Source: Candidatus Methanarcanum sp. (lineage in GTDB: Archaea > Thermoplasmatota > Thermoplasmata > Methanomassiliicoccales > Methanomethylophilaceae). Taken from it: a DNA stretch of 64,000 nucleotides. The position numbers and the translations under genes are program-made. Numbering within the stretch: position 1 is the first letter of the stretch; the number at the start of each line of letters is the position of its first letter. Shown here one piece after another: positions 1-64,000 of this stretch. Where the stretch lies: the NCBI GenBank assembly GCA_045600635.1, contig JAZRYJ010000011.1, forward strand, positions 18,440-82,439. Reading direction: 5' to 3'. Under the pieces are notes generated by a model. That model worked only from the letters and a program-made list of their open reading frames with translations. It was not told the DNA's origin and made no database searches.

Positions 1-179
1 TCGAACAGTAGCCAAATGTGTGAGAACCCATCTATGCATCTTAATGACTCATGGTCGCGGTACTTCGGAACGAACACTATCCTGCCGATGCATCCGTCGG
101 CAAGACAGCTCTGTCTGGGAATCCCGAATTTCTCCTTGAAATCAGTATGGATGTGAGCGATCGGTTCTATTGTCGCCAT
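1..179 (-). CDS. tsaA: tRNA m6t6A37 methyltransferase TrmO/TsaA (YaeB family), N-terminal part, runs off the window edge
   Basis: Manual translation from ATG at 179: MATIEPIAHIHTDFKEKFGIPRQSCLADGCIGRIVFVPKYRDHESLRCIDGFSHIWLLF. The F-x-EKFGIPRQ and GFSHIWL motifs are typical of TsaA. Not in the ORF track. Confidence 0.85.
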   Translation of the reverse strand, partial: MATIEPIAHIHTDFKEKFGIPRQSCLADGCIGRIVFVPKYRDHESLRCIDGFSHIWLLF

Positions 180-185
180 ATGAAA

Positions 186-704
186 TCAGTACTTTATCAA
201 TGAAATGATATCATAATCAGAGAATTTGTTCCTCGGATGGAATTCCGATTCGAGTTCAACGACAAAAGCCAATTTGACAACCTCACCGCCGAGCCTCTCC
301 ACCAATTTAATCGCGGCCTCCATCGTTCCGCCTGTTGCGATCAGATCATCTACGATGACGACCTTCTGACCTTTTTTGATCGAATCAGTATGCATCTCGA
401 TGGTTGCTTCACCATATTCCAGAGCATATGATTCGGAGATCACTTCCCTCGGAAGCTTTCCTTTCTTTCTTGCAGGAACAAATTCCTTGTTGAAATTATA
501 TGCGATGGGCGCACCGAATATGAATCCGCGCGATTCCAATCCTACAACAACGTCGAAATCCACATCCTTCAATCCATCTGACAGCATATCGATAGCAAGC
601 TTGAACCCATCTTTGTCATTCAACACTGATGTTATATCACGGAAAATGACGCCTTTCTTCGGAAAATCCGGAATGGCTGTCATATAGTCATCCAATTGTT
701 TCAT
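186..704 (-). CDS. apt: Adenine phosphoribosyltransferase
   Basis: DFPKKGVIFRDIT, ESRGFIFG, PRPP-binding VVIVDDLIATGGT. Confidence 0.97.
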   Translation of the reverse strand: MKQLDDYMTAIPDFPKKGVIFRDITSVLNDKDGFKLAIDMLSDGLKDVDFDVVVGLESRGFIFGAPIAYNFNKEFVPARKKGKLPREVISESYALEYGEATIEMHTDSIKKGQKVVIVDDLIATGGTMEAAIKLVERLGGEVVKLAFVVELESEFHPRNKFSDYDIISLIKY

Positions 705-752
705 GATGGTGAGATAGTATTGTTAAATAAAATATCTACCGCGACATAACAT

Positions 753-771
753 TTCATTCCAGAGGAATGAA
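753..771. promoter_or_regulatory. Palindromic operator candidate TTCATTCC-AGA-GGAATGAA between the divergent apt and ATP-grasp genes
   Basis: Perfect 8-bp inverted repeat with a 3-nt spacer, between the two AT-rich promoter regions. Confidence 0.4.
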
Positions 772-816
772 TATTCCCGAAAATCCGTTTATAATAAGTA
801 ATGCATACTGTAGAGT

Positions 817-2475
817 ATGAAATCAATTGTTATATGCTGCACACAGTCGTCCGCTGAATTGTATATGACGGACGTCATCGACATGGGGTACAACCCTATA
901 CTAGTCAACCCGCCCATGACGGAGGAGATGGAGGGATGCTCGGAATCTTTCTTCGAAAAATTCGGAAAGAACTATACGATGTTCGAAACAACTCCTGAAG
1001 ATGCGCATAAGATAGTTGATGAACTGAAGAAATTCGATATCACCGCAGTTGTTGCAGGTTCTGAACTGGGCGTACGTATAGCGGACATACTGGCCGCTGA
1101 ATTGGGTGTCAAAGGAAACGATCCGAGTACCACGCATCTGCGTTGCACGAAGATGGGTATGCATGATGCATTGGAGAAAGCAGGGATCAGGAAGATCGAA
1201 TCGATGCAGGTCAAGTCAGAAGATGACATCAGAACATTCTGGAAGAAGTATGACATCGAAAAGGCCTTCATGAAATTCTCAGAAGGTGCCGGTACTGTGG
1301 GCAGTAAGATGTGCAATACGATAGATGAAGCTATTGCCCATTACAGCGAAATGAAAGAAGGGAACAATCCTTTCAACGTTTCAGGTGAAGACGACATCAT
1401 CCTGATACAGGAATACATCGGCGGCGATGAATATATAGTGAATACGGTCAGCTGCAACGGCGAACATATGATCACAGATGTATGGAAGTACAGCAAGATA
1501 ATCACAAAGAACAACAACGTAGTATATGATTACGCCAAGCTGCTCACATCCAGCGAACCGGGTATACAGGATCTTGTAAGATACGCTTACAAGGTATTGG
1601 ATGCAACAGGTTTCAAATACGGTCCGTGTCACGGAGAGTACAAGGTCGATTCCAAAGGGCCTGTTCTGATTGAGACCAATGCAAGGCCTATGGGCGCGTC
1701 GTTGAGTGCATTATATCTTGATGAATGTCTGGGTCACCATATCACAGATATCGCATTGGAATCCTATCTTAATCCGTCCCATTTCATCACAATGAGGGAC
1801 AGACCGTACAGGCCTCTCAAAATGGCTGCACTTTTCCTTCCTATCGTCCCGTATGATATGGATGCTGACATCGCTCCTCTGTTCGAATTGATGAAACACC
1901 TCAAGACTTTCAGATACAGCACACCGACGTTGTCCCCGGGTAAGAGACATTATCCTGAAACTATCGATCTGGAAACATCGCCGATACAGATCAAACTCTG
2001 CGGAGAGAAGAAAGATGTAATGGATGATATAGACTTCCTGCATATCCTTGAATTCAACTACGTCGATCTGCTGTTCACTGTGGGAAAGAAGATTCCGAAA
2101 TGCGAACCCATTATCGACCTGGATGAGGCACTCACCTATCTTGAAAATACAATGAGGGCATTGGTAGTATGTGATGACGGCAATTATGTCTATCAATTCG
2201 GAAAGAAGGAAAAACTCTCCGATGGTGCAATGGATATCTATGATGCATGTATATTTGCAAAATCGACCGAATGCTCATTGGAAGAGAAATATCATGATAT
2301 GCTGATATCGATCGCACAGGTGCACAACGGAGGATTCGTCGCTTTCATGCCGAAAGTCTACATGAACCTGCCGTTCAAATCTGTGATCATCGAATTGATC
2401 GCAAAACTCACAGGCATTCAGCTCTATTTCCCGCATCAGATGAGTATGGGCATAATCTACGGAAAAAAACAGTGA
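817..2475 (+). CDS. ATP-grasp domain protein (L-amino-acid ligase-like) with a C-terminal extension of unknown function
   Basis: ATP-grasp signatures LIQEYIGGDEYIVNTVS, GPCHGEYK, LIETNARPMG and GAGTVG loop; 552 aa. Confidence 0.85.
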   Translation: MKSIVICCTQSSAELYMTDVIDMGYNPILVNPPMTEEMEGCSESFFEKFGKNYTMFETTPEDAHKIVDELKKFDITAVVAGSELGVRIADILAAELGVKGNDPSTTHLRCTKMGMHDALEKAGIRKIESMQVKSEDDIRTFWKKYDIEKAFMKFSEGAGTVGSKMCNTIDEAIAHYSEMKEGNNPFNVSGEDDIILIQEYIGGDEYIVNTVSCNGEHMITDVWKYSKIITKNNNVVYDYAKLLTSSEPGIQDLVRYAYKVLDATGFKYGPCHGEYKVDSKGPVLIETNARPMGASLSALYLDECLGHHITDIALESYLNPSHFITMRDRPYRPLKMAALFLPIVPYDMDADIAPLFELMKHLKTFRYSTPTLSPGKRHYPETIDLETSPIQIKLCGEKKDVMDDIDFLHILEFNYVDLLFTVGKKIPKCEPIIDLDEALTYLENTMRALVVCDDGNYVYQFGKKEKLSDGAMDIYDACIFAKSTECSLEEKYHDMLISIAQVHNGGFVAFMPKVYMNLPFKSVIIELIAKLTGIQLYFPHQMSMGIIYGKKQ

Positions 2476-2493
2476 TCTCACAATTATTAAAAG

Positions 2494-3708
2494 ATGAATG
2501 ACATGAACGCAAAAATGCATTACGGATGGTATATCGTTATCGTCTGTATGCTGATGGTGTTCGGTGCATCATTGGTATCCACCGGAATGACAGTGTATAT
2601 CACTGAACTTAAGAACCAAGGTGTCTCTCCCACAGAAACCTCATTTATCATCACAATCAGCAGCATAACTGCATTCATCGCCACATATATAGCTGACAGA
2701 TACTTCAGAAGATTCGGACTGAAGAACGGGATGCTTATCGCCGTAATATCCGGGATGGTGGCATTCATAATATATTCGGTTGCAGGAACAACTATCTGGC
2801 TGTATTATACTGGTGCGGTGTTTGGAGGTGTCACTTATGGATTGGGATTCATGATGTCATCCTCGATGCTCATAAGAAGATGGTTCAATAGAAACAGAGG
2901 CCTGGCACTGTCAATTTGTTCAGCAGGGTCCGGCATCTCGATTGCTGTAGGCACTCCGATATTGCAGACTTTGATCACGGAATTCGGACTCCAGGCATCA
3001 TTCATATCAGAAGCGGCATTCATGGCCGTTGTGGTCATTCTGATACTTCTCTTCGTCAGGAATGATCCGTCCGAAATGAACCTGGAACCTGTAGGAGGGA
3101 TGATTGCAGAGGTTGAAAGCGAAAAACAAAGATTCAAACTCTCCAGACCTGTGTTGATTATGCTGATCGTAGCTGCTATCCTGTGCGGCACAGCAGGATT
3201 TCCGGCCACATCCAATCTTCATTCGAATTTCACTGACTGCTGTATAGATCCGATGTTGGTCGCATTCGGAATATCCGTATTCGGGATCATACTGCTGATC
3301 TCAAAATTGATCTTCGGCAGAGTAGTGGACAAAAAAGGTGCATTGTTTAGCACGATACTGTTCGGCATCTTCATCGCTGTCGGTCTTATAGGGTGCTATC
3401 TGATACAATTCTTTCCCGATGAAGCCTTCATGTTCGCCACATTCATATTATTGGGTATCGGATATCCGATAACCACATTGGGATTCCCGAATTGGACTGC
3501 AGAATTCACAACGAGAGATGAATACCCTGATATCCTGAAATATCTCCAGATCGGATTCCAATTCGGTATCGTCATAGGATCGCCCATTCCTGGTCCGATG
3601 ACAGAACTCACAGGCAGTCTGAGCAATGCCTATCTGATCTTCGCAATATTCATCTTCCTTTCATTATTGCTTGTTTCTTCCGCATACGGCATTGCAAAGA
3701 GGTCATAA
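2494..3708 (+). CDS. Major facilitator superfamily transporter
   Basis: About 12 hydrophobic segments; YIADRYFRRFG and FGRVVDKKG motif-A-like loops; RRWFNRNRGLALS. Confidence 0.92.
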   Translation: MNDMNAKMHYGWYIVIVCMLMVFGASLVSTGMTVYITELKNQGVSPTETSFIITISSITAFIATYIADRYFRRFGLKNGMLIAVISGMVAFIIYSVAGTTIWLYYTGAVFGGVTYGLGFMMSSSMLIRRWFNRNRGLALSICSAGSGISIAVGTPILQTLITEFGLQASFISEAAFMAVVVILILLFVRNDPSEMNLEPVGGMIAEVESEKQRFKLSRPVLIMLIVAAILCGTAGFPATSNLHSNFTDCCIDPMLVAFGISVFGIILLISKLIFGRVVDKKGALFSTILFGIFIAVGLIGCYLIQFFPDEAFMFATFILLGIGYPITTLGFPNWTAEFTTRDEYPDILKYLQIGFQFGIVIGSPIPGPMTELTGSLSNAYLIFAIFIFLSLLLVSSAYGIAKRS

Positions 3709-3710
3709 AT

Positions 3711-4712
3711 ATGGATCTTAAAGCCGTATATCATCTGAAAAATACAAGAGAAGGAGCCCATAACACCATCATTTTCACAATCGATGGCGGGACCGCAATG
3801 ATGAGAAAATTTTGTGATTCTGATATCATTGATGAATTCACGGAACCGCCAGTGGAAACTGAATCTGAATTCAATACAGATTCATTTGAATTCCTGAAAA
3901 AGAAAATGAAGAGAACGGACGGAGATGATTATGAGATCACCGTAGGAAAAAATACAGTCAAAGGAAATTATGATGATCTGCCCGATTATCTTATGGAGTT
4001 TCAGAAGATGTGTGGAATCACCCCGATTATTTACGCTGATTGTGTAAACCAATGCAGATTCTCCAAATCTGGATTGAAGAATGCTTTCGACAAAAAGATA
4101 ATTTCTTCTGAATGTTACAAAGAACATGTCAGAATTATTAATGAGAGTGAAAACAGAATGAAAGATGCGGAGTCAATGCTTAATGACAGGTCGTATCCGT
4201 TCAAAAGAACGCCCGGAGATATGATCTCCGATCTGAATGACGGCATGATAACTGATGATCAGTTCAATACATTCGTCAGATTCAGAAGATACGGCGGCAT
4301 TTCCGATCCAAAGATCACTCGTGTCAAACTCAAACTCAGTCTTTGGGGACAAAGGCTGATGGGCAGATATGATACATGCGAGTATATCCTGGATGACGCC
4401 GAATTATCTGAAAGACGCTACAGTGTTCACGGAACTTTGTTCGAAGGATGTGGTAACTACAAAGCACCGGAATCCGCGATCATTACCGAGTTAGAACCTC
4501 TACTCATCAAAAACATATTCTCTTTCATACAATTCCTTTCTGAAAAAGGCACCCTGGAGAAGGATTATTGTGTTCCGGGAATCGATTGCAGTTTCTTCGA
4601 CCTCTATGTCAGATTCAATGACGGACATTCCATCCATACCAAAGGAACCACTGAATACCCATGGTTCATCAAATTCATCATGTATATGATCGGTGCAAAA
4701 GATCTTCTGTAA
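3711..4712 (+). CDS. Hypothetical protein
   Basis: 333-aa ORF starting 2 nt after the MFS stop; no recognised family. Confidence 0.7.
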   Translation: MDLKAVYHLKNTREGAHNTIIFTIDGGTAMMRKFCDSDIIDEFTEPPVETESEFNTDSFEFLKKKMKRTDGDDYEITVGKNTVKGNYDDLPDYLMEFQKMCGITPIIYADCVNQCRFSKSGLKNAFDKKIISSECYKEHVRIINESENRMKDAESMLNDRSYPFKRTPGDMISDLNDGMITDDQFNTFVRFRRYGGISDPKITRVKLKLSLWGQRLMGRYDTCEYILDDAELSERRYSVHGTLFEGCGNYKAPESAIITELEPLLIKNIFSFIQFLSEKGTLEKDYCVPGIDCSFFDLYVRFNDGHSIHTKGTTEYPWFIKFIMYMIGAKDLL

Positions 4713-4721
4713 AAGATAAAA

Positions 4722-4741
4722 CCGGCACCCTGAGGTACCGG
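4722..4741. terminator. Stem-loop between convergent genes
   Basis: CCGGCACC-CTGA-GGTACCGG (one mismatch), A-rich and T-rich flanks. Confidence 0.45.
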
Positions 4742-4749
4742 AATAAGTT

Positions 4750-5292
4750 TTACCAGTTCGAAGCTTTGACTTCGAAATATGATTGCGGGTGTTTGCAAAC
4801 CGGACAGACTTCCGGTGCGGACTCTCCCACATGTGTGTATCCGCAGTTCCTGCATTTCCAGATTGCGACTTTGTCCTTCTTGAATACAAGGCCGTTCTCA
4901 ATGTTCTTGAGAAGTGCAAGATATCTCTCCTCATGTGTCTTTTCAATCGCTCCGACACCTTCGAATGCTGCTGCGATCTCGTCAAATCCCTCTTCTCTCG
5001 CAGTCTTTGCGAACTCAGCGTACATCTTGGTCCACTCAAAGTTCTCTCCGCCGGCTGCATCCTTGAGATTCTCGACGGTTGAAGGGACTTTTCCTCCATT
5101 CAACTGTTTGAACCATAACTTTGCATGCTCCTTCTCGTTATCTGCCGTCTCTGTGAAAATTGCAGCGATCTGCTCATATCCTTCTTTCTTAGCCTGTGAA
5201 GCATAGTATGTATACTTGTTTCTGGCCTGACTCTCTCCGGAAAATGCCTGGAGAAGATTTGCTTCTGTTTTTGTTCCTTTAAGTGATGGCAT
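4750..5292 (-). CDS. rbr: Rubrerythrin
   Basis: [24 protein letters not shown], diiron ExxH motifs (EKEH, EKTH), C-terminal rubredoxin CxxC...CPVC. Confidence 0.96.
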
Positions 5293-5346
5293 ATTCTTCC
5301 TCTGTTTCTGTATATGTTGAATTGTTATCTAAAATTTAAGTGAAAT

Positions 5347-5368
5347 ACAAGGGGTTTAGACCCCTTGT
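5347..5368. terminator. Stem-loop downstream of the reverse rubrerythrin
   Basis: ACAAGGGG-TTTAGA-CCCCTTGT, perfect 8-bp stem. Confidence 0.6.
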
Positions 5369-5373
5369 TTTAA

Positions 5374-5919
5374 TCAGTTGAAATATCTCTTGAGAAGTCC
5401 TTCAAAGGCCTGACCGTGTCTCGCCTCATCCCTTGCCATCTCATGAACCGCATCATGGATTGCATCGAGATTGAGTTCTTTTGCCTTCTTTGCGAGATCT
5501 GTCTTTCCTTTTGTCGCACCGTTCTCTGCTGCAACTCTCATCTCAAGGTTTTTCTTTGTACTCGATGTTACAACTTCACCGAGCATCTCTGCAAACCTTG
5601 ATGCATGATCTGCCTCTTCAAATGCTGCCTGTCTCCAGTACATTCCGATCTCTGGGTATCCCTCACGGAATGCCACCCTTGACATTGCGAGGTACATCCC
5701 TACTTCTGTACATTCTCCATTAAAGTTCGCTCTGAGTCCGTCGACGATTTCTTCCGGAACGCCGTCGATAATACCGACTTTGTGCTCTGATGCCCATACC
5801 CACTGGTCATCTTTGACTTCTTCGAACTTCTCAGCCGGTGCACCGCAAACCGGGCACTTTGCCGGAGGGACATCTCCTTTGACGATCTCGCCACAGACTG
5901 TACATCTCCATGTCTTCAT
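5374..5919 (-). CDS. Reverse rubrerythrin / NADH peroxidase-like protein (N-terminal rubredoxin plus ferritin-like domain)
   Basis: WRCTVCG...CPVCGAP then [27 protein letters not shown] at 5919 follows a GGTGA ribosome-binding site. Confidence 0.93.
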
Positions 5920-5998
5920 TTCAATCACCTAAGCTGTTGAGTGAATGATGTCGGAATCCATATAAATAAACGCTGTTAACATCACTAATTAACGGCCC

Positions 5999-6634
5999 TT
6001 ATTTCTTTTTCTTGAGGAATGAGAAATATCCTTCTTTCGGAAGTTCATTCTTGTACTTCTTCCTCATCAACTTATCCAACGCATCCTTTGCTCTGGTATT
6101 GGACGGATCCAATCTTATGGATTCTTCCAACTCCGCTCTTCCTTCATCATATTTCTTCAGATCATTGATAAGAAGAATGGCATAATTCATATGGTATTTT
6201 GAATTCTTAGGATCGATAGATATCGCTTTGAGATAATATTCCTCAGACATCTTATTGTTCAAGAGCTGCATCCTGCAGAAAATCGCATATGAATTGTTAA
6301 GATCTGGATCATCAGGGTATTTTTCAAGAAGGAATCTGAACTGCTCTTCTGCTTCTCTTATGGTCTTCTTGTTATTTTTGTAGATTGTTACAAGTGCCTT
6401 CCTGGCATCTATATAATCAGGATCAAGGTCGAGGACTATTTTCAGTTGCATTATCGCATAATTATCCATCTGCGCTTTGTACGCTATCTGTGCAAGATAC
6501 ATTCTGACCTCCACATTATGAGGATCTGTCTCTAGGTAAGCTTCTAATGTGTCGATCGCACCGCTGTTGTTGTTGCTGTCACTCTGATTGTGTGCTTTCT
6601 TCATTGCGTCTTCAGCACTGCAGTTCATACACAC
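5999..6634 (-). CDS. Tetratricopeptide-repeat protein
   Basis: Repeated TPR helices ending in LDLDPDY, EKYPDD, ISIDPKN, IRLDPSN. Confidence 0.85.
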   Translation of the reverse strand: MCMNCSAEDAMKKAHNQSDSNNNSGAIDTLEAYLETDPHNVEVRMYLAQIAYKAQMDNYAIMQLKIVLDLDPDYIDARKALVTIYKNNKKTIREAEEQFRFLLEKYPDDPDLNNSYAIFCRMQLLNNKMSEEYYLKAISIDPKNSKYHMNYAILLINDLKKYDEGRAELEESIRLDPSNTRAKDALDKLMRKKYKNELPKEGYFSFLKKKK

Positions 6635-6695
6635 CGGAACGTCACGTTGATATTATAATGTGGTGCAACGATTACGACAAAGAGTTGTGAAGAAT

Positions 6696-6995
6696 ATGGG
6701 TCTGTTTTCAAAACTGTCAGGCAAGGATAAGAAACCTACAAATGAGGTTAAAGTAACCGGTGCCCCAAAAACAAAGAAGAAAGAGAATTCCGACGATACA
6801 GCGAGCAGAAAGAAAAGACAACTTGTATCACCCCATCCTGACGGCGGTTGGCAGGTGAAAATCGAAGGCGGAGAAAGAGCCACAAAAAGATTCAATACGA
6901 AGGCTGAAGCAGAAGAATATGCAAAAAAGGTCGCCAAGAATCAGAACACATCCGTTACAAGAAGAAAGAAGGACGGTACGTTCCAAAAGAAATGA
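6696..6995 (+). CDS. DUF2188-like small basic protein
   Basis: VSPHPDGGWQVKIEGGERATKRFNTKAEA...A...AKNQ...RRKKDGTFQ matches the DUF2188 pattern; ATG at 6696 preferred. Confidence 0.8.
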   Translation: MGLFSKLSGKDKKPTNEVKVTGAPKTKKKENSDDTASRKKRQLVSPHPDGGWQVKIEGGERATKRFNTKAEAEEYAKKVAKNQNTSVTRRKKDGTFQKK

Positions 6996-7081
6996 CGTCT
7001 TTCTGAACAAGTAGTCAAGCTTATTAAGTACCGCGCGTAATACCGTCGTACTTTTATCTTAAAGATTAGGAGCAACAAACG

Positions 7082-9130
7082 ATGGAAGAAGAAAACGGGA
7101 AAACGCCGACCACGACTGTAGATGAGTGGATAGAGAAGCAGTCTTTCCGTACGACAGAGGAGATCGAGATCCCTGAAATGAAGGCCGATCAGGTCATCGG
7201 ACAGGAGGAAGCGGTCGAGATCATCAAAAAGGCAGCGACACAAAAAAGACATGTCATGCTCATTGGTGAACCCGGTACAGGAAAATCAATGCTTGCGAAC
7301 GCAATGACAGAGTATCTTCCGAAAGGAGAGTTGCAGGATGTTGTATCATATCACAATCCTGAGGACTTCAACGAACCGAGGATACGTATTCTGCCTGCAG
7401 GCAGAGGAAAGCCTATTGTCGATGAACAGAAGGCACAGGCTGCTGCCCAAAGGGCACAGAAGAACAATATGTCCCTTTACCTCATACTCGGAATAGTTGC
7501 TATAGGTATCATCTACTTCATCATGACTGGCAGAGCCGAACTGCTTTGGATATCGATTCTCGCATCATTCCTAATCTGGATGATATTCAAAGCACCCGGT
7601 CAGAAACAAGAGACAATGATTGTGCCTAAACTTCTTGTTGGGCATAAATCAGATGATATGCCGCCATTCGTGGATGCCACAGGAACGCATGCAGGTGCAT
7701 TGCTCGGGGATGTCAGACACGATCCTTTCCAGTCAGGAGGATTGGAGACACCTTCGCACGACAGACTTGAAGCAGGTGCTATCCACAAAGCCAACAAAGG
7801 AGTACTCTTCATCGATGAGATAAACACTCTCAGGATGGAATCCCAACAGGCACTTCTCACTGCGATGCAGGAGAAAAAGGCAAGCATCACAGGTCAGTCA
7901 GAGAGATCGTCGGGTGCACTCGTGAAAAGTGAACCTGTTCCGACTGATTTCGTCCTTGTGTGTGCAGGAAACCTCGATGCACTCGAAGGCATGCACCCTG
8001 CACTCAGATCAAGGATCAGAGGATACGGTTACGAAGTATACATGAAGAACACCATGCCGGATACTGATGAAAACCGCAACAATATCGTCAGATTCGTTGC
8101 ACAGGAAATCAAAAAGGACGGTAAGATCCCGAAATTCGACAAATACGCTGTAGGAGAAGTCATCAGAGAAGCACAGCGCCGTTCCGGAAGAAAAGGAGAA
8201 CTTACACTCAGGTTCAGAGAACTCGGAGGTCTTGTACGTATCTCAGGTGATGTAGCGATAAGGAAGAAGGAAGATACCGTCTCACTCGAGGATGTCATCG
8301 AGGCAAAAATGACCGCACGCAGTCTGGAGAAACAGATCGCAGACCGTGTAGCGGATGCTCACAAGAAATACTCACTCTTCAAGATCGAGGGTGAAGAGGT
8401 CGGAATGGTCAACGGATTGGCGGTTCTCAACGGAGGTTCTTCACTAGCAGAGTATGCGGGTAATGTTCTCCCGATAGTTGCGGAGGTAACGCCTGCGTTG
8501 GACAAGAAGAACGGTCGCATCATAGCCACAGGTAAACTCGGTGAGATAGCGAAAGAAGCAGTCGAAAACATATCTGCTGTCGTCAAGAAATATGCTATAT
8601 CAGATCTTTCAGAAAAAGACATACACCTTCAGTTCGTCGGAACATACGAGGGTGTCGAAGGGGACAGCGCTTCCATAACGATCACTACAGCGATTATATC
8701 AGCACTTGAGAACATACCGATACACCAAAATCTTGCAATGACAGGAAGCCTGAATGTAAGAGGTAAAGTTCTTCCGATTGGCGGTGTCACTGCCAAACTG
8801 GAGGCGGCATCAGATGCGGGCATCACAAGGGCTCTCATCCCCTACGAGAATGCCAAAGATGTCCTCATAGAATCAAGATACTACGACAGAATCGAGATCA
8901 TCACCGTCGAAACATTCCGCGATGTCATCGAATATGCATTCGTGGACTGTGCGAAGAAACAGGAACTTCTTGACAAGTTGCTCCCGTTGAATGAAACTGG
9001 TGAATCAACAGCCAAGAAGCTCGAACCACCAGTCCGCAATGAGAAACCTGAGGTCATCGAAACTGTTGTCACAGAAACTGTTGTTGAGGCCCCCGAGGTC
9101 ACAGAAACACCACAGAGTACACCTCTGTGA
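7082..9130 (+). CDS. lonB: Archaeal membrane-anchored ATP-dependent protease LonB
   Basis: Walker [11 protein letters not shown] insertion, LFIDEI, catalytic EGDSASI and downstream Lys (GVTAKLEAA). Confidence 0.97.
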
Positions 9131-9176
9131 TCTTCAAACCATTTCCCTTTCACATTTATCTACGGAGCTTAAGGTC

Positions 9177-9725
9177 ATGCACGTCATAAAAGGACACGAA
9201 AATGATGCATTGATCATCGGCAGATTCCAGCCATTTCATAAAGGACATCTCGAGGTTATCAGAAAAGTCGCTTCAGAATGCGATCATACCATCATCGGTA
9301 TCGGAAGTGCACAATATTCCCACACGATGGATAACCCGTTCACAGCAGGTGAAAGACATTTGATGATCTCTGAGACGCTCAAGTCTGAAAGGATCGATAA
9401 CATCTCCATAATACCTGTTGAGGACATCAACAGATATTCCGCATGGGTCGCTCATGTGGAATCCATATGTCCTCCGTTCACATTCGTGTATTCCAACAAC
9501 AGCCTTACTAAACGTCTGTTCAATGAAGCAGGATATGTAGTACGTGAATCCCCGATATACAACAGGGACGAATACTCCGGAACCGAGGTCAGAAGGAGGA
9601 TGCTGGAGAACAAGGATTGGAAAAAACTTGTGCCTTTCGAAGTCGCTAAAATCATCAGTGATATTGACGGCGTTACAAGGATAAAGATGATCTCAGGAGA
9701 TTATGATGGCTGCAACGATTGCTGA
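9177..9725 (+). CDS. nadM: Nicotinamide-nucleotide adenylyltransferase
   Basis: IGRFQPFHKGH, NPFTAGER, SGTEVRRRM. The true start is ATG 9177; the ORF-track extension overlaps lonB. Confidence 0.95.
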   Translation: MHVIKGHENDALIIGRFQPFHKGHLEVIRKVASECDHTIIGIGSAQYSHTMDNPFTAGERHLMISETLKSERIDNISIIPVEDINRYSAWVAHVESICPPFTFVYSNNSLTKRLFNEAGYVVRESPIYNRDEYSGTEVRRRMLENKDWKKLVPFEVAKIISDIDGVTRIKMISGDYDGCNDC

Positions 9726-10185
9726 TCTTGCTGATTTACTGTTGAAGAATGACATGAAGCTGTCCCTCGCAGAATCGTGCACGGGCGGCCTCATCAGTAA
9801 CATGATTGTATCTGTACCAGGTTCGTCAGCATATTTTTCAGGTTCCGCTGTCACATATTCGAATGAGTCCAAAGAATCAATACTGTCAGTGAAACATGAT
9901 ACGTTGATCAGATACGGAGCTGTGAGCAGAGAAACTGCAGTTGAAATGGCACTTGGATCCATTAAAATATATGATTCCGATGTCGCAGGTTCCGTGACGG
10001 GCATCGCAGGACCTGACGGCGGTACAGACAACAAACCTGTAGGCGCCGTCTGGATGACTGTGACTGATGGTCTGAGAACGATATCATTCGAAAATCATTT
10101 CAAAGGCAACAGAGATGAGATCAGAAGACAGGCTGCAGAAACTCTCATAGACAATATCTGCGACTTCATAAGAGGTGTACTGTGA
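9703..10185 (+). CDS. cinA: CinA C-terminal domain / NMN deamidase (PncC-like)
   Basis: LAESCTGG, GSSAYF, YGAVSRETA, TGIAGPDGG..KPVG. Confidence 0.92.
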   Translation: MMAATIADLADLLLKNDMKLSLAESCTGGLISNMIVSVPGSSAYFSGSAVTYSNESKESILSVKHDTLIRYGAVSRETAVEMALGSIKIYDSDVAGSVTGIAGPDGGTDNKPVGAVWMTVTDGLRTISFENHFKGNRDEIRRQAAETLIDNICDFIRGVL

Positions 10186-10871
10186 GATACGAAAGACAAC
10201 TGAAAATATTCGGTGCTGAGGGTCAGAAGAAGATAGAGTGTGCACATGTCGCCGTAGCAGGATGCGGTGGGCTCGGATGCAATGTGATCACAGAACTGGC
10301 ATTGGCAGGTGTCGGAAAGATGACTGTTATAGACTCAGATTACATCTCTGAAACCAATCTCAACAGACAATTCATCCATTGCGGACACGGAGGATCCAAA
10401 ACAGATTCTGTGAAGGAATGGCTGATGAAGATATCCAATTGCGATGTGAAAGCCATAAATGCCGAACTTACTGCTGAAAATGTCCTTGATTTCATATCTG
10501 ATGCGGATATAGTTGTGGATTGTCTTGACAACAACAGATCAAGAATCATACTCAATGATGGGATAATCAAAAAGAATGTCCCGTTGGTCCATGGAGGAGT
10601 GAACTCCACATTCGGACAGGTCACATTCATCATCCCCGGAAAAACACCATGCCTCTCATGTATCCTGGGAAAGGATTCCGATGATCACAGTTCCGTTTCA
10701 CCTGCAGTTGCAACTATTGCGTCGATACAGGCAATGGAAGTTCTGAAGTATATCACAGGGAAAGGGGAACTCCTGACCGGCAAATTGCTGACGATGGATC
10801 TCAACACAGATAGATTTGAAACGATTGAGATAAAGAAGAATGTTTCATGCGATTCATGTTCTGAATTGTAA
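10182..10871 (+). CDS. ThiF/MoeB/UbaA-family E1-like adenylyltransferase
   Basis: RYERQ, GCGGLG, NLNRQ, DCLDN, two Zn CxxC pairs (CLSC, CDSC). Confidence 0.92.
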   Translation: MRYERQLKIFGAEGQKKIECAHVAVAGCGGLGCNVITELALAGVGKMTVIDSDYISETNLNRQFIHCGHGGSKTDSVKEWLMKISNCDVKAINAELTAENVLDFISDADIVVDCLDNNRSRIILNDGIIKKNVPLVHGGVNSTFGQVTFIIPGKTPCLSCILGKDSDDHSSVSPAVATIASIQAMEVLKYITGKGELLTGKLLTMDLNTDRFETIEIKKNVSCDSCSEL

Positions 10872-11189
10872 TCAGATATGTTCATTTACGAAACCTATCT
10901 TCTTCTCGTCCTCTTCTCTCACAATCTCGGAAAGCAATTCTCTTGCATATTTTTCTGCTTTCACTCTGTCATTGAAGAAAAAGAACATCACCGAACCTGC
11001 AGGATATACAGTGACACATACATCCTTCCAGTCGAATTTCACAAATTGAGAATTCTTTGTGTATCTTGATTTCATCTCGGAATGCACTCTGTCGATATCG
11101 ACAGGTATCTTATGATCCGGTGTTAGAAGAAGATCCTGTCCCCCACACAGCCTGGTCACAGTGAATCTCAATCCAGAGAAATCTGCCAT
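10872..11189 (-). CDS. Small hypothetical protein with an LCGG motif; paralog of 53691-53957
   Basis: 105-aa ORF that aligns by eye with 53691-53957 (RFxVTRLCGG ... VTxYPxGxVMF ... DRxxAxxYA). Confidence 0.75.
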   Translation of the reverse strand: MADFSGLRFTVTRLCGGQDLLLTPDHKIPVDIDRVHSEMKSRYTKNSQFVKFDWKDVCVTVYPAGSVMFFFFNDRVKAEKYARELLSEIVREEDEKKIGFVNEHI

Positions 11190-11241
11190 AACACAATATC
11201 AGTCAGGACAATATTAATAGAAACGCTCCCATCAGGTAATC

Positions 11242-12144
11242 ATGCAACATATCAGAACCGGTAAGGTAAAGGAAGTTTACGCAGTCGATGACAACACATT
11301 GGAATTCGTTTTCACTGACAACATCAGTGTTTTCGACAAGATCATACCGTCACAGATCCCCCATAAAGGTGAGACACTCTGCAGGACTGCAAAATACTGG
11401 TTCACACTTCTTGAATCCAAAGGGATCAAGAACCACTTTGTAGAATACCTGCCCCCTAACAGGATGAGAGTGAAAAGATTCCAGATAATCGAGGATTACG
11501 ACAAGATTCACGAAGATACGAACAATTACCTCATTCCGCTGGAAGTCATCTGCAGACACTATGCGGCCGGTTCGCTGATGGATCGTATCAAAAACGGGAA
11601 GATCAAGGCTGAACAGCTCGGATTTCCGAAAGGACATGTAGTAAAATACGGTGAGAAATTGCCGTGCCCGTTCCTCGAGACCACAACGAAGCTCGAAGCT
11701 CATGACCGTGAACTTGATGAAACTGAGGCCAAGGACATCGCAGGACTTACAGACGCAGATTATAAAGAGATTCTTGACACCATTATCAAAGTTGACAGGA
11801 TCATAGAAGAAGAGGCTGCAAAAAGAAAGCTCATCCACTGCGACGGAAAGAAAGAATTCGGTTATGATAAAGACAGAAATCTCATGTTGATCGACACATT
11901 CGGAACACTTGATGAGGACAGATGGTGGGATTCAGATGAATACGCCAAAGGCAACGTCGTAGAACTTTCGAAGGAATTCGTCAGACAGTACTACCGTGAG
12001 ATAGGATATCATGCAAAACTAATGGAAGCACGTGAGAAAGGTCTTCCTGAACCCGATATACCTGCGCTCCCTCAGGACATAATCGACCGTGTGAGCAAAC
12101 TCTACACAGATATGTATGAGAGGATCACGGGAGAAAAGTTCTGA
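11242..12144 (+). CDS. purC: SAICAR synthetase
   Basis: TGKVKEVY, TDNISVFD, DGKKEFG, LIDTFGTLDEDRWW, LSKEFVRQY. Confidence 0.96.
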   Translation: MQHIRTGKVKEVYAVDDNTLEFVFTDNISVFDKIIPSQIPHKGETLCRTAKYWFTLLESKGIKNHFVEYLPPNRMRVKRFQIIEDYDKIHEDTNNYLIPLEVICRHYAAGSLMDRIKNGKIKAEQLGFPKGHVVKYGEKLPCPFLETTTKLEAHDRELDETEAKDIAGLTDADYKEILDTIIKVDRIIEEEAAKRKLIHCDGKKEFGYDKDRNLMLIDTFGTLDEDRWWDSDEYAKGNVVELSKEFVRQYYREIGYHAKLMEAREKGLPEPDIPALPQDIIDRVSKLYTDMYERITGEKF

Positions 12145-12444
12145 TCAGACATAATGAATGATCACTACAATAAGCAGTGCTACGAACAGAACTGCCAGAA
12201 TGAGGCATCCGACCAGATACACTTTCGCTCTGGACGCATGCGCCTCATTCACGACAGGATGTGAATCCCTTCTCTGGAAATATGATTTCAATGTTATCCC
12301 GTTGACATAGAATGTCATCAGAACATTACCGCGATCATTGAAACCTCTGCTTCTGACGTCATACCCCATATATGCCACATAAGATAATATCGCAAGAACA
12401 AGAACAATCATCAAAGATGCTATGTAGACAGGCAGGAAATCCAT
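12145..12444 (-). CDS. Small two-TM membrane protein
   Basis: Two hydrophobic stretches; last gene of the egsA-UPF0179 run. Confidence 0.65.
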   Translation of the reverse strand: MDFLPVYIASLMIVLVLAILSYVAYMGYDVRSRGFNDRGNVLMTFYVNGITLKSYFQRRDSHPVVNEAHASRAKVYLVGCLILAVLFVALLIVVIIHYV

Positions 12445-12448
12445 AATA

Positions 12449-12874
12449 TCACATCAGTTTAGAAAGGATCAGATCATCGCCGTACGGGCAATCTATCTCT
12501 CCGAGGTCCTTTTCGATCTTCAGCTTATCGCCGGACTTGATGCCTATAGGATGGCATTCACCGTAATGTTCACAGCTCATTCTTTCACAATCGACACCTT
12601 CGTATGTTATTAAGCTGCCTTCTATGGCCGTTTTCTTGGGTATGGTTGCTATGGTCGGGATCTTCATTATCTCCACGACCCTTACACCGCCTTCATGAAA
12701 ATCACAATCATGATGCGTGTCTCTCACACTGGTGATCTCATATTGATGTCCTGCTTCAAGATTGAAGCAGACTGTTCTGAGTTTGCATTCCCTGCATTCC
12801 AGTTGCGGACCCATGTAGTAGAACCTGTTCCCGACACGGGCCTGTGTCTCACCTACCAATGTGATCATCACCAT
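12449..12874 (-). CDS. UPF0179-family archaeal protein
   Basis: ITLVG, CRECKLRTVC, HHDCDFHEGGVRVVEI, second Cys cluster. Confidence 0.88.
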   Translation of the reverse strand: MVMITLVGETQARVGNRFYYMGPQLECRECKLRTVCFNLEAGHQYEITSVRDTHHDCDFHEGGVRVVEIMKIPTIATIPKKTAIEGSLITYEGVDCERMSCEHYGECHPIGIKSGDKLKIEKDLGEIDCPYGDDLILSKLM

Positions 12875-13938
12875 CAGATCACTCCGGTGGTCTTCGCAAT
12901 AACTTCGGCAGTGCTCTTATTGATGCCTCTGTCCCCGAGTATGGTAAATCTGTCCTTTCTTATGTTGTGTGCTTCCAATAATGCATCGATAACATCAGAA
13001 TCGCTTATACCGAGTTCTTTAGCTGTCGTCGGGGCACCGATGTTCTTCAGAGCACATTTTATCTTCTTCCAATCTCCGCCGTGAAGGTACATCATCATTA
13101 TGGTCCCTACGCCGCATTGTTCTCCGTGCAATGCATTACTCGGATGGAGAATATCCAACGCATGTGAGAACATATGTTCCGCACCGCTCGTCGGCCTTGA
13201 ACTTCCTGCTACGGCCATCGAGATTCCTGAGATTATTATTGGTCTGATTGCAAGCCATATGCTCTCTTCCAATCCCGGTTTGATGAATTGAGAACCATCG
13301 ATGATTGTATTGGCGGCCATCTCAGCCAATGCATACGCAGATGAGCTGAATGCTTCGTTCTTGATCCTTCTGGCGAAATCCCAGTCCTTCAATGCGGTTT
13401 TGTTGGATATGACATCCGCACAACCGGCAGCCAAGAATCTGTACGGTGAATTTAGAATTACACCTGAATCTGCAAGTATACCAAGAGGAGATACGGCATC
13501 TACAGATTTCGGACCTATGTCCTCTTTCAACGATGCCCTTCCTGATGCGATTCCGTCGTGAGCGACAGAAGTTGGAATACTGATGAACGGGACCTTACAT
13601 TCAAATGCGACAAGTTTCGCTACATCGATCTTACTGCCGCCACCGACAGCAAGAATGAATTGCGATTTCGTTTCCTTGCAGAAATCAACTCCGCTGTCAA
13701 CATTGGCCTTGGTAGCATTCGTAGTCTTGAATACAGAAACATCGTATTTCCCGTCACTCATATATTCCTCTACCAATTTTCCGGCAACTGAATATGTTGT
13801 GTCCCCTGTGACGATCATTCCATTCTTGGAGAAATAGAATTCATCGCACATTCCGGCGATCTGATGGAGTGTGTCATGTCCTACAAGGATCTTCCTCGGG
13901 AACACCATCTCCTTTGATTTTGAGAAGTTCTCGTCCGT
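12874..13938 (-). CDS. egsA: sn-glycerol-1-phosphate dehydrogenase. ATG at 13908, but a probable ACG start at 13938 (see findings).
   Basis: GGGSKIDVAK, PTSVAHDGIAS, SGAEHMFSHALD, HGEQCG. Confidence 0.96.
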   Translation of the reverse strand, partial: TDENFSKSKEMVFPRKILVGHDTLHQIAGMCDEFYFSKNGMIVTGDTTYSVAGKLVEEYMSDGKYDVSVFKTTNATKANVDSGVDFCKETKSQFILAVGGGSKIDVAKLVAFECKVPFISIPTSVAHDGIASGRASLKEDIGPKSVDAVSPLGILADSGVILNSPYRFLAAGCADVISNKTALKDWDFARRIKNEAFSSSAYALAEMAANTIIDGSQFIKPGLEESIWLAIRPIIISGISMAVAGSSRPTSGAEHMFSHALDILHPSNALHGEQCGVGTIMMMYLHGGDWKKIKCALKNIGAPTTAKELGISDSDVIDALLEAHNIRKDRFTILGDRGINKSTAEVIAKTTGVI

Positions 13939-14025
13939 CTGATTCCTCCCCTTTTCCCCCTCTATGCTCTTAACTAATATAACTTAATGGTCAACTTTAA
14001 TACTGTTCAGGACTATTAAGATGCA

Positions 14026-14577
14026 ATGAAGGTCGTTATTGTTGTCGGAAGCGCTGATTTACACGGCAACACTGAATTACAGTGTCAATCACTTGAAGAT
14101 TCGTTGAAAGAATCAGGTTTCGATGTAGAGAAGATAAGATTGGCAGATCTTTCCATATGTCATTGCAACGGATGCAATAAATGCATAGACACAAACAGAT
14201 GCTGTATCGATGACGATATGAAGGTCGTTTACAACGCATTCGATGAATCGGATGTCTTCATATTGTCTACACCTGTGTATTTCTCAGGACCGTCATCGAT
14301 ACTCAAACAAATGATCGACAGATTCCAATGCAGATGGGTATCCAAAAATGAATCGCCTTCAGGAAAAAAGATCGCTTTGCTGTGTAACGGAGGTTCTGAT
14401 GATCCCAGATTCGAGAATGTGATCTCCATATGCAGAGCATTCACATTCTCCACTCGCAGCGAGTGGATCGGAGAATCGCTTGTGAGCGGCACTGATAAAG
14501 AGGATACTTCCGAACTCTCCAGGTCCGCATACAAATTCGGAAAGCTTCTGACGGACAAGCTCACTGAAGATCTGTGA
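14026..14577 (+). CDS. Iron-sulfur flavoprotein (Isf/flavodoxin family)
   Basis: GS...GNT, CNGCNKC..C motif, STPVYFSG. Confidence 0.88.
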   Translation: MKVVIVVGSADLHGNTELQCQSLEDSLKESGFDVEKIRLADLSICHCNGCNKCIDTNRCCIDDDMKVVYNAFDESDVFILSTPVYFSGPSSILKQMIDRFQCRWVSKNESPSGKKIALLCNGGSDDPRFENVISICRAFTFSTRSEWIGESLVSGTDKEDTSELSRSAYKFGKLLTDKLTEDL

Positions 14578-15181
14578 ATGTCAACAACATCCCCATGTCC
14601 TCGAAGATGCTCTCATGAAATATCTTAGAATAAGGCATGGTGTATCCGTAACTGATCACTTCTTTCCAATCATCGTATGAGAGCGAACTGTCAGTGTCGA
14701 ATACCGCTATTCCCGGGAATCCGGCATCATGTATCGCATCGAACACATCTTTGACCGATCCCCCGCCGATAGGTTTTCCGTTTTGAATGAAGACTGCAGG
14801 GATGACAGAGTCAGACACCGACATTATATCATCAAGATCGATCGACGAACCCAATGTGTGGTATGGAAAGATCACCATGTCCGCATCTGTATTGAAAGCA
14901 TCGAAAACGTCTTCGGCACATTCGATGTGTGTGATGAACCAGACCTTGCTCCCACGATTCTTCAGATGCTTCAGCACAGTATCGTCTATCGTCCTGTTCT
15001 GAAGGCCGCTTACATCCATTATGAGCACGGGACATCTCCTGTTCGCTGACTGATATGGTTTCATGTATCTCGTCAATTGTCCGTTTATCTTCGGCACTCC
15101 TTTATCAAAATCTAATGTGCCAGTGTAGAGATTCTTATCTTTATCTGAGATCAAGGGCACTACCGGTATCTGCATATTCAC
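14561..15181 (-). CDS. Hypothetical protein, possible degenerate HisA/HisF-like barrel
   Basis: 206 aa with alternating beta/alpha pattern (VLIMDVSG, VWFIT, MVIFP, IAVFDTD); fold call is tentative. Confidence 0.5.
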   Translation of the reverse strand: MNMQIPVVPLISDKDKNLYTGTLDFDKGVPKINGQLTRYMKPYQSANRRCPVLIMDVSGLQNRTIDDTVLKHLKNRGSKVWFITHIECAEDVFDAFNTDADMVIFPYHTLGSSIDLDDIMSVSDSVIPAVFIQNGKPIGGGSVKDVFDAIHDAGFPGIAVFDTDSSLSYDDWKEVISYGYTMPYSKIFHESIFEDMGMLLTFTDLQ

Positions 15182-15741
15182 ATCTCAAGTTGAAATTCCA
15201 AAGCCTCAATGTAGTCTTTCACTGATTTTGAATCTCCGACCTGTTCAGGAGAAACACCGCACACAATTGAGCCGGAAAAGTCCAATACGCCCATGGATTT
15301 GACTGTATTTGTCAATCTTGCAAGTACCCCTCCGTACTTCATATTGCCGTCAGGTGCACCACAAGTGAGCAATATCGATGCTTTCTTAACATTTCCTATG
15401 TTGGCTGACATCTTTCCGTCTTTTATGGAGATCATTGCATACAACCTGTCAATAAATGTCTTCATCTGAGCACATTCTGCACCGAAATAGATCGGAGCTG
15501 CAAGGATCAATGCATCCGAATTTCTTATCTTGTCATACAGCTGGCACATATCATCGATCTGAGCACATCCGCCTGTTTTCTTACAGGACATACATGCTTT
15601 ACAGGCGTTGATATTCAGAAATGCTACATTGACAATCTCTGTTTCATAATTGATATTCTTATCATCGGCAATCATCTTTGAAATGGCTGCATCCACACCG
15701 TCCCTTCTTGGACTGCCGTTGATGATCAATAGCTTGCTCAT
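15178..15741 (-). CDS. Iron-sulfur flavoprotein (Isf/flavodoxin family), second copy
   Basis: NGSPRRDG, CKACMSC...C, AAPIYFG, MKTFIDR. Confidence 0.9.
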   Translation of the reverse strand: MSKLLIINGSPRRDGVDAAISKMIADDKNINYETEIVNVAFLNINACKACMSCKKTGGCAQIDDMCQLYDKIRNSDALILAAPIYFGAECAQMKTFIDRLYAMISIKDGKMSANIGNVKKASILLTCGAPDGNMKYGGVLARLTNTVKSMGVLDFSGSIVCGVSPEQVGDSKSVKDYIEALEFQLEM

Positions 15742-15791
15742 ATTCTCCGTATCGTTAACATATATAATAATGAAAACCTATCACAAACACG

Positions 15792-16052
15792 ATGCTGGAA
15801 CTTGAATTAAAAGCAGATTATGGTGATGAAAGAACAGCTAAATCCGTTCTATTGGCACTTGAACCCGACAATAAAGGATATGTCGAATCCAGATTAGACG
15901 GCAGAACGATTGTGTTCAAAATCAAAGCGGATGATGCAGGCAGTATGAAGAATACAGCAGATGATCTACTGGCCTGTATAAAGATCGCTGAGAGTGCTTC
16001 AGGACTCGTCGTCCCCACTTCTCACCTTGATGGCGATTCCCTTCTTGAATGA
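15792..16052 (+). CDS. pcc1: KEOPS complex subunit Pcc1
   Basis: 86 aa; A.SVLLALEPDN ... IKADDAGSMKNTADDLLACIKIAE pattern. Confidence 0.82.
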   Translation: MLELELKADYGDERTAKSVLLALEPDNKGYVESRLDGRTIVFKIKADDAGSMKNTADDLLACIKIAESASGLVVPTSHLDGDSLLE

Positions 16053-17927
16053 TTTTATCTCATCGAATGTCAGGATTGCACGTCCGGTCGCCAGGAAATT
16101 GTCATCCCTGTCGACAATTATGACCTCTTCCATAGGTCTTATCTCAGCATCCATATCGATAACGAACTGACAGAACATATTCCTGCCTTTAGAAACAAAC
16201 GGTATAGCATCATCCATCGAGATGCATCTCATCTGCGGAGAAGGTAATTTCTCAAGTATCCTCTTCGCACCTTCAGGCCTCAGTGTGTACAATCCATCAG
16301 GAGCTCTGAGTGATAGAACATGCTCTCCATCAGAGATAACATTCCTGATCTTGCCTGTTTTCCTGCTGATAACAAGTTCGATCTTTCCCCTGAACAATGC
16401 CTCAGCGGCCTCTTTTCCGAACTGATATGCTGCAGTAGCTTTGGCTTTGAGTTTATTCGCATCATATTCGATATTTCCTGCCTCGATATCCCCTTGATTC
16501 CTGACCTCTTTGAATCCTTTCTTCTTAAGGAATTCTTCCGTCATCTCATCCACATCTACTTCTGTTTCAAGATCGGAAATCTTCGGGAACAATGACTGTG
16601 ACAATGGATACACTTCATCCAAATCCGCAGGCACGGGGCCGAAAGGCGATATCACTATCGGAGTATATCCCGCAGTCCTCACCCTGTTGAAATCTGAAAC
16701 ATAATGTCTGCTGTACGGCTTATCTGAATCTTTGAAGATCGCAGCTTTATCTGTGGGTGGGTCGTAATTCTCCATAAGTCTTCTGTAATATCTCAGGAAT
16801 ATGGGCCTGGATCTGGATTCCGAACCTGTATAGAAGAAGGCAGCGTCACGGCTTATCGGTTCGGTCCTCTCGAGGAATGCCTGATGTTCCTTCAGTCTTC
16901 TCAATCCGTTCAGCAGTTCCGGATGTGCTCTGCACCTCATCTCTGCAAGATCCCATAACCTTCCTTCTCTGAGATATCTTTTCACAAGTGACAGCTCGCT
17001 TGTTATCTGATACAGATTATGTCTTGCAATAAGCTTCTCTCTGTTCTCCTTGCTCATCTTCTTTATCGATTCCAGAGTGTACCCTCTGCATGCCGGACAA
17101 TTGCAGTCCAATGCCTGCATATCTGCGATACGGTATGTCCCGTCGATGAACATGAATCTGTCATCCCTGGCGTATTTAGCGTATGAGGCTGAATCGAACA
17201 GATCGCATCCTAACAACGTAGCGAATGCGAGTATCATCGGATGACCGGCACCGAAAAGATGCACTGGGCGATTCGGATTGAGGCCTTTCTTGGATGCAAT
17301 GATCACATCGACAAGTTCAGTATATCTGTACTGCTCCATCAGAGGGACGACTCCTCCGATAGGGTGCACATCCACATCCATGACTGCCATCTGTCTTGCA
17401 CAATCCTCTCTCAGGTCTGAATATATGGATCCCTGAACGACTCCGTTGATCATCATATCGCCCTTGATGTCGCAGGCATGTTTCGTCCTAACCATCGTCT
17501 CTTTTATCGATTCTGCCGTCTCTTCTTTCGTCCAGAACGGTTCTGTGAAAATGTCAAGGACCGTACCGATGTCTGTCCCGATGGTCTTCTGGAACTCCAC
17601 CATCTCGTCGTTGGTCACCTCGACCTCTCCGTACATATGACTCTGGAACGTTCCGGAATCCGTCATTATGACTCCAGGAAAATCGAGCATCTTGTGCAGA
17701 CCTTCGGCCTGTGCTCTCTCTTTCAGAGAAGGATTGTTCTTTATGATGTACGAATTTGTTATCAATGCTCTGAACCCGAATTCATCATAGAGTTCTCTGG
17801 GCGCCACAGTGTTTATCTTAGGATTGACGACCGGCAATAATGCAGGTGTCTCAAGCACGATACCTGATTTGGTTTCGAACTTACCCAATCTGGCAAGCCC
17901 GTCCCTCTTAATGATCTCGAACATCAA
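15999..17927 (-). CDS. tgtA: Archaeosine tRNA-guanine(15) transglycosylase with C-terminal PUA domain
   Basis: DGLARLG, MTDSGTFQ, PIGGVVPLME, HLFGAGHP, DLFDSASY, Zn CNCPAC..HN, PUA end. Confidence 0.96.
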   Translation of the reverse strand: MMFEIIKRDGLARLGKFETKSGIVLETPALLPVVNPKINTVAPRELYDEFGFRALITNSYIIKNNPSLKERAQAEGLHKMLDFPGVIMTDSGTFQSHMYGEVEVTNDEMVEFQKTIGTDIGTVLDIFTEPFWTKEETAESIKETMVRTKHACDIKGDMMINGVVQGSIYSDLREDCARQMAVMDVDVHPIGGVVPLMEQYRYTELVDVIIASKKGLNPNRPVHLFGAGHPMILAFATLLGCDLFDSASYAKYARDDRFMFIDGTYRIADMQALDCNCPACRGYTLESIKKMSKENREKLIARHNLYQITSELSLVKRYLREGRLWDLAEMRCRAHPELLNGLRRLKEHQAFLERTEPISRDAAFFYTGSESRSRPIFLRYYRRLMENYDPPTDKAAIFKDSDKPYSRHYVSDFNRVRTAGYTPIVISPFGPVPADLDEVYPLSQSLFPKISDLETEVDVDEMTEEFLKKKGFKEVRNQGDIEAGNIEYDANKLKAKATAAYQFGKEAAEALFRGKIELVISRKTGKIRNVISDGEHVLSLRAPDGLYTLRPEGAKRILEKLPSPQMRCISMDDAIPFVSKGRNMFCQFVIDMDAEIRPMEEVIIVDRDDNFLATGRAILTFDEIKSFKKGIAIKVRSGDDES

Positions 17928-17963
17928 TCGTTGATAGTGATGTTCTGTTTAAAGATATTGGAA

Positions 17964-18389
17964 TCAATCCTGTTTCACATCTATAAGATTGGATTGCACA
18001 TCGGCATACACTTTGGCGATGGCATTCTTCATAAGAACGTCGGGGATGTCCTCTACATAATTCTCATCCCAATCCAATGAAGGACGCTCGATTGATATCG
18101 GTTTGACTTTTCCGTCACAACCACATGTGTCTTCTTCGGGTTCAGGGATGACGATGTGCAACCCATCTAATATTTTGTTAATGAGTTTTCCATTGATGTA
18201 TACTGCATTCGGACCTTTATCGACATTGATTTTCTTGTATCCTACGGAAATGTCCGCCATCTCCATTTCAAGGACCAGAGTTCTGATGTATGTATCGAAC
18301 TCTTCAACGGACTTACGCCTGATTTCAACTTTCTGATCCACTTCTTCAGATACTCTGTATTCTATGTCGATCATTCCCATCAATATCAC
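17964..18389 (-). CDS. Hypothetical protein (possibly DUF2703/thioredoxin-like)
   Basis: NAVYING, CGC, IPDVLMKNAI pattern; family call tentative. Confidence 0.5.
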   Translation of the reverse strand: MILMGMIDIEYRVSEEVDQKVEIRRKSVEEFDTYIRTLVLEMEMADISVGYKKINVDKGPNAVYINGKLINKILDGLHIVIPEPEEDTCGCDGKVKPISIERPSLDWDENYVEDIPDVLMKNAIAKVYADVQSNLIDVKQD

Positions 18390-18685
18390 ATCGATGATCT
18401 TTCTTCTTTACCGGCTGTCTTGGATTCTTCGATCAACTTCTCGTATTCCTCGATTTTGGCCTTGGCTTCGTCGATTTCTTTAACGAGTTTCATGACCTCA
18501 TCGTTCTTTACATCCCCGCCGATGCTGATGGCATTGTATGTCAATTCACCGATCTGACTCTTTTTCTCTTTTATGGTGCTCTTTTCTTCAGAGATCTTCA
18601 GCTTGTACTTTCCGACATCTACTTCTTCGCCGAGTTTGCTGTCCGCTTTCTTCATTGCTGATTTTGCCTTATCTAATAGACCCAT
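18386..18685 (-). CDS. Small coiled-coil protein
   Basis: MGLLDKAK..., Lys/Glu-rich heptads. Confidence 0.7.
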   Translation of the reverse strand: MGLLDKAKSAMKKADSKLGEEVDVGKYKLKISEEKSTIKEKKSQIGELTYNAISIGGDVKNDEVMKLVKEIDEAKAKIEEYEKLIEESKTAGKEERSSM

Positions 18686-18719
18686 GGTTGGTGAATTGCA
18701 TAAAATGATTTTAAAGTTT

Positions 18720-18742
18720 GGAGAAGGGGTTGTCCCCTCCTT
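18720..18742. terminator. Stem-loop downstream of the adhesin-like gene
   Basis: AGGGG-TTGT-CCCCT core with imperfect extension. Confidence 0.35.
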
Positions 18743-18749
18743 AAAACGT

Positions 18750-20474
18750 TTACTTCTTAGCCTTGATTACTACGAACGCCAATGCGAACAATGCGAGCAC
18801 GACAGCAATTATGGCTGCAATGAACAATATGTTCTGATTGATTGGCTCTTCCTGTTCGGGTTCAGGTGTAGGTTCCGGTGTCGGATGATCGGACCATTTG
18901 GCATATATATCTGTGCTATCCTTGAAGACATGAGATTGAGTTACCAGAATATCATCTTCTGTGTACCAACCATCGAACACCATTCCTTCGCATTCAGGAA
19001 CAGGGAGCTCGTCTATCAGCATCCCTCTGTCATCCGTTACCATATATGCAAGTTCGACAGTCGCTCCTTCACCAGGTATCAATTTTATTTTGTAGCTTAC
19101 GTGCATCGTACAATCTTTTGGAATTCCTGATGGGCCACTCGGCCATAAGTCTGGATTCGGCGTATAGAATTCACGCACGTTACCATTACATAACCAGTCA
19201 GTGGTCGAACCACTTGGTATGTCTGTCGCATAACACAGTATTTTTTCAAGTCTTATACAGCCTTTAAACATTTCCTGATAACATCCAACAACATTTCCCC
19301 ACCAATCTTCTTTCACAATTAACTTTTCAGCTGGAAGAACTACCACGACAGATAAATTTTCACATCCATTGAACATCCCTTTATAACAACTGAACTTAAG
19401 ATCCGTAGCGGGAAGTTCCAATATTGGTACATCTAATGTTTTGTTTCCATATGCAAGCAAAGACAAGTTATTATCTGCAAGAATACTTGATTCCTGTACA
19501 GAAACAAGTTTGGTGCAACCATCGAACATCTGACAATAACAACATTCTGCAATATCTGTAGCTGGAAGTACTGGCATCGTTATTAAACTAGTACAATTCA
19601 TGAACATCATGTTGTAACAATATTCTGTAAGTTCCATGGCTGGAAGTATCGGCGCATGAACCAAAGATGTGCAACTAGTAAACATACTGCTATAACAATA
19701 AGGTGCAAGTTCTGTTACAGAAAAACTCATTCCTGAAATATCAATTAATGACGAACATCCGGCGAACATAGAATTATAGCAACTGCTTGCAAGTTTTGTC
19801 GGTGTAATACTTGGTGCTTTTTCCAAATCTTCACAACCAGAAAACATTTCATCGCAACAATTATCTGCAAGCCTTGTAGCCTTGATTATAGGGGCTTTCT
19901 CTAAATGTGTTTGATAAAACATATACATGTAACAATAATTTTCAAGTACAGTAGAAGGAAGTACCAGATTCGATGCATCAATCGGAATTTTATCCAAATA
20001 GCCACAAGAAGAGAAAAGAGATTTGTAACAATAAGGCGTCAGATTGTTAGAAAAATTGATCATACTGTTGACATTTCCTGATAAGAACACCTCACCGCCA
20101 TTATCATTCGTTGTTTTATTCATTCTAAATTGGAAATAACTACTATCATTACTCAACTCACATTTTTCGTTGATGTTTTTGATATAAAGTGATTCTCCGC
20201 TCTGTAACGTCAGATCAGATGGCTCAGCATCATCCCATGGAATCCATCCTTCGTTAATCCTCCATATTTGAATATTAATATCGGAAAGCTCACCAAATGG
20301 TATTTCATAATCGATTTTTACCGTACAATCCTGTGCAGTAAAACACAAGGGATTGCCTTCTGGTGTATCAGACACATCGGCTGAATTAACCGGGACGAAA
20401 CATACCAATGTTACTGTTCCTACGATCGCACATAACATGAATGCCGTCGCCAAAATCATTCTTTTATCCATCAT
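18750..20474 (-). CDS. Adhesin-like surface protein: signal/TM, Cys-rich LRR-like repeats, InlB-B-like repeat, Pro-rich linker, C-terminal TM anchor
   Basis: About 8 copies of LPAxxLxxxCYxxMFxGCxxL; P..EGMVFDGWY...IYAKW; PTPEPTPEPE; hydrophobic tail + KAKK; visibly AT-richer than its flanks. Confidence 0.85.
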   Translation of the reverse strand: MMDKRMILATAFMLCAIVGTVTLVCFVPVNSADVSDTPEGNPLCFTAQDCTVKIDYEIPFGELSDINIQIWRINEGWIPWDDAEPSDLTLQSGESLYIKNINEKCELSNDSSYFQFRMNKTTNDNGGEVFLSGNVNSMINFSNNLTPYCYKSLFSSCGYLDKIPIDASNLVLPSTVLENYCYMYMFYQTHLEKAPIIKATRLADNCCDEMFSGCEDLEKAPSITPTKLASSCYNSMFAGCSSLIDISGMSFSVTELAPYCYSSMFTSCTSLVHAPILPAMELTEYCYNMMFMNCTSLITMPVLPATDIAECCYCQMFDGCTKLVSVQESSILADNNLSLLAYGNKTLDVPILELPATDLKFSCYKGMFNGCENLSVVVVLPAEKLIVKEDWWGNVVGCYQEMFKGCIRLEKILCYATDIPSGSTTDWLCNGNVREFYTPNPDLWPSGPSGIPKDCTMHVSYKIKLIPGEGATVELAYMVTDDRGMLIDELPVPECEGMVFDGWYTEDDILVTQSHVFKDSTDIYAKWSDHPTPEPTPEPEQEEPINQNILFIAAIIAVVLALFALAFVVIKAKK

Positions 20475-20605
20475 ATCGCTCCTACAGCCAACATATCATC
20501 GGCCATTGCTGTCTGCATAATATGGAAGCGGCAATAAATAGTCTCCCGTGCCGACACAAAAAATCCTTGGTCAATGTATATATGTGTGCTGATGATTGTC
20601 ATCAT

Positions 20606-20986
20606 ATGGGTCTGTTTTCCAAAGCATCCGATGAGGAATACAAGATGGTCATCGTAATGAGGAACGACCTCAAGATGTCCAAAGGGAAGATTGCAGCTCA
20701 GGCTTCCCATGCAGCAGTGAACTGCGCCTTCGCTTCCAAAAAGAAGGATCCGAAAGGATTCGACAGATGGTATTCTGACGGTCAGAAGAAAGTCGTTCTC
20801 AAAATAGACTCTTTGGAGGCATTATACGAGATAAAAGCAATCGCGGATGCTAACAACATCGTAAATTCAGTAATCACAGATGCCGGGAGAACAGAAATCC
20901 CTTCGGGCTCAGTCACATGTATCGGATTAGGTCCCAATGCCGAATCTGTACTAGATAAAATCACTGGCGATCTGCCGATGCTCTGA
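20606..20986 (+). CDS. pth2: Peptidyl-tRNA hydrolase, archaeal/eukaryotic type
   Basis: KMVIVMRNDLKMSKGKIAAQASHA, GQKKVVLK, DAGRTEIPSGSVTCIGLGP; ATG 20606 preferred. Confidence 0.96.
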   Translation: MGLFSKASDEEYKMVIVMRNDLKMSKGKIAAQASHAAVNCAFASKKKDPKGFDRWYSDGQKKVVLKIDSLEALYEIKAIADANNIVNSVITDAGRTEIPSGSVTCIGLGPNAESVLDKITGDLPML

Positions 20987-21605
20987 TCTTGGCTTGAGAT
21001 ATCACATCTTTCAAAAATTTCGTCGCTGATACAATATCTTTCTGAGATGCGACTGCAGATACAACGGCGACACCGTCCGCACCTGCTTCGATGATCTCAT
21101 CTACATTATCTGCACCTATGCCGCCGATTGCAATTACCGGCACATTAACATTTTTAACTATTTCCTTCAATGTTTCAATGCCGTGTCCGTGACCTGCATC
21201 GAATTTGGTCTTCGTATCGAATATCGGACTCAATGCGACATATGTCGCACCTTCTGATTCTGCTCTGATTGCTTCTTTAACACTACCTACAGAAACACCG
21301 ATTATGAAGTCCTCAGATACCATTTTTCTGATATCTGGCACAGACATGTCATCTTGACCTACATGTACTCCGTCCGCACCTGAACATAACGCTATGTCAA
21401 CATTATCATTGACAATGAATGTTCTTCCCATCTCCCTGGAATATTCCGATATCTCTTTGGCCCACATCAAGAATCTGGGATCATCATTCTTAACACGGAG
21501 TTGAACAATATCAGCACCGCCGTCATATGCACGTTTGGCAACATCAACATGTGACAGCCCATTGGAGATTCTGTCATCTGTCACAACGTAAAGATCATAT
21601 TTCAT
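20961..21605 (-). CDS. thiE: Thiamine-phosphate synthase
   Basis: LYVVTD, VQLRVK, IVNDNVD, GVHVGQDD, SPIFDTKTK, AIGGI. Confidence 0.96.
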   Translation of the reverse strand: MKYDLYVVTDDRISNGLSHVDVAKRAYDGGADIVQLRVKNDDPRFLMWAKEISEYSREMGRTFIVNDNVDIALCSGADGVHVGQDDMSVPDIRKMVSEDFIIGVSVGSVKEAIRAESEGATYVALSPIFDTKTKFDAGHGHGIETLKEIVKNVNVPVIAIGGIGADNVDEIIEAGADGVAVVSAVASQKDIVSATKFLKDVISQAKIRASADRQ

Positions 21606-22384
21606 ATCCTTTCCATCCTGAGCCTGGCATTAAGATCGGCCCCGGAAAGATTGTAAACGGAATCCATAAGTTTCTGTTTGAATGTTCCAGGCCCTTCAGA
21701 ATTCTTCACAAGTTCTGAAGCAATTGTGAATGCTGATATGGCAGATGCAACGGAATTCATATTAACACCGTGTGTACCGACGTAGCATCCTACAACCGAG
21801 GACACCATGCACCCTGTACCAGATATCTTATTCAATATCGGATTTCCATTCTTTAAAATGAATATGCTGCGTCCGTCTGATACATAATCGATCTGTCCTG
21901 TCATTCCGACTACAGCATTCGTTTTTGCGGCAAGCGCCAGAGCAGCATCGCCTTTGTTTACCGTCCCTGAATCCACACCTCTGACCTTGGCATTGAATCC
22001 TGCAAGTGCGGATATCTCCCCGGCATTCCCTTTGATCACATCGATTTTAACAGCAGAAATGATGTCCTTCACAACATCGACCCTGTATGATGTGGCACCT
22101 GCACCCACAGGATCAAGAACGATCGGGATGTGATTCTCATTAGCTACTTTTCCTGCCTCGATCATCAGATTCTTCGTATCATCATTGACGGTACCGATAT
22201 TCAGCACCAATGATGATGACTGCGATACCATCTCCGATGCATCCTCGATCGCATCCACCATCACCGGCGAACCGCCCGAACACAGTGTAATGTTCGCACA
22301 GTCATTCACTGTAACATAATTGGTTATGTGACAGACTAGCGGCTTATTACTCCATACGCCTGTCATCATATCTCCAAGTGCCAT
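21602..22384 (-). CDS. thiM: Hydroxyethylthiazole kinase
   Basis: PLVCHITNYVTVNDCAN, LNIGT, LDPVGAGAT, KGNAGEI, GTGCM; start at 22384 (the ORF-track extension overlaps thrS). Confidence 0.95.
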   Translation of the reverse strand: MALGDMMTGVWSNKPLVCHITNYVTVNDCANITLCSGGSPVMVDAIEDASEMVSQSSSLVLNIGTVNDDTKNLMIEAGKVANENHIPIVLDPVGAGATSYRVDVVKDIISAVKIDVIKGNAGEISALAGFNAKVRGVDSGTVNKGDAALALAAKTNAVVGMTGQIDYVSDGRSIFILKNGNPILNKISGTGCMVSSVVGCYVGTHGVNMNSVASAISAFTIASELVKNSEGPGTFKQKLMDSVYNLSGADLNARLRMERI

Positions 22385-22480
22385 ATCCCTTCCATCGTCA
22401 TTCAATTTATAAAGTATAGTGTTCGCAACAGCGGTTTCGGACTCCCCAACTATTAATAGGACAATGGGTATGGCTGACAC

Positions 22481-22509
22481 AATCACTACCCGTTTGTAGA
22501 GGGATGATT
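22481..22509 (+). promoter_or_regulatory. Putative tRNA-Thr anticodon-mimic hairpin in the thrS leader
   Basis: AATCA/TGATT and CCC/GGG stems enclosing the 7-nt loop TTTGTAG; TATTAATA box at 22451-22458; ATG at 22514. Confidence 0.35.
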
Positions 22510-22513
22510 CTAG

Positions 22514-24280
22514 ATGAAAGCACTTTATAGCGATGGCAGAGTAGAAGAATGTACTGAAGAGAATGAACTGAAAACGATGAGACATACAGCCTCTCACATC
22601 ATGGCACAGGCTGTTCAGAGACTCTACCCTGGCACAAAATTGGCCATCGGTCCGGCTATCGACGATGGTTTCTATTATGACTTCGACAAGGAAGGCGGAT
22701 TCACACCCGATGACCTTGAAAAGATCGAAGCTGAGATGAAGAAGATCGTCAAAGAGAACCTCAAATTGGAGACATATACACTCCCGAGGAATGAAGCGAT
22801 CGAATACATGAAAGGAAGAGGAGAGATCTACAAAGTGGAACTCATCGAAGACCTTCCTGAGGATGCATCCATCAGCTTCTATAAGCAGGGTGAATTCACT
22901 GATCTCTGTGCAGGTCCGCATGTCACATACACCAAAGCAGTGAAAGCATTCAAACTCACGTCTCTCGCAGGCGCATACTGGCGTGGTAACGAGAAGAATA
23001 AGATGCTCTCAAGAATATACGGTACGGCATTCCAGGACAAAGAAAAGCTTGATGAATACCTTACAAAACTTGAGGAGATCAAAAAGAGAGACCACAGGAA
23101 ATTGGGCAAAGAACTGGGATTGTTCATGCTACTCGATGAAGGTCCTGGATTCCCGTTCTTCCTTCCCAAGGGCATGGTGCTCAAAAATGTCCTTATCGAT
23201 TATTGGAGAAAGATCCATCAGAGGGAGAATTATCTTGAAGTGTCCACCCCCCTAATCATGAGAAGACAACTCTGGGAACAGTCAGGGCATTGGGATCACT
23301 ACAAGGACAACATGTACACCACTGTAATCGAGGAAGAGGACTACTGTATCAAACCCATGAACTGTCCAGGAGGCGTTCTCGTTTACAAATCCGAACCGCA
23401 CTCATACAAAGAACTGCCGCTCAAGATCGGAGAACTCGGTATCGTCCACAGGCACGAAAGGTCGGGGACATTGCATGGTCTGATGAGAGTGAGATGTTTC
23501 ACACAGGATGATGCACATATCTTCATGACAAGGGAACAGATCACACATGAGATCAAAGAGGTCGTCAGATTGATAGATGAGGTATACTCATTATTCGGAT
23601 TCAAATATCATGTCGAACTGTCAACAAGACCAGAGGACAGCATGGGTTCGGATGAGGACTGGGAAGCAGCGACCAACGGTCTGGAATCAGCACTCAAAGA
23701 ACTCGGACTCAAATACGCTGTAAATGAAGGAGACGGTGCATTCTACGGACCTAAGATCGACTTCCATCTTGAGGATTCGATCGGAAGGACCTGGCAGTGC
23801 GGAACCATCCAGCTAGACTTCCAGATGCCGCAGAGGTTCGATATCAATTATGTCGGAACCGACGGTGAGAAACACAGGCCGATAATGATCCACAGGGTCT
23901 GTTTCGGTTCGATAGAAAGATTCATCGGAATCCTCATCGAACACTACGCAGGTAAGTTCCCAGCATGGCTGGCACCTGTTCAGGTCAAGATCCTTTCCGT
24001 TTCCGAGAAATCACGTCCGTATGCCCTGAAGGTAATGGAACAGATGAAGTCCAATGGCATCAGGTGCGAAACGGACAACAGAGATGAGAAGATCGGATAC
24101 AAGATCCGTGAGGCTCAACTTCAGAAAGTCCCATATATGCTCGTTCTCGGTGAAAAAGAGAGTGATGACGGTACGATCGTTGCTGTAAGAAGCAGGGACA
24201 AGGGAGACCTCGGTGCAGTGAATACCGACAAATTCATCTCCGACCTTCTTGAAGAGATCAGGACAAAAAAACAAGCCTGA
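22514..24280 (+). CDS. thrS: Threonyl-tRNA synthetase, bacterial type, without the N-terminal TGS domain
   Basis: RHTASH and DLCAGPH editing motifs, RDHRKLG, KPMNCP, HGLMRVRCFTQDDAH, AFYGPKID, MIHRVCFGSIERF. Confidence 0.97.
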   Translation: MKALYSDGRVEECTEENELKTMRHTASHIMAQAVQRLYPGTKLAIGPAIDDGFYYDFDKEGGFTPDDLEKIEAEMKKIVKENLKLETYTLPRNEAIEYMKGRGEIYKVELIEDLPEDASISFYKQGEFTDLCAGPHVTYTKAVKAFKLTSLAGAYWRGNEKNKMLSRIYGTAFQDKEKLDEYLTKLEEIKKRDHRKLGKELGLFMLLDEGPGFPFFLPKGMVLKNVLIDYWRKIHQRENYLEVSTPLIMRRQLWEQSGHWDHYKDNMYTTVIEEEDYCIKPMNCPGGVLVYKSEPHSYKELPLKIGELGIVHRHERSGTLHGLMRVRCFTQDDAHIFMTREQITHEIKEVVRLIDEVYSLFGFKYHVELSTRPEDSMGSDEDWEAATNGLESALKELGLKYAVNEGDGAFYGPKIDFHLEDSIGRTWQCGTIQLDFQMPQRFDINYVGTDGEKHRPIMIHRVCFGSIERFIGILIEHYAGKFPAWLAPVQVKILSVSEKSRPYALKVMEQMKSNGIRCETDNRDEKIGYKIREAQLQKVPYMLVLGEKESDDGTIVAVRSRDKGDLGAVNTDKFISDLLEEIRTKKQA

Positions 24281-24282
24281 AG

Positions 24283-24308
24283 AAGAGCGGGTCAAACCCG
24301 CTCTTTAA
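24283..24308 (+). terminator. Stem-loop after thrS
   Basis: AAGAGCGGG-TCAAA-CCCGCTCTT, perfect 9-bp stem. Confidence 0.7.
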
Positions 24309-24337
24309 AAGGATTGAAAAAAACATGAAATAATTAT

Positions 24338-25018
24338 TCACAAATACAGACCGGCCTCCGAGATGTACCTTTCAGCATCCTGGTAGAACGGGTATTTCTT
24401 CAGTTCCTCGATGTATGTTTTTGTCATCCTTCCTCCGAATGTGCTTCTCGCTTCCTTCATAATGAGATAATGATAATACACGATGTAGTCAAGCACATGA
24501 TTCGGAACTTCAGCTTTATCAAAATATGATGAAATTGCTATCGTCTTCATCAATGCAGAACAATAACCTGTTCTAGAATTGAGTTCCTCTCTTGTCCAAG
24601 AAAGGAAGACATTCTCGTCGAGATCTATCAATTCCTTATCTTTCAATCTGAGCAGACATGAATTCAGGTCCCTGAAATCCCCTTTTCCGTCCTTCCTGAG
24701 ATTCCTTGACCTCTTAAGATAGATCGGTCTTTCCTTCGTGATGAATTCATCTGATAATGCCCATTCCTTCATCGCATCGGAATAAGGCTGTTCTTTCCCT
24801 TCGATACTGGAATAGATTCTTTCTGCAAGGCTTTCAACTGCTTCCGCCGGCGCATCCATAAGGTAATCCGAGATCTGGAAGTCGATGAATTTATATCCTC
24901 TCTCCCAGAATGCTTTGAAATCTTTGAATGCGGAAAATTCTGCTGTTACGGAATCATATCCGTGCTTTTTACCAACTCTTGAAAAGATTTGGTGCATTTC
25001 CTCTTGTGTTACACACAT
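24338..25018 (-). CDS. Hypothetical protein, degenerate M48/SprT-like zincin fold
   Basis: TGYCSALMKTIAISSYFD...VLDYIVYYHYL resembles the zincin core but has no HExxH. Confidence 0.55.
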   Translation of the reverse strand: MCVTQEEMHQIFSRVGKKHGYDSVTAEFSAFKDFKAFWERGYKFIDFQISDYLMDAPAEAVESLAERIYSSIEGKEQPYSDAMKEWALSDEFITKERPIYLKRSRNLRKDGKGDFRDLNSCLLRLKDKELIDLDENVFLSWTREELNSRTGYCSALMKTIAISSYFDKAEVPNHVLDYIVYYHYLIMKEARSTFGGRMTKTYIEELKKYPFYQDAERYISEAGLYL

Positions 25019-25129
25019 TTGATTTTCTCCTGCAGTATCACAATTTCACATTGTTTGAATATAAGTCGACCTTTAACTGTAATGTAATTTCTAAATCGTA
25101 ATTTTCTTAATATAATTCAATACATTACT

Positions 25130-25516
25130 ATGGACATGTGTGAAGAAAAACTCACAGACAAAGAGATTACAGAAAAGATTCTGGCAAGTATAAAGGAACA
25201 ATATGGATTCATACCTGTCATCAATCAGATCCTTTCTCAAAGGCCGGATATCTTCGTTCCATCAGCCAATCTGTCCAAAGCTGTTCTTGAGAACGAAAAA
25301 GGAAATCTTGACAAGAAGACAAGATATCTGTGCGCAATATCAGCAGCGACGGCATCAGGCGGAGAATATTGTCTGAATGTTCAGATGGATCATGCCATCC
25401 AGTCCGGCGCTACCAAGGACGAGATCCTTGAAGCGATCGTCATCGGATCATATCTAACAATGACAAAAGCGCAGTCATACGCACTTCGTAAATTCGATGA
25501 GAAGTTCAAAGAATGA
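25130..25516 (+). CDS. Carboxymuconolactone decarboxylase / AhpD-family protein
   Basis: LDKKTRYLCAISAA....C...Q.DHA..SGATKDEILEA. Confidence 0.85.
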   Translation: MDMCEEKLTDKEITEKILASIKEQYGFIPVINQILSQRPDIFVPSANLSKAVLENEKGNLDKKTRYLCAISAATASGGEYCLNVQMDHAIQSGATKDEILEAIVIGSYLTMTKAQSYALRKFDEKFKE

Positions 25517-25560
25517 TTGGGTATTTATACGGAAATAAAAATCAGGTGAATAGTGATAGT

Positions 25561-25884
25561 ATGGTAACAATCAGCGATGATGCAGTGAAATTCATCAATG
25601 ACCTTCTTGAAAAGAACAACAAGAAAGGTTACGGAATCAAGATCTACGTCTCAGGTATGGCATGCTCAGGACCGCAGTTCGGTATGGCATTCCAAGAAAA
25701 AGCAGCTGAGGGCGAGAACGTTATCGAAGAGAACGGATTCAGTTTCTTCTGCGATGATGATACGAAGAAAGCTCTCGAACCATGTGTTATCGAGTTCGTG
25801 GATGACCCCAACTTCGGAACAGGTCTAACGATCAAGGATCCGAACGCGAAAGGCTGTGAATCCTGCGGCGGCGGATGCCACTGA
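25561..25884 (+). CDS. HesB/IscA-family Fe-S accessory protein
   Basis: VTISDDA, SGMACSGPQFGM, C-terminal GCESCGGGCH; ATG 25561 preferred. Confidence 0.85.
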   Translation: MVTISDDAVKFINDLLEKNNKKGYGIKIYVSGMACSGPQFGMAFQEKAAEGENVIEENGFSFFCDDDTKKALEPCVIEFVDDPNFGTGLTIKDPNAKGCESCGGGCH

Positions 25885-25889
25885 TAATC

Positions 25890-25920
25890 AATCCAGGGTA
25901 TCGAACCCTGGATTTACTTT
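25890..25920 (+). terminator. Stem-loop with T-rich tail
   Basis: AATCCAGGGT-ATCGA-ACCCTGGATT followed by TACTTTT. Confidence 0.7.
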
Positions 25921-25980
25921 TCAAACTTGTTCGGTGCACCTCCCCGTTTTACTTTTATACTAAAAGATTGTCAAACAATC

Positions 25981-27519
25981 ATGGCGTTCGTTTCACATCC
26001 GTTGATCGTAACTGATACGATAGAAGAACGTGCATATCAGACCAATATCGCCAACAAATGTATGGGGCAGAACACATTGGTCATATTGCCGACCGGATTG
26101 GGAAAGACGATCATCGCATTGATAATTGCAGCCAGAGTTCTTGAGAAAGAAAAGAAAGTATTGATATTGGCCCCGACGAAACCGTTAGTGGAACAACATT
26201 TCGAATCATTCTCAAAATTGCTCAGAGATATTAAGATCGGCACTATGAACGGTCTGATGAATCCGTCCAAAAGAGGTACGACAATAATTGAGAATGATAT
26301 TATCGTCACAACCCCTCAGGTCGTAAGTAACGATCTTGAGAACGGAAGATATAATCTTGATGACTTCGGATTGATTATCTTCGATGAAGCGCACCGTGCG
26401 GTCGGGAACTATGCATATGTGGATATTGCAGCAAGATACAGTCATCTCACATTGGCAATGACTGCATCTCCCGGTTCCAATATCAATAAAATGATGGAAG
26501 TCTGCAGGAATCTGGATGTCAGACATGTAGAAATGAGGACAGATGACGACCCTGATGTGTCACCGTATGTTCACGACATCTACATCAAACGTGTAACTGT
26601 CGAAATGCCTGACGATCTCAGAGATGTGATTGCTCTTCTTAATAAGATGCTAAATTCATTCCTCAATGAATTGATCAATCTAGGTTTCATGGACAGAAAT
26701 TGGCCTGCATCTACCAAACATCTGCTTGTCATCGGTAACACATTACAGACAAGATTGGCAAGAGGAGAAAAAACGGCTATGATTTTCAGAGGTCTTGTCG
26801 CACAATCTGCATCTATTAAACTAATGCATGCCATCGGTCTCGCTGAAACACAAGGCATGAGTGCGATAAGAAACTACATGATGAAGATCGATGAAGATGC
26901 CAACAAGGATAAAACAGCCAAGGCCACAAGGGAGATCTTCATAATGCCTGAATATACAGAACTCTGGAATATATTGAAGACCAGCAAGGTGGAACATCCG
27001 AAGATCTCCAGGGTCATGAGTATGGTCAGCATGAAGATCAATTCGGATGATAATACAAGAGTTATCGTATTCAGTCAATATCGTGAGACATGTGATATGC
27101 TCACTGAGAAATTATCTCGCATTAACAATGTAAGAGTTGCAAAGCTCATCGGACAATCCAACGGCGGATTGAAACAGAAAGAACAGGTATCTCTGATCGA
27201 TGATTTCCGCGATGGGAAATACAATGTTCTTGTATCCACTTCGGTCGGAGAGGAGGGATTGGATATCGCCAGCACAGACCTTGTGATATTCTATGAGCCT
27301 GTGCCATCGGCCGTAAGGACCATTCAGAGACGCGGACGTACAGGAAGAAAGAACACCGGAGAAGTGTATGTTCTGATAACCTCAGGCACAAGGGATGAGG
27401 CTTATGATAAATCCACATCTTCACAGGAAGATAAGATGAAGGAGAATATCCAAAAACTCAACTCTCTTCTGCAATTCAAACATATGTCCGTACCGGGAAA
27501 ACAGACAAAATTGATATGA
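25981..27519 (+). CDS. hef: Hef/FANCM-like SF2 helicase lacking the ERCC4 nuclease domain
   Basis: PTGLGKT, DEAH, TASPG, STSVGEEGLDI, IQRRGRTGR; ends at about 512 aa. Confidence 0.92.
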   Translation: MAFVSHPLIVTDTIEERAYQTNIANKCMGQNTLVILPTGLGKTIIALIIAARVLEKEKKVLILAPTKPLVEQHFESFSKLLRDIKIGTMNGLMNPSKRGTTIIENDIIVTTPQVVSNDLENGRYNLDDFGLIIFDEAHRAVGNYAYVDIAARYSHLTLAMTASPGSNINKMMEVCRNLDVRHVEMRTDDDPDVSPYVHDIYIKRVTVEMPDDLRDVIALLNKMLNSFLNELINLGFMDRNWPASTKHLLVIGNTLQTRLARGEKTAMIFRGLVAQSASIKLMHAIGLAETQGMSAIRNYMMKIDEDANKDKTAKATREIFIMPEYTELWNILKTSKVEHPKISRVMSMVSMKINSDDNTRVIVFSQYRETCDMLTEKLSRINNVRVAKLIGQSNGGLKQKEQVSLIDDFRDGKYNVLVSTSVGEEGLDIASTDLVIFYEPVPSAVRTIQRRGRTGRKNTGEVYVLITSGTRDEAYDKSTSSQEDKMKENIQKLNSLLQFKHMSVPGKQTKLI

Positions 27520-27572
27520 TTATATCATCACAAGAAGAAGAGGATTATATCGTCTGAATCCATCACTCATAT

Positions 27573-29354
27573 ATGGACTTCGCTGTGATAGCAAAAATGT
27601 TCGATAAATTGGAATCCACCAGCGCACGCTTGGAGATGACGGACATACTTGCAGAATTCTTCAGAACATGTCCGGCAAATGATTTGAGGATGATAATCTA
27701 TCTATCACAAGGTAAACTGCATCCTGATTTCTACGGCGTAGAACTCGGAATGGCAGATAAACTTGTTCTGAAAGCCATCTCTTTCACGTCAGGAACGCCT
27801 GAGAGCAAAGTAGAGGAGATGTGGATGAAGATCGGCGATCCGGGTCAGGTCGCAGAACAACTCATCACAGGTAAGAAGCAGATGACTCTGTTCTCTGAAC
27901 CGCTGACATTGGACAGAGTGATCAAGGGACTGACACTTATTGAAACAGCAGAGGGCAAAGATTCACAGAATCGCAAAATGAAACATCTTGCCAATCTGTT
28001 ACACGATTCCGGTTCACTTGAGGCAAGATATCTTTGCAGAATAGTGACGGGCAGGATGAGAGTAGGAGCATCGACAATGACAATTTTAGATGCTCTGGCA
28101 CTTACATTCGCCACAAAAGAAGAAAGACCTGAGATAGAAAGAGCATTCAACATCACATGTGACCTTGGATTTGTAGCTGAAACATTAGCGACCGATGGCA
28201 TGAGAGGGATAAGGGACATTCATGTTAAGGTCGGAGAACCCATCAAGGTCATGCTCGCAGAGAGATTACCATCGATAGCTGAAGTTGTAGAGAAAATGGG
28301 CGGAAAATGTGCCATCGAATACAAATATGACGGAATGAGAGCGCAGGTACACATCGGAAAAGATTCCGTGAAGATATACAGCAGAAGACTGGAGGATCTT
28401 ACACCCAACTTTCCGGATATAGCGCAGGCATTACGCGAGCATTTCAAAGGAGAAGAAGCAATAATCGAAGGTGAATGTGTCGCGGTCGATGCCGAGACAG
28501 GATTCATGCAACCGTTCCAAGAGGTCACACACAGAAGAAGAAAACATGGCATGGATGATGCTGTTAAAGAAGTGCCAGTAAGGATATTTGTGTTTGATAT
28601 TCTGTATGTTGACGGCAAAGATATGACGATGCTGCCATATCTTGAAAGGAGAGAGGCGATCAAAGAATGGTTCGACATATCGGATAACGTTCAGATGTCC
28701 ACAATGAAGATCGTTCGCTCTGTTGAGGAAGGAGAGGAATTCTTTGAAAATGCCATAGAGGCCAGATGCGAAGGCATAATGGCCAAATCGATCTCCGATG
28801 AATCGATCTACAGGGCCGGTTCAAGAGGATTCCTATGGATCAAGTACAAAAAAGATTACCAAGCGAATCTCACAGACTCTTTCGACCTTGTTGTTGTTGG
28901 CGCATTCTATGGTATGGGTAAACGTGCCGGAAAGTATGGTGCACTCCTCATGGCATCATATGATCCGGAAACAGGAAGATACGGCACCACATGTAAACTC
29001 GGAACGGGATTCGATGATGCATTTTTGGATAATATGCCGAATCTTCTTGATAAATACAAATCAACAGAGAAACCGCTGTCCCTTGATGCCAAGATGATCC
29101 CTGATGTGTGGTTCCAACCATCTGTGGTATTGGAAGTCGTTGCCGCGGAAATAACCATAAGTCCTATACATACAGCTGGTCTGGGTCTTATAAAAGAGGA
29201 CAACGGTATCGGAATAAGATTTCCCAGATTCACAGGCCGTGTCAGAGATGACAAAAGTGCCGATCAATGCACCACTGTTCAGGAGATCATTGAGATGTAT
29301 GATATGCAATCACATGATTCCACTGGTTTGGTATCGGATGAGTCAGAAAATTGA
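27573..29354 (+). CDS. lig: ATP-dependent DNA ligase
   Basis: EYKYDG adenylation motif, EGECV, EGIMAK, WIKYKKDY, RFPRF. Confidence 0.98.
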   Translation: MDFAVIAKMFDKLESTSARLEMTDILAEFFRTCPANDLRMIIYLSQGKLHPDFYGVELGMADKLVLKAISFTSGTPESKVEEMWMKIGDPGQVAEQLITGKKQMTLFSEPLTLDRVIKGLTLIETAEGKDSQNRKMKHLANLLHDSGSLEARYLCRIVTGRMRVGASTMTILDALALTFATKEERPEIERAFNITCDLGFVAETLATDGMRGIRDIHVKVGEPIKVMLAERLPSIAEVVEKMGGKCAIEYKYDGMRAQVHIGKDSVKIYSRRLEDLTPNFPDIAQALREHFKGEEAIIEGECVAVDAETGFMQPFQEVTHRRRKHGMDDAVKEVPVRIFVFDILYVDGKDMTMLPYLERREAIKEWFDISDNVQMSTMKIVRSVEEGEEFFENAIEARCEGIMAKSISDESIYRAGSRGFLWIKYKKDYQANLTDSFDLVVVGAFYGMGKRAGKYGALLMASYDPETGRYGTTCKLGTGFDDAFLDNMPNLLDKYKSTEKPLSLDAKMIPDVWFQPSVVLEVVAAEITISPIHTAGLGLIKEDNGIGIRFPRFTGRVRDDKSADQCTTVQEIIEMYDMQSHDSTGLVSDESEN

Positions 29355-29413
29355 TTCCATCCATCATCCTCTATAGAGAAACCTTTAAAACTATGTCAGT
29401 ATTGGTGTGGGAC

Positions 29414-29668
29414 ATGCAACTTCAACTTGTCGAAAAAACAGAGAATTCTATCAAAATCGGACTCATAGATGCTGATACAACGATCATCACACCCATCATT
29501 GAGAAGCTCGACAAGGACAAGAAAGTAAAGATCGTCAGATATATCGAGACACATCCTGAACTCGATACACCTGAACTCTACGTCGAAATGTATGAAGGCG
29601 ACCCCGTCAAGGCTATCGTTGATGCTTCCGGTGAAGTCTCCAAATATTTCGAAAGTATCAAAGAATAA
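29414..29668 (+). CDS. rpoL: RNA polymerase subunit L (Rpo11)
   Basis: Y.ETHPELDTPEL.V, GDP..AI; ATG 29414 after GGTG. Confidence 0.85.
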   Translation: MQLQLVEKTENSIKIGLIDADTTIITPIIEKLDKDKKVKIVRYIETHPELDTPELYVEMYEGDPVKAIVDASGEVSKYFESIKE

Positions 29669-29676
29669 GCGATAAC

Positions 29677-30981
29677 ATGCAGTATCGCAGCTGCAACACT
29701 GCCGAAGCTGATGTCGGCATGGAATTTTACCTCACGGATACCGACGGTACAGGTGGATCCATTAAAGATTCGGCCGATGATTTCATCGTAAAGGAGATAT
29801 CCAACCGCCCTGCGGAAAAGGAAGGCGGAAAATTCACTATCGCCGATGTTACAACAAAGAACTGGGAGACCAATCGTTTAGTCAGACTTCTTGCGAGAAC
29901 GATGGGTATCTCGAGAGAAAAGATCGGTTTTGCAGGTACGAAGGACAAAAGAGCGATAACCACACAACTGATGTCGTTCGAATGTCCTCCTGAAAGGATA
30001 GATCTCGTAACGTTAAATGACATCAGATTCGAGAACATCTACACTGCGAACCGCGGACTCAGAGTCGGAGACCTCATTGGGAATCATTTTGACATTCGTG
30101 TCAGGAACTGCAAAGTGGAACAATCGAAGATATCTGAATTGATACAGCATGACATCGAGATAATCAACAACGTAGGCGGATTCCCCAACTACTTCGGAGT
30201 CCAAAGATTCGGTACGACGAGACCGATAACACATATCGTCGGAGAGAAACTGGTGCGCGGAGACATCAAAGGTGCCGTGATGGCCTATATCTCCCATCCG
30301 TCCGATGTTGAAGGAGAGGACCTACAAGCAATAAGAAAAAGATTCAGGGACGGAGAGGATTATTCATCGATAATACCTGATATGCCAAAGACCATGGGAT
30401 TCGAAAAGGCGATGGCCGAACATCTGATAAGACAGCCTGATGATTACACCGGTGCGATCGCTGAGATGCCCGGAAACCTCCAGATGATGTTCACTCACGC
30501 ATATCAATCGTATCTTTTCAATATGATGCTCAGCGAAAGGATGAGGCAGGGGATCCCCCTCAATTCACCTATCGAAGGCGATGTCGTCATCCCGTTAGAT
30601 GCGGACGGAAATCCCATGCATGACAATCCGATCATCGTCACAGAAAAGAACATCGATCTTGCAACAAGACAGGTCAGCAGAGGAAGGGCATTCATCTCTA
30701 TCGTCCTTTACGGAACTGACAGCAGATTCGCAGAAGGTAGGATGGGTGAGATTGAAAAGAAGATCATTGAGAATGAGAAACTTGAAGAAAAGAACTTCAT
30801 CATCCAAGGTCTCCCCCACTGTACATCCAAGGGAACAAGAAGAGAGATAATCTGTCCAATCAGGGATCTTGATTTCAAGATCGAGGATGAAGGCTATTCT
30901 GTAAGATTCTCTCTTCCGAAAGGCAACTACGCCACATGCCTTATGCGTGAACTTCTGAAATCAGATATGACCGACTACTGA
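29677..30981 (+). CDS. truD: tRNA pseudouridine(13) synthase
   Basis: FAGTKDKRAITTQ, GNHFDIRVR, PNYFGVQRFG, FSLPKGNYAT. Confidence 0.97.
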   Translation: MQYRSCNTAEADVGMEFYLTDTDGTGGSIKDSADDFIVKEISNRPAEKEGGKFTIADVTTKNWETNRLVRLLARTMGISREKIGFAGTKDKRAITTQLMSFECPPERIDLVTLNDIRFENIYTANRGLRVGDLIGNHFDIRVRNCKVEQSKISELIQHDIEIINNVGGFPNYFGVQRFGTTRPITHIVGEKLVRGDIKGAVMAYISHPSDVEGEDLQAIRKRFRDGEDYSSIIPDMPKTMGFEKAMAEHLIRQPDDYTGAIAEMPGNLQMMFTHAYQSYLFNMMLSERMRQGIPLNSPIEGDVVIPLDADGNPMHDNPIIVTEKNIDLATRQVSRGRAFISIVLYGTDSRFAEGRMGEIEKKIIENEKLEEKNFIIQGLPHCTSKGTRREIICPIRDLDFKIEDEGYSVRFSLPKGNYATCLMRELLKSDMTDY

Positions 30982-33663
30982 ATCATCTCTGAATGATAAC
31001 ATCATTACAGTCCTGGCTGTGAATACGCCTATACTGTATCTCCTCATGACGTCGTAGATATCAAGATCGCCTTCGGTATCTTTGGTCTCCGACAATATCT
31101 CATTGACCCTGAGGTTGAATTCAGCAGGTACAAGGTCCATCTCCAACGCCTTATACACATATGCGATGAGTCTCTTGGCCTCATCAACATCATATGCACC
31201 TGATCTCAGGAATGCAGTCTGCAACGGCAGCAGATGTGTCTTTCCGATATCTTTTATTCCGCCGTTGATAACAGCATTATATGACAGATCCTCCATCCTG
31301 TTGAAATCATCGTCATTCGGTACGATGATGCCGTAATCCTTAATGTCGGACATGTATGACAGCACCCTATCCCTCATATCGACGGGTATATCTGCCTCTG
31401 TCATCAATGACGGACTGTCCAGATCCTCATCTTTCCCGTCAGAGCACATCAATAATTTTTCTGCATACGCTTTTACATCAGATTCATCAGGAACGGATAC
31501 TGTCTCCTCTTCGACCTCTTCTTTTTCATTATTCGTAAGATCGAAGTATATGGTTTTGCACTCTTCATCATCCGGTTCCAAGGACAGGATCGCTTTGCAC
31601 ATAGCCTTGGCCTCATCGATGTCGCCGATAGAGATGCAGATGTCACGTTTGGCCCTCATTATTGATATGTCATCGGGGCATATCTCCATAGCGATGTTCA
31701 CGAAAGATAATGCATCGTTCTTCCTGCCGATCTTGAAAAGGATGCTACTCTTCATCATCAATGAATAAACATTATCTGGATGCAGGTCGATGACATGGTT
31801 CAGTGCATCGACGGCAGTCGCATAGCTGCCTCCCTTTTCATGAACGGCAGCTTTGGAGATCCAATATTCAGTATTATCGAGATCCAACAATACTGCTCTG
31901 TCGTATGCGGTCTCTGCACTCTCATAATCCTCTATAGCTTCCGATGCCATCCCTTTGGAGTGCCACACCATGGGGTTGTTTGGATCGAGATCCAGTGATC
32001 TTTCGTATGAACTGCAGGCATCGGAATAACGTCCTATCGCATATTCAGCATTGCCCTTTATTGCAAAAACATCCGATGTGGAATAAATGTCATCATACTG
32101 ATCTATGATATTAATGGCCTCTTCATATCTCTTCTTCTCCATCAACGATGTTATCACAGTCATGAATAACAACGGATCAATTTTGAGCTCTATAGCTTCA
32201 CGGTAAAGTGAGATAGCCTCATCGCTCTTCCCTGTATCCTCAAGGATCGATGCTATATCCTGGATGTTATCAACATCTGAAGGATTCATCTCCCTTATGG
32301 TCTGACAGATCTGATATGCGAATTCCAGATCTCCTGTTTCTCTGACGATCTTCTTCTTAAGTGATAATGCATCTATGTTGCGATCATCTGCAGTGAGTAT
32401 TTTGTCAACATCATTCAATGCTTTACGGATCTTTCCGAGACTGAGATATATCTCTGACCTCAGGATTCTGCATTCAGGAGCTCCCGATGATCTCCTGACC
32501 GCTTTGGAAATGTGAGCCAATGCTTTCTTAGGTCTGCCGGAATAGAATTCATTCTTTGCGGTCAGATAAGGTACGAGATACGAATCATCATCGGACATCA
32601 TCATCCTGTCTATGATGTGCGACGCCTGTGCGAACATCGATTTAGATATCATGAGTTCAGCAACGAACGCATATCCTTTGACACCCGCATAATCATTGTA
32701 CAGATACATATCAGCATAATCTGACAGCGATTCGAGATCGTCCATCGATGCATACACTGAGATTTTGGTCTCCATCAGCCTCTGTTCTGTATCGCATATC
32801 TTCTCAAGATCGCTGCATATCGATAATGCATCTTTGAACGAACCGGACGCAAGACATGCTCTGGCCATCTCCAATCTTACTGAAAATGTCGGATCTTTTA
32901 TCTTTTTAAAATGCTCTACTGCACCGACATTGTCATTGAAGCCTACCAGGAATCTCGCTGCGGCCAACATGTAGTCGTCATTGCATTCTCCGTATGGTGT
33001 GGAGCGCTTCAGCATATCAAATGCCAATAATCTGTTCCCGGATCCCCAATTGAGATAAATGCTGTACAGATCCTCGATCCTGTCGGTCGCGATACAATCA
33101 AGCTGAGGGGTGCTCTCTCCGGCCAGTATTCTCTGTATCCATCCACGATATTCCCATTTTCCGTTTCTATCAAGAGATTGAAGACGTTCATAAACCTCCA
33201 TCTTATCTGAGTTATACTTCAATGACGCAATGAAGTGCATCTTCGCATCGTTCAGGAAGCCCATGTCCAACGCTGTCAATCCGCGCTCATATTCCCAGGA
33301 TGCAGGGTCGTTATCAACAGTCATGCTGTCAAGCACTGTTGCTGATAATTCTGCTGAGTTGTTCTCCCTCAATATCCTGGAGGCTTTCAACCTAGGTTTT
33401 GAATCATATGCTTTGCATCTGTCCAATACTTTCAGTATGATATTGCATAGATCCTTGTATTTGTAAAGCACCATCAGATCCATCACTTTGCATAATATGG
33501 CGGAATTTACAAAACTCTCACTCTCAATGATGTCATTCACAACTTTGACCAATTTCGGATAACTGGAATCGATTCTCCTGGATGAGACATTCTCTAACAA
33601 AACAAGATGCTTCCATAATCTGCATTCATCAATATTTGAAAATACAGCTGCATCCTCATCCAT
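30961..33663 (-). CDS. Large tetratricopeptide-repeat protein
   Basis: Many TPR units (e.g. YERSLDLDPNNPMVWHSKG, YDRAVLLDLDNTEYWISKA). ATG 33663 is preferred over GTG 33714. Confidence 0.88.
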   Translation of the reverse strand: MDEDAAVFSNIDECRLWKHLVLLENVSSRRIDSSYPKLVKVVNDIIESESFVNSAILCKVMDLMVLYKYKDLCNIILKVLDRCKAYDSKPRLKASRILRENNSAELSATVLDSMTVDNDPASWEYERGLTALDMGFLNDAKMHFIASLKYNSDKMEVYERLQSLDRNGKWEYRGWIQRILAGESTPQLDCIATDRIEDLYSIYLNWGSGNRLLAFDMLKRSTPYGECNDDYMLAAARFLVGFNDNVGAVEHFKKIKDPTFSVRLEMARACLASGSFKDALSICSDLEKICDTEQRLMETKISVYASMDDLESLSDYADMYLYNDYAGVKGYAFVAELMISKSMFAQASHIIDRMMMSDDDSYLVPYLTAKNEFYSGRPKKALAHISKAVRRSSGAPECRILRSEIYLSLGKIRKALNDVDKILTADDRNIDALSLKKKIVRETGDLEFAYQICQTIREMNPSDVDNIQDIASILEDTGKSDEAISLYREAIELKIDPLLFMTVITSLMEKKRYEEAINIIDQYDDIYSTSDVFAIKGNAEYAIGRYSDACSSYERSLDLDPNNPMVWHSKGMASEAIEDYESAETAYDRAVLLDLDNTEYWISKAAVHEKGGSYATAVDALNHVIDLHPDNVYSLMMKSSILFKIGRKNDALSFVNIAMEICPDDISIMRAKRDICISIGDIDEAKAMCKAILSLEPDDEECKTIYFDLTNNEKEEVEEETVSVPDESDVKAYAEKLLMCSDGKDEDLDSPSLMTEADIPVDMRDRVLSYMSDIKDYGIIVPNDDDFNRMEDLSYNAVINGGIKDIGKTHLLPLQTAFLRSGAYDVDEAKRLIAYVYKALEMDLVPAEFNLRVNEILSETKDTEGDLDIYDVMRRYSIGVFTARTVMMLSFRDDSVVGHI

Positions 33664-33826
33664 AATTGCATATTGCTGAAAAGATAAAAGATATTTTCCT
33701 ATCGGAATCCACATCTATACGGTCTTTAACAGAAATTTTGATTTGTAATGCACGGGTGATCAAGCCAGTGTTCGAAAACATACTTCGCTATTGTTATATA
33801 CTGCCTGTCGATTATCCAGAATCAGT

Positions 33827-33901
33827 GCATTCGTGATCTAGGGGCTAGGATTCAAGCCCTCCAAGCTTGTTGCCCGGGTTCGATTCCCGGCGGATGCACC
33901 A
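33827..33901 (+). tRNA. tRNA-Gly (TCC), CCA encoded, with non-canonical C33
   Basis: Acceptor GCATTCG/CGGATGC + A-CCA; D stem ATCT/GGAT; anticodon stem CAAGC/GCTTG with loop CCTCCAA; T arm CCGGG-TTCGATT-CCCGG; TTATATA box upstream. Confidence 0.92.
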
Positions 33902-33928
33902 CTTCTAATCACCCTTGATTTCCGAGAT

Positions 33929-34885
33929 TCATTGCTTGAAATCTTCCGGAACACCTGCGGATCTGCATCCCATATCGAAACATCCTATGGCTGCAACCGA
34001 ACCGATGACGCCGCCGTTCCCTTTCACAAGAGGATAGATCTTGATGTTATTCCTCTCAGCAATCTCTAAAGCATCTTCTGGTTTGAAAAGTATGCTCTTG
34101 CAATCCCATCCGAACTTCGACAACTCCTCTGGTATTTCAAGTCCTTGGTAGACCGTCATCACCGCATCATCAGAATATGTGTCCTTTATGATGAAATCCT
34201 TAGCATATTCAATCAATGAATCCACCTCAGATTCTCTGACCGCAAATGACACTGCAGTTGAACAGCAATTTGTAGTCTTCATCGGTGCCTTAGGATTGAG
34301 TTGGATGATCTTGTGCTCAAGGAATTTACCTATAGGGCAGTTCATACCGAGTTTCATACCGGTAACCCATGTCGCACCTTTCTCCTTGGTATCTGTATCG
34401 TCTATTCCGATGATCACGCGCACCATCTTCGGCGTTATGATATCAACACTGGATACGTGTCCTCCCCCGATCTTGAAATCATCAGGATATTCTGTATAGA
34501 TCACATCTTTACATGACGGAAGACATGCTCCAATACCTACAGTGGCACCTGCCATGGCACACCATGATATGCGCACCCTGTCTCCCTCGATAGACACTTT
34601 GTTGATACATCTTGCACCGAGACCTTCAGAAACAGCTCCGAAATGTGCTTCAGCCTCACCGATTCTTGCATCGATCTCCATCGTACCGTGTCTATCGACA
34701 ACATTGCTGACCAGTCCTTTCGAACGGCGCATATTGACTATGTCCCATTCAGAAGGGCCGACGGAAGTACATGACTCGATGATCTTGATCTTACCTGCTT
34801 TTTCATCGACCAAGGTTATGAACCTTTTACAGAATGTCTTCCCGTATTTCTTCTCGACTTGTTCCGGAGTAAGTGTCTGTACCAT
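33929..34885 (-). CDS. mmp11: Methanogenesis marker protein 11-like (TiaS-related IDDTD domain)
   Basis: IIGIDDTDTKEKGATW, HKIIQLNPKAPMKTTNCCSTA, N-terminal IESCTSVGPSEW. Confidence 0.8.
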   Translation of the reverse strand: MVQTLTPEQVEKKYGKTFCKRFITLVDEKAGKIKIIESCTSVGPSEWDIVNMRRSKGLVSNVVDRHGTMEIDARIGEAEAHFGAVSEGLGARCINKVSIEGDRVRISWCAMAGATVGIGACLPSCKDVIYTEYPDDFKIGGGHVSSVDIITPKMVRVIIGIDDTDTKEKGATWVTGMKLGMNCPIGKFLEHKIIQLNPKAPMKTTNCCSTAVSFAVRESEVDSLIEYAKDFIIKDTYSDDAVMTVYQGLEIPEELSKFGWDCKSILFKPEDALEIAERNNIKIYPLVKGNGGVIGSVAAIGCFDMGCRSAGVPEDFKQ

Positions 34886-34959
34886 GATACCTATCTCTTA
34901 AGAGCAACAGAGTAGTATGCAACGTTGTTTAATACTATTTCGATAAACCAACCAGCATT

Positions 34960-35979
34960 TCAAATGTCTTTGAACGGAACTATATCACAGCATGTACATC
35001 TGAGGCACATGGTTTTCATGTCAGTTCCCAGTGAGTATTTTTCAAGGATGTGCTTTTGAGACTTCGCAAGTCTGATGATCCTCTCAGATGATAGCGTCTC
35101 TGTGTCGCCCAACACTCTTCTGATGTTTTCCTTCACAATACCTGATGATTTCAACGGCCTCAGTCCGGGAATTACACCGATTGATGCCAATCTCTCCATG
35201 ATATTAATGACATCATCATCGGATTCCCCCAATCCTATTATGATGTTGGATGTTACATTCCCCTTTCCGAAAACTTCAACCGAATACTCCAACATTCTGA
35301 AGATGTTGTCATAATCCAACCCAGGACACGCCTTGTTGAACAATTCTTTGTTGACTGTTTCACAATTGATCTTGATCTCAGTTATTCCCGAAGCATAAAG
35401 TTGATCCACCTGTTCTTTGGATTCAACATACGGCTCTGCTCCGACAGGCATATCCGAAAATGCTTCTTTTACTGCTCTGGCACATTCGCATATCCTATCG
35501 ATGGTATTTTGAACTGATCCGATGACGCCGCTTGTGAATGCGACTGACTCGATAGCAACATATGAATCTCTTATCTTCTGAACTATAACGTCCTTGTCCT
35601 GTCCCTTGTATGTAGAATCACCTAACATCGGTGATGCACAATAGATACATTTGTAGATGCATCTCTGATCCAGATTGAAGAATGCCTGCTCAGGGCAATG
35701 ATAACCCACTGGCACTATTGTCACATTTTTGATGTACGGTTTACCTTTCCTCATTATCGCGAGTGATTCGCCGTCATTCTTCAATGAGAATTCCCTCTCG
35801 TTCCTCGATATCGCTTTTTTCACTCTCATTCCGGAGAAACCGAGAACGATGGATTCCGACCCTGCGCCCGGGCCTGCGGTCGATTTGGATATACGTACAG
35901 GTATAATTACATCATCTGGCACATATACTGCATCAGCAAGTATCAATTCCGCTTTCTTCGCAGCCAAATCAAAATCCAT
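34960..35979 (-). CDS. Radical SAM enzyme, biotin-synthase-related (COG2516/MSMEG_0568-like)
   Basis: CIYKCIYC, STAGPGAG, FGKGNVTSNIIIGLGE, C-terminal CLRCTCC; start MDFDL at 35979. Confidence 0.85.
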   Translation of the reverse strand: MDFDLAAKKAELILADAVYVPDDVIIPVRISKSTAGPGAGSESIVLGFSGMRVKKAISRNEREFSLKNDGESLAIMRKGKPYIKNVTIVPVGYHCPEQAFFNLDQRCIYKCIYCASPMLGDSTYKGQDKDVIVQKIRDSYVAIESVAFTSGVIGSVQNTIDRICECARAVKEAFSDMPVGAEPYVESKEQVDQLYASGITEIKINCETVNKELFNKACPGLDYDNIFRMLEYSVEVFGKGNVTSNIIIGLGESDDDVINIMERLASIGVIPGLRPLKSSGIVKENIRRVLGDTETLSSERIIRLAKSQKHILEKYSLGTDMKTMCLRCTCCDIVPFKDI

Positions 35980-36046
35980 GGAGTGTACTGTCCTTCTGCA
36001 ATAATAAAGGATGCGAACCTTAATAGTAGAATTGTGTTCAGCAATC

Positions 36047-36880
36047 ATGCACTGCAAGGATGTTTCCATCCGCGATGTCGATTTCTCTCTGACGAAAGAG
36101 AGCATCGATTCTCAGATGAAAGATTGGAATTCATACACCCGTACTGAATACATGGTGTTCCGCAATGATGACCGCTATGCTGTAGTGCATTTCCTATCAA
36201 AGGAAAAATCAACTTCATTGTTCAAAAAAGTAAATAAATTCAAGATCTTAGCACTGCCTGATGATATAATCTACATAGAGATCCCCGATCTGGATGTACT
36301 CAATGTCCCTGCATTGGCAAAGATACAACAGATGCATCCGAACAAAGGCATCGTTGTGAAAGGGATGTTCTCCCATGTCGTTTTCATAAAGGATCTTGAA
36401 CCGCTGTATCTTCATATTGTTGACAATATCCCGCCCAGTCCTGCGAAGCTCACTGTTCTTGTTCAGAAAGCATTGGATTCAGGATTCATCGATTATCCGA
36501 TAATCCCTGTAGAGCATATCATCGACATGGATGATAGTATCGGGAATGCTAATACTGAATCGATCATGTTCCCGTGTAAAGTCTCCGGATTGAAAGGCGG
36601 TAGGAGAACATACTATCTGGACGAGGCCCCTGACATCGAAGAGGATGTCACTCTCATCGGCTGTCACCTTTCCAAACGCATCTTCGAATCGATATACGGA
36701 AAAGAACCTGACTTCATCAATGTTTGTCCTGCTGATTTCACAGAAGGAAAAAGAAAATGCATTGTCAAATGTTGCAAGATCAAGAATGATCATGTCATCA
36801 ATGATGAGATCGCACAGGTCCCTTGGGGTGCTACTGTCCCTGAGGTCGTAGATGCTATAAACGACCTCTTCAAAGATTGA
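36047..36880 (+). CDS. Conserved-looking Cys-rich hypothetical protein
   Basis: FPCKVSG, LIGCHLS, NVCP, KCIVKCC, QVPWGA; ATG 36047 preferred. Confidence 0.75.
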   Translation: MHCKDVSIRDVDFSLTKESIDSQMKDWNSYTRTEYMVFRNDDRYAVVHFLSKEKSTSLFKKVNKFKILALPDDIIYIEIPDLDVLNVPALAKIQQMHPNKGIVVKGMFSHVVFIKDLEPLYLHIVDNIPPSPAKLTVLVQKALDSGFIDYPIIPVEHIIDMDDSIGNANTESIMFPCKVSGLKGGRRTYYLDEAPDIEEDVTLIGCHLSKRIFESIYGKEPDFINVCPADFTEGKRKCIVKCCKIKNDHVINDEIAQVPWGATVPEVVDAINDLFKD

Positions 36881-36892
36881 AAGAAACCATGA

Positions 36893-38326
36893 TCAATCGT
36901 GATGATGATGCTCATGCTTTGCTGTATGAACATTCTTCTTTCCGATCACAATGTAGTAATCGCCGTCATCACGTGAGAATATCACTTCAAGACCGTTAAT
37001 ATGGAAGAATTCCGACATCACATCAACGTCCGGAAGATAATCTGCACAGATCTCGACCCCTCCTGTTTCATGCACGTTGTTGATGTGTTCTTTGGATGAT
37101 GAATGCGCTATTGTGAGTGTGCCTCCCATCTTCAATGCATGTGAGAGGATGTGTATCGCTTCCACTGGGTCCGGGAAATGAGGGAAACAAGAATAACAGA
37201 CGATTCTGTCATACCTCTCGTTCTCTTTCATATCATAGATGTCGATCACTTTGTATTCCAGCATATCAGACTCAGGATTCTTGGATCTGGCCACTTCAAT
37301 CATGTTCTCTGAATAATCGACTGCTGTTATGTGTCCGGCCTTCATCCTTGATAGATATGGGTTGATCATCACACCTGTGCCGGTGCCGACGTCTAATATC
37401 TCTGAATCATCCTTGATATCCAACAGATCGACGATGTACTCCACTTTCTTCATATCATGAATGCTCATACCATCCCATTTATCAGCCCTGTCATTGAAGA
37501 ATTCCTTCTGTTTCGGATTCTTCTTCCTCTTTGACAGGAAATCGCTGGCCTTCTTCGAGATCATATGATGCATCTCATTCGGAACTATCACTTTATATCC
37601 GTTCACTTCTCCGACGGAAACTTCGATGCCGTATACCTCACGTATATTCTCAGGCGTTATCACTTCGCTTCCTCCGGATGCGAATATCTTACCATCTTTC
37701 ATCAGGATGAAACGATTGGAAAATCTCAATGCGAGATTCAGATCGTGATTGGTCATCACCGCACACATTCCGTTATTACGGACGATGTGTGCCAGCTTAT
37801 GCAGTACCTCATACTGGTTCTTAATGTCGAGATTGCTGGTTGGTTCATCGAGGAGCAGTACTTTAGGCTGCTGTACGATCGCCCTTGCTATCTGCACCAG
37901 CTGATACTCTCCGCCTGATACCTCATTCACCTTCTTATCTGAAATCGAAGAGATGCCCAGTGTCTCAATGACTCTGGAGACCAATTTGATATCCTTGTCC
38001 GTCACATCTACCGTGATGTATGGTTTCCTTCCTATCAGCACAGATTCAAAAACCGTACTTCCGGATACCTGTGAACTCTGAGGCACATATCCGATCTTCT
38101 TTGCGATTTCCGTTCTCTTCATAGAGAGTATGTCATCATTTTCAACTAAGACCGTACCAGAAACAGGTGTGTGGATATTGTTGATGCACTTCAGAAGTGT
38201 CGTCTTTCCTACACCGTTCGGACCCAGGATAGATACCACATCGCCCTCGGATGCTTCGAATCCCACATCTGATAATGTATTCTCAGAATCATAACTGAAT
38301 TGAATGTCAGCAATCTTCAGTATCAT
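36893..38326 (-). CDS. FecE/BtuD-type ABC ATPase fused to a class I SAM methyltransferase, with His-rich tail
   Basis: GPNGVGKT, VSGGE, LLLDEPT, H-loop; then ILDVGTGTG, VDYSENMI, YSCFPHF; ends HTAKHEHHHHD; ATGA overlap with the permease. Confidence 0.9.
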   Translation of the reverse strand: MILKIADIQFSYDSENTLSDVGFEASEGDVVSILGPNGVGKTTLLKCINNIHTPVSGTVLVENDDILSMKRTEIAKKIGYVPQSSQVSGSTVFESVLIGRKPYITVDVTDKDIKLVSRVIETLGISSISDKKVNEVSGGEYQLVQIARAIVQQPKVLLLDEPTSNLDIKNQYEVLHKLAHIVRNNGMCAVMTNHDLNLALRFSNRFILMKDGKIFASGGSEVITPENIREVYGIEVSVGEVNGYKVIVPNEMHHMISKKASDFLSKRKKNPKQKEFFNDRADKWDGMSIHDMKKVEYIVDLLDIKDDSEILDVGTGTGVMINPYLSRMKAGHITAVDYSENMIEVARSKNPESDMLEYKVIDIYDMKENERYDRIVCYSCFPHFPDPVEAIHILSHALKMGGTLTIAHSSSKEHINNVHETGGVEICADYLPDVDVMSEFFHINGLEVIFSRDDGDYYIVIGKKNVHTAKHEHHHHD

Positions 38327-39441
38327 TCTCTGTACCTCCTTATCAGGACATATATGAATGCAGGTCCGCCCAATATGGATGTCAGAAGGCCGATAGGTAG
38401 CATGACTGGATAGCATATGTTGATAGAAACGATGTTGGCTATCATAAGCAACAGCCCTCCGAATAACACGGAAATCGGTATCAGGTACCTGTGATCATTA
38501 CCTACGACCATACGTGCGATGTGCGGACCAAGCAATCCTACGAATGCGATGACTCCGAATCTGCAGACGATCAATGCCGCCAATACAGACGATATGATGA
38601 GTCCGATATTCATGAATCCTTTCGTATCAACGCCCAACCCCTTTGCGACATCCTCTCCGGCTTCCATTGCATTCATCGTCCAACGGTTGCAATAGAAGAA
38701 AATGAAAGCTATGACGAATCCTATTGCAATTGCCAGATCCCATGTCCAATCCGCATTGGCAACGGATCCGAACATCCACGACACAATCCTGCTGAGTTGT
38801 GACGGATCAGCGATGTATTGCATCAGTGTTATGCCTGCAGAGAATATCGCGCTGACCGCTATCCCCGACAGCACCATTGTTTCGGCCGAAATGTTGGTGA
38901 CTTTGGTCAGCAGTATTATCAGCCCTGTGGCCAGCAATGCGAATACAAATGCGAGTATAGGGGTTATCGCCTGTGAAAGAACCGTTCCGATGAAAAGATT
39001 CTCGATGAATATCGTGGATAACGCAGCACCGAAGGCTGCAGCATTGGACAACCCCAATGTGAACGGTGATGCCAATGGATTCTTCAGAATGCATTGCATG
39101 ACGGTTCCTGAAAGTGACAACGCAGCGCCTGTGATCAAGGCTGCGACCATTATCGGGAGATCCACGTTCCAGACGAATTTACCTACCATGGTGGAAAGAT
39201 CGTGTGTAAAGAATGCTGCCAATGCTCCGATCACATCGAAACGGATATTGTTCACAATGATAGTGACAAAGATCATTATCACCACAGCGATTATCGAACC
39301 TATGATCCACCTTTTCTTCTTCTGAACAGATGCTCTGTATGATGTCTCCGTCACAGATGTCTCTTCGTCCAGATTGTCATAGATCTTGTAATCTCTCGTC
39401 TTCTCACCAATCCAACCATCCAGTACCGTGTGATTGATCAC
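38323..39441 (-). CDS. FecCD/BtuC-type ABC permease
   Basis: GAALSLSG..MQ..LKNPLASPFTLG, G.IAFVGL..PHIAR, PIGLLTS..GGP. Confidence 0.95.
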   Translation of the reverse strand: MINHTVLDGWIGEKTRDYKIYDNLDEETSVTETSYRASVQKKKRWIIGSIIAVVIMIFVTIIVNNIRFDVIGALAAFFTHDLSTMVGKFVWNVDLPIMVAALITGAALSLSGTVMQCILKNPLASPFTLGLSNAAAFGAALSTIFIENLFIGTVLSQAITPILAFVFALLATGLIILLTKVTNISAETMVLSGIAVSAIFSAGITLMQYIADPSQLSRIVSWMFGSVANADWTWDLAIAIGFVIAFIFFYCNRWTMNAMEAGEDVAKGLGVDTKGFMNIGLIISSVLAALIVCRFGVIAFVGLLGPHIARMVVGNDHRYLIPISVLFGGLLLMIANIVSINICYPVMLPIGLLTSILGGPAFIYVLIRRYRE

Positions 39442-40525
39442 GAATGATGTCGTCGACAGTCATGTCTGTATTGGGGTAGAACAGTTCCAACACTTCATCC
39501 ATTTTATCATCAATATCATAATCGAAAATATCTGGATCCAAAACTGAACCGATGAAATACGCATTCATCAATTCGGACTCCCAATTGGTACCATAGTATT
39601 TCCAGATGAATAATGAGAATATCCTTTCATCAGCAACACTGTTGTTTTTGACGGCAGAAGTCTCATTCAGCCCTTTGTTCCTGTCATCATTAAATTGTTC
39701 ATGCGACTGTTCATACGTCATCGCATCAATGAAAATGTACTCCGTATTACTTGATGACACTGCGGTAATGTTGGTCAAATACGGATTTCCACCCATTTTT
39801 TCTTCCATCACATTCTCTAACCCGACCAACTCGAATGGATGATAGTTTCCTGTGGTCATATAGAAGCCGCCGTTCATCATATAGAACATGCCGCCGATGT
39901 ATGCAGAATGATTGCCTGTCACTTTTACTGACATCTCTTTAAGTTCATTCTGCATCACATTTATGCCGTTCAGAAGTTCGTCAGCACGTTCCTTCCTATT
40001 GAGGACGTCCCCGATGATCCTGATGTTCTTCTCGAACATCTTACTGCCGAGGTCGACATTGCCTTCCGCATTTACGGCCACTACAGGGATTCCTGTCACA
40101 GTCTGCAATGTATTAAGAGTATCGATCGATTCCTTGGAAGTGATTATCACCTGCGGATCGACACTCATGATCTCTCTGTAACTGGTCTCGTCTCCGATAC
40201 ATTGTATCTTCTTGATCTCCGGATGTATGATGCGGTATGTGGCACATGCATATTTATCAGAATGCAAAATGTCCGCGTCCTTACTGTCAATACCGACAAT
40301 CTTGTCAACAGCATCAAAATATGCCATCAATCTGACAGAACCAGCTGAAAGACACACGACTCTGCTGATGTCACCGGGTATCATCACATGTCTGTTACGT
40401 GCATCGACTATCTCGACATCTCCGGATGTATTGTTGCCGCTTACGGGTATAAAAATGACTATCGCTGCTGCTATAACCAATACTGCTGCGATGACTGCAA
40501 TCGTCTTTTTTGTAGCACCATCCAT
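39404..40525 (-). CDS. Class III (iron-chelate/cobalamin) ABC substrate-binding protein
   Basis: N-terminal anchor, DARNRHVMIP.DISRVVCL, E.IMSVDPQVII. Confidence 0.9.
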   Translation of the reverse strand: MDGATKKTIAVIAAVLVIAAAIVIFIPVSGNNTSGDVEIVDARNRHVMIPGDISRVVCLSAGSVRLMAYFDAVDKIVGIDSKDADILHSDKYACATYRIIHPEIKKIQCIGDETSYREIMSVDPQVIITSKESIDTLNTLQTVTGIPVVAVNAEGNVDLGSKMFEKNIRIIGDVLNRKERADELLNGINVMQNELKEMSVKVTGNHSAYIGGMFYMMNGGFYMTTGNYHPFELVGLENVMEEKMGGNPYLTNITAVSSSNTEYIFIDAMTYEQSHEQFNDDRNKGLNETSAVKNNSVADERIFSLFIWKYYGTNWESELMNAYFIGSVLDPDIFDYDIDDKMDEVLELFYPNTDMTVDDIIRDQSHGTGWLDW

Positions 40526-40675
40526 ATTTGCACACTCTGGTATTGTATACTCCTAAATACACCGAATATATTAAACGAGCATTACCGAAAAGGATAATGA
40601 GTTTTTAACACTAATACAGATTCGAATTTGATTCTTCCCTCTTTTTTATATATAGCCCTACTATAAAGGAGGTCC

Positions 40676-42481
40676 GTGCAAGACATATTATCGGCATTGG
40701 GGAACATCGGTACAGAAGGTGGCATCACAGAAAATATGTTGATTACAACAATGGCTGTAATGTTGCTTCTAGCTGGCATATGTGCTGTCATTTTCCACAA
40801 AATAAGACTCCCGCCGATAGTCGGTTACCTTATCGCCGGAATAATAATTGTCAATGTCTTCTCCGATGAAGATTTCACTAAGATTTTCAGTGTAGAAACA
40901 ATCGGTGTGCTGAAAAATATCGGATTAATCATGCTTATGTTCGGTATCGGTACTGAACTCAATTTCAATAAGGTGAAAAAAGCAGGAAAATTCGCCATTC
41001 TTGTTGCCGTCATCCAATTGCCGTTGATGGTACTTTCTGGATGCATCTTAGGCGCAATGATATTTAATCTGAATCCGACGGCTGCGATCACACTCGGTGC
41101 TGTCATATCAGGTTCGAGCACTGCAGTCGTGGCTGCCGTATTGAAGTCACAGAAACGCATCTCGCAGGAAGACTATGATACACTGATTCTCGTAACAATC
41201 ATGGAAGACATCGGTCAAGTCATAATATTGTCGATGATCACACCGTTATTCGCAGGAGCTCAAAGCGATGCGTATGAACTCATAGCGCTGATTATAAAGA
41301 TCATTCTGTTCATGGTCATAAGCATAGTACTTGGTCTTAAGGTAGTACCGCGCATTCTCAATTGGATTGGTGACAAGACCAACAGTGAGATACTTCTTGT
41401 CCTGTCTATCGGACTCTGTTTCGGAATGGCATGGTTATCCAGCTCCATAGGGATGTCCACTGCTATCGGTGCATTCCTCATGGGGATGATTGTTTCTCAA
41501 AGCAAGTATGCGCCCGACATTGAGAAGAAAACTGACCCTATGAAGGCTGTGTTCATGGCAGTATTCTTCATCTCAATCGGTATGGAGGTAGGAATCAATG
41601 AATTCATTGACAGTCTACCTATGGCCATCGGTATCGCAGCGATATTCATGATATCCAAATTGGTGACAGTGTTCATCGGATACTTCGTTGGCGGGAAGAG
41701 ATTCGGCATCAGCTTCATTTCTTCTATATCACTCATGGCCATGGGTGAATTCGCATTCATCATATCCAGTCAGGCTCATAACAGTGGTGTCGTAAGTGAC
41801 AACTTCTACTTTGCAGTCATCGGTGCTGCGATAATCACGATGATATTGATGCCCATATTCGCAAACAAATCATTCGATATCGCAGACAAAGTTGAAGAGA
41901 ACAAGAACAGTGATTCTTTCATATACCGTGTCGGCAGACGTATCTACGGCATCAGAGAGGATGTTGCAACAAAGATTGAAACTTCACCTTCCGTCGGAGA
42001 TGTAGTGAAGAAGAATCTCAAAAAGTCATACTTCTGTCTTCTCCTTATCGTCGTGATTCAGATCATATTCTCATGCGCATCATATGACATCACCAAATTC
42101 TTCGTCAAATTAGTAGAACAATTTGTCGAATTCGACAACATAGAATTTGTTGTGAACATCTGTGTAATGACCGTTAATTTCATCTTGCTCACAATTCCGA
42201 CATCGTACTTCATCATCTCATTGAAAGGCATAGGCAGAATCATGACTGAAGAATTGGAACCGAATGCGACTGAAGGAGAAAAGAGGAAGAGAGCGATTAA
42301 ATTGAGGATACTTGGCGTAAGTACATTCGCATTTGTCGTTGCAATAGATTTCATCATCATGGCGGTGACACCGGGACCATTCGGTGGAAAAGGTACGCTC
42401 ATTGTCATTCCGATAGCAATAATAATATTATTGCTCGGATGGTTCCTTTCCGGTCTGAAAACCAAGAAAGAAACCGAGTAA
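40676..42481 (+). CDS. CPA2-family cation:proton antiporter (KefB-like membrane domain)
   Basis: LPPIVGYLIAG, SSTAVV, LVTIMEDI, GAFLMG, MGEFAFII; AAGGAGG RBS before the GTG. Confidence 0.9.
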   Translation: MQDILSALGNIGTEGGITENMLITTMAVMLLLAGICAVIFHKIRLPPIVGYLIAGIIIVNVFSDEDFTKIFSVETIGVLKNIGLIMLMFGIGTELNFNKVKKAGKFAILVAVIQLPLMVLSGCILGAMIFNLNPTAAITLGAVISGSSTAVVAAVLKSQKRISQEDYDTLILVTIMEDIGQVIILSMITPLFAGAQSDAYELIALIIKIILFMVISIVLGLKVVPRILNWIGDKTNSEILLVLSIGLCFGMAWLSSSIGMSTAIGAFLMGMIVSQSKYAPDIEKKTDPMKAVFMAVFFISIGMEVGINEFIDSLPMAIGIAAIFMISKLVTVFIGYFVGGKRFGISFISSISLMAMGEFAFIISSQAHNSGVVSDNFYFAVIGAAIITMILMPIFANKSFDIADKVEENKNSDSFIYRVGRRIYGIREDVATKIETSPSVGDVVKKNLKKSYFCLLLIVVIQIIFSCASYDITKFFVKLVEQFVEFDNIEFVVNICVMTVNFILLTIPTSYFIISLKGIGRIMTEELEPNATEGEKRKRAIKLRILGVSTFAFVVAIDFIIMAVTPGPFGGKGTLIVIPIAIIILLLGWFLSGLKTKKETE

Positions 42482-42571
42482 CTTGTGATTCTTTTTAATT
42501 TTTTCAAATTTTAAATTTAGTTTATCCTAAATATGTATTTTAAACACATATGCCAGCACATTCTACAAATG

Positions 42572-42610
42572 TTTTATTTTAAAATTACATTATTTGATTT
42601 TAAAATAAAA
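42572..42610. repeat. 14-bp perfect inverted repeat in the AT-rich region upstream of ppsA
   Basis: TTTTATTTTAAAAT-(11 nt)-ATTTTAAAATAAAA. Confidence 0.6.
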
Positions 42611-42704
42611 ATTAATCAAAAGACTATTAAATGCCTATCATAATCCGAACTCAGATGCACAGGCATATCGAATAATCCCAAATTCGAAGAATACCGGCGA
42701 TATT

Positions 42705-45026
42705 ATGGAAAGAAAAATAATTGATGTGAACGAATTGTGTGTGAATGACATCCCTATTGTTGGCGGAAAAGGAGCCAACTTGGGTGAGCTTACAAGAGCA
42801 GGATTTCCTGTCCCGAATGCTTTTGTACTGACGACTGCCGCATATGACTACTTCATCAAAAAGAGCAACATATTCGACAGAATCAATGAAGAACTGAAAG
42901 GAATCGACAGAAACTCTGATGACAGCCTTACAAAGGCGTCAGAGAAGATCAGAGACATATTTGAAAAATGCGAGATTCCTTCAGATCTGAAAAAGGACAT
43001 CATTTCAAGCTATCACAAACTCTTCGGCAACAACAAGGAAGGTTTCGTTGCAGTACGTTCATCTGCAACTGCTGAAGATCTCCCGGATGCATCATTCGCA
43101 GGACAGCAGGAGACATACCTGAATGTTCACGGAGAGGATGATCTCTTCGATAAAGTCAGAAAATGCTGGTCATCGCTTTTCACAGCAAGAGCTATCGCAT
43201 ATCGTGAAAAACAGGGATTCGCACATGAGGATGTAAAACTCGCAGTAGTGGTTCAAAAAATGGTCAATTCTGAAGTATCAGGAATCATGTTCACTGTTGA
43301 CCCGAACAGCGGTGTCAAAGAGATTGTCATCGAAGCCGGTTTCGGTCTCGGAGAAGCTATCGTCGGCGGAGAAGTCACACCTGATACATACAAAGTCGAC
43401 AAATCGACGATGACCGTGAAGAAGAAAAGAATCTCCACACAGAAATGGAAATACACCAAAGATGCAAAAGACGGACATACTGTCAAAGTGAATATTCCTG
43501 AGAAACAACAGAAAATTCAGAAGATCGACGACCGTCGCGTATCAGAGGTCGCAGAGATCGGCAGACAGATTGAGATTCACTACGACAAACCGATGGATAT
43601 GGAATGGTGTATCGAAGACAATAAGGTCTACATCGTTCAGGCCAGACCCATCACGGCTGTCGGAGATTCAGCCACTAATGAGACCGTGGGTGAAGAAGTC
43701 GCAAGCGAAGATATTCTTACAACAGGTCTCGGTGCAAGTCCGGGTTTCGCTTCGGGAAAAGTGTGCATCTTCGATATGTCCATGTCGCTCGATGTGGTAA
43801 AGGACGGAGATATCCTTGTCACTACAATGACGATGCCTGATATGGTCCCGGCCATGAGCAGAGCTGCAGCAATTGTCACGGATGAAGGAGGGATGACATG
43901 TCACGCTGCGATTATCTCAAGAGAATTGGGAACTCCGTGTGTCGTAGGAACAGGAAATGCCACTTCAATACTGAAGAACGGCCAGATGATCACCGTTGAC
44001 GGTACCACAGGTACTGTCTACAAAGGCGACCTCGCAAAGAAAAAAGGAGACAAAGCACCCGAACAACAGACAACAACTGTATTCGCAGAGTCAGCACCTG
44101 TTACAGGTACAGGCGTAATGGTCAACATGAGCATACCTGCGAAAGCCGAAGAAGTGGCAAGTCTTCCAGTCGACGGTGTAGGGCTCATGAGATCAGAATT
44201 CCTCTTCACCAATTACATCGGTGAGCACCCGCTCGCAATGATTGCTGAAGGAAGAGCAAATGAGATGATTGATAAACTCGCAGACGGTATCGCAAAAGTC
44301 TGCCGTGCGTTCTATCCGAGAAAGATAGTTCTCAGAACATCTGACTTCAAAACGAATGAGTACCGTGACATGAAAGGCGGTGCAGAATACGAACCTGAAG
44401 AGGACAACCCTATGATCGGCTGGAGAGGATGCTCGAGATATGTCTCACCTGACTACAAAGAAGCATTCATGTGCGAACTTCAGGCGATAAAGAAAGTACG
44501 TAATGAGATGGGCATGAAGAACCTATGTGTCATGCTTCCGTTCGTCAGAACTGTTGAGGAAGCGAGAGAGATCGTAGGCTACATGGAAAGTATCGGACTG
44601 AAAAGAAGTAAAGATTTCAAACTCTACTTCATGGCAGAGATTCCGGCCAACATATTCATGGCAGATGAATTCTCCAAGTACTGTGACGGATTCTCCATCG
44701 GATCCAATGATCTTACTCAACTCACGATGGGTGCCGATAGGGATTCGGATATCCTCGGACGCATGGGATACTTCGACGAAAGAAATGAAGCTGTCAAGAG
44801 AGCAATCAGTCATCTTATCAAAGTGGCTCATGAGAACAACGTGACAGTCGGAATCTGCGGTCAGGGGCCGTCAGTGTATCCTGAATTCACAGAATTCCTT
44901 GTAAGAGAGGGAATCGATTACGTTTCACTCAACCCCGATACAGTCATCAAAACAAAGAAGATGATCGCATCTGTCGAACAGAAGATCATCCTTGAAGGCC
45001 TCAGAGAACTGAGGAACAGACAGTGA
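42705..45026 (+). CDS. ppsA: Phosphoenolpyruvate synthase (pyruvate, water dikinase)
   Basis: VGGKGANLGEL, VRSSATAEDLPDASFAGQQET, GGMTCHAAI (phospho-His), NPMIGWRG, FSIGSNDLTQL. Confidence 0.98.
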   Translation: MERKIIDVNELCVNDIPIVGGKGANLGELTRAGFPVPNAFVLTTAAYDYFIKKSNIFDRINEELKGIDRNSDDSLTKASEKIRDIFEKCEIPSDLKKDIISSYHKLFGNNKEGFVAVRSSATAEDLPDASFAGQQETYLNVHGEDDLFDKVRKCWSSLFTARAIAYREKQGFAHEDVKLAVVVQKMVNSEVSGIMFTVDPNSGVKEIVIEAGFGLGEAIVGGEVTPDTYKVDKSTMTVKKKRISTQKWKYTKDAKDGHTVKVNIPEKQQKIQKIDDRRVSEVAEIGRQIEIHYDKPMDMEWCIEDNKVYIVQARPITAVGDSATNETVGEEVASEDILTTGLGASPGFASGKVCIFDMSMSLDVVKDGDILVTTMTMPDMVPAMSRAAAIVTDEGGMTCHAAIISRELGTPCVVGTGNATSILKNGQMITVDGTTGTVYKGDLAKKKGDKAPEQQTTTVFAESAPVTGTGVMVNMSIPAKAEEVASLPVDGVGLMRSEFLFTNYIGEHPLAMIAEGRANEMIDKLADGIAKVCRAFYPRKIVLRTSDFKTNEYRDMKGGAEYEPEEDNPMIGWRGCSRYVSPDYKEAFMCELQAIKKVRNEMGMKNLCVMLPFVRTVEEAREIVGYMESIGLKRSKDFKLYFMAEIPANIFMADEFSKYCDGFSIGSNDLTQLTMGADRDSDILGRMGYFDERNEAVKRAISHLIKVAHENNVTVGICGQGPSVYPEFTEFLVREGIDYVSLNPDTVIKTKKMIASVEQKIILEGLRELRNRQ

Positions 45027-45030
45027 ATAT

Positions 45031-45054
45031 GGTCGTGGCCAGACGGCCACGGCC
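45031..45054 (+). terminator. GC-rich stem-loop after ppsA
   Basis: GGTCGTGGCC-AGAC-GGCCACGGCC, 10 bp with one G-U pair. Confidence 0.6.
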
Positions 45055-45122
45055 GTTCCAAACTACTTATCGTTCTTTTATAGCAATAATCTTAAATACA
45101 ACATTAACATCGGTGCGATTGG

Positions 45123-45244
45123 TATGACGGCCATAGCGGCGGTGTAACACCCGGTCCCATTCCGAACCCGGCAGTAAAGCCCGCCTGCGTCTCTGTTTGT
45201 ACTGTATTGCGCAAGTGTACGGGAATTCAGAAACGCTGTCAGCC
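45123..45244 (+). rRNA. rrf: 5S rRNA, unlinked from 16S/23S
   Basis: GGCCATAGCGG, CCCGGTCCCATTCCGAACCCGG.AGT.AAGC, terminal TGACGGC/GCTGTCA helix; ends approximate. Confidence 0.95.
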
Positions 45245-45315
45245 ACTTATTCCACTTCAATTCTTTCAATGTACATTCTGACAATAAATTGATTATCTGC
45301 TCTCTCCTTTCATGG

Positions 45316-45975
45316 ATGATGACATCCATCGACGGTTTCGAAGTCAACATTCAAAGAAAGAAGATAAAGAATCTTCATCTCAGAGTGACAAATGATGGTG
45401 ATATCGTTTTGTCCATACCGATGAAATATCCGATTGATGATGCAATCGAATTTGTAAAAAATAATGAAGATTGGATCAGAAAACGCATAGAATATGTGAA
45501 TTCAACAAAGATCGAATACATAGACGGTGAAACTATAACGATTCTCGGAAAGTCTGTAACGCTCCGCATAATTATTTCAAATATCTGTTCAGCCAGAATT
45601 CTTAATGATGAAGTTATTCTTACGATAACAGATGACGACGTGAAAATCAAACAATTTGCTCTCCGCAAACTCCACTCAGATATCGTTAAAGAAATTGCAG
45701 ATAAATTCATTCCAAAATGGGAAGAAATCACAGGATTGATGTCCTCCTCATATCAAACAAGATACATGAAAACACGTTGGGGGACATGCAATCACAAAAC
45801 AAGAAAGATCTGGCTGAGCACTGAATTAGCGAAGAAACCGATCGAATGCATAGAGTATGTGATACTTCATGAGATCATACACTTACAAATCCCCAATCAC
45901 GGTGATGAATTCAAAGAATTGATGACAGAATACATGCCTGATTGGAAAGAGAGAAGAAGGATGTTAAAGAACTGA
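45316..45975 (+). CDS. M48/YgjP-like (SprT-family) metal-dependent hydrolase
   Basis: MKTRWGTCN, YVILHEIIH, NHGDEF. Confidence 0.9.
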   Translation: MMTSIDGFEVNIQRKKIKNLHLRVTNDGDIVLSIPMKYPIDDAIEFVKNNEDWIRKRIEYVNSTKIEYIDGETITILGKSVTLRIIISNICSARILNDEVILTITDDDVKIKQFALRKLHSDIVKEIADKFIPKWEEITGLMSSSYQTRYMKTRWGTCNHKTRKIWLSTELAKKPIECIEYVILHEIIHLQIPNHGDEFKELMTEYMPDWKERRRMLKN

Positions 45976-47220
45976 TCATTGCAATTCTTTAGCAAGATCC
46001 TCGATCTTAACAAGTTTCTGATCGCCGGATTCCATATCGCGAAGTGTCACAGATCTCTGTTCTAATTCCTGTGAACCTACTATCACTGCATATTTCGCAC
46101 CGCATACGGATGCATATTTCATTGCTTTGGCCATCTTACGTCCCATTATATCTATATCTGAAACGATACCTGCCTCACGCAACACGGATACGATTCTCGA
46201 TGCGTCCAATTTCACATTCTCTGAAACAGGAATTACATATGCTGTGATTCCTTCATTCTCGTATGTCTGACCTTCTTTCTCCATCGCGAGAAGGATCCTG
46301 TCGAATCCGACAGCGAATCCCGTTGAGAACACTTTTTCTCCGCCGAACAATTCCGACAGAGTATATGATCCTCCTCCGCAGATCTGCTTCTCAGCGCCTA
46401 ATGACGGTGCTTCTGCTTCAAAGACCATGCCTGTGTAATAGTCAAGACCTCTTACGACTCCGAGATCGATTTCAATATCTTTCACACCCATTGCATCAAG
46501 AATACTGACTAGATTCCTGAGATAATCACCTGCTTCTCCGGGGACTTTAGACAATACTTCAACGCCACCGACAGTCTCGGTGAGCTCGAATACCCCTTTG
46601 ATCTTGTCTTTCGGTACACCCATTGAATCCAGAAGCGGTTCGGCCTCATCGTACAGTTTCTTGTCCAATTTCTGAAGTACTTCAGCCATCCTCTCCTTGG
46701 GAACTCCGGCATCCAGCACTTTCTGTCTGAGGACACCGATGTGTCCTATCCTGAGCTTATATTCCTTCAACCCCAACGCTTTAATCATCGATGATGCCAT
46801 TGAAATGATTTCAGCATCAGACTCAGGATTTGGATTACCGATCAATTCAGCACCAAATTGGAAGAATTCTCTGTATCTTCCACTCTGCGGTCTTTCGTAC
46901 CTGAAACACTGACCGAAATAGAACATCTTGATCGGCTTAGGATCATTGCTCATCTCATTGACGAACATACGGATGGTCGGCGCGGTCATCTCAGGGCGCA
47001 ACGCTATCTCCCTGTCGCCTTTATCCTTAAAAGCGTAGAGCTCTCCGAGAACGTTAGGTCCCGATCTGAGAATGAAAAGCTCGGACTCTTCGAACATCGG
47101 TGTGGCGACCTCTCTGAATCCATAGGTCTTTGCCACTTTTCTCAGAATACCTTCGTAGTGTCTCCTTTTTTCCATCTCATCCGGGAGAAAGTCCCTTGTA
47201 CCGCGCGGACGCTGTATCAT
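45976..47220 (-). CDS. hisS: Histidyl-tRNA synthetase
   Basis: QRPRGTRDF, LRPEMTAP, RYERPQSGRYREFFQFG, VRGLDYYTG, GGGSY, GFAVGFDR. Confidence 0.98.
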   Translation of the reverse strand: MIQRPRGTRDFLPDEMEKRRHYEGILRKVAKTYGFREVATPMFEESELFILRSGPNVLGELYAFKDKGDREIALRPEMTAPTIRMFVNEMSNDPKPIKMFYFGQCFRYERPQSGRYREFFQFGAELIGNPNPESDAEIISMASSMIKALGLKEYKLRIGHIGVLRQKVLDAGVPKERMAEVLQKLDKKLYDEAEPLLDSMGVPKDKIKGVFELTETVGGVEVLSKVPGEAGDYLRNLVSILDAMGVKDIEIDLGVVRGLDYYTGMVFEAEAPSLGAEKQICGGGSYTLSELFGGEKVFSTGFAVGFDRILLAMEKEGQTYENEGITAYVIPVSENVKLDASRIVSVLREAGIVSDIDIMGRKMAKAMKYASVCGAKYAVIVGSQELEQRSVTLRDMESGDQKLVKIEDLAKELQ

Positions 47221-47280
47221 AGGTCAGCTTAATGCATATCACATTATTAACATATGTGATAGGTGTGATACATGCTTTCT

Positions 47281-47328
47281 AGTATATTATTAAGTATATT
47301 ATTAAGTATATTATTGAGTATATCATTC
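47281..47328. repeat. Four tandem 12-bp repeats
   Basis: AGTATATTATTA, AGTATATTATTA, AGTATATTATTG, AGTATATCATTC. Confidence 0.85.
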
Positions 47329-47351
47329 ATTAATTTAATCGGAGGCATGTA

Positions 47352-48656
47352 ATGAATCTCGGATTCGAAGACGAAACGACAGAATTCAAGTCAAGCATCG
47401 GGCAACTTGATAAAGGTATAATGGGTTTGACTGCAATGCTGAACAAACACAATCGTGGCACATTATATCTTGGAGTAGACAACAACGGCGATGTTATCGG
47501 CATTCAGATAGGCAAAAATACTATTGAGAAAATACGCAATCGTATTGATAGTCTTGTGCAGCCGAAATGTCTTCCGGAGATAGAAATCCTTGTAACCGAT
47601 GACGATGTCGAATACATACGCATCACATGCAGTGGCTATGCTTCCGCTTATTCATACAATGAACGCTACTACATCAGAAATGTGACTTCCAACGTTTCTA
47701 TGACTCCTGATATGCTTACAAAAATGTTACTTTCTAAAGGGACTGATGTTCCTGCGATGATAGAATCGCCGATCCAAGATCTCACTTTTTCAGCATTTAC
47801 TCGCTATATGGAGACAAAGGGGAGACATGTACGTTCAGACAAAACATACTATGAAAGTCATGGTATGATCAATAATGATAAAAAATTCAACATTTTGGCG
47901 TATCTACTGTCAGACCAAAACAATGTTCCAATGCAAGTGGTGGTCTTCGATGGAACAGATAAGAGCGTTATGTCCAAAAGAACGGACTTCGGAAGAAGAT
48001 CCATTATCATCAGCGTCGGTCTTATCCTAGATTACATTCAATCCTTTCAAACTACAAAAGTTGTGTTAACAAACGGTACAAGGAAGAATGTTGACTTATT
48101 CAATATGGAGTCTTTCAGAGAAGCATGGATCAATGCCTGTGTTCACAATGACTGGAAATCTATGATCCCGCCGTCTGTCTTCATATTTGATAACAGGATA
48201 GAGGTTCAATCATACGGATCCATCCCTTTCATGTTGTCTATGGATGAATTCTATTCAGGAAAAAGTATGCCTGTAAACAAATCACTGTTCGATATATTCA
48301 TACTTGCAGATTACTCTGAACAAAGTGGACATGGTATTCAAAAGATTGTAGAAACTTATGGTCGCCAGTCAATAATGATAGGAGACAACATCATTACCGT
48401 GACATTGCCCTTTTCTTTCACTCCAGATCGTGTCAGCTCACGTCTTAACAAATCCATATATGATGATATTCTTAATAACAATGACATCCGCACTCTTGAA
48501 TATTTGAAACATAATAGATATGCAAAAATAAAGCATATCAGCGATGCTCTTGAAATGAGTGTTCCTGCTGTCAACAAAATCATATCCAAACTGAAAAAGA
48601 ACGGTTTCTTGGTAAATGATGGAAATAACCGTCTGAACTCCTGGAGAGTAGTATGA
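47352..48656 (+). CDS. Schlafen/AlbA_2 domain + HATPase_c_4-like domain + C-terminal HTH protein
   Basis: EDETTEFKS, AMLN...GTLYLGVDNNG, FREAWINACVHND, FDNRIEV, EQSGHGI, C-terminal HTH; AT-richer than its neighbours. Confidence 0.88.
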   Translation: MNLGFEDETTEFKSSIGQLDKGIMGLTAMLNKHNRGTLYLGVDNNGDVIGIQIGKNTIEKIRNRIDSLVQPKCLPEIEILVTDDDVEYIRITCSGYASAYSYNERYYIRNVTSNVSMTPDMLTKMLLSKGTDVPAMIESPIQDLTFSAFTRYMETKGRHVRSDKTYYESHGMINNDKKFNILAYLLSDQNNVPMQVVVFDGTDKSVMSKRTDFGRRSIIISVGLILDYIQSFQTTKVVLTNGTRKNVDLFNMESFREAWINACVHNDWKSMIPPSVFIFDNRIEVQSYGSIPFMLSMDEFYSGKSMPVNKSLFDIFILADYSEQSGHGIQKIVETYGRQSIMIGDNIITVTLPFSFTPDRVSSRLNKSIYDDILNNNDIRTLEYLKHNRYAKIKHISDALEMSVPAVNKIISKLKKNGFLVNDGNNRLNSWRVV

Positions 48657-48663
48657 CAGGTCA

Positions 48664-49767
48664 TCAGAAATTCTTCTTGACGATAATGCAGACTACATCC
48701 TCATCCATGACGACGTGATCCAATCCTACGGTCTGCCCAGGGAATTTCGCACTCTTCCCCCATACCATGGCATATCTGAAATTTGAACGGAACTGTCTGT
48801 GGATCAATTCACAGACGTCACCGACGGTGTTACCTCTCTTAACGATCAGCGGAATGTCCATATCCGCCTCCTGGCCCTGTGGTTTCAGATAGATACGGAT
48901 CATATCTATCGTGTCATACAGGCCCTGTTTGACCTCATCCATCCCCAATCCTGTTGCCGCAGAACACGGGAAACATTTGTACTCCTTGTTCTTCTCCAGT
49001 GCCTTATCCAATTCATCATGCTGAACTATATCGACCTTATTGATGGCCATGATGGCTTTGATGTACACACGGTTGCCCGCAAGAACATCCAGCATCTGTT
49101 CCACATTGATGTCTTCACGTACAACGACAGTGGCGTTGACATAACCGTATGCAGATGTCATCTCTTTGATCGTGTCGACATCGATCTTTGTGAGTTTCAA
49201 TGTCGGTTTGACAAGGATTCCTCCTGAATCCCCGCCGGTTATCGTCACATCGGGTCTGCGCTGATTCAGACGGATCGCGGCATTGTACAATTCATTGTAA
49301 AGCACCGAGATGTCGGGATTGAAAACATCCACCACCAGAAGGATCACATCGGCCGATCTTGCCGCTGCGATGACCTCTCTTCCTCTCCCTTTCCCTCTGG
49401 AAGCATCTTTGATAAGACCGGGCATATCCAGTATCTGGATTTTAGCATGATTGTATTCCATAACACCGGGAACGACGTCCAATGTTGTGAAATGATAAGC
49501 ACCTACTTCCGACTTCGCACCTGTCAATTGATTCAACAGAGTTGATTTACCGACGCTGGGAAAGCCCACCAATGCAACAGTGGCATTACCTGCCTTCTTG
49601 ACATAGAATCCTTTTGTGTTACCCTTGGCCGATTTCCTTTTCTCATCTTCGATAGAGAGTCTGGCGATCTTTGCCTTCAGTTTTCCGATGTGAGCTTCTG
49701 TGGCCTTGTTCTTCTTGGTCTTTGAGATCTCATCCTCAAGTTCCTTGATTTGATCCTCTATCGTCAC
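48664..49767 (-). CDS. DRG/Rbg-family OBG-like GTPase with TGS domain
   Basis: KNKATEAH, GFPSVGKST, YHFTT, LDMPG, NKVD, WGKSAKFPGQTVGLDH. Confidence 0.95.
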   Translation of the reverse strand: MTIEDQIKELEDEISKTKKNKATEAHIGKLKAKIARLSIEDEKRKSAKGNTKGFYVKKAGNATVALVGFPSVGKSTLLNQLTGAKSEVGAYHFTTLDVVPGVMEYNHAKIQILDMPGLIKDASRGKGRGREVIAAARSADVILLVVDVFNPDISVLYNELYNAAIRLNQRRPDVTITGGDSGGILVKPTLKLTKIDVDTIKEMTSAYGYVNATVVVREDINVEQMLDVLAGNRVYIKAIMAINKVDIVQHDELDKALEKNKEYKCFPCSAATGLGMDEVKQGLYDTIDMIRIYLKPQGQEADMDIPLIVKRGNTVGDVCELIHRQFRSNFRYAMVWGKSAKFPGQTVGLDHVVMDEDVVCIIVKKNF

Positions 49768-49843
49768 AGAAAACCCTCATTCTGATGATATGTAAGCAGT
49801 ATTTAGGCTCTTGCTGTATTGACAACACAACTGGATGGGGAGT

Positions 49844-51613
49844 TCAGTTCTTGGCTTCCCTCTTCTTCCTGTCTATTTCTTCGACTTCGGTGTATGCGAT
49901 CTTTCCGACCTTGGTCATCGGCATCTCATCAAGGAAATCGAATAATTTGGGAACAGCATACCCTGCGATGTATTCCTTGCAATGTGCTTTCAGGCCTTCC
50001 AGGAATTTTTCATCGCCGACTACACCGTCCTCAAGGACAAGATAGACTTTGACCCTTTCCTGTCTTATCGGATCCGGGACTCCGATAGCGCATGACGATT
50101 TCACACCAGGATACTTGTTGATCGCATCCTCGATCTGAGAAGGATAAATATTGTATCCTGAACTTATGATGATCCTCTTATATCTCTGTTTGAAGTAGAT
50201 GAAACCATCAGCATCCATGTATCCTGCATCTCCGGTGTGGAGCCATGTCCTTCCATCATCATGCACCTGAAGTGCCTTCTTGGTCTCCTCTTCGTCACCC
50301 ACGTATCCGATCATAATATCAGGTCCGGTGATGCATATCTCTCCGATCTCACCATACGGCAATTCATTATGGGTTCCGCGTTCAACGATTTTATACAAGA
50401 TGTCTGGGAGAGGGACACCGATACTGCCCTCACGGAATTCATTAATAGGTGTAAGACATGATACAGTTACACATTCCGTGAGTCCGTATCCCTCTCTGAT
50501 CATCGTCTTTCCATTATGTGTCTTCATGAACTCATTGAATTTCCTTCTGGTCTCCGTAGGGAGAGAATCTCCGCCTGAAAACACACCCTCCAGGGATGAC
50601 ATGTCCGCATTCTTCATGATATCCAGACTTATCATCTTCTCGAACAGCGTCGGAACCCCGGCGATGTAGTTCGGTTTCTTCTTCATGATCAGCTTAGCAT
50701 ATGACTCGGGAGTAAAATTTGGTACAAGAACACACGTTCCTCCGAGTGTAAGGAACGAATGTATCCCGACACCGAGTCCGAAGCCATGGAACAACGGCAT
50801 CACTGACAGAACGATGTATTGCCTCTTGTTCAATATCTCTATTGATTTGTCAGTGTACATATCCTCGACAGGCATAGGCAGACAGCTGCTGGCACCGATG
50901 GTGCCCATAGCTGTCGCATTGACATTCAGATTCGAAAGTAACATCCCTTTGGACTTTCCTGTTGTTCCTCCGCTGTAGAGGATCACTGCGGGATCTTTTC
51001 CTACGTTCTCAACCACTTCAATATTGTCATCATCGGTCAGTTTCAGGAATTCTTTCCACATTATGATGCAGTCATCCTTCGGAACCGGTGGGATCTTCCT
51101 GCCGAGTGTCAATGCGAATCCAATCTTCATTATCGGGCCCAGTTCATTCTTGATCGATGTGATGATCAATTTCTCCAACGGAGTCTCGTCTTTGACTTCA
51201 AGGAATTTCTTACAGAAAGCATCAAGGGTGAGTGCTATCTTGGAGCCGCTGTTCTCGATATAGTGTTTTATCTCATTCTTGGCCGACAATGGGTGAATCA
51301 TGACAGACACTGCGCCGAGTTTTGAAATTGCGTAGAACATATCCACTGCCTGAGGTGAATTAGGCATGCAGACCAGTACTTTGTCTCCTTTCTTCACTCC
51401 CATCTTCTGAAGGCAGGCCGCTATATGATCGACCTTACTGATAAATCTGGAATATTTCGTGCTCTTTCCTTGGAATTCGTATGCAATCACATTCGGATGT
51501 CTAACAGCAGCACGTCTGACAAATTCATAAAGCGAAATGTCAGGATAATTGATCGTACCATTGGGGCAATGCCAATCGTAATATTTCAGCCATGGTCTTT
51601 CTGTTTTTTCCAT
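49844..51613 (-). CDS. AMP-forming acyl-CoA synthetase (long-chain fatty-acid-CoA ligase-like)
   Basis: YSGGTTGKSKG, EGYGLTE, WLHTGD, SGYNIYPSQIE, A10 Lys in TKVGKI. Confidence 0.93.
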   Translation of the reverse strand: MEKTERPWLKYYDWHCPNGTINYPDISLYEFVRRAAVRHPNVIAYEFQGKSTKYSRFISKVDHIAACLQKMGVKKGDKVLVCMPNSPQAVDMFYAISKLGAVSVMIHPLSAKNEIKHYIENSGSKIALTLDAFCKKFLEVKDETPLEKLIITSIKNELGPIMKIGFALTLGRKIPPVPKDDCIIMWKEFLKLTDDDNIEVVENVGKDPAVILYSGGTTGKSKGMLLSNLNVNATAMGTIGASSCLPMPVEDMYTDKSIEILNKRQYIVLSVMPLFHGFGLGVGIHSFLTLGGTCVLVPNFTPESYAKLIMKKKPNYIAGVPTLFEKMISLDIMKNADMSSLEGVFSGGDSLPTETRRKFNEFMKTHNGKTMIREGYGLTECVTVSCLTPINEFREGSIGVPLPDILYKIVERGTHNELPYGEIGEICITGPDIMIGYVGDEEETKKALQVHDDGRTWLHTGDAGYMDADGFIYFKQRYKRIIISSGYNIYPSQIEDAINKYPGVKSSCAIGVPDPIRQERVKVYLVLEDGVVGDEKFLEGLKAHCKEYIAGYAVPKLFDFLDEMPMTKVGKIAYTEVEEIDRKKREAKN

Positions 51614-51744
51614 CCCATCACCGTCGAACGAGTAATGTTAGTACTTCCGTTATATAAGGGATATCCTACATATTTCCTAGATAACCGAAATACAAACGTC
51701 ACCATTCGGTCACAATTTAATAGAACGATGCTGATTAAGACATC

Positions 51745-52686
51745 ATGAGCGGTAAAGTGAGTTTTCTCGGAAGAGATGTCGTCTCAATGAATGATTTTTC
51801 AAGAAAGGATGTAGAATACATTCTGGACCTTGCAGAGAAAATGATCCCGTATGCAAAGGGCGAGAAAACGAATCACAGCCTTCAGGGAAAGATATTGGCC
51901 AACCTGTTCTTCGAACCGTCGACAAGAACAAGAATGTCCTTTGAAAGTGCCGCTCTGAGACTCGGCATAGATGTCATGGACGTCTCCCAGATGTCCGCAA
52001 CATCAATCGCCAAGGGAGAGTCCCTCTCTGATACAATGCACATCATCGACACATATTGTGATGCGATCGTACTGAGACATCCGCACGAAGGAGCGGCAAG
52101 ACTTGCGGCCAATGTCGCTGATAAGCCTGTCATCAATGCAGGCGATGGCGCCGGATCACACCCGACACAGACACTTCTGGATCTGTTCACAATGAGAAGA
52201 TCTAAAGGAACACTCGATGGTCTGAATATCGCTCTCATCGGGGACCTGAAATACGGAAGAACAGTACACTCACTTTCCAATGCGCTGACGATGTTCGGTG
52301 CTAAACTCACATTCGTGGCACCTGAATCACTCCAGATGCCTGACTACATCATAGATTCGCTCAAATCGAAGAACTGCGATCCAGTGAAAACCGACAGACT
52401 TAACGATGTCATCGAAAATGCGGATGTACTTTATGTCACAAGAATTCAAAAGGAGAGATTCCCTGACCCGACTGAATACGAAAAAGTCGCAGGAACATAC
52501 AGGATCGACAATGAGATATTGGGACAGGCGAAGAAAGATCTCATCGTAATGCATCCTCTTCCCAGAGTGGATGAGATTTCTCCTGAGGTCGACAGTACTC
52601 CGCATGCGAAATATTTCGAACAAGCATTCAACGGGATACCGATCAGAATGGCCCTGCTCTTCTCCATACTCGGAGGTGAGATGTGA
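51745..52686 (+). CDS. pyrB: Aspartate carbamoyltransferase, catalytic subunit
   Basis: FFEPSTRTRMSF, NAGDG..HPTQ, TRIQKER, MHPLPR. Confidence 0.98.
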   Translation: MSGKVSFLGRDVVSMNDFSRKDVEYILDLAEKMIPYAKGEKTNHSLQGKILANLFFEPSTRTRMSFESAALRLGIDVMDVSQMSATSIAKGESLSDTMHIIDTYCDAIVLRHPHEGAARLAANVADKPVINAGDGAGSHPTQTLLDLFTMRRSKGTLDGLNIALIGDLKYGRTVHSLSNALTMFGAKLTFVAPESLQMPDYIIDSLKSKNCDPVKTDRLNDVIENADVLYVTRIQKERFPDPTEYEKVAGTYRIDNEILGQAKKDLIVMHPLPRVDEISPEVDSTPHAKYFEQAFNGIPIRMALLFSILGGEM

Positions 52687-53156
52687 TGACTGATGACGAG
52701 AGCAAAGTAGCACGTATAAGGAACGGTACTGTCATTGATCATGTAGAACCCGGGCAGGCTCTGAATGTCTTGAAGATACTGGGTGTCAATGCGAATAATG
52801 TAGGATCCACAATCATTGTGGCGATGCATGTCTTCTCTAAGAAATCCAAATCCGGATGGAAGGACATAGTGAAGATTGAGGATCGTGAACTCGATGAAAC
52901 AACAGTCAACAAGATTGCATTGATCTCTCCGAATGCCTCCATCGTCATCATCAGGGACTACTATGTCGCTGAGAAATACAAGGTCGACATCGGCAAACAT
53001 GTTATAGGCATCGCCAGATGCAGCAATCCGAACTGCATAACCAACATGGGAGAACCTGTCGAACCTGAGTTCAATGTCGTTTCAAAGAACCCTCCTGTTC
53101 TGAAATGCATCTATTGTGAGAGGAACCTCACGAACATCTCAGATAATCTGCTGTGA
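52683..53156 (+). CDS. pyrI: Aspartate carbamoyltransferase, regulatory subunit
   Basis: IRNGTVIDH, KDIVKIE, CSNPNCIT, CIYC. Confidence 0.97.
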   Translation: MMTDDESKVARIRNGTVIDHVEPGQALNVLKILGVNANNVGSTIIVAMHVFSKKSKSGWKDIVKIEDRELDETTVNKIALISPNASIVIIRDYYVAEKYKVDIGKHVIGIARCSNPNCITNMGEPVEPEFNVVSKNPPVLKCIYCERNLTNISDNLL

Positions 53157-53157
53157 T

Positions 53158-53694
53158 ATGATGAAACTGATCATCACTGCTGGGATGCCGGGTGCGGGCA
53201 AAGAAGAATTCCTCATCGCAGCCAGCGACTCAGGCATACCTTTTGTAAGAATGGGGGACATCGTGAGAGAATTCTACGCTAAACGTGATTCCAGAGACAC
53301 TGATCTCTCAACGGGTCAATTCGCCAACATTGAAAGAGAACGTCACGGTTTCGATATATGGGCGAAACGTGCCGTGGAAAAGATGTACGGTGACATCTTC
53401 ATGGTCGACGGATGCAGAAGCATGGATGAAGTGAAAGCTTACCTGAATATCACACCGGATGTTCATGTCATAGGAATATACGCATCCCCCAAGACCAGAT
53501 ATCGGAGATTGGTGGAGCGTGCACGCGAGGATGCTCCGAAGAATATCGATGAATTCAACGAACGCGACAACAGGGAGATCTCATGGGGCCTCGCGAACAC
53601 TATAGCGTTAGCTGACCGCATGATCGTCAACGAATCCTCCCTTGAAGAATTCAAAAAGGCTGTCGTTTCGATAATGGAGGAATTCCGCAGATGA
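53158..53694 (+). CDS. Archaeal UPF0200 nucleotide kinase (dephospho-CoA kinase-like)
   Basis: ITAGMPGAGK, MGDIVRE, VDGCRS..E, RYRRL..R.R.D, ERDNRE..WG. Confidence 0.85.
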   Translation: MMKLIITAGMPGAGKEEFLIAASDSGIPFVRMGDIVREFYAKRDSRDTDLSTGQFANIERERHGFDIWAKRAVEKMYGDIFMVDGCRSMDEVKAYLNITPDVHVIGIYASPKTRYRRLVERAREDAPKNIDEFNERDNREISWGLANTIALADRMIVNESSLEEFKKAVVSIMEEFRR

Positions 53695-53957
53695 GATTCA
53701 ATGTCACAAGATTGTGCGGCGGAAAGGCCCTGATGGCAGCACCCTCTGAGATTATGGATATCGATCTTGACAAAGCATCTGATGTCCTGAAAGATGAATT
53801 CACTATCAAAAGAAATGAAAGCGGAATGATGCTCATAATGGAATGGAAAGAGATGGAAGTTACACTTTATCCCCAGGGCAAGGTAATGTTCCATCCGCTC
53901 TCAGACAGGGATCAGGCCGTTGAATACGCCACAATGATCCTGAACAGATTAAAATGA
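53691..53957 (+). CDS. Small hypothetical protein with an LCGG motif; paralog of 10872-11189
   Basis: ATGA overlap with the upstream kinase; aligns by eye with 10872-11189. Confidence 0.78.
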   Translation: MRFNVTRLCGGKALMAAPSEIMDIDLDKASDVLKDEFTIKRNESGMMLIMEWKEMEVTLYPQGKVMFHPLSDRDQAVEYATMILNRLK

Positions 53958-54791
53958 TCACTTCGAATCATTCAATCTCTTATTGATGCTGCCGGCAACC
54001 TCATTCGGCATGAGCATTGTCGTGACCTTTATGAACGGATGTTTCGAACCTTCGATGATATTCACATCATCCAATGTTCTCAACCCCCATCTCTCCGCGG
54101 TCCTTTCCAATCCAATAGAGACGTCCAGATCGTTGGGCTGCAATACGATGGCTTTGCATTTCTCCAATCCCATCTGATATGCTGCCATTGCTCTGTGGTG
54201 GCCATCTACGATAAGATATCCTCCGCGTCTCTCTACAACGATAAGCGGCTCGGTAAGGCCTTTTCTTATCTCATACTGTCTTCCGATCAGCTCATCCATA
54301 TACACATCCTTCTGTGACGGCCTGAGTTCCTTCACTGGAATGTCCATATTCACAACTTTGATTCTCAGTTCATTCTGTGTCTCCAAAAATGATTTGACGG
54401 ACTGTACTTTGGACGGTCTGCTCTTTTCAATCTGTGAACGTACGATATCGATGTTAGATATTATCCCGACAAGTCTCTTATTCTCATCAACGACAGGGAG
54501 ATTTCTCAGCCCGTATCTGAAAAGAACACGGGTCGCATCGCTGATCTTCATGGAGGGGATGACGCATACTGTTCCACGTTTCATGACCTGACGCATTGTC
54601 GCATCCGGTTTGTCTGTGTATCTCAGAAGATCCTTCGCAGTGACGAATCCCAAAAGGTATCCGTTCTCCGCTATGGGAAAACCATGGAAATTGGAGCCGA
54701 TCATTTTATTGATCGCTTCTCTCACTGTCATCTCCGGCGTGATGTATTTCACATCCCTTACCATGTAATCAGCTACTGTCTCCTCTGCCAT
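53958..54791 (-). CDS. CBS-pair + ParB/sulfiredoxin-domain protein
   Basis: Two CBS repeats (GFPIAE..LLGFVT; LPVVDE..LVGIIS) followed by LRPSQ, PLIV, IVDGHHR. Confidence 0.9.
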   Translation of the reverse strand: MAEETVADYMVRDVKYITPEMTVREAINKMIGSNFHGFPIAENGYLLGFVTAKDLLRYTDKPDATMRQVMKRGTVCVIPSMKISDATRVLFRYGLRNLPVVDENKRLVGIISNIDIVRSQIEKSRPSKVQSVKSFLETQNELRIKVVNMDIPVKELRPSQKDVYMDELIGRQYEIRKGLTEPLIVVERRGGYLIVDGHHRAMAAYQMGLEKCKAIVLQPNDLDVSIGLERTAERWGLRTLDDVNIIEGSKHPFIKVTTMLMPNEVAGSINKRLNDSK

Positions 54792-54895
54792 TGTTACCTC
54801 ATCACAATGACGGCCTTATAAGATTTGCCTGGCATAGATATTTTTCAATCGGTAAGTGTTAAATACCGATTCTATATTGTCATCAATACCACCAC

Positions 54896-54968
54896 GCCCC
54901 GGTAGTGTAGTGGCCCATCATGAAGCCCTGTCGAGGCTTCGACACGGATTCGAATTCCGTCCGGGGCG
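54896..54968 (+). tRNA. tRNA-Asp (GTC), CCA not encoded
   Basis: Acceptor GCCCCGG/CCGGGGC + G73; anticodon stem AAGCC/GGCTT with loop CTGTCGA; T arm ACGGA-TTCGAAT-TCCGT. Confidence 0.96.
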
Positions 54969-55056
54969 CTCATCATTTTGATCAGATAACAGACTGCGTT
55001 CTCGGTTTGCATCAACCGTTACACATCGCACAACTTCTTTGAAATCTGCACAGAAT

Positions 55057-55857
55057 TCATTCATCTGAACTTGTATATGAGTTGTGAAGGATTACGGTAT
55101 TTCTGCCGGTCTTCTGATCATACTGCAATTCAGCGTCGATGTTGAACACAATTTCCATATTTTCCGGAGTGAGAACCTCTTCAGGCGTACCGATGGCATG
55201 TATTTTATGATCATGGATCATCAGTATCCTGTCACAATATCTGGCGACCATCGGAAGATCATGCGACACTATCACAACGGTCAATCCGTTCTTTTTAGCT
55301 AATCTGCTTACGAGATTCAATGCATCGAACTGCATACTGATATCGAGATGTAATGTAGGTTCATCCATCAATATGATCTCGGGCGTCTGAGCGATAGCTC
55401 TGGCGATAATAACACGCTGACGCTCTCCTCCGCTCATGGTATTGATATGACGATCCGCAAGTCTCTCCAATCCTGTCTGTTTCAAGGCATCATCGATTAT
55501 CTTCTCATCCTCTCTGGATTCACCTGACATCATCCCTTGGAACGGCATACGTCCCATGGCCACGACCTCTCTCACTGTGAATGCGAATTTTATCTCATTC
55601 GTCTGAGGTACTACGGCGATCTTCTTCGCTATGTCTTTCTTTATGATATCCTCAAGATTCATGTCCTCGAGCATTATGCATCCCGAATTCGGTGACAGAT
55701 TCTTATTGAGATTCTTCAGCAAAGTGGATTTTCCGCATCCGTTCGGACCGAGTATTCCCAGGATCTCCCCTTTATTGACCTCGAAGGATATTTCATCCAA
55801 TACGTTGTATTTCTCATACTGGAATGAGATATCATCAATCTTCAATATCAATTCCAT
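55057..55857 (-). CDS. FecE/BtuD-type ABC ATPase
   Basis: GPNGCGKST, MSGGERQR, LMDEPT. Confidence 0.95.
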   Translation of the reverse strand: MELILKIDDISFQYEKYNVLDEISFEVNKGEILGILGPNGCGKSTLLKNLNKNLSPNSGCIMLEDMNLEDIIKKDIAKKIAVVPQTNEIKFAFTVREVVAMGRMPFQGMMSGESREDEKIIDDALKQTGLERLADRHINTMSGGERQRVIIARAIAQTPEIILMDEPTLHLDISMQFDALNLVSRLAKKNGLTVVIVSHDLPMVARYCDRILMIHDHKIHAIGTPEEVLTPENMEIVFNIDAELQYDQKTGRNTVILHNSYTSSDE

Positions 55858-56864
55858 CCAACCTCCTTCTTTCTTCTTATCAACAATATTATGAACACAG
55901 GCGCTCCGATCAATGCTGTTATCACTCCGATCGGAAGGACACCGTATTGCGGTGCGACAACACGTGCGAGGAAATCACACACTACAACGAAGACCCCGCC
56001 ACCTATGATACTCATCGGCATGATTATGCGATTATCCGGGCCCAAAATTATCCTCAGTATGTGCGGAATCACCAGACCTACAAATCCTATCACTCCGACA
56101 AAAGATACAGCGGATGCAGTGATCACAGTCGACAGTATCAGAACGATCAACCTTGTGTTCCTCACATTCACACCGAGGTCCATCGCATGAATGTCGCCTA
56201 ACATCATCGCATTCAATGATTTTGCCTGCATCATCAGCAATATCGATGAAACAAGGATCACGGGTGCTACGAACAATATCTCACCCCATGATGCGTTGGA
56301 CAGATTGCCCATCGTCCAGAATACGATACCTTCTAACTTATCGCCCGCAATGAATGTGAGGAACGATACCAACGCTGACAGCAAGGATGTCACTGCTACA
56401 CCCGACAGGATTAGTGTTTCATTCCTTACAGAACCTCCGACACGCGACATCGTGTATACCAATGCCATAGTTGCGAAACAGGTGATGAATGCCAACAGCG
56501 GCGTGACGATGAATGCCGGGATGAATGATATCACCACAAGCATACTGATGGCCGCACCGAGCGATGCACCGGATGATAATCCCAGGATATACGGTGATGC
56601 CAATGGATTCCTGAACAGCGCCTGCATAGATGAACCTGCAACAGCGAGTCCCATCCCTATCAACAATCCGATGACCACTCTCGGAAGGTTGGTATCCACA
56701 ATTATGATTTGCGAGCCCCATGTTCCCCTTCCGAACAGAGTACTGATGACCTCATCGAAGGAATACATCTTCGATGAGGATACCCATGCCAGATCCAGAA
56801 ATGCAAAAATAATGAATATCGCAACAAGTGCAACAAGAGCGAATATCAGATTCTTTCTCTTCAA
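55848..56864 (-). CDS. FecCD/BtuC-type ABC permease
   Basis: MQALFRNPLASPYILGLSSGA, GVIGFVGLVIPH, PIGVITALIGAP. Confidence 0.95.
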   Translation of the reverse strand: MKRKNLIFALVALVAIFIIFAFLDLAWVSSSKMYSFDEVISTLFGRGTWGSQIIIVDTNLPRVVIGLLIGMGLAVAGSSMQALFRNPLASPYILGLSSGASLGAAISMLVVISFIPAFIVTPLLAFITCFATMALVYTMSRVGGSVRNETLILSGVAVTSLLSALVSFLTFIAGDKLEGIVFWTMGNLSNASWGEILFVAPVILVSSILLMMQAKSLNAMMLGDIHAMDLGVNVRNTRLIVLILSTVITASAVSFVGVIGFVGLVIPHILRIILGPDNRIIMPMSIIGGGVFVVVCDFLARVVAPQYGVLPIGVITALIGAPVFIILLIRRKKEVGWN

Positions 56865-56865
56865 C

Positions 56866-57978
56866 TCACTCCCTCCTCATCAAATAGACCGTCACTCCGA
56901 CAACAATCAATGCTGCCACAATCCCACTGATGAGATATGGGGCATATCCCTCACCTTCGACCGGTACGACAGGGACATCCCCATGGAAATAATCGGGGTG
57001 CATCGCACATGCCATGGCCCATACCCCGTCTATGCTGTCCGGACAGTAGTTGTTCCACAATGCTTTCATCGATACGATCTTCACATTGCTGCCTACCTCT
57101 TTCCTCAGATCATTCATTTTGTCACCCGATATGGTGGCATCCGCGAATACTATGACATTTTCTCCGTATTCATCTATAATCTGTGAAGGATGATCAATGG
57201 GGTAGAATGTATCCTTCCTGGATTCGTCAATGGTAATTACATTACCGCCGGCATCCATTATCATTGATGCAGCAAGAGAACCTTGATTGCACACCTGCCA
57301 ATTCTCATTTCTCCACAGAATGGTGAATGCAGGCACTTTATCCAGACATTTCTCAGTCATCACCTTGTCTATCTCTGATATCGTGTATCTCATCTGCTTT
57401 ACACATTCCGATATGCTGCCTGTGACGATCTTCGATACGTCCTCACAGAAATCGATAATATCATTGTAATCATTTATGCTGGTCCACACAAGGACTTTTC
57501 TGAACCCATTCTGAGTGAAATAATCATATACTTTCTTGGTCGCATCCTCTCCGCCTCCGGAGATGATGATCGCATCTTTCTCCCTGTCGAATCTTCCAGA
57601 ATCGGCTGCATCAACCACTTCGACCTCTAATTGATTGATGTCGGAAGAATACATCGAACCTCCGGCAGTGGCATGGCCGCTGCTGACATATTCCTTCAAT
57701 TGGATGAATACATCATCATCCCCTTGTACGGAATATTTGTCCGTGACAACGATCTTGTTGATGCATCCGACCTCAACAACAGTTGCCGATGTTCCTTTCC
57801 CCACGGTCACGATATGTTCTGCAGGGTTGTCGAATGAGACCAAATGTCCTTTGCCGTCGATTATGCTGAAAGAATCATTCTCATCTCCAGCAACTGATGT
57901 TGCTGATGTCATCGATGTGATGACGAATAATACGACTATCGCAATGACATACAACATTACCCTTCTGTCGGAGTTCAT
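56866..57978 (-). CDS. Class III ABC substrate-binding protein with signal peptide and C-terminal TM anchor
   Basis: DGKGHLVSF..PAEHIVT; C-terminal hydrophobic helix + RRE; in one operon with the permease and ATPase. Confidence 0.85.
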   Translation of the reverse strand: MNSDRRVMLYVIAIVVLFVITSMTSATSVAGDENDSFSIIDGKGHLVSFDNPAEHIVTVGKGTSATVVEVGCINKIVVTDKYSVQGDDDVFIQLKEYVSSGHATAGGSMYSSDINQLEVEVVDAADSGRFDREKDAIIISGGGEDATKKVYDYFTQNGFRKVLVWTSINDYNDIIDFCEDVSKIVTGSISECVKQMRYTISEIDKVMTEKCLDKVPAFTILWRNENWQVCNQGSLAASMIMDAGGNVITIDESRKDTFYPIDHPSQIIDEYGENVIVFADATISGDKMNDLRKEVGSNVKIVSMKALWNNYCPDSIDGVWAMACAMHPDYFHGDVPVVPVEGEGYAPYLISGIVAALIVVGVTVYLMRRE

Positions 57979-58105
57979 GTCGACATCATCTGCTGATATC
58001 GTATATTAAGAATTGTTATATTCGTAATACTCACTGTCATTTTCAATCACTGTCAGTAATATTGTGCTGAAAATGTTTTAAAACAAAAGTAAGATAGGAA
58101 ACACC

Positions 58106-58504
58106 ATGCTCAGAATATATTCGGACGGGGGTTCAAGAGGGAATCCGGGCAAATCCGCCTTCGCAGTGGTGGTCACAAGGAACGGCGAGATACTCGAAGA
58201 ATACACCGAATTCCTCGGGATACATACCAACAACTACGCCGAATACAGAGGATTGATATGCGCCATTTCGAAAGCATTGGCGCTTGGTGACGATACGGTC
58301 GAATTCGTGATGGATTCAGAACTTGTAATCAAACAGATGAACGGTGAATATAAAGTGAAATCACCGGATATGAAGAAACTGAACAGCGATGCCGTGAATC
58401 TTTCCGGTTTGATCCCGAATGTGAGATTCACTCATGTGAAACGTGAGAATCCGATGGTGTCCCGTGCTGATTTCCTTCTCAATGAGGAGATGGACAGGAA
58501 TTAG
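58106..58504 (+). CDS. rnhA: Ribonuclease HI
   Basis: YSDGGSRGNPG, TNNYAEY, MDSELV, YKVK, HVKRE.N..AD. Confidence 0.95.
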   Translation: MLRIYSDGGSRGNPGKSAFAVVVTRNGEILEEYTEFLGIHTNNYAEYRGLICAISKALALGDDTVEFVMDSELVIKQMNGEYKVKSPDMKKLNSDAVNLSGLIPNVRFTHVKRENPMVSRADFLLNEEMDRN

Positions 58505-59400
58505 AGCCCGAGGACTTTTGCCATATTGTTCCCGAGAAGATCCTCTTTGATCTTCTTACTGCCCCATTCACCACATAATATGTAATCTATGAACTGTGTC
58601 GTGGACCACATCTCATCGTATAACGGGAAGTCAGTTCCGAAAACGATCCTGTCGGGATATCTGGATGTCACCGTATCCAATCTCTTGCCGATCATTGTCT
58701 TATCCTCGGCATACCACCCCTGCAATGCGGAACAATCGCTGTATACGTTCTCACATGCATCCATCAGAGGGAACAGCTCATCATGGAATTTTCCTCCGAG
58801 GTGTGCGATAATGATCTTCATATCAGGATATCTGTCAGCTATCTTCTTGAAGAACTTCGGATGGCAGTACTTCTCATCAAGAGGGGGCAACGCCATGCCT
58901 GCATGTGTCGTCACCACCAATCCGAAATCGTTTATCATATCCCAATATTTCCTGTACTTATCGTCATCTGGATAGAATCCTGAAGCAGGATATACCTTGA
59001 TCCCTTTCGGATTGTATTTCCTGACATAACGTTCAAGCATCTCCAGAGCATCTTTCCTGTTCGGATCCACGCCTATGAAAGGAATGAATCTGTCGTCGAC
59101 TGAACATCTGTCGAACAACCATTCCATGTATTCATCGTTGGTCATGCGGCCTTCGTTCACCAATCCAAAATCAGTTGCGAGAACGACAGCATAGTCGATC
59201 TTATTCGCATTGAGTGAATGAATGGGTTCATTGATCTTCACATCATAATCGGGAAATGGGAAATCGCTGTCAAGATCGATATTGAATATCTCATCCAATC
59301 CCAGTTCCTTCAATTTTTTCAAGGGAGCAAGATAGTTCGCTACCGCCTGATCGGGCAGCATCTTCCTGTCCCACATATGGATGTGCGCATCAATTATCAT
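58501..59400 (-). CDS. Amidohydrolase-2 family metal-dependent hydrolase
   Basis: IIDAHIH, GIKVYP, TTHAG, IIAHLG, VFGTDFP. Confidence 0.9.
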   Translation of the reverse strand: MIIDAHIHMWDRKMLPDQAVANYLAPLKKLKELGLDEIFNIDLDSDFPFPDYDVKINEPIHSLNANKIDYAVVLATDFGLVNEGRMTNDEYMEWLFDRCSVDDRFIPFIGVDPNRKDALEMLERYVRKYNPKGIKVYPASGFYPDDDKYRKYWDMINDFGLVVTTHAGMALPPLDEKYCHPKFFKKIADRYPDMKIIIAHLGGKFHDELFPLMDACENVYSDCSALQGWYAEDKTMIGKRLDTVTSRYPDRIVFGTDFPLYDEMWSTTQFIDYILCGEWGSKKIKEDLLGNNMAKVLGL

Positions 59401-59538
59401 GATTGTACCTATCTCTGTATGTATCGTCCTCGATCTTTATTTAGTTCCCTGTTCTGAACAGCTGAATATGTCATTGATTTCGTCAGGAATCGTCCTCAAT
59501 GATGGATTATAATATATACTGACCCCACTATCCTGTGG

Positions 59539-60603
59539 GTGATGGCAATATCAATCGACGAAGAATCAAAATTCGGTAGATTCAAAAAATCGAAATGGTC
59601 GTTTCCGGTCTCGCTTCTGATCGCATCGGCCGTTACAGTTCTTCTGTATTACCTCGGAATAGAACTCGCATTATGCGGTCTCGGATTCGTTCTCGTCGGT
59701 GCTGTGGCATATCTTATCATCAAAAGACTCAGCGGAGCTAATATGAAGAAGATGCTCGTCTGCGGAGGAGTTATCTTCCTTGTGGTCCTCTTATTCGGAA
59801 CACTGGTGTTCTCACCGATGTTCGTCAACGACTGCAGATCCGTGGATGATTTCAAGGACAACAATATCGAAGTTCTCAGCACCACAGCAACAGATACATC
59901 ATTCACCATTGAGTTCAGATATGATGCACATGACTGGACGTACTCAAAGATCAAAGTCATATGCTCTTCTGTGAATGCGTTATGTTACAACAATATGTCA
60001 ACGCAGAATTCCAATAATTCTGATTATTACCAGATAATATCTGTTTCAGGTTCAGGAACATACACGGCATCATTCTCACACTTCGACAAGAACAAACTGC
60101 AGATATGTCAGTTCCAATTCGGAGACAACAATAAAGACGGAAATTTCGAGAGCAAGGACTTCACAGGAACATCCCTGTACAAGAAAGATGTCTCATTCGG
60201 TACGATCTGTACGACAGCTCTCCCGTTCACAGCCGTATATGATGCTGTCAGTGTGATATTTTTCGTGGTCATCGCATACTTTGCGGACCGTGCTTCCAAG
60301 AGTCTCGATAAGACGAGGGCCCAGATGGAAGCTGACGGTCGTCTGTATCCCAAAGGATACGGCAGATGCAAACAGTGCGGTACCATCGTACTCCCCGGAG
60401 AGGAGATCTGTAGGAAATGCGGCGCATACGTTGATGTTCCCGAGGACATAAAGAACAAGAAGAAAGGCACATTCCAGTGTTCTGACTGCGGCGCAGAGGT
60501 ACCCGGAGATGCTGAGTTCTGTCCTAACTGCGGTGCAAGATTCGACGAAGATGATGACGTCAAGAGCCTCCCAGGAGCAAAAGAAGAAGAAAAGAAAAAA
60601 TGA
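59539..60603 (+). CDS. Membrane protein with an extracellular domain and a cytoplasmic double zinc ribbon
   Basis: About 4 TM segments, a Ser/Thr/Asn-rich loop, then four CxxC pairs (CKQC, CRKC, CSDC, CPNC). Confidence 0.85.
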   Translation: MMAISIDEESKFGRFKKSKWSFPVSLLIASAVTVLLYYLGIELALCGLGFVLVGAVAYLIIKRLSGANMKKMLVCGGVIFLVVLLFGTLVFSPMFVNDCRSVDDFKDNNIEVLSTTATDTSFTIEFRYDAHDWTYSKIKVICSSVNALCYNNMSTQNSNNSDYYQIISVSGSGTYTASFSHFDKNKLQICQFQFGDNNKDGNFESKDFTGTSLYKKDVSFGTICTTALPFTAVYDAVSVIFFVVIAYFADRASKSLDKTRAQMEADGRLYPKGYGRCKQCGTIVLPGEEICRKCGAYVDVPEDIKNKKKGTFQCSDCGAEVPGDAEFCPNCGARFDEDDDVKSLPGAKEEEKKK

Positions 60604-60671
60604 AGTGCTGTTTTCTTCTTCTGTTCTGAACAATTGACATCTGTGGCGACAATTACCTTTTAATTAATGTA

Positions 60672-62720
60672 ATGGCATGTCCCGCACGGATGTGCCCTAC
60701 AGAGGAAATTAAGGAAAATGCTCCTAAGAAGAAGACTGTCGCAACAGCCCATAAAATGGCTGCCAAACAGCAGGAAATCTCCGTCACGGAATTCTTCGAG
60801 AAGAACAAACATATCCTCGGTTTCGACTCTCGTTCCAAATCATTGCTGATGGGAATTAAAGAAGCGGTCGATAATTCGTTGGATGCCTGCGAGGAAGCAG
60901 GGATATTGCCGGAAATATCAGTCAAGATGACCCGCCATCCGGATGACGATTATACCGTACTCGTTGAAGATAACGGACCGGGTATCGTCCATAAGATGAT
61001 GGGAAATGTATTCGGCCGTCTTCTCTACGGTTCAAGATTCCACGCTCTGAGACAGTCAAGAGGTCAGCAGGGTATCGGAATATCCGCCACTGTCATGTAT
61101 GGATACATAACAACGGGTAAACCAGCACATATCCAGTCCAAGATCGAGGGCAACGATGAAGTCGCCTGGGGTATGGACATAATCATCGATACGAAGGTCA
61201 ACAGACCTGTGATCTCTAACGATAAGCCGTTCACATGGGAAGGCAAGGATCACGGAACCAGTATCGAATATACGATCAAAGGAAGATACATCACAGGAAA
61301 GCAGTCCATTTTTGAATATCTTAAGAATACCGCTATCGTCAATCCTCATGCCAAGATCACATTCATCGATCCTGAGGGCAAGACATTCGTTTTCGAAAGA
61401 GCAACGGACACAATGCCTGAGAAATCAAAGGAAATAAAACCACATCCAACAGGTATGGAGATAGGGGACATCCTGAAGCTCGCACAGAACTCTCAGCAGA
61501 AAACTGCCAAAGCATTCCTCACCAACGACTTCTCAAGGGTAACATCGAGAATCGCAGATGAGATTCTGGAGAAATCAGGTGTCAAACCTGAGACTAAACC
61601 TACATCCATCACACATGATGATGCGAAAGAGATCATCAAAGCCATAGAGAAAGTGAAGATAATGGCGCCTCCGACCGACTGTCTATCACCGATAGGTGAC
61701 ACATTGATCAAGAAAGGACTTATGAACGTCCTTGAGGGAATGCGTCCTGAATACTATGCACCGCCGATCACAAGAGCACCTAAATCAGTCAATGGAAATC
61801 CATTCGTTGTCGAAGCCGGTATAGTGTACGGCGGAGACATGCCTGCTGACGGCCAGGTCACGATCATGAGGTTCGCCAACCGCGTACCGTTGCTGTTCCA
61901 ACCGGGTGCATGCGCCATAACGAAAGCTATCTCCAATGTAGATTGGAGAAGATATGGATTGGAACAGAGAGGAGGTAAAGGAATTCCGTTCGGACCTGCG
62001 ATAATCCTTGTTCACATAGCCTCCACAAAAGTCCCGTTTACATCCGAAGGTAAGGAAGCTGTAGCAGATCTTCCTGAATTACAAGCAGAGATCGAATTGG
62101 CATTGAAATTATGCGCAAGGAGTCTGAAGAGCCACCTCAATAAAGAGGAGAGAAGGAAGAAGACCCATGCTAAATTCGAGATCGTCCAGGAGATACTTCC
62201 GGAATTCGCAGAGAAATCCGCCAAGTTCCTGAAGAAACCGGTCCCGAATCTTGATAAGACGATATCAAAGATCATGAACGTCGTCTGGATAGAACCTACG
62301 GAGAAGAAAGAAAAGAAGAAACGTACAGTGACGTTCACAGTATACAACTACACAAGCATCGAAAGGAAATTGAGCCTGCATGCACAGTTGCCTAAAGAGG
62401 CTGTCAATCTCACGTTATTCGGAGGAGAACATTTCACCGAGATGAATGATGAGGGGAAAGCAACATGGACGATCAACAGCATTCCGCCTGCGAAACATGT
62501 GGACATATCATTCGAACTGTCCGGAGAGATGGCGGATGTGTTTTCGATTGATGACGTTTACTTCTCAGGCATCAATCCTGTCATGGTGATGGGTGCCGAT
62601 CCATTGCCTGGAGATTGGGGCATCAAAGGAATGGAAATCACTGAATATGATTCTGATTACGTTGAAGACAATACAGATGCTGAAGCAGTAGAGGAGGTTG
62701 AAGACCTTGGAGAAGAATGA
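60672..62720 (+). CDS. top6B: DNA topoisomerase VI subunit B
   Basis: ISVTEFFEKN, KEAVDNSLDA, EDNGPG, SRGQQGIGI, RFANRVPL. Confidence 0.97.
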   Translation: MACPARMCPTEEIKENAPKKKTVATAHKMAAKQQEISVTEFFEKNKHILGFDSRSKSLLMGIKEAVDNSLDACEEAGILPEISVKMTRHPDDDYTVLVEDNGPGIVHKMMGNVFGRLLYGSRFHALRQSRGQQGIGISATVMYGYITTGKPAHIQSKIEGNDEVAWGMDIIIDTKVNRPVISNDKPFTWEGKDHGTSIEYTIKGRYITGKQSIFEYLKNTAIVNPHAKITFIDPEGKTFVFERATDTMPEKSKEIKPHPTGMEIGDILKLAQNSQQKTAKAFLTNDFSRVTSRIADEILEKSGVKPETKPTSITHDDAKEIIKAIEKVKIMAPPTDCLSPIGDTLIKKGLMNVLEGMRPEYYAPPITRAPKSVNGNPFVVEAGIVYGGDMPADGQVTIMRFANRVPLLFQPGACAITKAISNVDWRRYGLEQRGGKGIPFGPAIILVHIASTKVPFTSEGKEAVADLPELQAEIELALKLCARSLKSHLNKEERRKKTHAKFEIVQEILPEFAEKSAKFLKKPVPNLDKTISKIMNVVWIEPTEKKEKKKRTVTFTVYNYTSIERKLSLHAQLPKEAVNLTLFGGEHFTEMNDEGKATWTINSIPPAKHVDISFELSGEMADVFSIDDVYFSGINPVMVMGADPLPGDWGIKGMEITEYDSDYVEDNTDAEAVEEVEDLGEE

Positions 62721-63801
62721 CAGACAGAAGAAAGCGATCGAGGAACTCACAACAATTATCGGTTCGATGTACAACCAGATGGACGTGGGTGATGTCCCGT
62801 CGATGAATCTGCCGCTGAGATCGAAGAAGAACATCGAATTCGACCCCAGATCGAACGTATGGAAATACGGAAACCTTCAAACCACCCGTACCGCAAAAAC
62901 GGTCCAGGGTGCAACGATGATGCTCAGGACAGTCTACACTGTTGATTTTATCGAAGAGATGATCAGAACAAAGAAGTCATCCACCTTAAGGGAGATGTAC
63001 TACATCTCAGAAGGATGGGGCCATGCCAAATTCCATTCACAGGATGAGAGCAACCTGCTGGCAGAGGATCTTGAAACCGTCACAAGTTGCATGAGGGAGG
63101 ATTTCAAACTCCGTCCCGAGGAATCAGGTGCCAAAGTATACGGTGACATCAACTTCACTGTACCTACCAAGAAAGGATGGAAGAAATCTAACTGTATCGA
63201 TGATGTGTCCGAAGAAGGATTCGCGATACCGTATAAGGTGGAGGATGAGACATTCAGGATCGATCCGGGTAACACGAAATTCGTCATTGCAATCGAGACA
63301 GGAGGAATGTATGCCAGGTTGGTCGAGAACGGATTCCCTGAGAAATTCAATTGTTCTCTTGTGCATCTTTCAGGTCAGCCGGCAAGATCCACAAGACGTC
63401 TCATCAAAAGATTGAATGAAGAATTCAATATACCTGTAGTGGTCTTCACCGATGGCGATCCATGGTCATTCCGTATCTTCGCATCAGTTGCGTACGGGGC
63501 CATCAAGACAGCTCATATTTCAGATTACCTTGCTACACCGACGGCACAGTTCATCGGTATCACAGCCTCAGATATTCTGAACTACGATCTTCCGACGGAT
63601 AAACTGTCGGACAAGGATATCGGTGCATTGAATGCTGAATTGACCGATCCCAGATTCAAGGATGAGTTCTGGGTCACTGAGATCCAAGCTATGCTTAACA
63701 TGAAGAAGAAGGCTGAGCAACAGGCGTTGGCCAAATACGGTCTGGAATACGCCACCGATAAATACCTTCCGGAAAAGCTTACAAATCTCGGCATCCTGTA
63801 A
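62698..63801 (+). CDS. top6A: DNA topoisomerase VI subunit A (start may be TTG 62707)
   Basis: STLREMYY, IETGG, SGQPARSTR, DGDPW, KAEQQAL. Confidence 0.97.
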   Translation: MKTLEKNDRQKKAIEELTTIIGSMYNQMDVGDVPSMNLPLRSKKNIEFDPRSNVWKYGNLQTTRTAKTVQGATMMLRTVYTVDFIEEMIRTKKSSTLREMYYISEGWGHAKFHSQDESNLLAEDLETVTSCMREDFKLRPEESGAKVYGDINFTVPTKKGWKKSNCIDDVSEEGFAIPYKVEDETFRIDPGNTKFVIAIETGGMYARLVENGFPEKFNCSLVHLSGQPARSTRRLIKRLNEEFNIPVVVFTDGDPWSFRIFASVAYGAIKTAHISDYLATPTAQFIGITASDILNYDLPTDKLSDKDIGALNAELTDPRFKDEFWVTEIQAMLNMKKKAEQQALAKYGLEYATDKYLPEKLTNLGIL

Positions 63802-63808
63802 ACAGATT

Positions 63809-63837
63809 AAAGGGAGATTCATTCTCCCTTTTTCTTT
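63809..63837. terminator. Stem-loop with T tract after top6A
   Basis: AAAGGGAGA-TTCAT-TCTCCCTTT followed by TTCTTT. Confidence 0.7.
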
Positions 63838-64000
63838 AATTCAGTGAAATTCGCAGCAGCGTGATATTTCCTTCTGACCGATTTTTTACGGTTCTCCACA
63901 TACCTCAGAAGATCAATACCTGTGAGTTCAACTGTAGATGGACCGGAGCGTACAAAATATATCTCAGAATTCTTGTCTTTCGGATCCTGCAAGAACACGG
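63819..64000 (-). CDS. C-terminal fragment of a gene entering from the window edge, possibly the end of a Schlafen/AlbA_2 domain
   Basis: Manual translation VFLQDPKDKNSEIYFVRSGPSTVELTGIDLLRYVENRKK...KKGE*. FVRSGPST.EL resembles AlbA_2 C-termini. Confidence 0.5.
   Translation of the reverse strand, partial: VFLQDPKDKNSEIYFVRSGPSTVELTGIDLLRYVENRKKSVRRKYHAAANFTELKKKGE

Follow-up and report, generated by a model that had tools for sequence, protein, structure and literature searches.

What do two small proteins with the same cysteine motif do in a gut methanogen, and with which of their neighbours do they work? The window analysed here, a stretch of 64,000 nucleotides from a contig of Candidatus Methanarcanum sp. 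(Methanomassiliicoccales, Methanomethylophilaceae), encodes two such proteins, hereafter copy A and copy B, one bordering a gene for an E1-like enzyme and the other a gene for a P-loop kinase. The genes concerned are:

10182-10871, plus strand: short ThiF-family E1-like protein (229 aa), last gene of an NMNAT-CinA-E1 unit, convergent with copy A
10872-11189, minus strand: copy A, 105-aa paralogue whose C-terminal tail is acidic and conserved, lineage-specific second copy; its family Cys is C15 (codon 11145-11147)
51745-52686, plus strand: pyrB, upstream gene of the tightly packed operon of copy B
52683-53156, plus strand: pyrI, upstream gene of the same operon
53158-53694, plus strand: UPF0200-family P-loop kinase, translationally coupled to copy B, the pair being conserved across the order
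53691-53957, plus strand: copy B, 88-aa free-standing protein of predicted TBP fold, of the ancestral, kinase-linked type; its sole Cys is C9 (codon 53715-53717)

Copies A and B are genuine paralogous genes, as the earlier note had proposed: both open reading frames are real and contain the motifs it quoted, and BLASTP aligns 87 residues of the two proteins at 36% identity (E 1e-21). When the 1.53-Mb assembly is searched in full with a profile, these two copies and no others are recovered. Close relatives form 225 clusters for B and 34 for A, so both genes are conserved, and wherever the source names a taxon these relatives belong to Methanomethylophilaceae or Methanomassiliicoccales. The TRLCGG motif is invariant in all full-length relatives of both copies. 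A further homologue search retrieved none but close relatives. B ends in NRLK and A in NEHI, and the family alignments contain no conserved terminal GG for adenylation of the kind found in Ubl sulfur carriers and SAMPs and in arCOG06308 (TBP-like proteins ending in Gly-Gly).

Neither protein matches a Pfam family, single-sequence searches of Pfam and of the PDB giving noise only, while a single-sequence scan with B returns two weak NCBIfam matches, to TBP and to the tail of PRK12475, the latter falling in the C-terminal region (positions 260-331 of 338) of the model NF009123/PRK12475, ‘MoeB/ThiF family adenylyltransferase’. The family profile matches M. jannaschii TBP (2z8u, E 1.9e-4), both TBP repeats aligning to one and the same domain. 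The AlphaFold model of B (pLDDT 94.5) has the order beta1, a Cys-Gly-Gly turn, beta2, alpha1, four strands and alpha2; Foldseek retrieves TBP chains almost exclusively (TM about 0.6), and VIA-align, independent of Foldseek, also places TBP best (Z 9.8, rmsd 2.3 A over 82 residues, with identities of about 14-21% in the structural alignments). The AF2 model of A (pLDDT 88.1) has a B-like core with a short additional helix and a disordered tail, and its top four structural matches are TBPs (Z 8.2-6.9; the next match has Z 5.0). These models predict a single TBP-like half-saddle (beta-alpha-beta4-alpha) with an additional beta-hairpin on its N-terminal side, in agreement with the TBP-like fold that the earlier note had suggested from the strand pattern. 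However, with a single repeat neither A nor B is a TATA-binding protein proper, which has two repeats in tandem forming the DNA saddle; the present domain moreover adds the Cys-bearing hairpin and has no conserved basic surface.

The relationship with the C-terminal domain of MoeB-like enzymes, also put forward in the earlier note, is well supported. Searched exhaustively with a profile (cut-off E 1e-3), 1.84 billion representative proteins gave 65 representative matches. Most of these are free-standing proteins of 75-115 aa, and four of the 65 are ThiF-family proteins (two of them fragments) that carry the domain C-terminally (E 3e-4 to 9e-4); genome searches across Thermoplasmatota found many further E1 fusions of 330-370 aa. 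Among 42 diverse free representatives, 18 match NF009123/PRK12475 (best E 5.5e-7) and 12 match TBP models, and two members weakly match an RNase HIII model. When the free forms (n=42) are aligned with the fused C-terminal domains (n=10) by hhalign, the probability is 99.0% (E 7.4e-18, 81 columns) and the LCGG of the former falls on the LCGR/K of the latter, Cys on Cys. Homology does not extend to the notion of a ‘detached’ domain that arose by gene fission, as the tree does not put the free copies inside the fused clade. No solved structure matches the domain by sequence, and none of those matching the fused E1 reaches into its tail. The family has no Pfam or NCBIfam match to rhodanese, TusA or SufE, none of which is found among the listed fold matches.

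Three open reading frames of 232-304 aa (L079, L081 and L086) had looked like further fusions; none has a Pfam match, and at least the one at L081 is an artefact of ORF calling, its TBP-like frame overlapping an upstream ThiI gene in another frame. In two genomes of family f33 a TBP-like Cys domain lies in frame, with no stop, N-terminal to leucyl-tRNA synthetase (G220:C25:142-399, in L085:130-3219, and G334:C29:20111-20365; open frames of 1029-1032 aa), and these may be either real fusions or two genes sharing a frame by chance.

Copies A and B thus belong to a known domain family that is still uncharacterised. These domains were reportedly first listed by Burroughs, Iyer and Aravind in 2009. 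Their work is cited both by Makarova and Koonin (2010, PMC2948915), who describe the ‘E1 core + TBP’ architecture (arCOG01676) together with small free TBP-like proteins, and by Brindefalk et al. (2013, PMC3597702), who recognise a ‘ThiF-MoeZ-MoeB group’ as well as monopartite TBP-domain proteins and note the absence of functional data. Neither paper mentions the invariant Cys, a function of the domain, the neighbourhood of ThiI or cysteine desulfurase, or a link to UPF0200. The long ThiF/MoeB E1 tail (arCOG01676, NF009123/PRK12475) is homologous to the present proteins and resembles them in its N-terminal xLCGx Cys, in its length and in its predicted topology, whereas the latter are separate proteins of 88 or 105 aa that stand outside the fused clade. 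The monopartite TBP proteins of Euryarchaeota (Brindefalk et al. 2013, Table 3; Thermococcales, 82-136 aa) are likewise single free TBP domains of about 90 aa, sometimes present as two paralogues, but, comparing by description, they are kept apart from the ThiF-MoeB group in the Brindefalk clusters, unlike the family studied here, which joins that group. What is new here is the order-wide coupling to a kinase and the lineage-specific second paralogue.

The cysteine of the domain is conserved, as the reading in the earlier note requires. In the alignment of the 42 free sequences, which has a mean column identity of 27%, only two columns are invariant, i.e., this Cys and a beta-turn Gly also kept by TBP, and the Cys is invariant in all 10 E1-fused domains as well. 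In the model of B it lies in the hairpin turn preceding the TBP core, and kinase-linked members, B included, usually carry no second Cys. The fused E1s retain their own crossover-loop Cys, which argues that the domain is no substitute for that residue. Across groups the pI ranges from 4.3 to 10.3, B being acidic (pI 5.3); such variation in net charge speaks against a nucleic-acid-binding surface conserved in the family.

Of the two copies, B is the ancestral one and occurs across the order. Its overlap coupling to a pyrBI-kinase operon, claimed from the letters of the window, is borne out: the start of B and the stop of the kinase gene share the ATGA at 53691-53694, with a GGAGG 10 nt upstream, a gap of 1 nt separates the kinase gene from the end of pyrI, and the last 4 nt of pyrB belong to pyrI as well. 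Matches to PDB entries 3h0k (SSO1041) and 3lw7 (E 1e-27) place the kinase in the UPF0200 family; the two entries are named at family level only (UPF0200 protein; adenylate kinase related protein) with no substrate assigned, and no functional literature on UPF0200 or SSO1041 was found. The TBP-like family is present in 113 of 121 sampled Methanomassiliicoccales genomes (93 of the 96 of high quality), usually in single copy, and in 30/30 loci from seven families a kinase homologue lies directly upstream on the same strand at a distance of 0 to about 30 nt; these loci were taken from the top of match lists, and related genomes are not independent. Contiguity of pyrBI with the kinase-B pair is restricted, among the loci examined, to the own family; in the remaining families pyrI, if seen at all, is 0.5-1 kb upstream, and at several of the loci examined the sole large ORF in the interval is on the opposite strand. 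Five of eight domain-less genomes were checked, of which three lack both genes, one has the kinase at a contig end, and one, 96% complete, retains the kinase alone.

Copy A presents a different picture. The earlier note had it abutting the stop of the E1-like gene, and the adjacency stands, since the two stop codons touch (10869-10871 for the E1, 10872-10874 for A). The two genes lie on opposite strands, however, and their convergence excludes co-transcription or coupling. The E1-like protein lacks the crossover-loop Cys, having HSSVSPAVA where MoeB has Cys, and its gene follows that of CinA, a context described for arCOG01677 (an assignment made from gene context), whose E1s are CinA-linked and never associated with Ubl genes (Makarova and Koonin, PMC2948915). 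A locus search with the A-family alignment found an orthologue of A in only one other species-level genome (66% identity), where the order purC / A / E1-CinA-NMNAT-LonB is that of the window; its second match, in an Actinomycetota genome, was dismissed as a chance match, and the same search gave no match when copy A by itself was the query. A is absent from three genomes of its own genus and from one of another genus of the family, all of which have LonB-NMNAT-CinA-E1-purC on one strand, with 50-70 nt between E1 and purC. As these relatives keep the E1-purC junction, A is a lineage-specific insertion whose adjacency to the E1 gene says little. In a FastTree phylogeny of low resolution, the sequences being short, A groups with other fast-evolving second copies, and within the kinase-linked clade the sister of this group is the B-type lineage of the own family, which fits an origin of A as a younger duplicate of B. 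Such a duplicate would have gained its acidic tail and landed between the E1 gene and purC.

The unit in which this E1-like gene lies (9183-10871, plus strand) consists of overlapping genes for an NMN adenylyltransferase, a CinA C-terminal (PncC-like) domain protein and the Cys-less E1-like protein. It is conserved in relatives, with LonB upstream and purC downstream, and places an E1-like enzyme among NAD-salvage genes.

Outside the order the domain keeps other company. The family occurs in 174 of 301 sampled Thermoplasmatota genomes, and neighbours were annotated at 40 further loci taken from the top of match lists. Among the 21 free copies counted, i.e., those outside both Methanomassiliicoccales and family f33, a ThiI PP-loop core of roughly 210 aa (PF02568, without THUMP and without rhodanese) lies directly upstream of 10, a class-V aminotransferase of cysteine-desulfurase type directly flanks six, and one or the other is found within 1 kb of all 21. 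Several free copies also have an E1 fusion and Thi4 within 1-2 kb, and further adjacent ThiI/TBP-like pairs were confirmed by the coordinates of an independent ThiI search. In family f33 (ten loci, including L059, L066-L070, L087, L089 and L092) there is no ThiI or desulfurase nearby; upstream is a 361-aa protein with no counterpart in Pfam or NCBIfam and, in the PDB, a local match only, and downstream is Sua5/YrdC of the t6A pathway. Divergent second copies in family f6 (L074-L076) lie behind a protein with the PF04060 ‘FeS’ domain and have as neighbours a DUF169 plus ferredoxin protein, a DGC-domain protein and DUF6951; 2 kb away is a class-V aminotransferase.

Two broader patterns of occurrence were considered and rejected. 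Strict co-occurrence with short ThiI cores fails at the phylum level, family f23 being the counter-example, as ThiI is present in 35 of its 38 genomes (the listed matches being open frames of roughly 210 aa) and the domain in only 3/38. Complementarity with rhodanese was not found at the order level: f3 (40/40 genomes) and f7 (22/24) have both rhodanese and the TBP-like gene, and rhodanese occurs in 7 of 40 own-family genomes.

The genome under study (97% complete) encodes a 208-aa ThiI core on contig C70 (L095:1498-2124) with an SGGxDS motif, a CxxC motif and a third Cys, and with neither THUMP nor rhodanese. Similarly short ThiI open frames occur in many families across Thermoplasmatota. Two strong matches to cysteine desulfurase are present (contigs C15 and C29); searches for rhodanese domains and for ThiS/MoaD found neither. 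All three of its ThiF/E1 genes are short and none has a TBP-like tail; besides the one in the window, one is TcdA-like and one lies in a ubiquitin-E2-JAB operon. The latter, outside the window on contig C30 (L004:1429-3422), is a compact eukaryote-like ubiquitin operon encoding a ThiF E1 of 256 aa, an 81-aa ubiquitin-like protein ending in PEGG-ME, a UQ_con E2 of 159 aa and a JAB protease of 221 aa.

In MoeZ, Uba4 and MOCS3 a rhodanese domain stands at the C-terminus of the E1, and E. coli ThiI carries a rhodanese domain as well; TusA and SufE/CsdE are small persulfide carriers. The present domain resembles rhodanese in being found C-terminal to an E1, beside a ThiI PP-loop core and beside a cysteine desulfurase, and resembles TusA and SufE/CsdE in its small size and in one essential-looking Cys. 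Its predicted fold is seemingly unrelated to theirs and it has no Pfam or NCBIfam match to any of them; the likeness would be one of functional analogy only. Taken together, the invariant thiol, the E1 fusion in the position of rhodanese and the ThiI and desulfurase neighbours make a persulfide relay the most economical reading, and we put at roughly 45% the probability that the free-standing protein is a small cysteine-based relay doing the job of a rhodanese domain. Its Cys would accept a persulfide from a cysteine desulfurase and pass it on to an ATP-dependent thiolation enzyme, either a ThiI-type PP-loop core or an E1, the domain thereby taking the functional slot that rhodanese holds in E. 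coli ThiI and in MoeZ/Uba4/MOCS3. In the present genome the likely clients, acting in trans, would be the 208-aa ThiI core and the two cysteine desulfurases, and copy B would be made from the same transcript as the UPF0200 kinase. We infer both the persulfide chemistry and the service of B to ThiI or a desulfurase in trans; for the earlier idea of a sulfur or Cys donor, it is the context in other genomes that favours it.

Several observations count against such a relay. Its order-wide partner is the UPF0200 kinase, at 30/30 loci, and ThiI or desulfurase is never adjacent there, the relay model leaving the kinase unexplained; in addition, rhodanese complementarity is lacking, the short ThiI genes of f23 mostly occur without the domain, and the ten f33 loci are without sulfur genes. 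The same kinase association is what would be expected if copy B were instead an accessory or regulatory subunit of the kinase in nucleotide (pyrimidine) metabolism, much as PyrI is for PyrB, its Cys serving in redox or ligand sensing. This agrees with the kinase-then-TBP-like order in seven families, with the short gaps (about 0-30 nt, and a 4-nt overlap here), with the own-family pair following pyrBI without a gap, and with the three domain-less genomes that also lack the kinase; KA1 domains of eukaryotic kinases are among the weaker fold matches, at fold level only. Yet no UPF0200 neighbour is found at any sampled free or fused copy outside the order, no kinase fusion occurs among the 65 representative matches of any length, the 96%-complete genome has the kinase and not the domain, and 3h0k and 3lw7 assign the kinase no substrate. 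A subunit of this kind would also leave the invariant Cys and the wider links to E1, ThiI and desulfurase unexplained, and we regard it as unlikely.

Less probable still is a nucleic-acid-binding module, comparable to TBP or to the N-domain of RNase HIII, that would bind tRNA for a THUMP-less ThiI or act as a small DNA-binding regulator. TBP is indeed the best structural match, two members weakly match the RNase HIII model, THUMP, an RNA-binding domain, is missing from the partner ThiI cores, and some databases label relatives as transcription regulators or TBP; but charge is not conserved in the family (pI 4.3-10.3, 5.3 in B), the single invariant residue peculiar to it is a Cys, which lies on the additional hairpin and not in the TBP core, one half-saddle cannot make the DNA saddle of TBP, and an E1 enzyme has no evident need of an RNA-binding tail. 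A partnership with the E1-like enzyme at 10182-10871, the other proposal of the earlier note, now appears very improbable; here the free domain, accepting a thioester or acyl group as an E2 does, would provide in trans the Cys that the enzyme lacks. The HSSVSPAVA stretch in place of the Cys, the abutment of A and its recurrence in one other species, and the fusion of the domain to E1s elsewhere all speak for it. On the other side, A is convergent and is not co-transcribed with the E1, the three same-genus genomes and the one from another genus keep E1-purC and do without A, the CinA-linked context is that of arCOG01677, reported never to be Ubl-associated (PMC2948915), the fused E1s keep a crossover-loop Cys of their own, and no ThiS/MoaD-type substrate was detected in the genome.

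If, as the persulfide relay would have it, the Cys carries sulfur, this would explain how sulfur is fed to stripped-down ThiI cores and E1s in rhodanese-less archaea, and would give the TBP fold a catalytic role. A broader version, which we hold only tentatively, is that the single-Cys TBP fold represents a new structural class of persulfide carrier that stands in for rhodanese or TusA in many archaea and was recruited to the UPF0200 kinase in Methanomassiliicoccales; were it true, gut methanogens would possess an undescribed step of ATP-dependent thiolation or sulfur activation. Should the sulfur idea fail, these would be ordinary conserved hypothetical proteins with a domain architecture already published. 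The family is in any case near-universal in Methanomassiliicoccales, where close relatives are labelled as gut or rumen Methanomethylophilaceae, and widespread in Thermoplasmatota, and the coupling across the order provides a first functional handle on the orphan UPF0200 kinase family.

Two further observations concern the surroundings of the kinase-linked copies. In the window, copy B is followed stop to stop by a convergent gene (53958-54791, minus strand) whose product has tandem CBS domains as well as a ParB-N-like domain, and similar CBS-ParB matches also lie near the kinase-B pair in two other loci. Finally, several f3 genomes have tandem TBP-like duplicates about 50 nt apart, e.g., at G113:C5:119363-119935 and G065:C1:1034841-1035414.

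What the first reader, a model, noticed from the sequence alone, without database searches (positions are those of the whole stretch)
22451..22516. tRNA-Thr anticodon-mimic hairpin over the thrS ribosome-binding region: possible ThrRS translational autoregulation in an archaeon
Seen: a TATTAATA box at 22451-22458 predicts a start near 22481. The ~33-nt leader then folds as AATCA(22481-85)/TGATT(22505-09), a T-A pair and CCC/GGG, with a G.A opposition closing the 7-nt loop UU-UGU-AG. UGU at 22495-97 sits in the anticodon register of tRNA-Thr(UGU). The 3' arm contains the SD-like GAGGGA and ends 4 nt before the ATG. Established: E. coli ThrRS represses its own translation by binding leader hairpins that mimic the tRNA-Thr anticodon loop (G35/U36 identity), whereas Firmicutes use T-boxes. 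The enzyme here is bacterial-type. I know of no such operator described in archaea. Caveat: the inner stem is short, and an alternative CTAC/GTAG pairing competes.
Basis: partly seen in the sequence, partly recalled or inferred. Interest (0 to 1): 0.7.

Follow-up and report, generated by a model that had tools for sequence, protein, structure and literature searches.

The report
tRNA-Thr anticodon mimic before archaeal thrS
The short mRNA leader of this archaeon's bacterial-derived threonyl-tRNA synthetase gene carries a small hairpin whose loop copies the anticodon loop of threonine tRNA; relatives keep that loop while the stem changes, so the enzyme probably switches off its own translation, as it does in E. 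coli.

Summary
Folded alone, the window's hairpin is no more stable than shuffled sequence (-6.1 kcal/mol, z -0.16).

Comparison with relatives gives the real support.
- The gene is a TGS-less bacterial-type ThrRS. Methanomethylophilaceae acquired it once from gut Clostridia, whose copies carry T-box leaders.
- I read 103 archaeal thrS leaders. About 60 have a hairpin next to or overlapping the SD with N-G-U-A at its apex (N34 = U 33, C 25, G 4).
- The stems differ completely between genera and covary.
- TTGTA is the most enriched 5-mer in the leaders.
- A covariance model built only from these leaders finds the real tRNA-Thr(UGU) anticodon arm as its next-best genomic hit in the two species (of the 15 genomes searched) whose runner-up hits I checked.
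- Within the window's genus, the 22-nt hairpin+SD block is 95-99% identical. That is more conserved than the coding sequence.

Weak points:
- The outer stem is specific to this window.
- The loop has been lost in many lineages.
- The TSS is not mapped.
- No binding has been tested.

Best reading (about 0.55): a single-hairpin ThrRS translational operator that evolved independently of the E. coli one. I found no archaeal report of this, though my literature search was limited.

The parts
22451..22458 (+). TATA box (TATTAATA) of the thrS promoter
   Evidence: Sequence. Identical in 9 species of the genus, 37-39 nt upstream of the conserved hairpin block. Archaeal TATA boxes centre about 26-27 nt before the TSS (established knowledge), which predicts a start near 22481-22485. 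This is inferred, not mapped.
22481..22485 (+). Outer 5' arm AATCA, pairs with TGATT 22505-09
   Evidence: Part of the RNAfold MFE. Not conserved: congeners have GATTG, GATCA, GATTA or ATATG here. Probably not part of the conserved element.
22489..22491 (+). Inner 5' arm CCC
   Evidence: Pairs with GGG 22501-03. Conserved as ACCC-R-loop-R-GGG in genus g1, in g6 and in one g26 group. TCC/GGA in G002.
22493..22499 (+). 7-nt loop UUUGUAG. It is flanked by the G22492/A22500 purine-purine apposition. UGU 22495-97 occupies anticodon positions 34-36, with U33 = 22494 and A37 = 22498.
   Evidence: The tRNA-Thr loops of the same genome are CUUGUAA, UUCGUAA and UUGGUAA. U-N-G-U-A is conserved on unrelated stems in g5, g6, g8 and g26.
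22501..22503 (+). Inner 3' arm GGG, which is also part of the SD
22505..22509 (+). Outer 3' arm TGATT, which is also part of the SD
   Evidence: TGAT(T/C) is complementary to the 16S 3' end GGATCACCTCCT and is conserved as SD sequence, not as a stem.
22500..22510 (+). Extended Shine-Dalgarno AGGGAUGAUUC
   Evidence: 9 of 11 positions can pair (including 2 G.U) with the 16S 3' end found in the genome. The same GGAGaUGAUU-type SD is seen in g5, g14 and g26 leaders.
22514..24280 (+). thrS: a 588-aa bacterial-type ThrRS without the N1/TGS domain
   Evidence: ORF, Pfam, PDB 1QF6 and 6VU9. 65-76% identical to Clostridia ThrRS. Forms a single archaeal clade in the tree.

Best explanation
The element is a cis-acting RNA operator in the roughly 33-nt 5' UTR of thrS. 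[quoted passage not shown]

Proposed mechanism (inferred): when ThrRS exceeds its uncharged tRNA-Thr, its C-terminal anticodon-binding domain binds the loop through G35/U36. The bound 2 x 68-kDa dimer covers the SD, or in this genus also stabilises the weak stem that sequesters it. The 30S subunit then cannot load, and thrS translation falls. Free tRNA-Thr competes for the same site and relieves the block.

The element arose in Methanomethylophilaceae after they acquired a Clostridial thrS and lost its T-box. It is therefore convergent with the E. coli thrS operator, not homologous to it.

Shown here: the sequence, its conservation, stem covariation, its resemblance to tRNA-Thr, its position next to the SD, and the enzyme type.

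Inferred: the TSS, ThrRS binding, repression, and competition by tRNA.
For: 1. Different stems carry the same loop:
- g1: CCC-G-UUUGUAA-A-GGG
- g6: CCC-A-CUUGUAA-G-GGG
- g5: CACGCGG-GUUGUAG-CCGCGUG and CCCGGG-GUUGUAA-CUCGGG
- g8, all 20 genomes: CGCCU-GUUGUAU-GGGCG, with compensated variants ACGUCC/GGGCGU and GUGCCU/GGGUAC
- g26: CCCGA-CUUCGUAU-UCGGG, CCC-AUUCGUA-GGG and CCGGC-GAGGUAU-GUCG

2. Covariation on 19 unique hairpins:
- 74% of cells are paired, against 50% when shuffled.
- 24 cells changed on both sides, against 8.4.
- The covariation score is 0.529 against 0.158 (0 of 500 shuffles reach it). Slid controls score 0.05-0.17.

3. Unbiased statistics:
- TTGTA is the top 5-mer in -45..-12 of 41 non-redundant leaders: 9 observed, 0.48 expected, p 2.5e-9.
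- The triplets most often found at positions 34-36 are UGU (9 clusters) and CGU (6). GUA is top at 35-37, with 12 clusters against 5 for the next.
- The inclusive detector finds 62 of 103 genomes and 16 of 41 clusters, against 3.05 in shuffles with a maximum of 10 in 500.

4. N34 is U in 33 genomes, C in 25 and G in 4, which are the three Thr anticodons, while G35-U36-A37 stay fixed. This is the pattern expected from bacterial ThrRS identity rules.

5. Covariance model R1, built from leaders only, ranks the thrS leader first in 14 of 15 genomes. Its next-best hit in G053 and G018 is the anticodon arm of the tRNA-Thr(UGU) gene.

6. Geometry resembles E. coli. N34 lies at -19 here and at -26 to -31 in g5, g8 and g26. 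In E. coli domain 2 (GUGAUCU-UUCGUGU-GGGUCAC) it is C-33.

7. G.U outnumbers A.C by 14 to 2 in the stem. This indicates a sense-strand RNA, not a DNA palindrome.

8. In a g26 species, RNA contigs reach -35 and -29, inside a hairpin that spans -36..-21.

9. The closest bacterial homologues use T-boxes. The archaeal-type thrS of sister genera is leaderless or short-leadered, with no hairpin.

10. The enzyme keeps the HGTP anticodon-binding domain and the N2 domain.
Against: - The window's own hairpin is thermodynamically ordinary (z -0.16). It has only 3 G-C pairs plus a G/A apposition.
- The outer stem is not conserved.
- About 40% of genomes keep a hairpin before the SD but with 3-6-nt loops lacking N-G-U. 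These are g7, g14, g23-25, 4 of 7 in g5 and about half of g26. The tree needs about 10 state changes. So the mimic is dispensable, and a plain hairpin may be the core function.
- One congener (G007) has UGC in the loop.
- There is a single hairpin, against two in E. coli, and the ThrRS lacks the N1 domain.
- In the M. alvus-like species no low-depth RNA contig crosses the hairpin. Two contigs end at -16/-15, exactly at its 3' foot. This is compatible with a TSS or a processing site downstream of the hairpin.
- No binding or expression data exist.
- The clusters used in the statistics are related by descent.
Confidence: 0.55

Rival explanations
1. The functional unit is simply a 5'-proximal hairpin. 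It would protect the 5' end of the mRNA from exonucleases or tune SD accessibility. The U-N-G-U-A loop would then be kept for another reason, such as an unknown RNA-binding protein or a loop-geometry preference, and ThrRS plays no part.
For: A hairpin just 5' of or overlapping the SD is present in essentially all 103 leaders, including the roughly 40% that lack the Thr-like loop. Leader fold z-scores are shifted only mildly (mean -0.68, p 0.001). In g1, g6, g7 and g14 the 3' arm is itself SD sequence.
Against: It does not explain several observations:
- The loop letters outlast complete turnover of the stem.
- Only position 34 varies, and only among the three Thr anticodons.
- The leader model retrieves tRNA-Thr.
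- The motif has no second conserved site in the genomes, so a general RNA-binding-protein site is unlikely.
Confidence: 0.25
2. The inverted repeat works as DNA. It would be an operator for a dimeric transcription factor sitting at or just after the TSS and blocking RNA polymerase.
For: It lies 24-35 nt downstream of the TATA box, where archaeal repressors usually bind. In the M. alvus-like species, RNA contigs stop at its 3' foot.
Against: - The arms vary and covary while the non-palindromic centre is fixed. This is the opposite of a transcription-factor operator.
- G.U pairs outnumber A.C 14 to 2.
- In g26 the hairpin lies 10-20 nt downstream of the predicted TSS, and RNA contigs enter it.
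Confidence: 0.07
3. In this window the resemblance is chance plus ordinary conservation of the SD region, and it has no function.
For: z = -0.16. 2% of upstream regions in this genome pass the same loose test. Half of the conserved 22-nt block is SD.
Against: The loop half (CCCGUUUGUAR), which is not SD, is as conserved as the SD across the genus, while the CDS is only 63-84% identical. The family-wide enrichment and covariation also argue against chance.
Confidence: 0.1

Closest known systems
E. coli thrS translational operator (ThrRS autoregulation; domains 1-4; PDB 1KOG; summarised in PMC11088916)
   Same: A leader hairpin with a 7-nt loop carries N-G-U at positions 34-36, after U33 and before a purine at 37. 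It lies a few nucleotides 5' of the SD and AUG, at a similar distance (E. coli C-33/G-32/U-31; here -19, and -26 to -31 in sister genera). The enzyme is the same bacterial type, with N2, catalytic and anticodon-binding domains.
   Different: There is no sequence homology, and the origin is independent, after transfer of the gene from T-box-using Clostridia. It has one hairpin, not two (domains 2 and 4). The leader is about 33 nt, against about 160 nt. The transcript is archaeal, from a TATA/TFB promoter. The ThrRS lacks N1/TGS. In this genus the stem is 3 bp and overlaps the SD. Binding is untested.
Yeast aaRS-mRNA anticodon mimics (HisRS/HTS1, PMC6542539; ThrRS-RPC10, PMC9956033)
   Same: A synthetase binds an anticodon-stem-loop-like element in an mRNA and lowers its translation in response to tRNA levels.
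   Different: Those elements are eukaryotic, lie inside or near coding sequence, and involve no SD occlusion.
T-box leader (RF00230) of the Clostridial donor lineage
   Same: It controls the orthologous thrS gene in response to tRNA-Thr status. It is present upstream of the closest bacterial homologues.
   Different: It is about 200 nt long, binds tRNA directly through a codon (not an anticodon) in its specifier loop, and acts by transcription antitermination. No Rfam hit in L001 (1,500 nt each side of the window's thrS) or at the M. alvus-like locus.
Anticodon-arm mimics in bacterial thrS leaders noted earlier in this scan (Coriobacteriia, a TGS-less ThrRS bacterium, an alphaproteobacterium)
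   Same: The idea is the same. One note describes a single CGU+A hairpin with G at about -28, next to the SD of a TGS-truncated ThrRS.
   Different: These are bacterial and are unchecked AI notes. In my tree the Coriobacteriia homologue falls outside the Clostridia+archaea clade. Their leaders are long and differently structured.

Membership tests
E. coli-type thrS translational operator | A leader hairpin whose 7-nt loop carries the Thr anticodon-like N-G-U at positions 34-36, with U33 and R37 | tested here: met
   The window loop is UUUGUAG. It is closed by a G/A apposition rather than a Watson-Crick pair. Sister genera have canonical 5-8-bp stems with GUUGUAN loops.
E. coli-type thrS translational operator | Two anticodon-like hairpins (domains 2 and 4), one for each subunit of the ThrRS dimer | tested here: not met
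   There is one hairpin. The predicted leader is about 33 nt, and model R1 finds no second copy near thrS.
E. coli-type thrS translational operator | The mimic is placed just 5' of the ribosome-binding site, so that bound enzyme and the 30S subunit compete | tested here: met
   The 3' arm overlaps the SD at 22500-22510. N34 is at -19 here, against -33 in E. coli.
E. coli-type thrS translational operator | Sequence homology or common descent with the enterobacterial operator | tested here: not met
   The gene came from Clostridia with T-box leaders. The stems are unrelated.
E. coli-type thrS translational operator | ThrRS binds the leader in a G35/U36-dependent way and represses translation, and tRNA-Thr competes | not testable with these tools
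   Needs EMSA or filter binding, toeprinting and reporter assays.
E. coli-type thrS translational operator | The repressor has the N-terminal domains needed to exclude the ribosome | tested here: inconclusive
   N2 (tRNA_SAD) is present and N1/TGS is absent. The query aligns from residue 63 of 1QF6.
T-box riboswitch (RF00230) | A match to the Rfam covariance model, with specifier loop, T-box sequence and terminator/antiterminator | tested here: not met
   No hit in L001 or L198, while 12 bacterial homologue loci hit. A 33-nt leader cannot hold one.
Conserved structured cis-regulatory RNA (generic) | Base pairs maintained by compensatory changes across lineages, and the element is transcribed | tested here: met
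   Covariation. G.U against A.C asymmetry. RNA contigs enter the hairpin in a g26 species. The TSS in this genus is not mapped.

The most novel reading that the evidence does not exclude
This would be, as far as my limited literature searches show, the first archaeal aminoacyl-tRNA synthetase that represses its own translation through tRNA anticodon-arm mimicry. The minimal one-hairpin operator would have been invented de novo in Methanomethylophilaceae after they captured a Clostridial thrS and lost its T-box, which cannot work in archaea. Natural U/C/G34 variants and repeated losses would record how easily such operators are gained and lost. If so, anticodon-mimic operators are a recurrent, easily evolved solution wherever a bacterial-type ThrRS meets an SD-led mRNA, in either domain.
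Probability: 0.5. Interest if true: 0.8.

Novelty: new variant of a known kind. Interest (0 to 1): 0.7.

Why it matters
Translational autoregulation of a synthetase by tRNA mimicry is a textbook case known mainly from E. coli thrS. In the limited literature searches I ran I found no archaeal example.

Here the same logic appears to have been rebuilt from scratch, on a 33-nt archaeal leader, after an inter-domain gene transfer removed the donor's T-box. This gives:
- a natural experiment in how regulation is replaced after horizontal transfer;
- a minimal one-hairpin version of the operator;
- a testable case of SD-dependent translational control in a methanogen lineage from human and animal guts. 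Methanomethylophilus alvus, which carries a much stronger version of the hairpin, is culturable.

It also shows that a hairpin which is unconvincing by energy alone can be validated by loop conservation on changing stems.

Tried and rejected
- RNA-seq for the window's own organism: no run holds it.
- Transcript 5' ends for the M. alvus-like species: only low-depth Logan contigs exist. Their ends scatter (-16, -15, -4, -2, +15 and further). One 760-nt contig runs through the whole intergenic region, probably from read-through or DNA. The result is inconclusive.
- Rfam: no hit in L001, the 4.8-kb locus around the window's thrS.
- Outer stem AATCA/TGATT and the competing CTAC/GTAG pairing: both are window-specific and were rejected as conserved structure.
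- A regulon: the covariance model found no second conserved mRNA site. Other hits of 17-23 bits lie inside coding regions.
- DNA-palindrome operator: disfavoured by variable arms with a fixed centre and by the G.U/A.C asymmetry.
- Inheritance of the mimic from the bacterial donor: rejected. The sister Clostridia have T-boxes, strict scans of 76 bacterial homologue leaders found no comparable hairpin, and Coriobacteriia lie outside the clade.
- t6A-machinery target (needs U36-A37-A38): A38 is not conserved.
- Pairing of the loop with the Leu-Tyr codons (UUGUAC) of the CDS: considered. It is absent in g8 (Leu-Phe), so I did not pursue it.
- The first tree was corrupted by antisense ORFs in GC-rich loci. 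I rebuilt it.
Full report
**1. What is in the window**

thrS is the ORF at 22514-24280 (+), 588 aa. Pfam finds tRNA_SAD, tRNA-synt_2b and HGTP_anticodon but no TGS domain. The protein aligns to E. coli ThrRS (1QF6) residues 63-635 at E 1e-181. It is therefore a bacterial-type enzyme that lacks only N1.

Upstream lies a divergent thiM (HK family). Its likely start is 22384 on the minus strand, and it has its own TTTATAAA at 22406-13.

- TATTAATA at 22451-58
- AATCA 22481-85 pairing with TGATT 22505-09
- T22487 pairing with A22504
- CCC 22489-91 pairing with GGG 22501-03
- G22492 opposite A22500
- loop UUUGUAG at 22493-99, with UGU at 22495-97

The 16S rRNA of this genome ends in GGATCACCTCCT. 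The SD is therefore the long stretch AGGGAUGAUUC at 22500-10, and both 3' arms of the hairpin are SD sequence.

**2. Is it more than chance on its own? No.**

However, z = -0.16, and 79 of 200 shuffles fold as well. A loose detector that accepts this hairpin also fires on 27 of 1338 ORF upstream regions of the same genome.

**3. Origin of the gene**

The window belongs to Methanomethylophilaceae, judging from record titles. The bacterial-type thrS is present in 108 of 174 genomes of the family. Other genera, and the rest of the order, have a ThrRS that is only 24-29% identical (archaeal-type).

In a maximum-likelihood tree the 48 sampled archaeal sequences form one clade (SH-aLRT 88). This clade is sister to gut Clostridia. 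Identity to Lachnospiraceae and other Clostridia is 65-76%. That some Methanomassiliicoccales took a bacterial ThrRS is already in the literature (PMC4427996).

The bacterial homologues carry T-box leaders: 7 loci score above the Rfam gathering threshold, and 5 more have E of 2.5e-7 or better, including the nearest bacterial sequence L034. The archaeal loci have none.

The archaeal-type thrS of sister genera has its TATA box about 28-38 nt before the ATG. It is therefore leaderless or nearly so, with no hairpin.

**4. Comparative anatomy of 103 archaeal leaders**

Within the window's genus:

| Segment | Pairwise identity |
|---|---|
| TATA box | 100% |
| 22-nt block ACCCGUUUGUARAGGGAUGAUU | 95-99% |
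| Spacer between TATA and block | 47-69% |
| First 90 nt of CDS | 63-84% |

In other genera the stems are unrelated but the loop persists:

| Genus | Hairpin |
|---|---|
| g6 | CCC-A-CUUGUAA-G-GGG (loop identical to the tRNA-Thr(UGU) loop of this genome) |
| g5 (3 of 7 genomes) | CACGCGG-GUUGUAG-CCGCGUG and CCCGGG-GUUGUAA-CUCGGG |
| g8 (20 of 20; Methanomethylophilus, inferred from the 1,666,795-bp genome size) | CGCCU-GUUGUAU-GGGCG, with compensated variants ACGUCC/GGGCGU, GUGCCU/GGGUAC, CCGCCU/GGGCGG |
| g26 (about half) | 8-nt loops N-N-(U/A)-CGUA-(U/G) on several different stems; GAGGUAU in G104; CCCGUAU in G099 |

N34 sits at -19/-20 in g1 and g6, and at -26 to -31 elsewhere.

**5. Statistics**

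- TTGTA is the most enriched 5-mer in -45..-12 of 41 leader clusters: 9 observed, 0.48 expected, p 2.5e-9.
- Among all hairpins of the class, UGU (9 clusters) and CGU (6) are the commonest triplets in the 34-36 register. GUA is commonest at 35-37, with 12 clusters against 5 for the next.
- A strict detector finds 12 of 41 clusters, against 0.95 in dinucleotide shuffles.
- An inclusive detector finds 62 of 103 genomes and 16 of 41 clusters, against 3.05 in shuffles with a maximum of 10 in 500. N34 is U 33, C 25, G 4.
- On a gap-free alignment of 19 unique hairpins, 74% of pair cells are standard pairs, against 50% when shuffled. 24 cells are changed on both sides, against 8.4. The covariation score is 0.529 against 0.158 (0 of 500), and slid controls score 0.05-0.17.
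- G.U outnumbers A.C 14 to 2, which indicates an RNA read from the sense strand.

Two caveats apply to these numbers. The clusters share ancestry, and the hairpin alignment was chosen by motif and position. So the numbers show constraint on the sequence. They do not count independent inventions.

**6. Independent check of the mimicry**

I built a covariance model from the leader hairpins alone and searched 15 whole genomes with it. The thrS leader was the top hit in 14 of them. In G053 and G018 the next-best hit (20.7 bits) is the anticodon arm of the tRNA-Thr(UGU) gene. The remaining weak hits lie in coding sequence. I saw no second conserved mRNA target, so the motif is specific to thrS.

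**7. Comparison with E. coli**

Folding the MG1655 thrS leader gives domain 2 as GUGAUCU-UUCGUGU-GGGUCAC, with C-33, G-32 and U-31. Domain 4 has the loop AUUUGUUG. This matches the published operator (PMC11088916).

The archaeal element has the same loop design and a similar distance to the AUG. It differs in being a single hairpin on a short leader, with no sequence relationship to the E. coli operator.

**8. Is the hairpin transcribed?**

The best TATA match lies a median of 33.5 nt upstream of the hairpin's 5' base (IQR 23-40). The expected TATA-to-TSS distance is about 26 nt, so the hairpin should start 0-14 nt into the transcript.

For a g26 species, metatranscriptome contigs reach -35 and -29, inside a hairpin that spans -36..-21.

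For the M. alvus-like species, no low-depth RNA contig crosses the hairpin. Two contigs from different studies end at -16/-15, exactly at its 3' foot. This could be the usual loss of about 20 nt at the 5' end in such libraries. The g26 contigs also stop about 19 nt short of the TATA-predicted start. It could also be a processing site or a downstream TSS. The question remains open, and it is the main risk to the interpretation.

**9. What weakens the reading**

- The mimic loop is absent from g7, g14, g23-25, 4 of 7 genomes in g5 and about half of g26. These still have a 4-7-bp hairpin before the SD, but with 3-6-nt loops.
- The tree needs about 10 changes of state, most simply losses from an ancestral mimic.
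- G007 reads UGC, and G002 has lost G35.
- Leader fold z-scores are only mildly negative overall (mean -0.68).
- In the window's genus the stem is minimal.

**10. Verdict**

On its own it is weak. In the family context it is a real, selected RNA element that copies the tRNA-Thr anticodon loop beside the SD of a bacterial-type thrS.

The most likely mechanism is ThrRS-mediated translational feedback of the E. coli kind, evolved independently (confidence about 0.55). The main rival is a generic 5' hairpin whose loop is conserved for some other reason (about 0.25).

Earlier unchecked notes of this scan report similar mimics in several bacterial thrS leaders. This suggests the solution recurs. I found no archaeal report.

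Noticed in passing
G017:C1:1654517-1656227 (L017): In one complete 1.66-Mb genome of genus g7, the bacterial-type thrS is decayed: 5 TGA and 1 TAG in frame, with pieces in several frames. No archaeal-type ThrRS appears among its hits. How this organism charges tRNA-Thr is unclear. Alternatively, the region at the contig end is misassembled.
   Followed up: no
L198 2017-2018 (G053:C1, -16/-15 of thrS): Two RNA contigs from different metatranscriptome studies end exactly at the 3' foot of the M. alvus-type hairpin. This could be a real 5' end (TSS or processing site) or a library artefact.
   Followed up: partly
window 22384-22413: The divergent thiM (HK family, 21602-22384 minus strand) has TTTATAAA at 22406-13, about 25 nt from its ATG. 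It is probably a leaderless mRNA, in contrast to the SD-led thrS beside it.
   Followed up: no
L013 (G007) and L014 (G005) leaders: Two sister species of the genus carry GUUGCAA (UGC, an Ala-like triplet) and GUCGUGA (CGU) in the loop. The G007 thrS hit also contains an in-frame TAA. This may be a natural loss of the mimic or a low-quality MAG.
   Followed up: no
L137 and L139 (G044:C77 and G044:C3): One g7 MAG has two full-length bacterial-type thrS copies on different contigs, with nearly identical leaders. This is either a duplication or strain redundancy in the bin.
   Followed up: no
g26 leaders, e.g. L132, L136, L115: The Thr-like loops in this genus are consistently 8 nt. CGUA stays in a fixed register to the 3' arm, with one extra nucleotide on the 5' side.
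   Followed up: partly
L091, L096, L105, L106, L109, L110 (Coriobacteriia homologues): These TGS-less thrS genes start MKAL like the archaeal ones. They lack the T-box motif and have long structured leaders containing GCGCUUGUAU.
   Followed up: partly
L018-L030: The archaeal-type thrS of other Methanomassiliicoccales has its TATA box 28-38 nt before the ATG, so it is leaderless or has a very short leader. The two ThrRS types thus come with different translation-initiation modes.
   Followed up: partly

Follow-up and report, generated by a model that had tools for sequence, protein, structure and literature searches.

The stretch of DNA analysed here (64,000 nt in full, hereafter the window) belongs to a methanogen of the phylum Thermoplasmatota. 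Its whole assembly (G000) is a metagenome-assembled genome (MAG) of 1.53 Mb in 88 contigs, with 44.7% G+C and a completeness of 97%, and McrA is present in it at 903.5 bits. We focus on the tRNA-Gly(UCC) gene of the window, whose features are collected in Table 1 together with those of the surrounding locus. The tRNA cloverleaf is complete: the acceptor stem has 7 bp, a D arm is present, the anticodon stem of 5 bp closes a 7-nt loop, and the T-arm loop is of the TTCGA type. Rfam aligns the gene over its full length with RF00005 at 54.1 bits (gathering score 29) and flags no non-standard pair; a weak minus-strand match to Plastid-ycf2 (24.6 bits, cut-off 65.7) was set aside as a tRNA-like artefact. 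Since the D-loop has the standard 8 nt, linear position 33 is also canonical position 33, and it is here that the gene departs from what is expected of an elongator tRNA: the anticodon loop reads CCUCCAA, with C in place of the uridine of the U-turn.

Table 1. Features of the tRNA-Gly(UCC) gene and its locus, with positions in the window
Feature	Position	Strand	Basis
Upstream 917-aa ORF	30961..33714	-	Syntenic with the gene upstream of the congeners' tRNA-Gly(UCC); tBLASTx ~30-50% identity, collinear order
TTATATA box, putative archaeal TATA-like promoter element	33794..33800	+	~30 nt upstream of the tRNA; aligned with the TTAAATA/TTATATA box of 10 related loci
tRNA-Gly(UCC) gene, 75 nt, with encoded CCA	33827..33901	+	ARAGORN tRNA-Gly(tcc); Rfam RF00005; positional orthologue of the congeners' U33 genes
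tRNA positions 5 and 6, T and C (C and T in congeners)	33831..33832	+	Comparison with ten genus-level orthologues
Anticodon stem, CAAGC	33853..33857	+	
C32	33858	+	
C at tRNA position 33	33859	+	T in relatives and in all other tRNAs of the genome
Anticodon UCC (TCC in DNA)	33860..33862	+	Sequence, ARAGORN
A37 and A38	33863..33864	+	
Anticodon stem, GCTTG	33865..33869	+	
A73	33898	+	
Encoded CCA	33899..33901	+	
Downstream block of ~11 kb, no counterpart beside the tRNA in congener G003	33929..45300		tBLASTx of the G003 locus against the window
Resumption of synteny with G003	45319..45975		

Few nucleotides in biology are as conserved as U33. Within the assembly, T33 is found in 43 of the 44 tRNA genes, and tRNA-Gly(UCC) is the sole one with C33, a change that costs it ~5 bits in the RF00005 score against the gene of a congener (59.6 bits). 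The initial annotation had described a gene with C33 that is otherwise intact in its arms, A73, encoded CCA, and promoter. Both parts of this description stand, the former by the sequence, ARAGORN, Rfam, and a loop table of all tRNAs, and the latter by the full-length RF00005 alignment without an irregular pair and by the TTATATA box, which aligns with those of the congeners. The columns of this box (29-35) are nearly invariant in the alignment with the 10 related loci. C35, C36, and A73 are identity elements for glycyl-tRNA synthetase (GlyRS), and these same residues (anticodon UCC, discriminator A73) are present in 24/24 orthologues. Elongator function, i.e., expression, charging with glycine, and decoding of GGA, is predicted, as the conserved promoter box and the single-copy status point to it.

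Nothing at this position in congener G003 corresponds to the ~11 kb directly downstream of the tRNA; there, ~2.3 kb separates tRNA-Gly(UCC) from the next shared gene. The idea that these 11 kb had integrated at the tRNA was considered and rejected, as there is no repeat of the tRNA 3' end within the window.

The same gene was compared in related MAGs, as the initial annotation had advised, and the C33 proved to be unmatched among close relatives. A search of 40 related genomes recovered 24 orthologues, among them ten within the genus, and each has U33 in the loop CUUCCAA; in a separate sample of the family, the U33 gene is present in 44 of 47 genomes and C33 in none of the 47. Given U33 in the orthologues and in the family, the change to C33 must be recent and specific to this species. 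Compared with the canonical archaeal tRNA-Gly(UCC) of nine congeners (G003-G011, loci L002-L010), which share one identical sequence, the gene lies at the same locus behind the same promoter box and is identical in 72 of 75 nt, including the D arm, T arm, anticodon stem, C32, A37, A38, A73, and the encoded CCA. All three differences are transitions. Two of them, C5 to U and U6 to C, leave the pairing with G68 and G67 in place and move the G-U wobble from pair 6-67 in the congeners to pair 5-68; the third is U33 to C. Over 42 tRNA pairs, the tRNAs of this organism differ from those of the near-complete congener G006 by a median of 2.5 nt (range 0-18). Three differences are therefore typical of this species pair and, together with the pair-preserving nature of the changes in the acceptor stem, they indicate that the gene is not decaying.

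The initial annotation had reasoned that a canonical Gly-UCC copy elsewhere in the genome would speak against its reading. None was found: ARAGORN, Rfam, BLAST, and a scan for YYTCCAN loops on any hairpin of 5 bp all failed to yield a second Gly-UCC gene in the 97%-complete assembly. GGA is, as had been noted at that stage, the commonest Gly codon (42.1%, followed by GGT with 28.5%, GGC with 18.7%, and GGG with 10.7%, in ~387,000 codons of long ORFs). With the sole Gly-UCC gene at the orthologous locus and 42% of Gly codons to be served, the gene (intact, single-copy, and promoter-bearing) should be essential, in agreement with what had been proposed. There is no shift in Gly codons, since usage matches that of the congeners, with 47% GGY.

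The assembly also lacks tRNA-Gly(GCC), for which a match is present in 11/11 congeners and in 24/24 family genomes, making it the only one of 25 family genomes without such a match. This absence is most likely an assembly gap: contig C51 breaks off 240 bp beyond the gene that precedes tRNA-Gly(GCC) in the congeners, and tRNA-Leu(CAG), which is present in congener G006, is missing likewise. In place of tRNA-Gly(GCC), the tail of this contig (C51:46320-46563, outside the window) carries an inverted repeat, GTTCAGTGT ... ACACTGAAC.

A loss of U33 in this tRNA is not confined to one species. When one genome per species was scanned for the exact anticodon arm, a second Thermoplasmatota MAG emerged with C33 in a different tRNA body, and a scan of 401 Thermoplasmatota genomes for the loop followed by an uninterrupted T arm matched C33 in 17. 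Sixteen of these are real cases, namely the present assembly and 15 others. The remaining match, in G232, is a scrambled fragment adjoining an intact U33 gene rather than a tRNA, and it was left out of the counts. The corresponding U33 pattern matched 188 genomes, among which none of the 16 C33 genomes, and with a looser pattern five of the C33 genomes again gave C33 genes only. The true frequency is probably higher, as a gene interrupted in its T loop by an intron escapes these patterns. Judged by their acceptor, D, and variable regions, the C33 genes form at least five groups, represented by the present gene, G046, G049, G063, and the family f24. As gene bodies and (where called) neighbouring genes differ between the lineages, C33 must have originated independently in them. 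Outside the present species, at least four lineages of the phylum have C33 fixed in tRNA-Gly(UCC). In genus g104, 8 of 12 species have C33 and none of the 12 has U33. Genera g104, g61, and g131 form one clade in the Elp3 tree (support 98/96), so C33 has persisted there through genus-level divergence in the only GGA decoder. The loop CCUCCAA is common to the C33 genes, and positions 32, 37, and 38 show no co-variation with the change. No description of this pattern in Thermoplasmatota was found in the literature searched.

Several of these loci have features of their own. The C33 gene of G049 has tRNA-Pro as a neighbour, and in family f24 (L033-L044, L049) a tRNA-Leu(UAA) gene, interrupted by a 31-43-nt intron, follows the C33 gene after ~20-50 nt, a pair kept in several genera. 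The scrambled copy in G232 (contig C15, L045:1400-1553) consists, in order, of the tRNA 3' end, a piece running from the D arm to the anticodon stem, a GC-rich structured insert of ~55 nt, and a 3' half that starts inside the anticodon loop. Such a copy might represent a tRNA that was permuted or rearranged, or else what is left of an att site.

The other glycine isoacceptors served as a control. The pattern used for Gly-GCC and Gly-CCC was loose, and its 33 genome matches were mostly other tRNAs or chance hits; among the 12 loci examined, no tRNA-Gly(GCC) had C33. C33 was seen with this control pattern in the tRNA-Gly(CCC) of G063, G052, and G196. In genus g60 (G063 and G052; L032, L125/L126), the tRNA-Gly(UCC) and tRNA-Gly(CCC) bodies are nearly identical and both carry C33. 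This resemblance points to an event later than the origin of C33, either a recent switch of the anticodon or gene conversion between the isoacceptors.

Taken together, we consider it probable that the gene encodes an ordinary, expressed, single-copy elongator tRNA-Gly(UCC) with a real, lineage-specific change from U33 to C33, which would be charged with glycine and decode GGA and probably GGG. The C33 is most likely a tolerated natural variant, private to the species and one of several independent cases in the phylum, and this reading is favoured because tRNA-Gly(UCC) has undergone the same exchange, to fixation, several times in other parts of the phylum.

How could a decoder do without U33? 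The N3-H of U33 bonds to the phosphate of nucleotide 36, which C33 cannot do unless it is protonated. Without this bond, the anticodon loop would presumably stay usable, as it does in the eukaryotic initiator tRNA and in the tRNA-Cys of Sulfolobales. A glycine tRNA reading GGR may well tolerate C33 better than other tRNAs do: from what is generally known of tRNA tuning, its two C-G pairs between anticodon and codon would provide binding energy to spare. With that reserve, C33 could be nearly neutral and could have been fixed by drift in this species. Folding is, as modelled, a small cost that counts against C33. In a nearest-neighbour model that works without tertiary contacts and modifications, a helix that competes with the cloverleaf, formed by the D-loop and positions 29-34, gains 2.8 kcal/mol from C33. 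This non-cloverleaf helix (D-loop G15-U20 with A29-U34) is preferred for the C33 gene and for the U33 genes of the congeners alike, and C33 adds a G16-C33 pair to it, so that the minimum-energy fold lies 5.2 instead of 2.4 kcal/mol below the cloverleaf.

The initial annotation had also allowed for a plain sequencing error. In that case the C would stem from a wrong base call or consensus, or from a minority strain whose variant ended up in the MAG, and the real tRNA would have U33. There is something to be said for this: T is found in all 24 orthologues, with no congener having C33, the C at position 33 rests on the consensus of one MAG in 88 contigs, and two metagenome scans gave no independent assembly with the allele. 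Substitution errors in assembled consensus sequences are rare, though, and C33 is biologically plausible, as the same tRNA has it as its fixed natural state in no fewer than four further lineages. Moreover, two further changes in the gene are specific to the species and preserve pairing, and in overall divergence the gene is ordinary for this species pair. The recurrence makes an error less likely than a real variant. We hold it to be unlikely, although the single MAG consensus leaves it some weight.

If the C33 is real, it may be adaptive rather than merely tolerated. One version of this idea is that C33 exempts the tRNA from modification by Elp3 and TrmJ, so that an unmodified U34 reads more of the GGN codons and could cover for the missing tRNA-Gly(GCC); another is that it protects against a nuclease that cleaves the anticodon loop. 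In published assays, U33C stops the tRNA-triggered acetyl-CoA hydrolysis by human Elongator and the formation of mcm5U34 in yeast (PMC11096365), and it abolishes the activity of SaTrmJ, the Cm32 methyltransferase of Sulfolobus (PMC4105751). Both enzyme families are encoded in the assembly, with a full Elp3 (679.6 bits) and a TrmJ-family protein (196 bits). A side effect of this kind is predicted for a merely tolerated C33 as well: should these homologues behave like their studied counterparts, the C33 tRNA would be hypomodified and lack xm5U34 and Cm32. That C33 recurs specifically in tRNA-Gly reading GGR and that tRNA-Gly(GCC) is missing here while the congeners and the family have it would also fit the first version.

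On the other hand, the supposed need for broader reading finds little backing. tRNA-Gly(GCC) is kept in 9 of 10 other C33 genomes, its absence here looks like the contig-end gap described above (with tRNA-Leu(CAG) gone as well), and codon usage is as in the congeners. Superwobble in place of a lost tRNA-Gly(GCC) was rejected on these grounds, and the altered wobble that had been put forward at the outset receives no support from them. Nor does anything hint at a shifted reading frame or at glycine inserted at UGG/UGA, which had been named there too. Elp3 does not separate the two states either, as it occurs in 5/5 C33 and 5/5 U33 genomes of f24; with Elp3 also present in this assembly, the opposite idea, a loss of Elp3 that relaxed the constraint on U33, falls away too. 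For the second version, no nuclease candidate was identified. An adaptive origin of either kind is thus improbable in our view. We see only a slim chance for the boldest form of the idea, in which C33 would be a natural off-switch for U33-dependent Elp3 and TrmJ by which archaea repeatedly arrive at a tRNA-Gly(UCC) that is hypomodified, has an unmodified U34, and reads GGN more broadly, a tRNA that may here also cover for a truly lost tRNA-Gly(GCC).

Another explanation would turn the gene into a decaying or specialised, non-ribosomal copy, with the canonical Gly-UCC gene hidden in an assembly gap. Non-proteogenic tRNA-Gly(UCC) of staphylococci binds EF-Tu weakly. It sets a precedent for such a specialised copy (PMC4574755), and the assembly does lack at least two tRNA species that G006 has. 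However, the gene sits in the orthologous position behind a conserved promoter box, its T arm is identical to that of the congeners, its other changes keep pairing, its divergence is typical, and only one Gly-UCC gene is found among the tRNA genes recovered from near-complete G006. We therefore regard this explanation as very improbable. A non-proteogenic tRNA-Gly of the Fem type, which would be an extra copy with weakened T-stem pairs, was rejected in particular, given that no second Gly-UCC gene was found and that the T stem (CCGGG/CCCGG) does not differ from the congeners'.

C-to-U editing of tRNA does occur in archaea, at position 8 (CDAT8 of Methanopyrus). That C33 is edited back to U in the RNA, as had also been suggested initially, is nevertheless scarcely credible and without genomic support, since the assembly holds no extra or lineage-specific deaminase but a single, ordinary CDA-fold deaminase (PF00383, ~157 aa), the same sole orthologue that 8 of the 9 congeners searched have alongside U33, and since several unrelated lineages would each need such an activity.

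A tolerated C33 in an essential elongator, the reading preferred here, has a different weight for the window than for the phylum. By itself, the window offers a modest finding, a single substitution in the consensus of one MAG, and no hint of recoding. Together with the 15 further Thermoplasmatota genomes, it shows that free-living archaea can dispense with U33 in their only GGA decoder, and that they have done so across whole genera. These genes are natural material for asking what U33 contributes to decoding in the A site, why glycine tRNAs reading GGR tolerate its loss, and whether archaeal Elp3 and TrmJ recognize U33 as their eukaryotic and Sulfolobus counterparts do.

The case adds to a small known set of working tRNAs without U33. 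Textbooks, like recent reviews, name as exceptions only the eukaryotic initiators and a Candida tRNA-Ser, the former with C33 and the latter with G33 (PMC5041475, PMC11122139). The eukaryotic initiator tRNA-Met resembles our tRNA in having C33 in a working molecule (PMC5041475, PMC11122139), whereas ours has a UCC anticodon on a CAAGC/GCTTG stem and must work in the ribosomal A site. An initiator identity was rejected for tRNA-Gly(UCC), from which the CAU anticodon and the three consecutive G-C pairs are both absent.

The tRNA-Cys(GCA) of Sulfolobales, which has C33 throughout the clade, is likewise an archaeal elongator and a natural decoder without U33 (PMC7668247). It serves another amino acid in another phylum, and its C33 comes with a G27-U43 pair, whereas the rest of the anticodon arm is unchanged in our case; both are known from their genes. 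The tRNA-Gly(UCC) for staphylococcal cell-wall pentaglycine shares with ours the isoacceptor and an atypical anticodon loop without the typical U-turn (PMC4574755). Yet the staphylococcal non-proteogenic tRNAs are extra copies beside proteogenic ones, whereas ours is a sole copy, orthologous to a canonical gene and with an unchanged T stem.

The C33 genes of the other Thermoplasmatota (genera g104, g61, g131, g146, and g144 of f24, and G046, G049, and G063; L031-L049) are the same isoacceptor with the same loop, and each is the only Gly-UCC gene found in its genome. They differ from ours in their acceptor, D, and variable regions and in their neighbours, and the trait that is found here in one species is fixed there across species and genera.

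Follow-up and report, generated by a model that had tools for sequence, protein, structure and literature searches.

The window, a 64,000-nucleotide stretch of contig JAZRYJ010000011.1 from the gut methanogen Candidatus Methanarcanum sp. (Methanomassiliicoccales, Methanomethylophilaceae), contains three intact genes at positions 33929-36880: one for a protein resembling methanogenesis marker 11 (Mmp11), a radical SAM gene upstream of it, and a divergent gene for a cysteine-rich protein, which belongs to the XcbA family (Table 1). The two spacers, the cysteine motifs, the presence of at least six cysteines in the C-terminal half of the third protein and the directly adjacent ABC importer with a fused methyltransferase, all given in the initial annotation, proved exact when checked against the sequence. 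The open frame of the radical SAM gene extends over 34960-36105 on the reverse strand, and its true start is M43 at 35979, matching the gene call (P0001) and the homologues; that of the XcbA-like gene opens at 36011, with the conserved N-terminus MHCKDV beginning at 36047 (P0121). In the spacer between the radical SAM and Mmp11 genes, ATAGTATTAAA forms a TATA-like, A/T-rich stretch and no obvious T-run terminator is seen on reading of the sequence; the divergent spacer holds two A/T-rich TATA-like boxes, each facing one gene. A tRNA gene abuts Mmp11 in the window.

Table 1 Features of the locus (positions in the window)
Feature	Position	Strand	Length	Basis or remarks
Mmp11-like gene	33929-34885	-	318 aa	Unannotated N-terminal ~150 aa followed by TiaS-type TCKD/FLD domain with motif IGIDDTDT
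Spacer, radical SAM stop to Mmp11 start	34886-34959	-	74 nt	Direct sequence reading
Radical SAM enzyme gene	34960-35979	-	339 aa	Start set by gene call and homologue N-termini
Divergent spacer	35980-36046	.	67 nt	Direct sequence reading; gene starts from homologue N-termini
XcbA-family / DUF7714 protein gene	36047-36880	+	277 aa	NF052538 and PF24830 profile matches
ABC ATPase-methyltransferase fusion gene	36893-38416			Directly adjoins the XcbA-like gene

The arrangement is no assembly accident, because it is seen again in two to three related metagenomic contigs. One of these (L138) holds the whole trio, with identities of 70, 64 and 73% for the three proteins and a different downstream flank. 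Two others (L141 and L142) keep the order of radical SAM and then Mmp11, and a spacer of about 65 nt between these two genes is retained in L138 and L141.

The cysteine-rich protein had been likened to an actinobacterial family found near glutamate-synthase-like or methylamine genes, an assignment that we replace: the protein matches the XcbA profile over its full length (NF052538, 209.1 bits against a cutoff of 150), as well as DUF7714 (PF24830, 198.4 bits against 25), and aligns with Xaut_5070, the XcbA of Xanthobacter autotrophicus Py2, at 30% identity and 98% coverage (E = 1e-44). On pXAUT01, the Xaut_5070 gene immediately precedes that of phosphosulfolactate synthase. Some XcbA homologues do occur on actinobacterial plasmids, but these are of CoM-using alkene oxidisers. 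XcbA is a [2Fe-2S] sulfoethanethioaldehyde reductase with a redox potential of -372 mV and catalyses the final reaction of CoM synthesis in bacteria (PMC9457059). The window protein has the same five family-invariant cysteines (C177, C206, C227, C242 and C243; alignment A5) and a near-invariant N-terminal HC, and is a predicted [2Fe-2S] redox protein. Its AF2 model has a pLDDT of 94, and a PDB fold search with this model returned nothing significant (best E = 1.6e-3, TM 0.15).

Unlike the Xanthobacter protein, this XcbA has an archaeal host, and the xcbB-E association (comA, two aspartase/fumarase-type lyases and a PLP enzyme) is absent around the XcbA genes of the window and its relatives. 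Whereas the partners in Xanthobacter are aspartase/fumarase-type and PLP enzymes, those in archaea are the radical SAM enzyme and the cysteine operon, the neighbours being the radical SAM gene and the ABC importer in the window and either cysK-cysE-cysS or a short homocitrate/isopropylmalate-synthase-like (HCS-like) gene in the relatives. Archaeal members are also found in genomes with no known CoM pathway or with no mcrA. A literature search found no paper on archaeal XcbA homologues. Selenocysteine in XcbA was considered for genus g6 and for G048, which carried the flag "1 TGA inside", and was rejected: a natural stop codon had been read through by the HMM.

The radical SAM protein carries the motif CIYKCIYC (CX3CX2C) and a C-terminal MCLRCTCCDIVPFKDI. 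It matches PF04055 with 49.7 bits; C107, C111 and C114 are invariant, as are the S-x-STAGPGAG motif of the N-terminal beta-domain and C218 (alignments A1 and A2), and the C-terminal tail of the family reads TMCxxCxCCD(I/L)VPF. The AF2 model (pLDDT 91.2) is a LipA/BioB/HydE-like barrel with LipA/LIAS, ThiH, BioB and HydE as best PDB folds (TM ~0.5), and 5fep and 5few are among the matches. Its initial description as an orphan enzyme of the sulfur-inserting type, with additional conserved cysteines, is borne out. The suggested resemblance to the MSMEG_0568 family (TIGR04043) survives as remote homology: hhalign gives 98% probability over ~285 columns, nearly the whole length, and both proteins combine a BioB-like core with an AGP-containing N-terminal domain and a cysteine cluster at the C-terminus, but the score of 67.8 bits is far below the family cutoff of 303.7. 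The tail is CxxCxCC in the window enzyme and CxxCxxC in MSMEG_0568, and the invariant STAGPGAG sets the window family apart. Nit1C-type neighbours (nitrilase, GNAT, AIR-synthase-like) were found neither in the window nor in the 80 related radical SAM loci, a set drawn from Methanomassiliicoccales only; a true Nit1C-type cluster was seen for comparison in L107. No NCBIfam family reaches its cutoff with the window enzyme, which on sequence grounds we assign to an uncharacterised family, sister to MSMEG_0568 and part of no curated family. This family is small, with 91 representatives at E<1e-30, and those named members that could be looked up are all Thermoplasmatota. A CysRS-radical SAM fusion, suggested by open frames of 820-888 aa, was rejected, as these are due to scaffold Ns in G060 and to spurious upstream frames in G012 and G053.

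The closest relatives in sequence and among solved folds, LipA, LipS1/LipS2 and BioB, are sulfur-inserting radical SAM enzymes with auxiliary clusters. The window enzyme could on this basis be a divergent lipoyl- or biotin-synthase-type protein, analogous to LipS2, with the XcbA-like protein as electron donor or as repair factor of a sacrificial cluster; LipS2, BioB and LipA give the best sequence and fold matches, the potential of XcbA suits the reduction of a radical SAM cluster, and LipS1-like genes are present in several Methanomassiliicoccales (G006, G023, G024 and G057) and in most mcrA-less genomes that have the radical SAM gene. We nevertheless consider this very improbable. The protein failed the LipS2 profile (NF053743, 64 bits against a cutoff of 270) and is far below all lipoyl and biotin synthase family cutoffs, and its extra N-terminal STAGPGAG domain and CxxCxCC tail are not LipS2 features. 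Separate LipS2-like genes, with 187-240 bits and thus themselves below the cutoff of 270, exist in genomes that also carry this radical SAM gene (G083, G089, G120, G126 and G206), some of them co-located with LipS1-like genes. LipS1 is missing from the window genome and from the same-genus genome G042, and the genomic partners of the window enzyme are cysS and XcbA, not lipoylation genes.

The Mmp11-like protein spans positions 3-284 of the 292 positions of TIGR03280 with 221.6 bits, below the cutoff of 255.8, and none of the 81 genomes of Methanomassiliicoccales has a copy that passes this trusted cutoff. The TiaS-like domain initially ascribed to it is confirmed by matches to PF22641 and PF08489 (TiaS TCKD/FLD domains), by the motif IGIDDTDT and by PDB sequence matches to TiaS (3amt, 4rvz) and 3u02, in which IGIDDTD is conserved; orthologues within Methanomethylophilaceae are 62-74% identical. 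Judged by these alignments, the window protein is classed as a divergent Mmp11 orthologue with an intact TiaS-type DDTD motif. TiaS (tRNA-Ile2 agmatidine synthetase) and Mmp11 have the kinase-type TCKD domain with its DDTD motif in common, but unlike TiaS, Mmp11 has no tRNA-binding domains. The N-terminal domains of Mmp11 and of the radical SAM enzyme have no Pfam match even at E = 10, and no paper on the function of Mmp11 was found in a literature search.

In Methanomassiliicoccales the usual setting of this gene is kptA-Mmp11-uppS, and a DUF2797 protein and a TIGR04190 B12-radical SAM protein are conserved neighbours as well; uppS is next to it also in the mcrA-less family f29. Since homologues occur in 12 Thermoplasmatota genomes without mcrA (above the cutoff in four of the 12), the Mmp11 family is not strictly a methanogenesis marker. 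In the mcrA-less families f45 and f46, Mmp11 adjoins LipS1-type radical SAM genes (L129, L130, L132), and in f46 it also adjoins a short HCS-like gene, which is 52-55% identical to the XcbA-neighbouring gene in Methanomassiliicoccales and 48-49% identical to a gene beside the radical SAM gene in G092. This short gene was rejected as an obligate partner, because no member of Methanomethylophilaceae or of genus g15 has the orthologue.

Across the 81 Methanomassiliicoccales genomes, XcbA is present in 77 (76 above the family cutoff) and the radical SAM gene in 78, and in most of them the two genes flank cysK-cysE-cysS. They lie 3.3-19 kb apart, divergent and on one contig, in ~40 of the 59 genomes outside Methanomethylophilaceae, and in none of these 59 are they far apart on one contig. 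The radical SAM gene has cysS immediately upstream in 62 of the 80 loci, usually with an overlap of ~13-16 nt. Within Methanomethylophilaceae the two genes are unlinked in 19 of the 21 genomes that have both, and direct adjacency is found twice independently, divergent in the window clade and tandem in G022. Mmp11 adjoins the radical SAM gene only in the small clade of the window: it is unlinked to that gene in all 80 other genomes of the order, including G042, and lies more than 8 kb away or is absent nearby in all 80 radical SAM loci outside this clade. The window genome has kptA and uppS side by side on contig C70, cysK-cysE on C15 and cysS on C36. Marker 11 appears to have joined the XcbA-radical SAM pair only recently.

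The distribution of the genes among genomes was also compared. Both XcbA and the radical SAM gene are missing from G061, a closed genome, and from G025, which keep Mmp11 and mcrA; this co-absence within the order has a Fisher p of 0.005, with kinship above family level uncorrected. Beyond Methanomassiliicoccales, XcbA was found in 12 genomes, 11 of which carry the radical SAM gene too (family-level p ~1e-3), and of the 12 genomes there with an Mmp11 homologue, 11 have the radical SAM gene (p = 1e-3), 9 have XcbA (p = 9e-3) and 8 have all three, the p values again being at family level with kinship above the family uncorrected. The pair or parts of it occur in 21 Thermoplasmatota genomes with no mcrA, and the pair itself in at least 11. 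In families f15 and f38 the XcbA-radical SAM pair is present and Mmp11 is not. The radical SAM gene is more widely spread than XcbA, and since nine genomes carry it alone, it is not strictly dependent on XcbA. Outside Methanomassiliicoccales the two genes are not physically linked, and the neighbours of the radical SAM gene (Topo VI, TFIIB, GTPase) are uninformative.

The three-component system originally proposed stands in part: the linkage of radical SAM and XcbA is order-wide and the genes co-occur, but Mmp11 is unlinked outside the window clade. Unlinked genes with discordant profiles had been named as evidence against it; we found loss of physical linkage for Mmp11 only, with profiles concordant across the phylum. 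In its strict form, the proposal makes Mmp11, the radical SAM enzyme and the XcbA-like protein all indispensable to a single Fe-S-dependent pathway for cofactor synthesis or modification, and this seems to us rather unlikely. Two to three related species retain the trio although its flanks differ, the three genes co-occur outside the order, and the LipS1-type neighbours of Mmp11 in f45 and f46, with the HCS-like gene link in f46, also point to such a pathway. On the other hand, linkage to Mmp11 is lacking in all 80 loci and all 80 other genomes of the order, where its conserved neighbours are different genes; G061 and G025 retain Mmp11 after loss of the other two genes, f15 and f38 do without it, and Mmp11 is found in M. 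jannaschii and M. acetivorans, whereas the radical SAM members traced by name are all Thermoplasmatota.

Chance is the opposite reading, with unrelated genes kept together by passive synteny around the cys operon and scrambled in a reduced, host-associated lineage. The heavily scrambled gene order of Methanomethylophilaceae, with the pair mostly unlinked there, would fit it, as would the dispersal of the ancestral cluster over at least four contigs in the window genome and the tRNA gene next to Mmp11. We regard it as unlikely, given that XcbA and radical SAM adjacency arose twice independently, that these genes were co-lost in two genomes, that all three co-occur outside the order and that related species retain the trio after further rearrangement.

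True MMP16 is found in 24 of the 81 Methanomassiliicoccales genomes and ComD in 22, always co-located. The window genome has neither true MMP16 nor ComDE, its only COG1900 member being a paralogue on C44 (148 bits), and canonical archaeal CoM synthesis is therefore not the role of the locus; the occurrence of the XcbA-radical SAM pair in mcrA-less Thermoplasmatota also speaks against that role. MMP16 and ComD are absent from G042 as well. MMP16/ComF and L-ASST (COG1900) are archaeal aldehyde-to-thiol sulfurtransferases (PMC12068725), and a functional analogy with the window pair is possible, in that a thiol would be put on a small metabolite in methanogens, but they are unrelated to the pair in fold and family.

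Alternatively, in Methanomassiliicoccales without MMP16 the XcbA-like protein could catalyse the missing final step of CoM synthesis, or act in CoM salvage, by reducing sulfoethanethioaldehyde formed from sulfoacetaldehyde and cysteine, with the radical SAM enzyme opening the cysteine adduct. XcbA, the only characterised member of the family, carries out exactly this reduction (PMC9457059); true MMP16 is missing from 57 of the 81 genomes, with XcbA above its cutoff in 76; the association with cysteine genes would suit a reaction that takes its sulfur from cysteine; and HydE-like radical SAM enzymes, to which the fold matches 5fep and 5few belong, act on thiazolidines and cysteine sulfur. We judge this reading quite improbable, however: XcbA occurs with or without ComDE and MMP16, and G025, which encodes both of these, has no XcbA; the window genome encodes no known sulfoacetaldehyde-forming route; the pair is found in genomes without mcrA; and neither xcbB-E nor comA is a neighbour.

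The explanation that we favour, with about even confidence, is that the locus is a recently compacted form of an older, conserved XcbA-radical SAM association, and that these two proteins form an evolutionarily coupled, cysteine-linked pair, fed by cysteine and forming a sulfur group or thiol. Ancestrally, XcbA and the radical SAM gene would have bracketed cysK-cysE-cysS, the radical SAM gene being translationally coupled to cysS. In the window clade, cysK-cysE-cysS would then have moved out, leaving the two genes back to back, and Mmp11 would have been transferred from its kptA-Mmp11-uppS site to a position directly downstream of the radical SAM gene. The radical SAM enzyme would hold the SAM cluster and a second cluster in its C-terminal CxxCxCC tail, possibly with C218, and may use these for C-S bond chemistry, with either cysteine itself or its adduct with a small metabolite as substrate. 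The XcbA-like protein would then provide a two-electron reduction (C=S or S-S to thiol), as XcbA does with sulfoethanethioaldehyde. Mmp11 would be a TiaS-type ATP-dependent enzyme for carbonyl activation and amine ligation, possibly acting on the same metabolite, as a late and non-obligate partner. The closest folds to the radical SAM enzyme, LipA, BioB and HydE, belong to radical SAM enzymes that handle sulfur or cysteine.

Against such a pair, the proximity of the genes in one order could reflect inherited synteny and not selection, and the overlap with cysS could be operon economy and not shared function. It is just as conceivable that the XcbA-like protein serves as a dedicated electron donor or repairs clusters instead of reducing a substrate. 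A more far-reaching possibility, which we put forward as very doubtful, is that Mmp11, LipA/BioB-type radical SAM enzymes (of the window family or LipS1-like), an XcbA-type reductase and the short HCS-like enzyme make up an undescribed Thermoplasmatota pathway to a mercapto-acyl amide thiol of coenzyme B type, in archaea without methyl-coenzyme M reductase as well. Mmp11 would then be the missing ATP-dependent ligase or kinase, for example a 7-mercaptoheptanoate:threonine ligase.

Previously, XcbA had been regarded as specific to CoM biosynthesis in bacteria and as an example of convergence; full-length homologues are present in nearly all Methanomassiliicoccales. In these archaea XcbA is tied to the radical SAM gene and the cysteine operon, mostly without ComDE or MMP16, which indicates an older or broader role of the family in the sulfur chemistry of archaea. 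Mmp11 is among the last methanogenesis markers that still lack a functional assignment, and its presence in mcrA-less Thermoplasmatota, together with LipA/BioB-type radical SAM neighbours in two independent contexts, offers testable handles on it. Synthesis or salvage of a thiol cofactor by the XcbA-radical SAM pair, if it takes place, would be relevant to the CoM auxotrophy predicted for gut and rumen Methanomassiliicoccales, and in turn to methane-mitigation strategies aimed at CoM metabolism.

The three genes are all present and intact where the initial annotation had placed them, and the two spacers have the lengths it gave (74 and 67 nt), both with A/T-rich TATA-like boxes.

Coordinates of the genes at the locus and of related features in other contigs and genomes
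Feature	Location	Strand	Remarks
tRNA-Gly(UCC)	window 33827-33901	+	converges on the Mmp11 3' end, 27 nt from the Mmp11 stop
Mmp11-like gene	window 33929-34885	-	318 aa; TIGR03280 profile matched end to end
Radical SAM gene	window 34960-35979	-	339 aa; start placed at M43 of the ORF on the basis of the gene call and the N-termini of homologues
XcbA-like Cys-rich gene	window 36047-36880	+	277 aa; start set at the conserved MHCKDV
Metal-chelate-type ABC importer	window 36893-40525	-	convergent to the XcbA-like gene; ATPase carries a fused class I SAM methyltransferase whose tail is His-rich
COG1900 paralogue	window genome, C44:1870-2775		148 bits; no true MMP16 in the genome
IPMS-family gene	window genome, C62:26586-27740		roughly 517 aa; CimA-like, regulatory domain present; single in the genus
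Second short HCS-like paralogue, with a COG1900 (L-ASST-like) paralogue	G057:C1:1187836-1205127		HCS-like open frames of ~390-445 aa; example from several f3, f4 and f7 genomes
Mmp11 beside LipS1-family gene, or tandem LipS1-like pair	G098:C3:206505-208218		mcrA-less genome
Bacterial CoM cluster (L107)	Methylocystis iwaonis plasmid NZ_CP143315, 188701-203534		comA-xcbA-xcbD-xcbE-xcbC

Judged from its sequence, the Cys-rich protein belongs to the XcbA family, scoring 209 bits against NF052538 (cutoff 150) and 198 bits against PF24830/DUF7714. A tblastn search of plasmids with this protein matched pXAUT01 of Xanthobacter autotrophicus Py2, as well as plasmids of other alkene oxidisers that use CoM. 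The pXAUT01 match, Xaut_5070, is 30% identical over the whole length (E = 1e-44), and has a phosphosulfolactate synthase and two lyases directly downstream. XcbA is a [2Fe-2S] protein with a potential of -372 mV, which reduces sulfoethanethioaldehyde to CoM (PMC9457059). Five Cys are invariant in the alignment of archaeal and bacterial members, and the AF2 model (pLDDT 94) has no fold relative in the PDB.

The radical SAM protein reached no cutoff in a profile search of curated families, its best matches being the generic "variant rSAM" domain, MSMEG_0568 (67.8 bits, cutoff 303.7), LipS2 (64 bits, cutoff 270), BioB and LipA. MSMEG_0568 is nevertheless a remote homologue over the whole length (hhalign 98%), and the AF2 model (pLDDT 91) has LipA/LIAS, ThiH, BioB and HydE as its nearest folds. 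The protein carries CX3CX2C and ends in MCLRCTCCDIVPFKDI. Across its family C218, a C-terminal TMCxxCxCCD(I/L)VPF and, in an N-terminal beta domain that lacks annotation, S-x-STAGPGAG are invariant. This family is small: a search of 1.8 billion proteins gave 91 representatives at E<1e-30, and the named members that we looked up, among them the MBG-D single cell SCGC AB-539-N05, are all from Thermoplasmatota. The Mmp11-like protein scores 221.6 bits against TIGR03280, under the trusted cutoff of 255.8, and has the TCKD/FLD domains of TiaS, which include the acidic motif IGIDDTDT. We regard the identities of the three proteins and their conserved Cys sets as established. In the Methylocystis plasmid the xcbA genes adjoin, in divergent orientation, a Nit1C-type cluster that includes an MSMEG_0568 radical SAM; since MSMEG_0568 is the sister family of the radical SAM studied here, a bacterium provides a second case of XcbA beside a radical SAM.

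Of 81 genomes of Methanomassiliicoccales, 77 have XcbA, 78 the radical SAM and 80 Mmp11. The three-gene association proposed in the initial annotation holds for XcbA and the radical SAM: in about 40 of the 59 genomes outside Methanomethylophilaceae the two are divergently oriented on a single contig, separated by 3.3-19 kb. In the rest they are on separate contigs of fragmented assemblies, and in none of the 59 are they far apart on one contig. The ancestral layout is pyrD-pyrK / short HCS/IPMS-like <- (small TPR) <- XcbA <> cysK-cysE-cysS-radical SAM-mntR/dtxR-feoB / gltX, where the HCS/IPMS-like gene is of the homocitrate/isopropylmalate-synthase type. In 62 of 80 further loci cysS is immediately upstream of the radical SAM, whose start it usually overlaps. 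Coupling of the radical SAM to both cysS and XcbA is documented. XcbA and the radical SAM are also missing together from G025 and the closed genome G061, which retain Mmp11 and mcrA.

The linkage does not extend to Mmp11: none of 80 radical SAM loci has it less than 8 kb away, and it lies near neither XcbA nor the radical SAM in the other sampled genomes of the order, including that of Candidatus Methanarcanum hacksteinii (G042, same genus). Its conserved context is folD-kptA-(DUF2797)-Mmp11-uppS-B12 radical SAM (TIGR04190); the cis-prenyltransferase gene uppS and the Ta0216-type TIGR04190 gene adjoin Mmp11 across the order, and the adjacency to uppS holds also in family f29, which has no mcrA; loci L022-L025, L139 and L136 exemplify these pairings.

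In Methanomethylophilaceae the ancestral XcbA/cys/radical SAM cluster is scattered, and direct adjacency of XcbA and the radical SAM arose twice, divergently in the window clade and in tandem in G022. The window genome, a member of this family (1.53 Mb, 88 contigs), has kptA directly beside uppS on a contig other than that of the window, and cysK-cysE, cysS and mntR-feoB-gltX spread over three further contigs; the window arrangement is therefore derived, a rearrangement history that we consider established, and the tRNA-Gly gene is one edge of the relocated block. The arrangement is not unique: Logan contig L138 has XcbA divergent from a radical SAM followed by Mmp11 (70, 64 and 73% identity), with a different downstream gene, and contigs L141 and L142 have the radical SAM followed by Mmp11 (63 and 74%). 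The next-closest Mmp11 (L139, 67%) keeps the ancestral site. The ABC importer with the fused methyltransferase is absent from L138 and from the ancestral layouts, and is therefore probably unrelated to the three genes.

In 201 genomes sampled across the phylum, XcbA occurs in 12 genomes outside the order, the radical SAM in about 20 and Mmp11 homologues in 12, four of which exceed the TIGR03280 cutoff. Mmp11 and XcbA each accompany the radical SAM in 11 of their 12 genomes, and eight have all three (Fisher p ~1e-3 to 9e-3 at the family level, uncorrected for deeper phylogeny). All 21 genomes concerned lack mcrA, so Mmp11 is not strictly a methanogenesis marker; four high-scoring Mmp11 contigs stem from MAGs with 2-7% contamination, but the eight genomes of f29 and f32 make its occurrence without mcrA robust.

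In families f45 and f46 Mmp11 adjoins LipS1-family radical SAMs that score over cutoff; in mcrA-less Thermoplasmatota such loci can have Mmp11 itself over cutoff, and several genomes have tandem LipS1-like pairs. The loci that exemplify one or the other are L129, L130 and L132 (G162, G206, G184), G200:C94 and the G098 locus. In f46 Mmp11 has a short HCS-like gene upstream, which shares 52-55% identity with the gene beside XcbA in Methanomassiliicoccales, and in G092 an orthologue (44-49%) adjoins a radical SAM of the window type. These connections make it more likely that one functional network includes Mmp11, XcbA and sulfur-type radical SAMs. However, the short HCS orthologue is absent in all Methanomethylophilaceae, the window genome has no LipS1, and the pairing of Mmp11 with uppS, f29 included, is more conserved.

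It is an evenly balanced proposition that the XcbA-like/radical SAM pair forms a cysteine-linked sulfur/thiol module. The CxxCxCC tail of the radical SAM would hold a second cluster, the enzyme would act by C-S chemistry on cysteine or an adduct of it, and the XcbA-like [2Fe-2S] protein would supply the two-electron reduction to the thiol. Mmp11 could be a TiaS-type enzyme that uses ATP to activate a carbonyl and ligate an amine, and which in the window clade may act on the same metabolite, although that it belongs to the module is doubtful. A pathway to a CoB-like mercapto-acyl amide, in which Mmp11 would be the missing ligase, appears quite improbable.

The XcbA-like protein may alternatively be a CoM salvage enzyme, or catalyse an alternative terminal step. 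The archaeal CoM genes have a patchy distribution within the order (true MMP16/ComF in 24 of 81 genomes and ComD in 22, always co-located) and XcbA is present irrespective of them, so we rejected de novo CoM synthesis from sulfopyruvate as its role here. Neither true MMP16 nor ComD was found in the window genome or G042; with only the COG1900 paralogue and no ComD, the window genome is predicted to be a CoM auxotroph. In many genomes the distance between the second short HCS-like paralogue and a COG1900 (L-ASST-like) paralogue is constant, at 16-18 kb, and may mark a neighbourhood related to methionine or CoB. A single CimA-like gene represents the IPMS family in the window genome and in G042, neither of which has a short HCS/AksA-type gene, and the genus offers no short candidate homocitrate synthase for making coenzyme B.
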